This document shows positions 1-64,000 of a DNA stretch of 64,000 nt, one piece after another (position 1 is the stretch's first letter; each line of letters opens with the position of its first letter). Origin of the DNA: the human T2T-CHM13v2.0 reference genome, Homo sapiens; assembly GCF_009914755.1 (NCBI RefSeq), contig NC_060943.1. One strand, 5' to 3'. Position numbers and translations under genes: made by a program. A model generated the notes under the pieces. The model did no database searches and was not told the origin of the DNA. It was given only the letters and a program-made list of their open reading frames with translations.

Positions 1-91
1 CAGCGAGGTCCAGTGTAGCCACGACCGCACTGGCACAGGAAGGAGCCCTGCGTGTTCACGCACCTGCCCAAGTGCTCGCAGGGGTTGGCGC
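1..91 (-). CDS. NOTCH3: NOTCH3 exon 8 (5' part, runs off window); EGF repeat [30 protein letters not shown]
   Basis: AG acceptor at 92-93; continues the frame from exon 7; EGF cysteine pattern. Confidence 0.96.
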
Positions 92-189
92 CTGCCGGAT
101 GGAGTGCGATCGGTGTGGGCGTGGCTGGCCGGGACCCCCTCCTCTCCCCTCTTTCCCAGCCCATTCACAGACGACGGAGCTCCCCTCAC

Positions 190-345
190 CGATAGAGCAC
201 TCGTCCACATCCTGGTCACATGCCCCACCCGTGAAGCCGGGAGGACAGGTGCAAATGGCCCGGCCGTTCACCGGATTTGTGTCACAGATAGCATCCTCGT
301 GGCAGGGGTTGCTGACACAGGCGTCATCCAGGTGACACAGGAGGC
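190..345 (-). CDS. NOTCH3: NOTCH3 exon 7 (156 bp), EGF repeats
   Basis: [51 protein letters not shown]; AG at 346-347, GT at 188-189. Confidence 0.97.
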
Positions 346-420
346 CTGGGAAGTGGTAAGCAGAAGTCATAGGCAGATCTTCCTGCTCTGCCCAAAAGGC
401 CCACACCCCTTGAGTATTGT

Positions 421-2249
<1,829 letters not shown>

Positions 2250-2340
2250 TAGCATAATCTTTCTAACACTCAAGTCAGACTTCTTATTTGCCCTCACTAA
2301 AAACCATCCATGGCTCCCTGCAGAGAAAACGGCCACTCAC

Positions 2341-2574
2341 CAGTCTTGCCCATGGGGCAGGCACAGTAGAAAGAAGCCACGCGGTCATGGCAGGTGGCCC
2401 CATGGAAGCACACGGCTGTGGCACAGTCATCGATATTCTGACTGCAGCTCTCGCCTGTCCAGCCATTGACACACACGCAGCTGTGGCCACCCAGCGTGTT
2501 GAAGCAGGTACCCCCATTGTGGCAGGCGTTGGGCTGCAGCTGACACTCATCCACGTCCTCCGTGCAGAACTGGC
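2341..2574 (-). CDS. NOTCH3: NOTCH3 exon 6 (234 bp), EGF repeats
   Basis: [21 protein letters not shown]...CACPMGKT; canonical AG/GT flanks. Confidence 0.97.
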
Positions 2575-2661
2575 CTGTGGCACACAGATGCAGCAGTCCA
2601 GCCACCTGGCGCATGTCCACCCGAGGCCTGCCTCCCCGCTCCCTCTGGCCGCAGTGCCCAC

Positions 2662-2784
2662 CTGTCCACTCAGGAGGGCACTGGCAGTTATAGGTGTTGA
2701 CGCCATCCACGCATGTCCCCCCATTGAGACATCGGTGTCCTGGACAGTCGTCCACGTTCACTTCACAATTCTGACCCTCAAACC
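2662..2784 (-). CDS. NOTCH3: NOTCH3 exon 5 (123 bp), EGF repeat
   Basis: [40 protein letters not shown]; canonical AG/GT flanks. Confidence 0.97.
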
Positions 2785-2876
2785 CTAGCAGGGAAGGGGG
2801 CAAGGATGGTCACCGCCGGGCTGGCCTGCTGTCCCCACGCCCACCCCTCTGACTCTCCTGAGTAGGGCTCACTCAC

Positions 2877-3215
2877 CAGGAAGACAGGCACAGTCGTAAG
2901 TGAGGTCGCCACTCTGCCTGCAGGTGCCCCCGTTACGGCATGGTGAGGGCGCACAGGGCACCGCGGGGTTCTCACATAGTGGCCCTGTGTAGCCAGCTGG
3001 ACACTGGCAGCGGAAGGAGCCAGGTGTGTTGAGGCAGGTGCCACCATGGCGGCAGGGCTCACCCACCCGGCACTCATCCACGTCGCTTCGGCAGCTGCGG
3101 CCCTGGTAGCCAGGTGGGCAGGAGCAGAGGAAGCGTCCATCGGGCCCCACTGAGCAGCGGGCACCGTGGGCACAAGGGCTGCTGAGGCAGGGATCTGGCA
3201 GGGAGCAGTCAGGGC
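2877..3215 (-). CDS. NOTCH3: NOTCH3 exon 4 (339 bp), EGF repeats, CADASIL mutation hotspot exon
   Basis: ...GPDGRFLCSCPPGYQGRSCRSDVDECRVGEPCRHGG...YDCACLP; AG at 3216-3217, GTGAGT donor. Confidence 0.97.
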
Positions 3216-3293
3216 CTGGAGGGACCAGGACAGGGTGAGTTTAGGACTGACCACACCCCCGACTACCTCCCCTCCAGACTCTTCCCCTCTCAC

Positions 3294-3436
3294 CTCGGAA
3301 GCCACGGGGGCACCGGCATGAGAATCGGGCGGTGCCAGCCACCACTGAACTCTGGCAGACACCACGGCCAGCACAGGGGCCTGAGTGACAGGGGTCCTCC
3401 AGCTGACACCGCTCACCCACCCAGCCAGGCGGGCAC
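3294..3436 (-). CDS. NOTCH3: NOTCH3 exon 3 (143 bp), EGF repeats
   Basis: CPPGWVGERCQLEDPCHSGPCAGRGVCQSSVVAGTARFSCRCPRGFR; canonical flanks. Confidence 0.97.
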
Positions 3437-3550
3437 CTGTGGGCAGAGATGGCTTGGTTGGGCAGCACAGGGCAGGATGGCCCCAGACACAAAGATACAC
3501 ACAAGACAGGCAAGAAACACGCAGGGAAACAGAGCAGCAAACACACATTT

Positions 3551-3864
<314 letters not shown>

Positions 3865-4055
3865 TCATGCAACGAATATTTACTGAGTACCTACTACGTT
3901 CTGAGCAATACAAATACAGCAACAAACACAATGAAAGGGGTCCCTATCCCTCTGGATCCTTGCAGCCAGGTCCAGGCAAGGAGAACATATACGAATAACA
4001 AATTAATATACAACATGCTGGCAGGGGGCGGTGAAAGCCATCAGAACCATGAAGG

Positions 4056-5444
<1,389 letters not shown>

Positions 5445-5651
5445 AGGGTTAAGGGGGATAGAATGATGGGGTCAAGGAGGTGGAATTCTATTTTCACAGA
5501 CATATGAAGGTAAGGAGGGGGCCATGGGGCTTTCTGGGGAACGGCATTCCAGGCAGAGGGAACAGCAAATGAAAAGTCTCAGACCCATGTCCAAGCGCGG
5601 TGGCTCACGCCTGTAATCCCAACACTTTGGGAGACCGAGGCAGGTAGATCA

Positions 5652-5964
<313 letters not shown>

Positions 5965-6339
5965 CTACACACACAGAGGGACACACCAATTGGACGCCAT
6001 GGCCTGGCCAGCACTCAAGACACCAACCCACAGCATCCCACGCGGAAATGAGCAACTCTCACTCACAGGGACAGACAGCAGGGCTCCCACAAACCCTCAA
6101 GTCCCTTCTCTGGGACTTATATAGCCTCTTATGCAGGGATGGGAGGGTGGAGGGTTGGGGTACTGACACCACTGTTGGTACCCTCATCTTGGGGGGGTGG
6201 TCCTTCAACCTGCAGCCCCCTCCCCAAGCCCACCAAGGAGTGTGAGGAATTGGAACTGGGAGGGGTTGGTCTTAAGACTGGAAATCTCCAAGGGGCACTA
6301 GCGGGGTCAGAGGGAGGGGCTTAGAGAAGCCAGAGAGTC

Positions 6340-7280
6340 CAAGCTCCGCCCCCCGACGCTGCCAACCCTCACCCCCCTCTATCCCCCCACCCTCCGCCCC
6401 TGGCGCGGTTGTCCTCCCTCCGGCTTGTCCCAGACGCCTGAGACTGAACTCAACAAGCGGCTGACTCAGTCCTTAGCGTCACCCGCAAGATCCCCCCCAC
6501 CCCGGCCCCCAGCGAAACAGGTCGGGGCACGGCCGAGCAAGCAAGGGTGCGGGTGGCGTTGGGAGGGGAGGGCACAGCTCCCGTCCCCTCCTCCAAGGCC
6601 CGCAGGGCGACCACTGCGGCCCCGACCGCGCGTCGGGAGGGGGCGCGCTGCGCTGGGCGCCGAGGATAGCTGGTCCCACCGCCAGGCAGGGCGCGACCCG
6701 CGCGGGCCCCCTCCCGACGCCCCGGGCGGGTTCCCACGCTCTGCGTCCCGCGCCCCCGCCGACCGGTCGGGCCGGTTCCAGCCCCAGCCCGCGCCCCGCC
6801 CCACGGCCTAAGCTTTGGGGGAGACGGAGGGGGGAGCGCAGACCTAGTTAGGGGGGGCACGGCGGGTGAGGCGAGGACTAGGAGATGGGGACGAGGTCTA
6901 TGGAAACGTCTGCTGCCGGTGGGGGGGTCTTGGGGGATCCATGGGTGGGGTGACAGCTTGGGGGCATCCTTGAAAGGACTTGAGTATTTGAGACCGTGAA
7001 AGAGACTCGTGGGGGGTGGAGGGCGTGTAGGGAGTGGTTCCCACAGCCCAACTCGGAGGACTGAGCCCGCTCCACTCCGGGCGATCCGGGCTCCGGGCGC
7101 CGCGCGCGCCGGTGATTCACCTGTCGAAGGGCGGGGCAGCCGCGGGCTCATTCACCTGTCGGCAGTATTCCAGGCGCGGAGCTCCACTGCGCAGGCGCCC
7201 GGCCCCACCGCTCGCCCTCCCAGGTGTGTGGCTCCAGGTAAGGTCACACTTTTCCCCATCCCGCCCCACCTTCGCAGACC
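6340..7280. promoter_or_regulatory. NOTCH3 intron 2 CpG island / enhancer with RBPJ, ZEB/E-box and AP-1 motifs
   Basis: TTCCCACG 6731-6738, TTCCCACA 7038-7045, CACCTG 7118-7123 and 7153-7158, CAGGTG 7221-7226, TGACTCA 6462-6468. Confidence 0.75.
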
Positions 7281-7589
7281 CCCCAGCCCCAGGAAACCCT
7301 CTCAGTCAGGCTCAGCCCTCCACAAAGGTGAGCCCGAGTGGGAGATCCAGCCAAAATAAATGTAGGTGTAACTTCAAAGCGGCTCTTCTTGGTCTAAAAT
7401 CACCCCAGACCCACCCAGCTTGGGCCTGACCCAGTACTTGGCACACATGATGCTGAAGAAATGAATACATTAATGAGTCAATCAATGGCTACTGCGTGAA
7501 CTGCTGTTATTAATGATAGCATGAAAGGAGCCAAGCATTTCCTCATAACCTTGAGAGACTTCTCCTTAGAGCACCTGTTTCCTGCCTCC

Positions 7590-8230
7590 CTACCATTATT
7601 ATTTATAATAATGCCTATGTTGAGCACATACTATATTCTGAGCACTTAATGTATGTTGAGTGCATACAGGAGTTATTATTGCCCCATTTTCCAGATGCAA
7701 AAACTGAGGCTCAAAAAGCTTGAATGCTCAAGGTGTCCCAGACCCCAGAATTTAAGCTGAGCTCTTTCTGTCTCTGCTCAGCTCCTTCCCAGCCTCTGCT
7801 CTGCTCCCTGCAACCTCTTGCCTTTCCTTGTGATATCTAACAACTAAATTGTTAAGTCCCTTCACAGTCGCCAGTGAAGCATTCCCTATTTCACAGGTGC
7901 AATGATGATCAGAGAGGGAAAGTGACTAGCCCAAAGTCACACTGCAAGTAAGTGGCAGTGTGGGACTGTATTATAGGCCTCCTATGTCCCCCTCCACTAA
8001 ATGTTGAGAGATGGGAGGGGTGTGGAGGGTGTGAGCCACTGCGATTGGTCCCTGATAGTTTGTTGATTGAATAATACCTACCTCATGGGGGGCTTTACAT
8101 GTGACCTCAGGTGGCCAAGAACTGTGAAGCTGGGATTACTGGGCCCATTTTGCAGACCATGACACTGAGACGTAAAGAGTTTAATTCCTAGCCGGTCAGC
8201 AACATGATGTGGGACTTGAACCCATGCCAA
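7590..8230. mobile_element. MIR fragments
   Basis: MIR core matches CCCATTTTCCAGATGCAAAAACTGAGGCTCA, AAGTGACTAGCCCAAAGTCACAC, CCCATTTTGCAGA. Confidence 0.7.
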
Positions 8231-8413
8231 GAAGAGTGCAGAGCCCCTGCTCAGTTTCCAATGGGGAAACACGAGAGGTTGCCCAAGCCACACACATGTA
8301 GGAAGTGGTAGAGACATCCATGGTGAACACAGAGGCAGAGGGAGAAGACAAATCGCCCCTCCCCCCCGCCCCCACACACAGGGCCCACTGGTGGCTCTGA
8401 GCCAGGCACTCAC

Positions 8414-8492
8414 AGGCAGGCAGCCTCCCGGGAGGGCAGCTGGGTGCAACGACCTCCATTTGCACACGGGCTTCCGTCCAGGCAAGGGGGGG
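8414..8492 (-). CDS. NOTCH3: NOTCH3 exon 2 (79 bp), start of EGF repeat 1
   Basis: Translates PPCLDGSPCANGGRCTQLPSREAACL; AG at 8493-8494 after a pyrimidine tract, GTGAGT donor; joins exons 1 and 3 in frame. Confidence 0.95.
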
Positions 8493-9203
8493 CTGTGTGG
8501 GGGTGAAGGAAGGTGGAGGATCAGCCAGGTGCCCAGGAACCCCAGGCCCAAGTGACAAACCCCCTCCCTCCCTCCACCAGGCAACAGCTGCATGGGGATG
8601 GGGGCGTCTCTGCGGGTGCAGGGAGTCCCCCCATCCACAGTTCCCACGCCCCCCCCCCCACCCCGCCCCAGCCCCAGCTGTTGAGGCTGCAGCTGTCCCT
8701 GCCAGCTCGAGCCCTGGGAACCACAAAGCAGGGGAAGGCAGGAGGAGGGGCTGTCTTATGCCAGATGTGGGGGCTCGGGAAGCTGCCAGAGCTAAGATGT
8801 GCAGAATGGGGTGTGCTGAGACAGGAAGTAAGGGTGCTGAGTGTTACAGGGAGGTCTGGGGCTTCATGCCCAGGTTCAGGGGTAATAGAAGGGGAAGGGG
8901 CAGGGGATCCTAGGGCCACGGGTCTTCCTTTCCCTGATGGGCATCTACTCCAGCCAGGCAGGCCTGCGTGGTGCTCTTGGGAGAGGGACCAAGGCATGTA
9001 CCCACGAGTGAGCACAGCATCTCCAGAAGCAGCCAGCGCTGGGCGTTGCTGGAATAGGGTGTGTGTTGAAGGGAGGGGCAACTGGCACAAGGCATGTGCT
9101 GCCCTGTCCAACATCGCCATCCCTAAGGGCTGTGTCCCTCTAGGGTGTGGCATAGTCTAACTGTCCTGCCAGAAGGGTCCAGGGTGTGGCTGGGTCTGAG
9201 CTA

Positions 9204-10619
<1,416 letters not shown>

Positions 10620-10625
<6 letters not shown>

Positions 10626-11330
10626 GCCGCTGGTCCGGCGGAGGCGGCGGCTCCTGCCTGGTCCTGCCCCGTCCGGGCCCCGGGGCTGGGCTGGGGAGGC
10701 CGTTCACTCCCGAAACCCCCACCCCGCCCAGCGCCAAGCCCCACACTGGCGTCTGGGACCCCTGGCCAGGGGCCTTGGCCCGCGCCCCTCCCCCGCCCAC
10801 CAGGCCTCCCGTAGCGGTGAGGGGGGTGCCCCCGCAGCCCCCTCCCCGGCCCAGCCGCGGGTCCCGCTTTGTCTGGCAAAGAAAGCGCGAGGCCGGCCGG
10901 AGGGAGGGGGTGTCTAGACGGCGCGGCCATTGTCCCGAGCGGGGGAGGGGAGGGAGGAGAGGAGGAGGGGCGGGGGGCCCCTGGCCGGCTGGGGAGGGGC
11001 TCTGGCCGCGGGGAGGGGGCGCTGGAGCCGAAGGGGAGCACGTGGGCCCTCGCCCCTTCCCCTCCCCGCGCAGGGGCGGGGTCCCAGGGCCTCCGGGTCC
11101 CCGCGGCCAGAGGAGAGAGGCGGGCTGCGGGCGGGGGAGGGGGCGCGCGCGCCGCCGAGGCTCCGGCTCGGAATCCGGCTCCGGGTCTTGCTGCGCGCCG
11201 GCCTGGGAAGTTTTCTCCGAGTTCAGAGCTCCCAGAACTTCGCGCCCCCTCCCCACCCCCCGCCTGGCCCAGCCCGCCCGGGGTGTCGGGGGCGGGGTGG
11301 GGGGGCTTTTGTGCGAGAGGTCCCCGGCCT
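10620..11330. promoter_or_regulatory. CpG island in NOTCH3 intron 1 (G-run rich)
   Basis: Dense CpG and many GGG runs; no repeat signature. Confidence 0.7.
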
Positions 11331-11599
11331 AGAAGTACCTGGGCCCCCAATCATAACCTACCCAGGACTCCAGGCGTGAGTTGGATGGGGACGAGTCCCG
11401 AACTCTGTACGCACCCCCCCACCTCGAGTCCCTGATCCCCGCACCTCGAGCTCCCAGTCTCGGACTCCTGGGTCCCTTCATCTTCAGCTCTAATCGCTCA
11501 AGGGTCCCTGTTCCTTGGGCCTCTGGGGTCCTCCCCATTCTGAATCTCTGGGTCCTCCAGGACTGGCATGAAGCCCGGGGCTCCTGCGCCCCTTCCCCG

Positions 11600-12130
11600 A
11601 CCCTGGTTCCTGCCTCCCATGAACCCCCGCCAGCCCCGGCCTTGGGGGTTCTTGCACTCCCCCTCTGCCGCCCTCGTCCCATCCGCCAGGTCCCGGCCCC
11701 TCACCTGCAGCCCCCGGCCCCGCTAGCAGCAGCAGCAGGGGCAGCGCCCGCACGGGTGGCGGTGGCGGTGGCGGCGACATCGGGCGACGGCGGCGGCGGC
11801 GGCCACGGGCCCCCGGCCCCATGGCGGCCGGCCGCGACCCTCCCCTCCTCCCTCCTTCCCTGGGCTCCGGGCGCGTCCCGGGCCAGCCTCCGCGCCGCCA
11901 ACTTCGCCGAAGTGAGGCGGCCGGGCCGCCCCGCCCCCAGCCCTCGAAGGCTCGCCCCGCCCCGGGGCCGGCCCAGCGCGCCCCCGCCCCCCGCCCGGCC
12001 TCCCGGGGTCCCTGCCCACCCTCCACCCGCACAGCCTGGGACGCGCGGACCCTCGGAAACCCAGGCCGAGCATGCAGTGAGACGCGGGCAGAACCCGGAG
12101 TGGCGGGCACACCCAACCTCGTGAACGCCC
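11600..12130 (-). promoter_or_regulatory. NOTCH3: NOTCH3 CpG-island promoter and 5' UTR (TATA-less, GC boxes)
   Basis: Very high GC/CpG content; several CCCCGCCC Sp/KLF boxes at 11920-12000 just upstream of the ATG exon. Confidence 0.88.
11705..11822 (-). CDS. NOTCH3: NOTCH3 exon 1 coding part (118 bp): start codon and signal peptide
   Basis: GCCGCCATGG Kozak context; MGPGARGRRRRRRPMSPPPPPPPVRALPLLLLLAGPGAA; CAG|GTGAGG donor. Confidence 0.97.
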
Positions 12131-13086
12131 ACGCACCCCATCCCCATCCCCCAGTACACACCCAGAGCCGGACACCTCTGGAGCCGGGACAAAAAACACA
12201 GCCTCCCAGAAACTCTGGAAACTGAGGCCAGTCACGTCCTGAGAGGCTCATGGACCCACAGCCACGGACGCACAAATGCAAGCCCATGCACCAAGCTTCC
12301 CCAGGACTCTGATCTAAAACATTCACAAACCTAAAAGTCGGACCGGGCGCGGTGGCTCCGGCCTGTAATCCCAGCACTTTGAGAGGCAGAGGTGGATGGA
12401 TCACTTGAGGTCAAGAGTTGGAGACCAGCCTGGCCAACATGGTGAAACCCGGACTCTACTGAAAATACAAAAATTAGCTGAGCGTGGTGGCGCACGCCTG
12501 TAGTCCCAGCTATTCGAGAGGCTGAAGCAGGAAAATCGCTTCAACCCAGGAGGCTGAGGTTGCACTTAGCCGAAATCGTACCACTGCGCTCCAGCCTGGG
12601 CAACAGAGTAAGACCCTGTCTCAAACAAAACAAACAAACAAAAAACCGCTAAAACTCACTCAGCCAGGCCAGGAGCCTAGGACTACATTTGCAGCCTCAG
12701 ACCTCAGACACGTACTAGGAGTCACATGCATGTGTGTGTGTTCACACATGCACACACAAACTCTTCTTGCTCTCAGCCCTCCCAGAAAGCAACCCACTTC
12801 CTCTGTGACTCTCAAAGGGTCACCCCAGCCCCCTAGTCCCACCCCCATACCCCACACAGCTTTGGGCCTCAGCCTATCTGGCTCAATTTGATTAATTCTC
12901 TTTTCTTTTTTTTTTTTTTTTTGAGACAGCGTGTCGCTCTGTCACCCAGGCTGGAGTGCAGTGTCCCTATCTTGGCTCACTGCAAGCTCTACCTCCCAGG
13001 TTCAAGCGATTCTCCTTCCTCAGCCCCCACCCCCACAATCTGCCAAGTAGCTGGGATTAGAGGTGTGCGCCACCATACGTGGCTAA

Positions 13087-13290
<204 letters not shown>

Positions 13291-14176
13291 TAGTAGAGAC
13301 GGGGTTTCACCGTGTCAGCCAGGATGGTCTCGATCTCCTGACCTCGTGATCTGCCTGCCTCAGCCTCCCAAAGTGTTGGGATTACAGGCGTGAGCCACCG
13401 CGCCCAGCTTCTATTTTTTTAGTAGAGACTGGGTTTTGCCATGTTGGCCAGGCTGGTCTCGAACTCCTGACTTCAAGTGATCCGCCCGCCTCAGCCTCCC
13501 AAAGTGCTGGGATTACAGGCGTGAGCCACCACGCCCAGCCTTGATCAATTGCCTTTTCCCAAATCAGTCATGCTGCACAGGCTTCCTGCAGCTCCCTCTG
13601 TTCCTGTGGAAAGAATGGGGACCCTGAGAGGCCTGGAGCCCAGCCCTGGAGGAACTTCCAGTCTGGGGAAGAAAAAGCTAGACGCACACACACCCAGTGT
13701 GGAGGGCTCAGGGCTGGGCCAGAGAAAGGCATGGAATCTGGGAAGGGCCTGGGGTACACGGGTGGTGGGTGAGGACTTTGCCTGGGAGGGTTATTTATTT
13801 GTTCATTCATGTATTCAACAAGTATGGCTAAGGCTCCAGCCCTGTATCACACTCTGTTCTATGGACTGGGGGTGCACCCTGGAGGGCGTCCAAGAGGACG
13901 TCCAGTGGGGCTTGGCCCTGAAAGTTGAGCTGGAGGGAAGTCATCCCAGCAGAGGGACTGGCCCATGCCAACAGGAAGGGACAGAGTTGGAAGGGAACGT
14001 GTACAGGCCAGAGGTTAAGAGGAGAAAGGAGCCATGCTTACTCCTTGGTATCTGGCTTGGTGATAAGGATGCTGGAAGAAGGAATGGGTTGGGTGGAGGA
14101 GAGATGCTGGGTTTGAGGGGGTCACCTACAAGGCAGGTATGGCTGAGCATGGGAGAACCATTCTGGTAGGAGATAG

Positions 14177-14407
<231 letters not shown>

Positions 14408-14523
14408 TAGTCTCAAACTCTTGAACTCAGGTGATCTACCCTCCTCTGCCTCCCAAAGTGCTGGGATTACAGGCATGAGCCACCACGCCGGGCCAATTTT
14501 TTTTTTTTTTTTTTTTTTTTTGA

Positions 14524-14682
<159 letters not shown>

Positions 14683-14743
14683 TAGTAGAGACAGAGTTTC
14701 TCCATGTTGGTCAGGCTGGTCTCCAACTCCCGACCTCAGGTGA

Positions 14744-15043
<300 letters not shown>

Positions 15044-15223
15044 TGATCTACCCACCTCAGCCTCCCAAAGTGCTGGAATTACAGGCGTGAGCCACCATGC
15101 CTGGCCACAGTTTTTTTAACTTTTTATTTGAAAATAATTTAAGCCGGGCGCGGTGGCTCATGCCTGTAATCCCAGCTCTCAGGGAGGCAAGAGGCGGGAG
15201 GATAGCTTGAGCCCAGGAGTTCA

Positions 15224-15430
<207 letters not shown>

Positions 15431-15864
15431 CTATAAAAAATTAAAATAAAATTAAGAGGGTGTAGTGGTGAGCGCCTGTAGTCCCAGCTACTTGGGAGGC
15501 TGAAGTGGGAGGATCACTTGAGCCTGGATGTCACTGCACTTCAGCCTGGGCAACAGAGCAAGAACCAACTTCAAAACAAAAACAAAAAAAAACTGAGAGT
15601 TACAGAATAGCATGAACAACTTGTATAAGCCCTTTGTCCAGATTCACCAACCACCCACATTTTGCCACATTTGACATATATGTGTACATATACGTTATAC
15701 ACATATGCATATATGCATTTTTTGGCTAAATGATTTGAGAGTAAGTTGTAGATATGATGTTCCTTTGCCTTCAAATACTTTGCTGTGTGTTTCCTGAGAA
15801 CAAGGGTATCCTCTTTCATAAACATACTACAGTTTTTGCCCCAGTCTGTATTCAAAGTTTGCTA

Positions 15865-16005
<141 letters not shown>

Positions 16006-16016
16006 CTACAAAACTA

Positions 16017-16506
<490 letters not shown>

Positions 16507-16567
16507 TTAAATCTTTTATTGCAATGTTTCTTTGCTGGCCCAGGATCTATCTAATGCTGCATCATGA

Positions 16568-16732
<165 letters not shown>

Positions 16733-17850
16733 TAGCTAGGATTCTCCTGCCTCAGCCCCCCAAGTAGCTAGCCACCACACCCGGCTAATTCTAATCCTTA
16801 TATCTCTTGGTCTCTTTTAATCTGAATTGGTTCCTCAGTCTTTCTTTGTCTTTCATGACACTGACGTTTTTGGAGAGCTGAGGTCAGTTGTGCAGAATGG
16901 CCAGCAGTTGTGCAGGAATGGCTGGCCTGCCATTTCCTCGTGATCAGGTTCAGGCTGTGCATCTTCGGCAGAAACCACAGAAGCATTGCTGGGTCCTCCT
17001 GGGTGCATCGTATCAGGAGGTTCCTGACATCAGTTCCCAGCATTGGTGATGTTCAGCTGTCATCACCGGGGCAAAGTTGGTCAAGTTTCCCTGCTATAAG
17101 GGTGCCATTTTCCTCCCTTTCCATCCTCCCCCTTTGTAAGGGGGATGAAAGTTGAATGACTGACCAGGGGCTAGCATCGCAGAACAGTTACCCTATAGGG
17201 AGATACATTGAGACCGTGTGAATATCCTACTGCCCAATAAGCTTTCCCCCATAGATTTTAGCATCTTTTGATTATTTCTCCTGATCATTGTTTTGCTTTC
17301 TTTTTTTGTTCGTTTGTTTTTGTTGTTGTTGTTGTTGTTTTCTTTCTTTCTTTCTTTTTTTTTTTTTTGAGACAGTGTCTTGCTCTGTTTCCCAGGCAGG
17401 GTTCCAGTGGCACAATCATAGTTCACTGCAGCCTCGAACTCCTGGGCCCAAGTGACCCTCCTTCCTCAGCCTCCCGAGTAGCTGGGACTATAGACACGCC
17501 CCACAACTCCTGGCCTTCTCTGGTGCTTTTTGTTTTAATTGAGGTAAAATTCACATAACGTAAAATTAAACATTGACCACTTTAAAGTGTGTTCATACTG
17601 TGTGACCATCACCTCTAGTTACAGATCATTTCCATCCCTGCAAACGGAAACCTCCCCATTCTCCCTCCTCCAGGCCCTCGAACCCACTAATCCACTTTCT
17701 GTCTCTATGAATTTATCCATTCTGGGCATTTCGTGTCAATGGAATCATACACTATGTAGCCTTTTGTGTCTGGCTTCTCATCATGTTTTTGGGGTTGTTC
17801 TATGTTTTAGCATGGATCCTGGCTTCCTTCCTTTTAATTTTATTTTATTA

Positions 17851-18004
<154 letters not shown>

Positions 18005-18601
18005 TGAATAGCTGTGACTACAGGTACTTGCCACCACACTCAGCTAATTTTTGTATTTTTAGTAGTTAATAATCCTAGTTATTTTGTAAAAATATAAAAA
18101 TTTATGTTTTTAATAGAGCCTCACCATGTTGGCCAGGCTGGTCTCAGCCTCCCAAAGTGCTGGGATTACAGGCATGAGCCACTGTGCCCGGCCTTCCTTC
18201 CTTTTTATGGCTAAGTAATATTTCATTGAATGGCTATACCACACATTACTTATCCAGTGGTCCATTAATACTTTGGATGGATGATTTTTTTTTTTTTTGA
18301 GACGGAGTCTCACTCTGTCACCCAGGCTGGAGTGCAGTGGTGTGATCTCAGCTCACTGCAACCTCCGCCTCCTGGATTCAATCAATTCTCTGCCTCAGCT
18401 CTCAAGTAACTGGGATTACAGGCACTCACCACCATGCCTGACTAATTTTTGTATTTTAGTAGAAACGAGGGTTTCACTATCTTGGCCAGGCTGGTCTCGA
18501 ACTCCTGACCTTGTGATCCACCCGCCTCGGCCTCCCAAAATGCTGGGATTACAGGCATGAACCACTGTGCCTGGCTGGATGGATTTTTTTTTTTTTTTTG
18601 A

Positions 18602-18703
<102 letters not shown>

Positions 18704-18710
18704 TGAGTAG

Positions 18711-18827
<117 letters not shown>

Positions 18828-19247
18828 TAGCCTCCCAAAGCGCTGGATTACAGGCGTGAGCCACCACGCCTGGCTGGATGGATGATTTTTAAAGGCTGAA
18901 AGAGAAAGAAGCAAAGGAGACAGAGAAGGATTGTCAAAGAGAGACAGCCGGGCATGGTGGCTCATGCCTGTAATCACACTTTAGGAGGCAGATGCAGAAG
19001 AATTGCTTGAGCTCAGGAATTCCAGATAAGCCTGGGCAACATAGTGAAATCCCATCTCTATAAAAAATTTTAAAATTGCCGGGTGTGGTGGCTCACCCCT
19101 GTAATCCCACCATTTGGGAGGCCAAGGCGGGAGGATCATAAGTTCAGGAGATGGAGACCATCCTGGCTAACATGGTGAAACCCCGTCCCTACTAAAAAAT
19201 ACGAAAAATTAGCCAGGCATGGTGGCACGTGCCTGTAGTCCCAGCTA

Positions 19248-19352
<105 letters not shown>

Positions 19353-19901
19353 TCACAAAAAAAAAAAAAAAAAAAATTAATTATCTGGGCATGGGCACAC
19401 ACTGGTAGTCCCAGCTACTTAAGAGTCTGAGGGGCTGGGCGCGGTGGCTCACATCTGTAATCCCAGTACTTTGGGAGGCCGAGGCGGGCGGATCATGAGG
19501 TCAGGAGATCGAGACCATCCTGGCTAACACGGTGAAACCCTGTCTCTATTTAAAAAATACAAAAAATTAGCCGGGCGTGGTGATGGGCGCCTGTAGTCCC
19601 AGCTACTCGGGAGGTTGAGGCAGGAGAATGGTGTGAACCTGGGAGACAGAGCTTTCAGTGAGCCGAGATCGTGCCACTGCACTCCAGCCTGGGCGACACA
19701 GCGAGACTCCATCTCAAAAAAAAAAAAAAAAAAAAAAAAGAAGAGGCTGAGGCGGAAGGATCGCTTGAGCCCAGGAGTTCCAGGCTGCAGTGAGCTATGA
19801 TCACACCACTGCACTCCAACCTGGGTGACAGAGCTGTCTCAAAAAGAGAGAGAGAGAGAGAGTGCTAAGGATGAAAGTTGAGGCCCGGGCACAGTGGCTC
19901 A

Positions 19902-20677
<776 letters not shown>

Positions 20678-21345
20678 TCAAGCCAGGTGTAGCGGTGCAC
20701 GCCTATAGTCCCAGCCACTCGGGACACTGAGGCAGGAGGATCGCTTGAGCCCAGGAGTTCCAGGCTGCAGATGATCATGACACTGCATTCCAGCCTTGGA
20801 GCAAGACTTTCTCAAAAGAAAAAAAAAAAACTGGCTGGGCACAGTGTAGCACACCTGTAATCTCAGAACTTTGGGAGGCTGAGGCAGAAGGATCACTTGA
20901 GCTCAGAGTTTGAGACCAGACTGGGCCACATAGTGAGACTCTGTCTCTACAAAAAAAGAAAAGAAAGAATTAGCTGGGTGTGGTGGTGTGCACCTGTTGT
21001 CCCAGCTACTCAGGGGGCTGAGGCAGGAGGATCACCTGAGCCTAGAGTTCGAGACCAGCCTGGGTAGCACAGTGAGACCCCATACACCTGTAGTCCCAGC
21101 TATGTGGGCGTCTGAGGCAGGAGGATCACCTGAGCCTAGGAGTTCCAGACTGCAGGGAGCCATGGTCGAGTCGCACCACTGCACTGCAGCCTGGCCAACA
21201 GAGTGACCTTATTAAAAAAAAAAAAAAGGAAGAAAAAGAAAAAAAATGAACCTGGGTCTCAGTGACTCCCGGCCACATGGAGTACAGGGGCGGGGTAGGG
21301 GTTGGGCAGAGGAATAACAGAAGTTGCCTAAGAAGGGGCACACAC

Positions 21346-21371
21346 TGACTCACGGTGACTGTGCTGAGTCA
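21346..21371. promoter_or_regulatory. AP-1 / ARE (NRF2-MAF) motif cluster ~9.5 kb upstream of NOTCH3
   Basis: TGACTCA 21346-21352, GTGACTGTGC 21355-21364, TGCTGAGTCA 21362-21371 in a unique island between Alus. Confidence 0.6.
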
Positions 21372-21789
21372 AGAGGCCCATGGGGACAGGCACAGATCTA
21401 GTCCTGCGTCATGCCTACCACCCAGGAAGGAAATCCAAGGCCCTCAGTCCTGCATTTGGGCCCCTTGGGCCGGGACTGACCCTCTCCTTCCTAACCCTCC
21501 CCACCAAACCCCCAGCAAAAACAACAAACAAAAAACCATTGTCACACCATGTCAAACCCCAGATGCAACCAGCAGGCCTTGTGCTCCCATGGTCTTTGCC
21601 TGGGTGCTTCCCTCTGCCTGAGACACCCAGCTGCACAGAAACACCCTTTTGCTTCCTCCCCAAGCAGGAACTCACAGCCAGTGTGACCTCTTCAAAAATT
21701 CATTTTCTTCCAGCTAGAGGGAATGTTCTGCTGTTTCTCACACAGTTCTCACACAGGCCACCCCTTTGCCCATGCCGCTCTCTTTATTT

Positions 21790-21821
<32 letters not shown>

Positions 21822-21824
21822 TGA

Positions 21825-22413
<589 letters not shown>

Positions 22414-22696
22414 TGAGCCACTGTGCCTGGCCCCTTATTTCTATTTCTGGTTACCTCCTATCCATTCTTCAGGGATACCACTCCGGGAAGTCCTCCCTGT
22501 CCCTCAGTCTGCGCTGCTCTCTCCCCGACACCCCCGCTCTCCCGGTGCCCTTTTTCTCCATGGCTCAGCCTTGTTCACAAGGGGTTGGGGGTGTCTGTAC
22601 CCTGGTTTGTCCCCTATTTAAAGACTAAGGGCTGGCTGGGCACAGGGGCTCATGCCTGTCATCCCAACACTTTGAGAGGACGAGGGGGGTGGGTCA

Positions 22697-23053
<357 letters not shown>

Positions 23054-23199
23054 TCAGGAAGGGGCTGAAGGAGCTGGGAAGCCCAGCCCAGAAGAGCCAC
23101 TTCAGGGCCGGGCGAGGTGGCTCACGCCTGTAATCCCAGCACTTTGGGAGGCCAAGGTGGGCAGATCACGAGGTCAGGAGATCGAGACCATCCTGGCTA

Positions 23200-23433
<234 letters not shown>

Positions 23434-24048
23434 TCAGTATAATTTTGCAGGCGGGGGTGGTCTATGGTTCCACAGAAGGGTCTAGGGATTGAGGGGCAAA
23501 GTTAGGGCCCTCAAGGAAAGGCCAGCTCCTCCCTTGGCCCATCTGAGAGGGGGCTTTCTTTCTTTTTTTTCTTTATTTTATTTATTTATTTATTTATTTT
23601 GAGACAGAATGTCATTCTGTCACCCAGGCTAGGCTGCAGTGGCTCGATCTCAGCTCACTGAAACCTCCGCCTCCGGTGTTCAAGCGATTGAGAAAGGGCT
23701 TTCTGCTGGAATGGATGCTGTAGGAGGTGCTGAGCTCCTCATCACTAGGAGCAACCAAGGACCCTGGACACACATTTCACTAGGCAGGAAGTTCAGAGTC
23801 TGTGACTGCTGATACAGCACACCCTGATCTGTGGGAGAGGGGGAAGTAACGGTGAAAACCCAGGCAGAGGACTTCACGGGGGAATACAGACTAAAAGAAG
23901 AAAGACCCGGCCAGGAGCGGTGGCTCATGCCTGTAATCCCAGCACTTGGGGAGGCTGAGACGTGCGGATCACTTGAGGTCAGGAGTTCGAGACCAGCCTG
24001 GCCAATATGGTGAAACCCCATCTCTACTAAAAATACAAAAATTAGTCA

Positions 24049-24204
<156 letters not shown>

Positions 24205-24295
24205 CTATCTCAAGAAAAAAAGAAAAAGACCCCGCCGGGTGCAGTGGCTCAAGCCTGTAATCCCAGCACTTTGGGAGGCTGAGGTGGGCGGATCA

Positions 24296-24964
<669 letters not shown>

Positions 24965-25436
24965 CTAGTGAGAACCAGCAGGAGTGAGGGCAATTGAGTG
25001 TGGGCCTTCGGCAAGTGTGGGGAGGCTGGACCCAGCCATGTCCCCTGGACACTGCTTCCCTGGGACACTCCGATGCTTGAAACTTCCATGGCTCCCCATT
25101 GCCTGAAGTGACACAATTCCTCCCCACCTCATCAGCTTCATCTCCCTGCCTCTCAGCCTTGTCAGCCTTTGCATGCAGAGTTCCCACTGGTAGGAAAATG
25201 CTTCTCATACTACAAAGGCTCCTTTCCCCTGGCTGCTCACTCTGAACCTCCAGCTCTTCTCACCTTCATTCAGTCATTCAACAAACATTTACTGGACACC
25301 TACTTGGTGCCAGGCCTTATTGTAGACAGAGGTGACCCAAGACAGAGCCAGTTCCTGCCCTGAGAAGGGAAGCAGACAAGAAACAAATAGGCAAACAAGA
25401 ACCATCAAAGTTGAGTGCAGTGGCTCACGCCTGTAA

Positions 25437-25661
<225 letters not shown>

Positions 25662-26796
25662 TGAGTAGCTGGGATTACAGGCATGCGCCACCACGTCTGG
25701 CTAGTTTTTTTTTTTTTGTATTTTTAGTAGAGACAGGGTTTCACCATGTTGGTCACGCTGGTCTCGAACTCCTGAGCTCGTGATCCACCTGCCTCGGCCT
25801 CCCAAACTGCTGGGATTACAGGCATGAGCCACCATGCCTGGCCTAAGAAAATTTTTTAAATTAGCCAGGCATAGGTGGTGCATGCCTGTAGACCCATCTA
25901 CTCCCGAGGCTAAGGCAGGAGGATCACTTGAGCCCAGAGTTTGAGGCTGCAGAGAGCTATGATTGTGCCATTGCACTTCAGCCTGGGCAAAAGAGCAAGA
26001 CCCTGTCTTAAAAAAATAATAATAAAGAGGCTGGGTGTGATGGCTCATGCCTGTAATCCCAGCACTTTGGGAGGCTGAGTTGGGTGGATCACCTGAGGTC
26101 AGGAATTCGAGACCAGTCTGGGTCAACATGGTGAAACCTCATCTCTACTAAAAATACAAAAATTAGCCGAGCACGGTGGCAGGTGCCTGTAATCCCAGCT
26201 ACTCAGGAGGCTGAGGCAGGAGAATTGCTTGAACCCGGGAGGCGGAGGTTGTCATGAGCTGAGATTGCACCACTGCACTCCAGCCTGGGTGACGGAGGGA
26301 GATTCCATCTCAAAAAAAAAAAAAGAAAGAAAAAAGAAAAGAAACCAAAACAGAGCCATTGAGACAAGATGGTTAAATGTGAGGGAGAGAGGGGGAAGTC
26401 ACCTAAAGAAGGAGAGGAGCCAGCGAGGCAAACATCCAGGGCTAGGGTGTTCCAGACAGAGTGAACAGCAAGTGCAAAGGCCCAGAGGAGGAAGGAGAGG
26501 GTGGACGAGAGGAACAGCGAGGAAGCCTGGGTGCCTGGTGCAGAATGAGCAAAGGTGAGGAGGTCAGGGAAGCAGGTGGGGCTGACTCCCAAGGGGCCAG
26601 AGGGTCTGGGATTCTAGCCCAAGCACAGTGAAGCCACTGGAGGGTTTTAGCACAAGAAGCTGATCTGATTTAGTTTGCAAACAATCACTTTGGGTTTTTT
26701 TGGTTTTTTGGAGACAGAGTCTCACTCTGTCGCCCAGGCTGTAGTGCAGTGGTATGATCTCACCTCACTGCAACCTCTGCCTCCGGGTTCAAGTGA

Positions 26797-27343
<547 letters not shown>

Positions 27344-27593
27344 TAAAGAACGGGTTTTACCATGTTGGTCGGGCTGGTCTTGGACTTCTGACCTCAGGTG
27401 ATCGGCCCACCTCTGCCTCTCAAAGTGTTGGGATTACAGGCGTGAGTCACCGCCTCAGCCTTTTTTTTGTTTGTTTTTTTGGAGTTAGAGACAGGTTCTC
27501 TCTTTGTCACCCAGGTGGAGTGCAGTGGTGCAATTGTAGCTCACTGTAACCTCAAACTCCTGGGCTCAAGCGATCCTCCCCTCAGCCTCCTAA

Positions 27594-27874
<281 letters not shown>

Positions 27875-28317
27875 TGATCTCTCGACCTCGTGATCTGCCC
27901 GCCTTGGCCTCCCAAAGTGCTGGGATTACAGGCGTGAGCCACTGCGCCCACCCTTTTTTTTTTTTTTTTTTTTTCCTGTAGAGATACAGTCTTGAACTCT
28001 TGGCCTCAAGCAATCTTCCTGCCTCAGCCTCCTGAAGTGCGGGAATTACAGGCATGAGCCACCATGCCCAGCCTGGAATTCACTTCGATGGAGCGTCTGC
28101 AGCTCTGTGGCTCTGGGAAAGGGTAGAGGGGAGGCCATTCTCAACCCCTTCTGGGGGTGCTGGTTTCCCCACCCCAGAAGCTTCCATTGGGTCTGACGCC
28201 CTGTTCTCTGTCCTGTCTTCTCAGGCCCTGGGCTCCGGACCACAGCAACCTTCCATGCCCATGGCCTCACCCTGGATCTTATCTCCTCTTGCTCACCTCT
28301 GAACTGTGATATTCTGA

Positions 28318-29772
<1,455 letters not shown>

Positions 29773-29909
29773 CCCTTACTGCTCCCTGACCCCAGAAGTT
29801 TGTCCTCCTTCCTGTAGGGGTGACACTTGTCCCCACTGTCCCAACTACCTTCCCTCCTACTTGAGAGAAGGGGACCTCCTCCCCTAGGCTTTCATTACCT
29901 CCTTCCTTA

Positions 29910-30485
<576 letters not shown>

Positions 30486-30779
30486 TTAGATCTCACCACT
30501 GCACTCCAGCCCGGGTGACAGAGTGAGACTCCATCTTACAAAAAATTAAATAGGCAGGGCCTGGTGGCTCACATCTGTAATCCCAGCACTTTGGGAGGCC
30601 AAGGTGGGCAGATTGTCTGGTGGCTCACATCTGTAATCCTAGCACTTTGGGAGGCCAAGGTGGGCAGATTGCTGAGCTCAGGAGTTCAAGACCAGCCTGG
30701 GCAACGTGGTGAAACCCTGTCTCTACTGAAATACAAAAAATTAGCCGGGCGTGGCAGCGTGAGCCTGTAATCCCAGCTA

Positions 30780-31720
<941 letters not shown>

Positions 31721-31879
31721 TTTTTTTTTTTTAATTTTTAGAGACTGGGTCTCACTGTGTTGCCCAGGCTGGTGTCGAACTCCTAAACTCAAACGATTAT
31801 CTCTCCTCAGCCTCCCAAAGCTCTGGGATTACAGGAGTGAGCCCGGGTGCCTGACCGCATTACTCTGTTTGAATGTGTT

Positions 31880-34110
<2,231 letters not shown>

Positions 34111-34152
34111 AGTGAGAATTCTACTACTGGACCATCAATGCAGCCCTCGGAA

Positions 34153-34186
34153 TGAGTGAGTGAGTGAGTGAGTGAGTGAGTGAGTG
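34153..34186. repeat. (TGAG)n tetranucleotide repeat
   Basis: Direct reading; ~8 units. Confidence 0.9.
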
Positions 34187-34239
34187 ATGGAAAGTGGTCT
34201 GGAGGCAGGGAGAGGGACAGGCCGATCATGCGAGGAATC

Positions 34240-34930
34240 CCAGCCCAAGCCCCCGAGGTCCCCGCTCCCGCCCTAAAAGATGCACGCGCCAAGCCCTTGG
34301 GCCAGAAAAAAAAAAAAAAAACGGGCCGGGATTGGCTCAGGCTGGGGGAGGCGGGTCTACGACGAGACACGATTTTCTATTGGCTTACTCGCCAGGACTC
34401 TGCCCAATCGACGCGATCGTCTTCCCCAGAAGACCCCCGCCTCCCTCCCGCCGGCGGCCGCGGAGGCGGAAGAAGGCGCCTTTCCGTCGCCCTAGCAACC
34501 GTCAGCGGATCTCCGTCGCCCGGGCAACTGTCCCAGGCCTCCCGTCAGCCTTTGCCTGGGCCCCTCCGGTCACTCGGACAACCGCTACCCGTTCCGGTCA
34601 ACCATCAACCCGTCCCCCGTCACCCCGGCAACCATCGCCGGACCCACCTACCCCTGGACGCCGTCCTGGTCCTGTCCGCAGGCCTCCTCGCCCCAAACCT
34701 CCGCCGCGGGCTCCGACGTCCGCGACCCCACGTCTCAGGGGCTCCCTCCTCCTCCTGCCCGTCTTCTCGCCTCCCCGGGGCGGGGGGCATTGCTCCTCCC
34801 CTGGCAGGGGGGCCCCGGGTTGGACCCGGCTCTGGGGGTCCCTGCTCGGTCGGGACAGTGGGACCGCCCTGTGCTGTGGCCGCGCGCAGCCCCCCGCAGG
34901 CTTCGGCGCTCGCACTCTTGCGTGGGACTG
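34240..34930. promoter_or_regulatory. Orphan intergenic CpG island with promoter architecture (3 CCAAT boxes, GC box, ETS site, 4 RFX X-boxes)
   Basis: ATTGG 34331-34335 and 34379-34383, CCAAT 34404-34408, GCGGAAG 34466-34472, X-boxes at 34486, 34515, 34569 and 34619. Confidence 0.75.
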
Positions 34931-35164
34931 TCCAACCGCCACAGGGAGCTCTTCAAAATGCAAGCCATGTCCCTTCCCTGCTGAAAACCCTCCCCTGGCT
35001 CCCCTTGAGAATCGAATCCAAGCTCCTCGCAGCCCCTGGCGATCTGGCTGTGTGGCCTCTTCTCTGAAGCCTCCTCGCTCACTCTGCCTTAGCAAGGCCC
35101 TGGCCTGCGTGTTGTAACTCCAATGACCCAAGCTTCTTCCCGCCTGGGACCTTCCTAGTCACTA

Positions 35165-37400
<2,236 letters not shown>

Positions 37401-37452
37401 GAGCCACTGTGGTCGGCCCTGACCCCTACTCTTAAGCTAGGATTACCCTCAT

Positions 37453-37932
37453 CAGCGCTGCCACACACAACTTTCTTCACTGATGCGGCAATTGAGCACT
37501 TGAAATACAGCTGGTATGGCCAGGCACAGTGGCTCACGCCTGTAATCCCAGCACTGTGGGAGGCCAAGGTGGGCAGATCACTTGAGGTCAGCAGTTCGAG
37601 ACCAGCCCGGCCAACATGGTGAAACCCCATCTCTACTGAAAATACTAAAATTAGTCAGGCCTGGTGACGCTCCTGTAGTCCCAGCTACTCGGGAAGCTGA
37701 GGCACAAGAATCGCTTGAACCCGGCAGGTGGAGGTTGCAGTGAGCCTAGATTGCGTCCACTGCACTCCATCCAGCCTGGGCGACACAGCAAGACTCTGTC
37801 TCAAGGGGAAAAAAATGAAATACAGCTGGTGGGACTGAGCACTGCATTTTCATTGTATTTCATTTCAATTAACATACATTTAAGTTGAAGTAGCCAAATG
37901 TGGTCAGCAGTATTGTATTCAGAGTAGCACTG
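37453..37932 (+). mobile_element. MER3-like hAT element split by an Alu (37518-37815)
   Basis: CAGCGCTG..ACTTTC..TGATG..ATTGAGCACTTGAAA / GACTGAG..TAGCCAAATGTGG matches the MER3 pattern; Alu TSD TGAAATACAGCTGGT at 37501-37515 and 37816-37830. Confidence 0.7.
37849..37864 (-). terminator. EPHX3: Candidate EPHX3 poly(A) signal region (non-canonical AATACA / AATGAA)
   Basis: No AATAAA or ATTAAA seen between the stop codon and the Alu; AATACA at 37854-37859 overlapped by two AATGAA. Confidence 0.55.
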
Positions 37933-38347
37933 AGCTGAAGACCCAGGCAGGAGGTCGAAGGCAGGGACAGGAAGGTCAGGGTTTAAGGTCTGTGCAGCTA
38001 TGGCAGAGAAGCGACTTTGGCAAAGCGCAGAGTGAGGCCCCAGGAAGGGAGGAGGTGGGACACTCGGTCTCGGCATCTGGCTCCACTGGAAGAGAGGTAT
38101 ACCCAGTTCCCAGGGTCAAAGTGTTTGTTACACACACATGCATCCATGCCTGTGTGTGAGTATAGGGGTTGGTGTGTCCCGAGGCACCCATAGGTGCGCT
38201 TGTGTGGGATCCAGGAGTCCCATGCCTATGAGCGATTCAAGAGTTCACCCATGTATGGACATTGTATGGACTCCCAGGCACACACAGATAATGGGTGTGT
38301 GTTCCTTCCTGAGTATCCATGCCTCCTGGGCAGGCCAGCAAGGACCA

Positions 38348-38573
38348 CTAGTCCAGCAGGTCTTGCAAGAAGGCCCACATGTACTGGTGCATCTCCTGGG
38401 GGTTGCTCTGTGGGATCCAATGCCCTATGCCTGGCAGGATGTGGGCCTCCAAGCGGCCCGGCACAAAGCGGCTGCCGATGGCTTCCACCAGCCCCAGCTC
38501 CAAGTAAGTGTCCTTCTCCCCCCACAGCAGCAATGTGGGTGTGGTCAGCTCCTGGGGTTCCAGGGGGAAGTTC
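38348..38573 (-). CDS. EPHX3: EPHX3 last coding exon (catalytic Asp and His; TAG stop)
   Basis: NFPLEPQELTTPTLLLWGEKDTYL...GIGHWIPQSNPQEMHQYMWAFLQDLLD*. Confidence 0.96.
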
Positions 38574-38681
38574 CTGTGGCCAGGACAGACAGACAGGCAG
38601 ACAGACAGGCAGAAGGATGGTTGCCTCCCACCCCCCTGCCCCTGCAAATCTCCTGAGCTTATGCTTGGCAACTGGTCTCAC

Positions 38682-38818
38682 CTGAAGAGGTTTCGGTAGT
38701 AGTTGAGGGGCCCAGTGAGGCCACCAGGCTGTGAGAAGTTATAAAGGAAGGCCTCGAGCTCGCTGGGGGTCAAGCATGGGATGCCTGTCTTGCGGTGGGT
38801 GAGGGTGGTCTTCAGAAT
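38682..38818 (-). CDS. EPHX3: EPHX3 coding exon 6 (137 bp)
   Basis: ILKTTLTHRKTGIPCLTPSELEAFLYNFSQPGGLTGPLNYYRNLFR; AG/GT flanks. Confidence 0.95.
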
Positions 38819-38907
38819 CTAGGTACACAGCAGGACTCTGGCTTCAGTGCCCAGCCTGCCCAGCCCCGACCTGCTTCCCTCCTCCCTTCAACCTGCACCC
38901 TCTGTAC

Positions 38908-39011
38908 CTGAAAGTCAGACATAGACAGCAGCTTCTCGGGCAGCCAGGGCAGCTGGAACAGGAACATGTAGTGGGAACGGAAGAACTGGCTGATGTGGTG
39001 CAGGGAATAGT
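38908..39011 (-). CDS. EPHX3: EPHX3 coding exon 5 (104 bp)
   Basis: DYSLHHISQFFRSHYMFLFQLPWLPEKLLSMSDFQ; AG/GT flanks. Confidence 0.95.
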
Positions 39012-39353
39012 CTGGGGTGGGAGGGTTGGGGGAGAGATATAAGGCCTGCTCCTGGGGTGGCCCCATACACCTGCACCCCTACACATACCCAGGTCAGGGA
39101 CACAAGCCTCAGGAATGCCACTGCTGCCTGCCTGGGTCTGTGAAGGTACTAGATACCCCTCCTGGCCTGGGCACCAGCTACATTCCCTCCTGCCATGTTT
39201 CACTATCCACAGGATGGGGGCATCTCCTGGGAACCCCCATATCCAAAGGTGTGCTTCCTCTGCCCAGGCCAGGGTGCGTTTCCTCTGCTTTATTCAGCTA
39301 ACATTTATTGAGCAACTACTGCATGCCAGGCCTTGTTCTAGACACAGCAGTGA

Positions 39354-41702
<2,349 letters not shown>

Positions 41703-41873
41703 CGTGTCATTAATTTCCGAATGAGGAGTTCCACAACCGAAGGGACCTGGGTTGATTGCTGCACCCTCAGCCCCTGATGTGTTGACAGGTATACAGAGAA
41801 TTGAAAACACAGACACATGTCCCTGCCCCCTTGCACATAAGTACATCCCAGTGTCCCGGACTCCCACACACAC

Positions 41874-42002
41874 CTTGGTACACCGACATGGGGGCACCAC
41901 TGACCACAACCATCCGCTCGACCAGGGATGGGTAGTAGATGGAGAAATGCCAGGCAAGGAGGGCACCCCAGTCATGGGCCACAAGGATGCACTTCGAGTA
42001 AC
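41874..42002 (-). CDS. EPHX3: EPHX3 coding exon 4 (129 bp), nucleophile motif HDWG (Asp173)
   Basis: YSKCILVAHDWGALLAWHFSIYYPSLVERMVVVSGAPMSVYQ. Confidence 0.96.
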
Positions 42003-42150
42003 CTGTGGGAATTCAAGGAGCTCGCATAAGTGAGGTGCCCAGTAGGACTGAAGCAGGGATGGGGGAAGTAGGTTCCAGCAAGGAGAAAGCGGGGGTATGC
42101 GTGTGTGCAGGATGAGGGAGGCCACGCCTAGGATGGGGGTATGTCTGCAC

Positions 42151-42308
42151 CCAGGCCTAGGATGACATCTTTGATGTCCACCAGCAGCAGGTCGATTGTG
42201 TAGCAGTCCACATCCCGAGGTGCATCCGAGGGGCCATAGCCTCGCAAGTCCACAGCCACAACATGGAAGCGGCTCTGGAACTCCCGGAGCTGGTAACGCC
42301 AGGAGAAC
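42151..42308 (-). CDS. EPHX3: EPHX3 coding exon 3 (158 bp), DLRGYGPS motif
   Basis: FSWRYQLREFQSRFHVVAVDLRGYGPSDAPRDVDCYTIDLLLVDIKDVILGL. Confidence 0.96.
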
Positions 42309-42687
42309 CTGCCAGGCGGGCGAGGGAGGGAGGCTGAGTCAGGGCCCTCAGGTTGCACCTGCACCCTACGCACATCAGCAACCATTGGCAAACCCTCCTT
42401 CCTGCTCTAAACTTCCCCTAAAAGGAGGATGGGGAATCCCAGGCAGAGGCAGAGGCTGAGGCTGAAGCCAGCTACACCCTGAATCCAGGGAACTTCAATC
42501 AACCTCAATACCCCTTTGTCCTGTCCCTTCAGGGCCTAGGGATCCTGGGTATGCTGGCTCAGTACCCCTATCCCCATCTATGTTCAGCTTGTCCCGATCT
42601 ATACAGCCCTCCTCCCTGCCTCTTGGGAGCCCAAGCTCCACCTGCCCCCGAGTCCCGTGGGCCTCAGGCCCCTGGCCCCAGACGTAC

Positions 42688-42773
42688 CAGTTCTCAGGGA
42701 AGCCGTGCAGAAACAGCATGAGGGGTCCGTTACCTCGTCCAGCCGAGACATAGTGCAGACGCAGGCCCGAGCT
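42688..42773 (-). CDS. EPHX3: EPHX3 coding exon 2 (86 bp), HGFP oxyanion motif
   Basis: [29 protein letters not shown]. Confidence 0.96.
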
Positions 42774-42880
42774 CTAGGGGGAGGGCACAGCCTGAAGCCT
42801 GGGGAACCCTCTCTCCCGAGGCTTGAACCGTCTCGACCCCACGCGACCCCGCAGCCCCGATAGCGCCCCCGTGCGATCAC

Positions 42881-43123
42881 CTTGAGGTTCAGGAAACCGT
42901 GCTCACCCAGCGAGGGGTCGCTCAGGCAGGCGGGGGACGCGCTCCGACGGCGCCCGCAGCAGCCGCGCCGGGGCCGGCACAGCACGTGCGTGAGCGCTAT
43001 GCAGCCGTAGACCGCCGCGGCCACCAGCGCCACCGAGAACACCAGGCTCCACATGAAGGCGCGCAGCAGCTTCAGCGACAGGCGCGACGGCGCCAGCAGC
43101 GCGGTCACCACCAGCTCCGGCAT
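42881..43123 (-). CDS. EPHX3: EPHX3 (ABHD9, epoxide hydrolase 3) coding exon 1 with N-terminal membrane anchor; total CDS 1083 nt / 360 aa
   Basis: MPELVVTALLAPSRLSLKLLRAFMWSLVFSVALVAAAVYGCIAL...GEHGFLNLK; exon lengths 243+86+158+129+104+137+226=1083. Confidence 0.96.
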
Positions 43124-43469
43124 GTCGCCGCGCTCCGGGACCACGGCGGCGCTGCCGGCCAGGGGCACCTGCAGCAGCGGCGAAGCGGTGTCAGGGCTCA
43201 GGGGCCCATCGCCCTTGGCCTGGGGCCCCTCCGTGCCGTCGGGATTTGTGGGACGCGCTGAAGGAAGAGGCGGGCGGCTCCGACAGAAAACAGCCAGAGC
43301 GCACCACTCACCTGAGTGCCAGGTAAACACCTGGGCGCGACAGGGACAGGAAACAAGGGTAGGGTGCGGAGGCTGGGGAGGAAGAGGTTGGAAAGGGGGG
43401 AAATAAATGGGCGGGGCCTAGCAGGTCCTGTGCGGGGCTTAGGGCCGGGGCGGGGCCCAGGAAGACTCA

Positions 43470-44650
<1,181 letters not shown>

Positions 44651-44784
44651 ACAGAGCCTTGCGGCCCTGCTGTCCCTGCAAGAAGCCAGCTTCTGGCCAG
44701 GCGCGGTGGCTCACGCCTGTAATCCCAGCACTTTGGGAGGCCGAGGCGGGCGGATCACGAGGTCAGGAGATCGAGACCATCCTA

Positions 44785-45058
<274 letters not shown>

Positions 45059-46453
45059 TTAACCATAGAGCAACCCTATTAAGTCTAAGTAGCATAATCA
45101 CATTCCTGTAGTATAGATCATGAACCTGAAATTCGAGGATGAAGTCATTTGCCTGAAGACATACATCTTGTAAAATAGCCATCCGCAAAGATGTAGGGAA
45201 AAAGGCAGCGATCTGTGGCTACACCTCCCCTTCCTCCCGGAAGCAGCCACTGGAACGTTTTTAGCTTTTTCTTTTTTTTTCAGATGGAGTTTCGATCATA
45301 GCTCACTGCAGCCTCGAACTCCTGGGCTCAAGCACTACAACCTGTAGTTGGGACTACAGGCCTGTGCCACCACACTCAGCTAATTTTTCAAAAACTTTTC
45401 AGAGAGACGACTTGCTATATTGTCCAGGCTGGTCTCAAACTCCTGGCCTCAAGCAATCCTCAAGCCTCCACCTCCCAAAGTGGGATTACAGATGCAAGCC
45501 ACCGTGCCTGACCTTTATTTCTTGACTTAACCAATGTATGACATCAGCCACTGACTTGCTCACATCACTACCCCGGACGTGCCGTTTTTTGTTTCCCTGT
45601 TAGTTTCCTTTAAAAACACTCCACTTGTCACCTCTTGCCCCTTTCCACCTCCCACTTTTATCCATATACCTTTGTACTGTCAAGGCTGCTAAACATTATA
45701 CTGTCCTGGGACCATAACTAAGTCCATGAAGTTGCCACTTAAAGGTGAATAGTGGTTTATGTTCTGCCTCAGTGAACAATGCATCTCAAGAGCCGAATAG
45801 ACCACTATGATTACATTGCCCATAGTGTACAAACTTTTGTTCTCCCTGGACTACTTAACCACTACCTTTCTTTTGTTGTGTGATTAGCCTACATCAAAGC
45901 TTTGGGGGTTTTTTTGTTTTTGTTTTTTTTGAGATGGGAGTCTCACCATATCACCCAAGCTGGAATGCAGTGGTGTGATCTCGGCTCACCGCAACCTCCG
46001 CCTCCAGTGTTCAAGCAATTCTCCTGCCTCAGCCTCCGGAGTAGCCGGGACTACAGGTGTGTGCTACCGCGCCCCGCTAATTTTTTGTATTTTTCAGTAG
46101 AGATGGGAGTTTCACCATGTTGGCCAGGCTAGTCTCTTAACTCCTGACCTCAAGCGATCCTCCCACCCCGGCCTCCCAAAAGTGCTGGGATTACAGATGT
46201 GAGCCACCGTGCCTGGCAGCTTTTTCTTTTACACCTTCCATTAAATCAATTATCTCACAATTTGATGTTCCCAGGATCTCTCCCAACCGACTCCGCTAAT
46301 CTGGACGCATGGGTGGTGGGTGTCTGGGGAACCTCCCTTCTTCCTCTCCTACACATCACTGACCCCCCGCCCTCATCTCCCCGCTTCTCCCAAGTCTACC
46401 CTCAAACAAAAAGCAGCCATCACAGGAGAGTAACTTTATACTCAGTACAAATG

Positions 46454-46459
46454 TTTATT
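46454..46459 (-). terminator. BRD4: BRD4-long distal poly(A) signal AATAAA
   Basis: AATAAA on the minus strand with U-rich and UGUA elements upstream. Confidence 0.75.
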
Positions 46460-47768
46460 TTTGCAATGAGAACTGCACAAAAAAAAAAAAAAACCTTTCG
46501 TATGTAAGTGAAAAGTCTACGAATTCCCTTCTACAAATGTCTAAAGTGTTTAATACAAGTCTCAGATTCACTGACATAATTATTGGCCAAGCGATCCGTG
46601 CATACAGTACAGTGGGGGCTTGTACACACCTCTTACTCTGGTATAGGACTAAGATTTCTAGTACTGTGGGAAGGGTTGGGAAATGGCTGGAGAAATTAAA
46701 TAGATCCCAGTTCTAATTACAACCCAGGTAGAGAGACACCCATCAGGGAGGTGTGGAGAAGGCCATGGCTGAGTTAAATCTTCAGCAGGAAGCTGCAGAG
46801 AAAACTATCCAGCTCAGCAGTTGGACCCAGGCTGGGGAAGTGTCTGAACAAAACAAGGAACAAAAATGAGTGGGTGGGATGAGATGGAAGAAACCCCAAA
46901 GAACCTAAATACGTCACACTTGAAGTGGCACAGTGGTATATGAGAAAGTGCCTGAGTGGGCATGGACATCGAAGAAGTGGGGGGACCTCTGGCTGGATGC
47001 CTGAACCACACCCTCACAGGGAGGTTTGGCAGATCCAAAGACAATAAAGGACCTTTCAGGTCAAAAAGAGGGGATGTAGGAGAATAAACAGTGCTAGAAA
47101 TGTTTCAATCAGTTTGTCTCTGCATACATATAAATTATATACTTGTATCTTACATCTTAGGGGCTCTTCTTGGGCGTCACCCGTGCCTTGTGGCTGGGGC
47201 ATGTACATACACAAGTGGACACACAGGCAGAGCAGCCACCTGTGGGCTTTCTTGGACAGGAATGTGTGTGTATGTGCATGGGGGGTGAGGATCCTATTTT
47301 GGGGGATGTAGACTTATATCTAAGAGTATCTGGTTAACCCTGAGCTTAAATGAAAGGAGGAGTTAGGTTGAGGCAGGCAAGGTGGGAGAAGTGGCCCAAG
47401 TCCTTTGGTGAGTGGGGGGACAGGATGGAGTAGGGGGGACAGGATGGAGTAGGGTGGAGGGGAAGAATACTGTCTGGAGTCTGGCCAGGGTTCTGCTAGA
47501 GCACACCCTCCACCTCAGCCAGGGTCCACAAGGATGGGTACCGGGCTCTGCGTCACAGCTTCAGCTTGGGGTGGTTGCTATGAGTCTGCGTGGCTCCCGC
47601 CCAGGGCAGACAGGGACAGGTCACAGGAGAGGGGCTAGGTAATCCCTGGCAGTAGTTCCTGTACAGAGGTGGTCTGGGGTCCAGGGGGTCCCCTGGGCCT
47701 AGCCTAGGCAACAGTTGGTTCACAAAGAAATGTCAGGGAGACGCCAGCATTAAAAAAAGAGAGATGTG

Positions 47769-47774
47769 TTTATT
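47769..47774 (-). terminator. BRD4: BRD4-long proximal poly(A) signal AATAAA
   Basis: AATAAA followed by CA and a U-rich tract; UGUA upstream. Confidence 0.8.
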
Positions 47775-49287
47775 CCATGATCAGTACAGACCAAATGCAT
47801 ATTCACCGTATGAAAGTCAAACCAGTCAGTGACTCCAGAGTTTGGCCAACACTGAGGCACCAGCGTCGTGGTGTAGAGTGGGTTCTCATGGCACGCGTAA
47901 CCTCACCAGGGGCTCCAATTATAAAAATTAAAAAAAAAAAAAAAAAAAAGCATGGGCAGGAGCGGCCAGCTGGTTGGGGCTGGGCGCCAGGTAGGGGAGT
48001 CTCTGCCTTAGTCTGTGGCGCCCCCAGGGCCCGGTTCCCACCTCATCCCTTGGCCCTTCCTTTCTCAGTAAAAAACAAAAACAAAAACAAAAACCAAAAC
48101 CAAAAAAACCAACTCAACAGATCTGACATTAAAAAACAAAAAAGCCAACAAATGGGTGGGGGGGGGGGGGTGGAGGGGAAAGAAAAGAAATTGTAGCTTT
48201 CTGGTTTTATAATTAAAAATAGACTAATAAAGTTTGAAACTGAGTAAAATATAGGCAGGATTTTTTTTGTGTGTTTTGTCTTTTTGTGGATTTTTTTGAG
48301 CTTTTTTCTTTTTTCACACCAGTTTGGTGGAGTCACCAACAAACTTCAAACAAAGATATGCCAACTATGTTCACTATACAGTACAGCCACGGTCACACAC
48401 TACCCACAGCGCGGTGGCAGCCGCTGCTCAATGAGGAGACGATCACACCATTTCGGAGATAAGCAGTGCCATTGTGTCTGGAGGAGAAGAGAGAATTAAA
48501 AATAAAATAGAATTCAACAAAAAATATATATAGAAAAAAAAGAAAAAAAAAAACGAAACAGAAACACAGGTGGGAAGGAACTGACTTTGGTTGGTGGCCT
48601 CACTCCCCGGCCGAGGGCTACCCACGCAGGACAGTCGCCTCGCTCCGGATGCCATGGACACACACACCTCCACGGCACTATTCCCTTTTGCACAAGCAAA
48701 CACTTACAGAGAGCGGCTCTCAATTAAAGGCTTGTGGGGGAGGGTCGGGGGGTCTGTTCAAGGCAAAGTCAGTGCCAGCGAGGGGGTGGGCCGGCCTCGC
48801 CCGCCTCCAGCCCACGCAGGCCTGCCCTGGCCTCCTGGGAGCGGGCGGCGATGGCTGGGGTGTGGGGAAAGACTCCCGGCGGGCAGGACATCACGAACGT
48901 CACGTTCTTGGGGACAGAAAACCAGTCACGGCGGCAGCAACGATGTCCTGTGTATACTGTGTAGACATTTGGCGGAGAGAAGGGCCTCTGCCCCGCATGT
49001 GGGGATGCAGGGCTTGGGTCCAGCCGGCACTTGCTCGTAACAAGGCGTGTGCTGAGCGGACGTCCTGTGAGGGGTGGTGGGTGGCGGGACGTCTGTCCGA
49101 CTGGCCGTAAGGCAGACAGGCTCTGCAATCCTCAGCTGCCCGTCAGGCCTGCCCCGGGCATAGCATGCAGGAGGGCCAGGCCCTGAGGCATCCCCTGGCC
49201 GCTGATCCCACCTCCACCACCGCCCCTAACACTATGGAAAGTCAATGTTTTGCCAGAAAATCAAAGTCAGAAGCCACCTAGGTGCGC

Positions 49288-49380
<93 letters not shown>

Positions 49381-49653
49381 TCAGGAGGATGACCTAGCCA
49401 CCCTGCAGCTACAAGCCCTCATACCCGCTACCAGCAGTCAGCCCCGTAGCCCTCCCCGTGGCTGACCCCTCATAGCGCTCACCCCGTCCACACAGCACTC
49501 AGGGCCCTACAGCTGAGTCCAGAGGACCACATGCCGACCAGCAGGGACGGGGCTCCCCCGCTGCCCCTCCCTGTCCAGGCTCCAGTCCCCCTTTCCCAGC
49601 TCCCTCAGGAGCTAATCCTTAGACCAGGGTCCCCACCAGGCCTCCAGACTCAC

Positions 49654-49891
49654 GGCTTCCCGGCGTCTTCGCTCCTGCTCCCGCTTCCGGGCCAACTCCC
49701 TCTGCTGGTCCAGCATGGACTGGGGCTGGGAGCTCTGGGCCTGTGGGGTGGCGGCGGCAGCCACCGCAGCTGCTTGCTGTTGCTGCTGCTGCTGTTGCTC
49801 CTGGCGCTGCTGCTGCTGCTGCTCCTGGCGCCGACGTGCCTCCTCATGGGCCCGCCGGGCCTGCTCCAGCGCATCCTCGTCCTCTCGGCTC
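49654..49891 (-). CDS. BRD4: BRD4 exon 19 (238 bp), poly-Q / PID
   Basis: [42 protein letters not shown]...RERRRREA-type end; GTGAGT donor. Confidence 0.96.
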
Positions 49892-49969
49892 CTGGGCAGA
49901 GGGTCCCAGTCAGCCTGGGGACTGGTGTGGCCCCAAGAGTCCCCATGCCCCACCCAGACACCCGCCCAC

Positions 49970-50175
49970 CTCATGCGCTCCTGCCGCAGCCGCTCCTTCT
50001 CCTTCTCAGCGTGCTCGGCCTGAGCCTTCAGGGCCTTCTCACGCTCCTCTTTCTCCCGAGCGGCGCGGCGGAACTGCTCGAAGCTGTCGCTGGATGACTT
50101 GGCTGTGGAGGAGGGGGTGGTCGGATGCTTCTGCACTAGGCTGGCCCAGGAGCCCATGTTCTTGATTTTCAGGTC
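49970..50175 (-). CDS. BRD4: BRD4 exon 18 (206 bp)
   Basis: [45 protein letters not shown]...RQERMR. Confidence 0.96.
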
Positions 50176-50221
50176 CTGCAGAACAGAGAGGTTGGGGTGG
50201 GTGAGGGGTCTGCTGTGCCTA

Positions 50222-50732
<511 letters not shown>

Positions 50733-50799
50733 CTGGGATGGCACAGGCACAGCGGCCGGTGAGGTGGGCAGGCACCCCCGGCCCTAGCCCACAGGACTA

Positions 50800-50970
<171 letters not shown>

Positions 50971-52609
50971 TTAGAACTGCTGGCCCTGAGAGAATTGTCG
51001 GGAAGGAAAACGTGGGCTGTATGGAGAAACTGCATGTGCCGCCCAGGCCCTGGGACAAGGGTCCATTAGCCCAGCTCAAAAAGGGTGAAGACCCACACAA
51101 GTGACTGGGCCTGGTGAGGACATGACCCCTCCCCGAAAGGGCTGAGTGCCCTGTGTCCCCCTGCATGTGGGGCATAACTCAGTGTGCAGCAGAGCTTTCT
51201 AGGGCCCTGTGGCACCAGTCCTGGTGTTTGACCCTCCTGTGTGCATCAGAATCATCTGGGATACTGTGGAAAACACAGATCCTGACACATGTGGGCTTGG
51301 CAGGGCCTGGGCCCTAATACTTTTTAAACCCACAAAGCTCAGCCTGGGTTCCTGCCAACTAGCCTGGCCCACCTGGATGATTGCAGGGGGTGCAAGACCC
51401 AGTCCTGGGGGTGGGGATGCTCAGGACCCTCCCCACAGTCCTATTCCCCACTCAGCCTGCACGCCCCCACGGAAGAGAGAAGCCTGGAATTGGCCTCCAC
51501 CTGCGCCGAGTGGGGAGCAGGCGGAAAAGGGCCTGGAGCTGTCTCTTAGGAAACAGGCCAGCCTGACACCTGCATCCAACCCAAGGCTGGGAAGGATCCA
51601 GCAGCCACAGGGACTACTGGGCCCTCAATCACAGTGAGCCAGCACCTCGGGACTGTGCAGCTGGAGCAGCTGAGTCCTACCCATCCAACATGTGGCCTCT
51701 CTCTGCTGGAATCCCTGCAGGCAAGGGGCCTCACCGCTCTTTGGCTAGCTGCAGCTCGGGACAAGCCACACTGTCCACAGAGGAGGCTGCCCCTCTGCAA
51801 CGCTTTTGCTCCCAGCCTAGCCTCATGCCCATCTCCTTCCACTGTCTGTCAGCACAGGCACCCTTGGGTTCTCCAGGAGCCCTGCTGGCTGGAGGCATCT
51901 ATTTTCATAGGCCTGGAGCAAACCACAATGCCCCAGGTGTGGTAGATCCTCTCTAGAGCCAGGACCCACTCCTAACGCCAGAAGACACTGCAGCTGCTTG
52001 GAGCCCACATGGTGGCCAGGCCCATCCTGTCCCCGCAGCCCACTGCTGTGTGTGGCTGGTTTTCCTGGCGTTGACATCTCCTCCAATTCTAGCACATCGG
52101 GACCACTTTGGGCACTGCCAATTCCATTCAGTGCTGGAGGGCCCCAGGTCTGGCCTGCCAGGGATCCACAGGCACATGACTGCAACAGCCTCCCACCCAA
52201 CTAGGGCAGTGCCTTCAGCACCTGCTGAGGCTGACCTGGGCAACGGTAGGCTCCAGGGGCTGTGGTTTATAGAAACCACCTGCCTGCTGGTGGGTTCAGA
52301 GGATGGCTCACGGATGACTCCTGAAAGCTGGCTGGGGGCCCAGGGATGCCTGTTAAGTCTCTTTGGGAGTCTAACAACTTGGCTTTTGGCCTACAAAGCC
52401 CCTAGCAGGATCCCAATCCACACTGCTCTTGATGCCCCATCCTAGCCTGCTGGGGCTTGGGTCACGGCCAGGGACCTGAAGTAGAGCTGGCTGGAGAAGA
52501 CCTGCCTCAGCCCCGATAGGTGCCTGGTGCACCCGAGTGCTGGCTCTTCTAAATGCCTTGCATCCCCTGTCTATCACCCCCAACAGGAGTCCAGCCCTGC
52601 TTCGCATGA

Positions 52610-53024
<415 letters not shown>

Positions 53025-53733
53025 TGCATCCAGCAGCTTTTGCTGGGTTAGGAGTAATCACAGCCCTGCCTCGTTGCTTGATTTGCAGGCAGCACCCGGT
53101 ACACACCCAAGACAGGCAGCACCATCTACACTGCTGAGGCCAGGACCCTCCACCCTAACCCTGCAGCACCACATCAGGAGGCACTGACCAGAACATCCCC
53201 TGCCGGAGCCAGCCAGGACATTCTGGTTACTGACACTTAAGCGCCCAGGAAAAGTGAAAGGGTGTGGCCTGACCAATGCTGTCAATGGGAAAAGGGTGGC
53301 GTGGACTGGGCTGGAGGCTGGTAACAGGCGATGAGGACAGGTCCTGGGCGGGCTCTGAGCTGCCTTTTGAGCTTCCAGCTCAGTGCTCCCCACACCATGG
53401 TTCTGGCTCTCCCTGAACTTCATTCTTCACTCTGCTAAGTTAGCTGCTACCTGTCTGCGATCACTGCCTCTTGGAAGCATATCCTGACCCCCTGAGGTGC
53501 ATCAGGTACCTCCCCTGGGCTCCTAGCTTCCCCACCTAGCAAGAAGTCACCTAGCATTGTCGTGCTCCTGACTCAAGAGAGGGACCAGAGGGGCCTTATT
53601 CTGAGTGATCTCACCTCACAAGCAAGAGAGACACCTGATAAACACACACTGTAGGAAGCACCAATGACCCTTCCAGGTCCCCCTCCAAGCTGAGGCTCAG
53701 CTCTGAACCCACTGCAGCCTGAAGCATGAGTTA

Positions 53734-54510
<777 letters not shown>

Positions 54511-55028
54511 TCAAACTGGCACTCCCTCCCCACCTACCGTGGCCTCCCACAAACTCCAGAGCAGTAAACAGCTTCCAGAGAGAGCTTTAGGGCGGTGTCA
54601 TCCTGCCCTATGCTCTGTGTCCCCAGCTCCTGCTCCCCATGCTCACAATGGCCCTTCACGCCTCAGTGCAGAACTCGGTCTCTCACTTGCCCGGCCATTC
54701 CCCAGGCCCCCAGGAAGGTGGCCCTGTCCCCATATCCCCCAGGTGAGTGCTGTCCAGGTTCCATGGGAGGAATCCCATCTCATGAGTGCATCCCCCAACC
54801 CCTGATGAGAAAAGCTGCAGAGGGGTCCCAGCTTTTCCCATCTAACATGACGCCTGGCCCAGCAGCAGAAATAAGTCAAAATCATCTAGATTGTTACTCA
54901 AATGATGTCAGTGTTTTAGAAACAAAAATCTTCTGAATCAACGTGTTAATAACTCCATGCATGACCTGTCTTGAGGCATCTCCTTTAACTTCCAAGATGG
55001 CCTCGAGAAGCCACAGATCTTCCCTCTA

Positions 55029-55763
<735 letters not shown>

Positions 55764-57979
55764 TCAGGAGAAGGACCAGTGACCCTGAGAAAGGGCAGCC
55801 GAGTTCAATGAGGGATGAGTTGGTCATCACGGGAGAGGGAGAGACATGCGAGGCATCACCTACCCACTTGCCTGCTGCTTTTCCTAGCAGGGACTGTGCC
55901 TGAAAAAGCCTCCCCTGCCAAGCTTCAGATCACCACGGTTGCACCGGAAGCTGAGAGCTTGCCCAACGCCTCCCACTACTCAAGGGTCAGTCACTCACTA
56001 TAGTGACTGAGTGCATGGCCTGGACAGCAACCTGCTCAGTTTTCCAACAACCTGTGATGGTTGCAATGGTCACATTCATCTTACAGCTGAGAAAAGTGGG
56101 GCTTCAGAAGGGAGGGGACTTGTCCAGGGTCACATGGCTAAAAAGCAGCTTCTCGGGGGCCTCCAACTGCATGGCCCTCTAAGGCCCACTCCTTTCCATC
56201 CTCCAAAGGGAAGCAGAGAGGCTCAGCTGGGGCTGAGAGCCACAGGACGGTGAGGAACATATCGGCAAGGGAAAACACAGAGAGCCCACTCCGGGAGAAA
56301 AAAAAGGAGCAGGCTGGCCTCCTGGGAATGACCAGCTACTAAAGAGGTAGATGGACCTCAGAAGTCCCTGCTTTGGGACACAGTCACCATGCTGCAGACA
56401 GAAGGCAGCATACGCCCCCACTCGTGTGGGCCGACGGCTTGGCACCACAGTAGGGTGGATGGGTCCAGGGTGTGTCTGCCCCTGAGAGGTGTACTCGAGA
56501 GCCAGCGTGCCCACCTCTGTCCTCACCCCAGAGATTTACACTAAGGGACTTTTGCCAGTTGGATGTCCCCTCACCAAACATGGATGGTGTACAAGCCCCA
56601 CAGGGGGACATGAGCCCTGGCCAGTGCTCATGGGCTGGCAGGTCACAGTCGCCTGCCACCAGATGGGAGGCCGGGCCCATGGTATGGCGCCTTTTGGATT
56701 CCTGTCACTGAGAAGCACCTCATGGCACTGCCTGGCTTCGCCTGAGCTCCTTGTCAGGGTGCTGCCTCTTGCTGCTGGTGTTGGAGGACACATGCTTTGC
56801 CCAAATCCAGGCTCCTTCCACTTGGATCTGCTTCGTGGAGGGCCACGCTAAGCTTCTGTGAGGCACGTGGCCCTCAGTGCAGCATGCCACCAAAAGGGAT
56901 GGGGAAGGACCTTGTGCCCTGTAAGAGCTCACCACTCCACGCCAGACAAGACACAGACACAGACCTCAGCAGCTACAGACACACGTCCTCGTACAAATGA
57001 CCAGGGGCTGCAACTGGGGACACGGGGGAACCTGGGGCCCCGCCTAAAACCTGCATACAGGGCTCAGGACGCTCTGGGTCAGAGTATGACATCTGATGAG
57101 AGAGATACTGTTGTGGGTGAGACATGCCAGAAGGGAAAGCTTGAGTAGATTTGCAGTGTCAGGGCAACAGGGAGTCTGACTGCTGTGGTGGTGGGGGGAG
57201 GAGCGCTGGCTGCAGAGGTTGGCAGCCACAGGACCAGGGGGACCCTGCACACTAGGGAACTGGGAAGAAAAGGCCAGGGCTTCTCTCCTGGCACAAGGAG
57301 GTGATGGAGCCGCGCTGTCTGGGGGCATGCTGGGCACACCTTGGAGGGGACCCGGGGCAGAAGGCGGAAGGTAGGGGGAAGCAGCAGGGCCACCGTGTGA
57401 AGTCCGACTAGGAGAAGCCTCAGGGATGTGTCCAGATATAGAGTTGAGGGAAAAAGTGTGTGTGCAAGGGAAGGATATGCTGGGGCTCGCCTGTTGTCTC
57501 GTGGCCTTGGAAGAAACCTTGTTTTTTTGGTTGTAAAAGAGGGATGGTCACTCTAACCCCTCACAGCCTGCAGGCTGTGAGCAGAGGCCCATAGGAGAAG
57601 ATGTAGGGACAAAGCGCAGCAGGGCCTGTGGGGGGTTCCAGGGGGCATGTCTCAGCTGCCTTGGAAAGGCCACAGGGAATATCCTGAGGACTTGTCTCCA
57701 GGGCCCCTTGCAAGTGCTGGGGCCCCCAGGCAAGGCAGGCCTAAAAAGTGGGGGAGAGAAGGCGGCATGTGCACGGCAGACCCCCAGGACCAGATGCCTA
57801 AAGGGGCTGGTGGTAGAGGTACCCCCTTCTGGCCCATGTGGTCTGAGCCTTGTGTCAGAGTTACCAGTAAAAGACAAGACAGGAAGTGCACAGCTTCACA
57901 ACACACCAGCCCCAAGACACCCCCACACAAAACTCTCTAGAAAGGGTTACATGAAGATGGCCTCAAGTACGGTGTGATC

Positions 57980-57985
57980 TTTATT
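57980..57985 (-). terminator. BRD4: BRD4-short distal poly(A) signal AATAAA
   Basis: AATAAA preceded by an AU-rich, UGUA-containing segment (58020-58080); GU-rich sequence downstream. Confidence 0.75.
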
Positions 57986-60190
57986 CCATGACAATCTTCA
58001 ACTCAACACAAATTTCATCTTTACATAGGATGGTAATTGTACAAAGAAATAAAATGTTTTTTAAAAATCCGATTAAAACACTGATTCCACCCACCCCCCA
58101 GCCCCACTCCAGTGAAGGAGGTAATGGAGGGTAAGGTCAGGGCAGAGGAGAGGAGTCCCCATCTGCACTGAGCGGCCGCCTCCCGCCCCTCCTCAGGACC
58201 CACAGCCAGCTGGTGCGTCGAGGCCCGGCTGGCACTTCCTGCACAGGAGGCTGCCAACAAGAAGTGAGTGGGCACTGTCCTCTCTGGCTGTTCCTGGGGC
58301 ACCAAGCACAGGTGACAGCTTAAGTCTAATGAGCTTTCAAGTTCAACAAGCCCTGAACGTTCTCTGCCAGATGGAAGCCCCACGGGCAAGAAGGACAGGG
58401 TCCCTGGACAGCGAGGTTGAAAGGACCCTGGAGGAGAGCTGGCTTGTGGCTATGGCCCATGTGCACACGTGTGTGCGCGTGCGTGCGTGTGTCGGGGGCA
58501 GCATGCAGGCCCGACACTGGTAATCAGGCTGCCATTTGGTCCAAGAAAGCAGAATCTTCCCAGAAAGACAATGCCAGCAGCTCCCCAATTGTCCTGTGGG
58601 AATCTGGGCATGAAGGCTCTCCTGCCTGCTCCTGTCTCAGGCAGGCGGGACTGCAACAGGAACACATCAGGCGCAGGCCAAAGGGCAGCTGAGAATAGTT
58701 TGTTTGGCAAACAGAGCTTAACTGGAAGCTGGATGCCCAGAAAGGATCAAGAGCAGCCCAGGAACTCCTGAGCATCAATGCAGGGCCCCGGGAGGCCCTG
58801 GTGAGGCCAGGGCTAGCCCCTGCTTCCACAGCAAATCTGGGGCAGTTGCAGCTGCTCAAGCCCAAGGAGCTGAGGAGAGCTGCCAGAGTTCCCAGGCAGG
58901 TGGGGAGCCTGCACCCAAGGGCTTGCCCATGGTGATAGCCCACTTCCAGTTCCAGAAGAAGGCAGGCCTCTAGGAAGCACCCACAATCTACACTTTAAAA
59001 AAGGAGAAAAAATGAAAAGCCCCTGAAACGCAGATGCAGTTCCTCAGGGGACTTTTCATGTCAGGCAGTTTTCTGCTGAGATGCTGGATTTGTGACCAAA
59101 AAAGGGCTGGTATTTATTTTTAGAGCAAAAAAGCCTATTTGTGTCTCTGGGAGGGCTTGGATGATGTGGCCACACTCGCCTGCCCCAACCCCAGGGGCTG
59201 TCGTCATTCTAAGGGACTGAAGACGGGGAAAATGTTCACACTGTTAACACCAGTCAGAGGTGTCCATGGGGCAGTCCCTGAGGGTCTGTGACACCCTCTC
59301 TGGTCCACCAGCCCAGACTCACCCCACTAGAGGAGGCGGGTGGGGTGAGGTGGGGTTGGGGGGATGATAGGCCCAAGGCCCTTCACCAGTGCCTGCCTGG
59401 CAGGTCCTGCATACTGCAGCCTGGTTCCAGGAGGTACTTTCCCTATGTGACTTGAGAAGACGGAGGCCAAAGAAACTGGGGAAATGCCCACCAGGCAACT
59501 TAAGCTTTTGGAAATGCACGGGAACAATGGAGACGAAGGAGGAAAGACTCCAAAAGGCTCAGAGTCAGCGGTGGCTCGAGCCTTACAGGGCACCAGTGAG
59601 AAGCATGCTGTGGGAAGAGCCTCACTGAGCCTTCCAGGGTCTAGAGGCCTTGCCTCTAAAGCTCCCACTCCTTATCTAGGACAGCTCTAGAGGTCAGAGT
59701 GTTCTTCCGCACACTGAACGAGAGCTCTCCTGGACTGATGTCACTGCAAGGTTCAGGAGGGAAGTAGTTAGGGTCCAAAGTCCCAGAAAAAGAGGGATGG
59801 GACAAAGAGAGAAAACATACTTGGGGTCTGGCTTTGCACACAGAGTAGCACCACATGAATGCATGTGTTGGGGATTGTCATCACCCTCCAGGAGATGCCA
59901 CCCACCCAGAGGACCCCAGAGAACCAGGAAGGCTGGGCAGGACAGCCAGGCAGTCTTTACACAGAGAGGCCTGGGCGGCTGGCCAGGCAGGCAGCCTTCC
60001 CGAAGGCGGGACTAGGCGTGTGCTGCTGGACATGACTAATCCACCCCGGGGGACAGGCCCAGGGCTCTGAGGAATTCCATAACTTGATGGAGTCCTGTCC
60101 CTTTCACGGAAGAAAATGGACTTAAGCTATAGCTTGCTGGGAAGGAATCTGGAACTGAAGACCGTTTTATTAAGAGTCCGTGTCCAATGA

Positions 60191-60201
60191 TTAGGCAGGA
60201 C
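60191..60201 (-). CDS. BRD4: BRD4 short-isoform terminal exon coding part (G|GT CCT GCC TAA = -GPA*); 3' UTR extends to ~57960
   Basis: Pyrimidine tract plus TACGTAG acceptor at 60202-60203; matches the known BRD4-S C-terminus ...ETGPA. Confidence 0.9.
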
Positions 60202-62349
60202 CTACGTAGAGGGAGAGAGAAACCAGTGTGAGAGAAATGGTGTGGAATGTACCATTTAAGTCACAAGAACAGAAGAACCGCAGACTGAGCCAACCTCCTG
60301 CGCCCTGGTGGCTGATGGGCACAAGAACGGCACTGGAGACTGGAGCCCTGCCCCGTGCCTGGCTAACCCTGGGTAGGGACAGACCCACCGCCCGCTTAGA
60401 AAGGTCACAGAGGCAGAATGCATGGATGCCTTGGAAACCGCCCCCAGCCTGCTCAGCTTCTAGAGAGTGGCCCTGGTTCCCACTAGCAAGCTCCACGTGT
60501 GCCCTGCCTGAGCGCACGCCGGCATTTCCTTTACTGCCCTCAAGTGGCTTCTTTTGAATTTGAGTGATGCCCCTGCCCTGTCCCACCAGCCAGGTGTGGC
60601 AAGCCCACCAGGCCCCTGCTGACTCTGAGCTCATCTCACCCAGGGGCTGTGCACTGTCTAGTCTCAGGAAGGCGATGCCAGCCCTTCCTCCTGGGTCTAC
60701 AAGAAAGGAGGTACCAGAATGCAGGACCCCCAGTGGAGGGGAAAGAGCAAACAGCCTCATCTCTGCATTCCTCCAGATCCCCCAAACAAAAAGCTCAAAC
60801 TCTAAAAAGCAGAACCTATTATATACACTGTTGAGGAGGAGAAAAAAAAGAAAAAGAAACAGGCTAAGGAATAAAGTCTTGTCCTTTCTTTCCTTTTTTG
60901 GGGTATCCAACATGGCTCCCTGGACCAGGGAGGGGCACTGGGCTTGTTCCCACCCACGTAGCAGAGCGGATGCCTCTGCTGGAGTCACGGATGCAACCGA
61001 CGTGCTACTCCCTGGCCCCTGAGTGCGGGCATGGGAAAAACCCGCCCACTGGCGGCCTCTCACTCTGGGCCACATTCCACAAGGCTCGCCCTCACCCGCC
61101 CATGAAGCCCCAGAATCCCTCCAGCTGCAAATGCTGGCTGTTTGTGGGGGGAGTCACCTGGCTGTGCAGACAGAAAGGCTACTGCCCTATCTTCAAGTCT
61201 CTTCCTACTCCCCCACCTCCAGGGTCCTCACCATTCCCCTAGGTAAGCGCCACACTCTGGAGCAGGCAAGCAGCAGGCCTGGAGATGGACTAAGTCCCTC
61301 AAAGACCCTGGGGGTCAGGAAGCTGAGGCTGGTTGTGTGGTAAGAACGCCCCATGGCCTCTGTCTGCACTTCCCAGCTCAAATCTTTCCAAAACATCAAG
61401 CATTCCTTTTTCCCCTGGAGCTATTAAGAAACACCCACATGCTCCAATCCTGGGAAAAGGAAGCCAGGAAACTAAAATAGCTGGACTGCGCTCCCGTTCC
61501 AACTAGACGACCAGACCAAAGCCCAGGAGGATCTCTCACACCTCCCTGAGACCCTGTCCCAGCCCAGGTAGCTGAGGTTAAACGGGTATTCCTAAGAGGG
61601 ACATAAGCTGTGGGGACACTTCTGCTCACAAAGACCTGTGCATGACACTTGGGAAGAACCAGATGTCAGCTATGTGACAAGTGAAAGCTAGAAGATTCCT
61701 AGGACATGCCCTGCCCCATGTGCTTGGCAGACCTAACCCCAGTGCTAATGACAGCAAAGCCACAGTACTGTCCACAGCCCACCTGGGACAGTGTCTTCCT
61801 CCAGCCTGCTCCACCCAGGTCTGCAGATGCCCTAGGGGTGGTGGGAGAGTGGCATTTGTGCCCTACCCCTGCCTGTCTCAATACAGAATCCTCAAGCAGC
61901 TCCAGGCTTTAGCTGGAATCACAGCTCAATGGAAGACCACAGCCCAAGCAATAGCTGGAATCAGAGGAAGTGGTAGGGCTGGCCCACTGCACTGCATGCT
62001 GCTGGGGCAGAGGGTGGGGAATACATGGTGGCCTGGGACACAGCTGGGAAAGCAGCACCCACCCCCGCCATCCTCCTCCTGCCTGTGTTCCGTTGCTCCC
62101 TGAACTAGAGCCTGGCCCCAGAGGACCACCCCACGCCTGCATCAGTCCACAGCATCCCGGTCTATGGATAGCTACCAAGAGGGGTGTTCATGTATCACAC
62201 CCCCCAGCCTCAATCTAGTGACTCCATTCGTTTTCTTCTGGTGATTCATGTCTCAGGGCCGTTGTCAGCGGAACTAACCCCGTAGTATAAGTGACAAAAA
62301 TAGGCCCTTTCAGGAATTTCGGCTCCAATCCAAATGGAAACACAAGAAC

Positions 62350-62370
62350 GGGGGGGGGGGGGGGGGGGGG
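62350..62370. repeat. G21 homopolymer in BRD4 intron 11
   Basis: Direct reading. Confidence 0.9.
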
Positions 62371-64000
62371 CGGGGGCGCGGGCCTGCAAATCAACTAGGC
62401 ACCAAAAGACCAAAGGGAAATAATGTTCCCCCACCCTGACCCACTCCCGTTAAGGCAGAGCTGCCTGTAACGGGCCATGGACATCAGGGCTGCCGGGATT
62501 CCTGGACCCAGGAGAGCAGCTGCTGAAGGAGCTACGCCCCCTCTGCCCCCCGCCCTGAGAGTGCAGAGTCCTGTGCGGGACAGGGCAGCAGAAGGCTGTA
62601 TTTACTGGTGCCAGGGTGTGGGTTCCCATTTCGGGATCTGCCGTACGAAACCCTCGCAGCGGCCCCTCCTGAGAGGAGAAGCACCCTGCCGGCCCACGAC
62701 AGAGCTCACTCAGTGCACACAGAAGGCAAAGGAAAGCCCCTGCTGGCCAGGATTGGGAAGACAAAAGGGAGCCAAGCAAAACCCAAGGTGGGGAGGGCGC
62801 CTGGGAAGAGGGGAAGGCCAGAGCCCAGATAGCTGCATGAGCGGCCAGGGCTGGACCGCCAGAGCCTGGGAGCCTGGGAGCCAGCGGCTCTGAGACTGTA
62901 AATCTCGCCCTCCTTCCCGCCAGGACAGCTGTTCCCAGGACTCTCAGATTACTTGTTGCACAATCTTTCCACTTTTTTTTAAAGTGGGGGAGTGAAAAAA
63001 TAATAAAATCTCGGCAGCGGCAGGAGGGGTGTGGGGCACTCGTTCAGGAAACCAGGAGCATTCCCACTCCTCTCCCAAAGCAGAGGAGCCCAGAAGAGGG
63101 ACGCAGAGGCCAAGGGCAAAGGCCATGATCACACACTGGAAATCAGGATGTGATGGCCACAGCCCTCTAAGGTGTCTTGTCTTGTGAGGGCTAAAGCAGC
63201 ACACTGCCACGACCACGTCATGTCATTTTAGTTAATCAGGTCCCCTGACAATTTCAGCATCTGGGGTTTCCACTTGGTCACTCAGATCCTCAGATGAGAA
63301 GACTACAAAACCCCTGGTAGGAGAAGTCAACTAGAAAACAGGAGGTGCAAAAACCCAGAGGAAGGCAAGCTGGAGGCTTGGCTGGCATGGAAAGTGAAAA
63401 GTCAGCGGCCACCAGGAATGCTAATTGGATCCAAGAATACAGCCATTCACCCCAGTCACTCTGCTGCGAGTGGGGGCCCTAGCTTCGGGTGGCAAAGCCA
63501 GCCCTTCCTGGGCAGCCATGGGGTGCAGTGCCTCCTGCTGGCTGATGGATTACAAAAGCAGTGTGGGGAGAGTAACGGTTAGAGATGAAAGGGTGAAGGA
63601 TGGCGACAGGGAAGGCCAGGAGGCCAGTGAGCTGCCCACGGCATTCTGCATGCAGTTGTGGTAGAGAATGTGGGCATCTGGAGTCCTGGAGGGTCCTTCA
63701 GCCCACTTCAAGGCAAGTCTCCTCACTCACCTGGGAAGCAGAGGGCACCAGGCTGTCCAAGGGAAGAGGAATACTGACAAGGCCCGAGGTGCCACCTACC
63801 CCCACCCCATCTGTGCACACACACCTCAGAGCAACATGGCTCTCCCCAGCTGCCGTGAAGGGTCCTCAATCTTCCTTGGCACGATCAAGTTATTTACATG
63901 CACTGATTATTGAGGGTTAGCATTTATTTCTAGTTAGAATAAAATCCCAGGGATGGGACAGGCCCGTGGGAGAACATGCAGGAGTCTACTGCCAAAACAC

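What the first reader, a model, noticed from the sequence alone, without database searches (positions are those of the whole stretch)
34320..34660. Orphan CpG-island promoter with an array of four RFX X-boxes plus three CCAAT boxes and no recognisable gene
Seen: a unique CpG island between L2 remnants carries GTCGCCCTAGCAAC (34486-34499), GTCGCCCGGGCAAC (34515-34528), GTCACTCGGACAAC (34569-34582) and GTCACCCCGGCAAC (34619-34632). It also has CCAAT boxes at 34331, 34379 and 34404, a GC box and an ETS core. Known: three of the four match the RFX consensus GTNRCC(N0-3)RGYAAC exactly, and RFX plus NF-Y is typical of ciliary, testis and MHC-II promoters. Inference: this is a real promoter or promoter-like enhancer 22 kb upstream of NOTCH3 and 3 kb past the EPHX3 3' end. 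It could drive an unannotated lncRNA, be the relic promoter of a lost gene, or supply an RFX input to NOTCH3. The shared CCGTC...CAACC flanks suggest the array arose by local duplication.
Basis: partly seen in the sequence, partly recalled or inferred. Interest (0 to 1): 0.8.

Follow-up and report, generated by a model that had tools for sequence, protein, structure and literature searches.

The report
Transcribed orphan CpG island with RFX-site array
A stand-alone CpG island between EPHX3 and NOTCH3 really does carry a duplicated row of RFX-type binding motifs next to CCAAT boxes, but the spot is already published as a transcribed enhancer and the motifs lie inside the transcribed part, so it is a modest addition, not a new kind of element.

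Summary
Window 34201-35050 is a unique CpG island (GC 0.68, CpG o/e 0.81). Three exact X-box consensus matches and one two-mismatch copy sit in one orientation within 147 nt, with three CCAAT boxes just upstream. None of 5000 local shuffles gave two or more exact matches. Two of the boxes come from a 29-nt tandem duplication.

"No recognisable gene" is true only of human RefSeq. ORF 34228-35067 (+) is the published "ORF7": an ENCODE candidate enhancer whose poly(A)+ RNA rises on Mtr4 knockdown and carries ribosome footprints in HEK293T cells. Four primates and the sperm whale have gene models on the + strand. These models splice from a consensus donor at 33970 into the island near 34397. In them the X-box array is exonic and two of the three CCAAT boxes are intronic. 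The reading frames differ between species, so the RNA looks non-coding.

At amino-acid resolution, X1 and X4 stay consensus-compatible out to the whale. Genome-wide only 9 loci hold such close X-box pairs, and 4 of the other 8 lie within 300 bp of an annotated TSS.

RFX and NF-Y binding is plausible but untested here. My verdict is a new member of a known kind: an orphan CpG-island enhancer/promoter. Interest is modest.

The parts
34201..35050 (.). CpG island, 850 bp, GC 0.68, CpG o/e 0.81, single copy in the genome
34486..34499 (+). X-box 1, an exact consensus match. It has a CpG at positions 3-4 and holds a TAG that stops the spliced 33864-ATG frame in human.
34515..34528 (+). X-box 2, an exact consensus match with a CpG at positions 3-4. 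It is the tandem duplicate of X-box 1.
34569..34582 (+). X-box 3, a degenerate copy with two mismatches (positions 6 and 10)
34619..34632 (+). X-box 4, an exact consensus match
34476..34532 (+). Two 28-nt copies at a 29-nt start-to-start spacing (79% alike) that carry X-boxes 1 and 2
   Evidence: family D2
34331..34335 (-). CCAAT box (ATTGG on the + strand), inside RefSeq 'silent region_10268' and intronic in the primate models
34379..34383 (-). CCAAT box (ATTGG on the + strand), lying in the pyrimidine tract before the acceptor
34404..34408 (+). CCAAT box, 82 nt before X-box 1 and exonic in the primate models
34467..34472 (+). ETS-like core CGGAAG
34500..34504 (+). CGTCA (CRE half-site) directly after X-box 1. 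Two further copies start at 34543 and 34618.
34228..35067 (+). 279-aa ATG ORF, identical in length, pI, Arg% and Lys% to the published eRNA 'ORF7'. It contains the whole X-box array.
33767..33970 (+). Upstream exon of the other-mammal models, with ATG at 33864. It ends at the only strict consensus donor (CAG|GTAAG) found on the + strand in 33000-36000.
34397..35117 (+). Last coding exon of the primate models. The acceptor at 34396|34397 fits the siamang, macaque and Cebus models. The Hylobates alignment resumes at 34391.
   Evidence: and my reading
33421..34117 (.). RefSeq functional element 'H3K27ac-H3K4me1 hESC enhancer'
34288..34367 (.). RefSeq functional element 'silent region_10268' (silencer class)
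35576..35581 (+). ATTAAA, the only AATAAA/ATTAAA hexamer on the + strand in 33001-37800. It is a candidate 3' end and lies inside an Alu.

Best explanation
This is a transcribed orphan CpG-island regulatory element, an enhancer with promoter-like features. It is already catalogued as an ENCODE candidate enhancer. It gives a poly(A)+ plus-strand RNA that rises on Mtr4 knockdown (shown in print). Inside the transcribed part it holds a row of RFX-type X-boxes, built by duplication of a roughly 29-nt unit and in part older than the primate-whale split. Three NF-Y-type CCAAT boxes lie just 5' of the row.

Inferred, not shown: RFX dimers on the array and NF-Y on the CCAAT boxes keep the island open and help set how much it fires. 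X-boxes 1 and 2 have a CpG where the strongest sites have T. They could therefore behave as the methylation-responsive (MDBP-type) kind of RFX site. The long ORFs are a by-product of GC-rich, stop-poor sequence.
For: - Motif cluster: 3 exact X-boxes, with 0 of 5000 local shuffles reaching 2.
- Island: real and single-copy.
- Duplication: a 29-nt tandem pair.
- Identity with the published ORF7: 34228-35067 is 279 aa, pI 11.88, Arg 10.0%, Lys 3.2%. These values equal Table 1 of PMC12667400 (read: sections 5, 6, 10 part 1 and 15, plus passages). That paper describes ENCODE enhancer sites with bidirectional poly(A)+ transcription, eRNAs raised at least twofold on Mtr4 knockdown, and ribosome footprints in HEK293T cells.
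- RefSeq functional elements abut or overlap the island.
- Gene models in 4 primates and the sperm whale cover the island on the + strand. Four of the five align to the 33864-33970 exon and its donor. The whale's start matches by eye.
- Conservation at amino-acid resolution. X1 and X2 stay consensus-compatible in 4 of 4 primates, and X4 in 3 of 4. In the whale, X1 differs at positions 3, 4 and 9, all degenerate positions. X4's five residues are unchanged, and X3 is compatible with a full match.
- Genome-wide, only 9 loci hold two consensus X-boxes 1-31 nt apart, against 2 matches for the backwards control. Of the other 8 loci, 4 are within 300 bp of an annotated TSS.
- Precedent for 5mC standing in for T at MDBP/RFX1 sites: PMC3185043 discussion (passages).
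- Precedent for several X-boxes tuning one promoter: PMC3245922 (search listing and abstract only).
Against: - No binding, methylation, CAGE or chromatin data could be read here, so RFX and NF-Y occupancy is pure inference.
- All four left half-sites carry C at position 3. From memory, RFX matrices strongly prefer T there, so the sites may be weaker than the IUPAC match suggests.
- Duplication alone explains the multiplicity once a single site exists.
- The conservation evidence comes from 5 predicted proteins aligned to the human DNA. Third codon positions are unseen and the primates are too close to be informative. The whale lacks the left half of X2, and the Hylobates model breaks position 4 of X4.
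- The paper's ORF start (34228) and the models' exons put the + strand start upstream of the CCAAT boxes and the array, which is not the classic promoter layout.
- The RefSeq element over the first CCAAT box is labelled a silencer.
- The paper itself argues that ORF7 is translated.
Confidence: 0.55

Rival explanations
1. The X-box row is an inert by-product. One chance motif was copied by minisatellite-like duplication inside a CpG island. The island is conserved only because it is unmethylated and transcribed. On this reading RFX plays no part.
For: A 29-nt tandem pair plus a third copy 76% alike explain 3 of the 4 boxes. The word CCGTC recurs 8 times on the + strand and never on the - strand, as in a decayed repeat. 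No binding data are available. All left half-sites have C at position 3. The whale appears to lack part of X2.
Against: Inferred changes in other species fall mostly at degenerate positions. These are whale X1 positions 3, 4 and 9, Cebus X1 position 3, siamang X1 position 9 and gibbon X4 position 8. Close X-box pairs are rare genome-wide and half of the others sit at TSSs. Tandem Repeats Finder does not see a live array, so the copies are old yet still match the consensus.
Confidence: 0.3
2. The island is chiefly the last exon of a spliced, mostly unstable long non-coding RNA. That RNA starts upstream, at about 33.4-33.9 kb or, as in the Cebus model, at the NOTCH3 divergent promoter. On this reading the island is not itself a start site, and the motifs act, if at all, as an intragenic enhancer.
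For: The donor at 33970 is the only strict consensus donor on the + strand in 33000-36000. Three of 4 primate models fit the junction 33970|34397, and the fourth resumes 6 nt away. Cebus residues 1-82 map to 11821-12063 (+), and Hylobates residues 4-51 map to 28224-28367. The published ORF7 starts at 34228, upstream of all the boxes.
Against: Human RefSeq has no such transcript. The paper states that its 53 eRNAs lack introns. The gene models are computational, and I know only from memory that such models need RNA support. A CpG island with o/e 0.81 usually marks a start site of its own (recalled).
Confidence: 0.25
3. It is a young protein-coding gene (eORF7). On this reading the repeated DNA motif simply encodes a repeated Pro/Ser/Arg-rich peptide.
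For: PMC12667400 reports ribosome footprints with periodicity, CPAT 0.98, and stable expression of a tagged synthetic ORF7.
Against: Two overlapping + strand frames (295 and 307 aa) are open across the same DNA, and two long - strand ORFs overlap them, as expected for 70% GC sequence. The five animal models read the array in different frames. Macaque, Cebus and Hylobates use the 307-aa frame, siamang uses a third frame, and the whale switches frame. The paper itself says the human form is a species-specific extension without clear purifying selection. Only 5 proteins, all from these gene models, turned up in the three word-based searches. Candidates known from samples alone were left out of those searches.
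Confidence: 0.07
4. It is an MHC class II-type S-X-X2-Y module served by RFX5/RFXAP/RFXANK, CREB, NF-Y and CIITA.
For: X-box 1 contains CCTAGCAAC followed by CGTCA, which recalls the X1/X2 boxes of class II promoters (my recall). CCAAT boxes are nearby.
Against: In that module the Y box follows X/X2 at a fixed short distance on the same strand (recalled). Here the island has only three CCAAT/ATTGG sites, all 5' of the array, the nearest 82 nt before X1. None lies 3' of any X-box within 34201-35050. CGTCA abuts the X-box without the usual spacer.
Confidence: 0.02

Closest known systems
eRNA 'ORF7' of Vlasov et al. 2025 (Genes Dev 39:1468; PMC12667400)
   Same: It is the same DNA. ORF 34228-35067 (+) matches in length (279 aa), pI 11.88, Arg 10.0% and Lys 3.2%. 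The paper lists it as an intergenic ENCODE enhancer whose eRNA rose on Mtr4 knockdown, linked by EnhFFL to NOTCH3, EPHX3 and ILVBL.
   Different: The paper treats it as a translated ORF and does not mention RFX (0 occurrences) or the motif array. It reports no significant homology outside primates for its ten ORFs. Here a sperm-whale model aligns at 60% identity over 164 aligned positions. I could not open its supplementary ORF7 alignment (Fig. S11G).
Orphan CpG islands acting as promoters or enhancer boosters (recalled: Illingworth et al. 2010; Pachano et al. 2021, the latter cited in PMC12667400)
   Same: It is a CpG island far from any annotated TSS (9.9 kb and 22.6 kb). It is transcribed and is flanked by an element annotated as an hESC enhancer.
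   Different: This one carries a rare close-set X-box row. Whether it is unmethylated or carries H3K4me3 was not testable here.
Promoters with several X-boxes (C. elegans DAF-19 targets, PMC3245922; human pairs at C2orf81/WDR54, CAMK2A, MVK/MMAB and H2AL3 found here)
   Same: There are two or more consensus X-boxes within a few tens of bases.
   Different: Those sit within 300 bp of an annotated TSS. This one has none in human RefSeq, and the array is downstream of the apparent + strand start.
Methylation-responsive MDBP/RFX1 sites, such as the first exon of COL1A2
   Same: X1 and X2 have a CpG at the position where T is preferred, and they lie in transcribed sequence just after a possible start. 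5mC can stand in for T at MDBP sites (PMC3185043 passages; PMC8106159 passages).
   Different: No methylation or binding data exist for this site. X3 and X4 have C at position 3 outside a CpG.
MHC class II S-X-X2-Y enhanceosome module
   Same: There is an X1-like CCTAGCAAC with an adjacent CGTCA, plus CCAAT boxes.
   Different: The order and spacing are wrong. No Y box lies 3' of any X-box.

Membership tests
CpG island (Gardiner-Garden and Frommer criteria, recalled) | Length over 200 bp, GC over 0.5, CpG observed/expected over 0.6 | tested here: met
   34201-35050 is 850 bp with GC 0.68 and o/e 0.81
Orphan CpG-island promoter/enhancer | No annotated TSS nearby | tested here: met
   The nearest RefSeq TSSs are EPHX3 at 9,873 bp and NOTCH3 at 22,595 bp. 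No gene row lies between 11912 and 37830.
Orphan CpG-island promoter/enhancer | Transcription starts in the island (CAGE or PRO-cap, H3K4me3, unmethylated) | not testable with these tools
   Only indirect evidence exists: the published poly(A)+ eRNA over the island and gene models in 5 mammals. Both place the + strand start upstream of the array.
RFX X-box (dimeric RFX1-3 type site) | Match to GTNRCC(N0-3)RGYAAC | tested here: met
   3 of 4 sites are exact and the fourth has 2 mismatches
RFX X-box (dimeric RFX1-3 type site) | Two good inverted half-sites (T at position 3 mirroring A at position 12; matrix recalled) | tested here: inconclusive
   The right halves are AGCAAC, GGCAAC, GACAAC and GGCAAC. 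All four left halves have C at position 3. No matrix library was on hand.
RFX X-box (dimeric RFX1-3 type site) | Occupancy by an RFX protein | not testable with these tools
   There is no ChIP-seq access. No paper links RFX X-boxes with this locus. One search found 2 papers, both unrelated by title and abstract.
RFX X-box (dimeric RFX1-3 type site) | Motif kept across species beyond the neutral expectation | tested here: inconclusive
   At protein level, X1 and X2 are compatible in 4 of 4 primates and X4 in 3 of 4. In the whale X1, X3 and X4 are compatible and X2 is not. No genome alignments were available.
MHC class II S-X-X2-Y module | A Y box (ATTGG) a short fixed distance 3' of X/X2 on the same strand (recalled) | tested here: not met
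   The only CCAAT/ATTGG sites in 34201-35050 are at 34331, 34379 and 34404, all 5' of X1
Protein-coding gene | One reading frame conserved between species | tested here: not met
   The models of 5 species use different frames over the array. Two overlapping human frames are open.
Published eRNA ORF7 (PMC12667400) | Same place and same protein properties | tested here: met
   279 aa, pI 11.88, Arg 10.0% and Lys 3.2% match Table 1. The hg19 coordinates land within about 20 bases by my offset arithmetic (inference).
Structured RNA element | Fold more stable than shuffles, or an Rfam match | tested here: not met
   z-score +0.66, with 148 of 200 shuffles folding at least as well. There is no Rfam match at E<=1 within 34332-35193. 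The listed matches are to the flanking Alu copies or weak hits on the island's left edge (34147-34256, 34295-34331).

The most novel reading that the evidence does not exclude
The island is a deeply conserved (primate to cetacean) RFX- and NF-Y-driven switch that human annotation has missed. It launches a spliced non-coding RNA from the EPHX3-NOTCH3 gap. Its two CpG-bearing X-boxes make RFX binding depend on methylation. The element would then work as an activator when unmethylated and as an RFX1-type repressor platform when methylated, tuning NOTCH3 or its neighbours in ciliated, germ-line or tumour cells.
Probability: 0.1. Interest if true: 0.6.

Novelty: new member of a known kind. Interest (0 to 1): 0.35.

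Why it matters
NOTCH3 is a disease gene (CADASIL, several cancers) whose distal control is only partly mapped. One upstream enhancer in this same gap has been shown to drive it (PMC7679411, passages). A second conserved element here, carrying one of only about nine close-set X-box pairs in the genome, would be a cheap and specific target for CRISPRi and ChIP tests of RFX input to NOTCH3, EPHX3 or ILVBL. The work also bears on the claim that this enhancer RNA encodes a protein. The reading frame is not kept between species, while the DNA motifs appear to be kept. That pattern favours constraint on the DNA over constraint on a protein.

Tried and rejected
Paralogue or copied promoter: the 701-nt island matches only itself in the genome, so it is not a duplicated promoter or a retrocopy.

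Structured or known RNA: Rfam at E<=1 gave only Alu-derived SRP/miRNA-like hits in the flanks and two weak hits at 34147-34256 and 34295-34331. The array folds no better than shuffles.

Live tandem repeat: TRF found only the TGAA/TGAG microsatellites, the A16 run and a short 8-nt period at 34605-34627. The array is an old, decayed duplication.

Protein-coding gene: rejected on frame inconsistency. The third protein search, with the whale model, found only itself.

MHC-II module: rejected on order and spacing.

GC skew as a guide to the direction of transcription: the three annotated TSSs I checked in the window do not behave alike, so I drew nothing from it.

Clone-name search 'AC004257' for a GENCODE lncRNA: 0 papers. 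The clone name was from memory and may be wrong.

Published NRF2-dependent NOTCH3 enhancer: a simple ARE-cluster scan (3 sites within 40 bp) found none among 75 single sites. I did not pursue it.

Attribution of the RefSeq labels: I know only from memory that 'silent region_N' comes from ATAC-STARR-seq in GM12878 and that the 'hESC enhancer' labels come from a ChIP-STARR-seq study. PMC9435738 (passages) uses the same terms and says about 75% of silent regions coincide with promoters. The link to this particular feature is unverified.

Supplemental Fig. S11G and Table S1 of PMC12667400 (ORF7 alignment, read counts) could change the conservation and translation statements.

Full report
WHAT IS THERE

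The consensus GTNRCCNNRGYAAC occurs three times in the 64-kb window, at 34486, 34515 and 34619, all on the + strand. Whole-window shuffles give a mean of 0.28. When only the local, GC-rich sequence is shuffled, 0 of 5000 shuffles reach two matches. The fourth site (34569) has two mismatches and is absent from the 13 one-mismatch hits.

CCAAT lies at 34404, and its inverted form lies at 34331 and 34379. The surrounding 850 bp (34201-35050) form a CpG island with GC 0.68 and o/e 0.81. The island is single-copy in the genome. X-boxes 1 and 2 lie in two copies of a 28-nt unit spaced 29 nt apart and 79% alike. A third copy of the 25-nt core (76% alike) carries X-box 4. The word CCGTC recurs eight times on the + strand only.

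HOW UNUSUAL IT IS

Two whole-genome pattern searches looked for two consensus X-boxes in one orientation separated by 1-31 nt. They gave 17 rows that collapse to 9 loci, against 2 matches for the backwards control pattern. Of the other 8 loci, 4 lie within 300 bp of an annotated TSS: C2orf81/WDR54, CAMK2A, MVK/MMAB and H2AL3. The remaining 4 lie 2.4 to 22.6 kb from one. The locus studied here is 9.9 kb from the nearest TSS.

Close-set X-box pairs are thus rare and often promoter-associated. That argues the array is worth taking seriously, but it does not show function.

IS THERE REALLY NO GENE?

Human RefSeq lists none between NOTCH3 and EPHX3. It does list a 'H3K27ac-H3K4me1 hESC enhancer' at 33421-34117 and a 'silent region_10268' at 34288-34367.

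A literature search for NOTCH3, EPHX3 and 'intergenic' led to Vlasov et al. 2025 (PMC12667400). Its Table 1 lists 'ORF7' at hg19 chr19:15,334,128-15,334,967, with 279 aa, pI 11.88, Arg 10.0% and Lys 3.2%. The ATG ORF at window 34228-35067 (+) has exactly those values, so it is the same ORF.

According to the sections I read (5, 6, 10 part 1, 15), the site was taken from ENCODE candidate enhancers with bidirectional poly(A)+ transcription, more than 2.5 kb from any gene. Its eRNA rose at least twofold on Mtr4 knockdown in HEK293T cells, and the ORF passed a ribosome-footprint periodicity filter. The paper links the site to NOTCH3, EPHX3 and ILVBL through the EnhFFL database. It never mentions RFX.

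GENE MODELS IN OTHER MAMMALS

I translated the two long + strand ORFs of the island and searched named protein sources. This found predicted proteins in siamang, Cebus, crab-eating macaque and Hylobates moloch and in the sperm whale. A third search with the whale protein found only itself. Candidates known from samples alone were left out of these searches.

Aligned back to the window, the siamang and macaque models start at the ATG at 33864. They run to 33968-33971, where the sequence reads CAG|GTAAGT. This is the only strict consensus donor on the + strand in 33000-36000. The models resume in the island.

The junction 33970|34397 fits the siamang, macaque and Cebus models. The Hylobates alignment resumes at 34391. 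By eye, the whale model resumes near 34460, and it shares 10 of the first 12 residues of the 33864 start. The Cebus model adds a first exon that maps to 11821-12063 (+), antisense over NOTCH3 exon 1. The Hylobates model adds one at 28224-28367.

In all these models the X-box array is exonic. The boxes at 34331 and 34379 are intronic, the latter within the pyrimidine tract before the acceptor. I know only from memory that such models need RNA evidence.

CODING OR NOT

Two overlapping + strand frames (295 and 307 aa) and two long - strand ORFs are open over the same DNA. The animal models read the array in different frames. In human, the frame that starts at 33864 and splices at 34397 stops at the TAG inside X-box 1, where the siamang model reads W. 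The paper itself calls human ORF7 a species-specific extension without clear purifying selection.

I conclude that the long ORFs reflect composition. Any constraint lies on the DNA or the RNA, not on a protein. The RNA shows no unusual fold (z = +0.66) and no Rfam match within the island right of 34331.

ARE THE X-BOXES KEPT?

No mammalian genomes were on hand, so I used the predicted proteins as a proxy. I kept only matches collinear along each protein and dropped the off-register rows.

- X1 stays consensus-compatible in all 4 primates. Cebus changes position 3 and siamang changes position 9.
- X2 is unchanged at amino-acid level in all 4 primates.
- X4 is compatible in 3 of 4 primates. The Hylobates model changes position 4, which breaks the left half.
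- X3 stays imperfect in the primates. Siamang's copy is one step closer to the consensus.
- In the whale, X1 differs at positions 3, 4 and 9, all degenerate, and becomes a T-at-position-3 site.
- In the whale, the five residues over X4 are unchanged and X3 is compatible with a full match. X2 has lost about two codons of its left half.

This is suggestive, not decisive. Third codon positions are unseen, the primates are close relatives, and there is only one distant species.

MECHANISM

Shown:
- A unique CpG island.
- A duplicated X-box row.
- CCAAT boxes.
- Published transcription through the island.
- Cross-species gene models.

Inferred: RFX dimers and NF-Y bind and help keep the island open and active. 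X1 and X2 carry a CpG where the best sites have T. MDBP, later identified as RFX1, binds such sites when the C is methylated, and binds T-containing versions regardless of methylation (PMC3185043 discussion; COL1A2 example in PMC8106159). These two boxes could therefore respond to methylation. The inferred C-to-T changes in Cebus and whale are the kind that would turn such a site into a methylation-independent one.

An MHC-II-type module is excluded by the order of the boxes.

The available transcripts begin upstream of the CCAAT boxes. The published ORF begins at 34228 and the models' exon ends at 33970. The array is therefore downstream of the + strand start. A separate start inside the island remains possible but unshown.

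COMPARISON AND NOVELTY

The locus is already in print as a transcribed enhancer with a long ORF. Orphan CpG islands with promoter or enhancer activity are a known class. What seems to be new:
- The X-box array, which the paper does not mention and for which a search for NOTCH3, X-box and RFX found 2 unrelated papers.
- Its rarity genome-wide.
- The spliced models and sequence similarity reaching a cetacean, where the paper reports no significant homology outside primates.

This makes it a new member of a known kind, with modest interest (0.35).

LIMITS

I had no chromatin, binding, methylation or CAGE data, no mammalian genome alignments and no repeat library, so 'L2' is unverified by name. 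The flanks do have old diverged copies elsewhere. The supplementary files of the key paper were closed.

Noticed in passing
G000 chrX:37397500-37397673: This is a tandem array of consensus X-boxes about 40 nt apart (start to start). It lies 276 bp upstream of the annotated start of H2AL3, a testis histone variant (gene name from the annotation; the testis role is recalled), inside an intron of SYTL5.
   Followed up: no
G000 chr1:21026190-21026266; chr2:74430182-74430240; chr5:150826747-150826803; chr12:109548105-109548162: These are other close X-box pairs. One is a 21-nt-unit array 22.6 kb from EIF4G3. Pairs also lie at the C2orf81/WDR54 and MVK/MMAB bidirectional starts, and 106 bp from the CAMK2A start.
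   Followed up: partly
window 11821-12063 (+): Residues 1-82 of the Cebus gene model map here at 84% identity, antisense over NOTCH3 exon 1 and its promoter. This suggests a NOTCH3-divergent transcript that splices 22 kb across to the island. In the human sequence I saw no clean donor at the end of the match.
   Followed up: partly
window 28224-28367 (+): Residues 4-51 of the Hylobates model map here at 98% identity. A pyrimidine tract and an AG directly precede the match.
   Followed up: no
window 34346-34355 and 34436-34445: A perfect 10-nt inverted repeat (GGGAGGCGGG / CCCGCCTCCC) brackets the CCAAT boxes at 34379 and 34404 (pair I8).
   Followed up: no
window 34084-34187 and 34306-34321: TGAA- and TGAG-type microsatellites lie just left of the island. 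An A16 run inside the island supplies the lysine run of ORF7.
   Followed up: no
window 33640-33980: This stretch contains the upstream exon of the animal models. It has a copy 71% alike over 339 nt at chr6:139930253-139930572, so the exon looks derived from an old interspersed repeat.
   Followed up: partly
window, about 10 kb upstream of the NOTCH3 TSS (not located): PMC7679411 reports an NRF2/MAFK-bound enhancer with three overlapping AREs in this same gap, and its deletion lowers NOTCH3. My simple scan for 3 ARE-like sites within 40 bp found none.
   Followed up: partly
window 34194-35117 and 34180-35067 (+); 34598-35131 and 34735-35082 (-): Four long ORFs overlap across the island on both strands. 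This illustrates how stop-poor GC-rich sequence mimics coding potential.
   Followed up: yes
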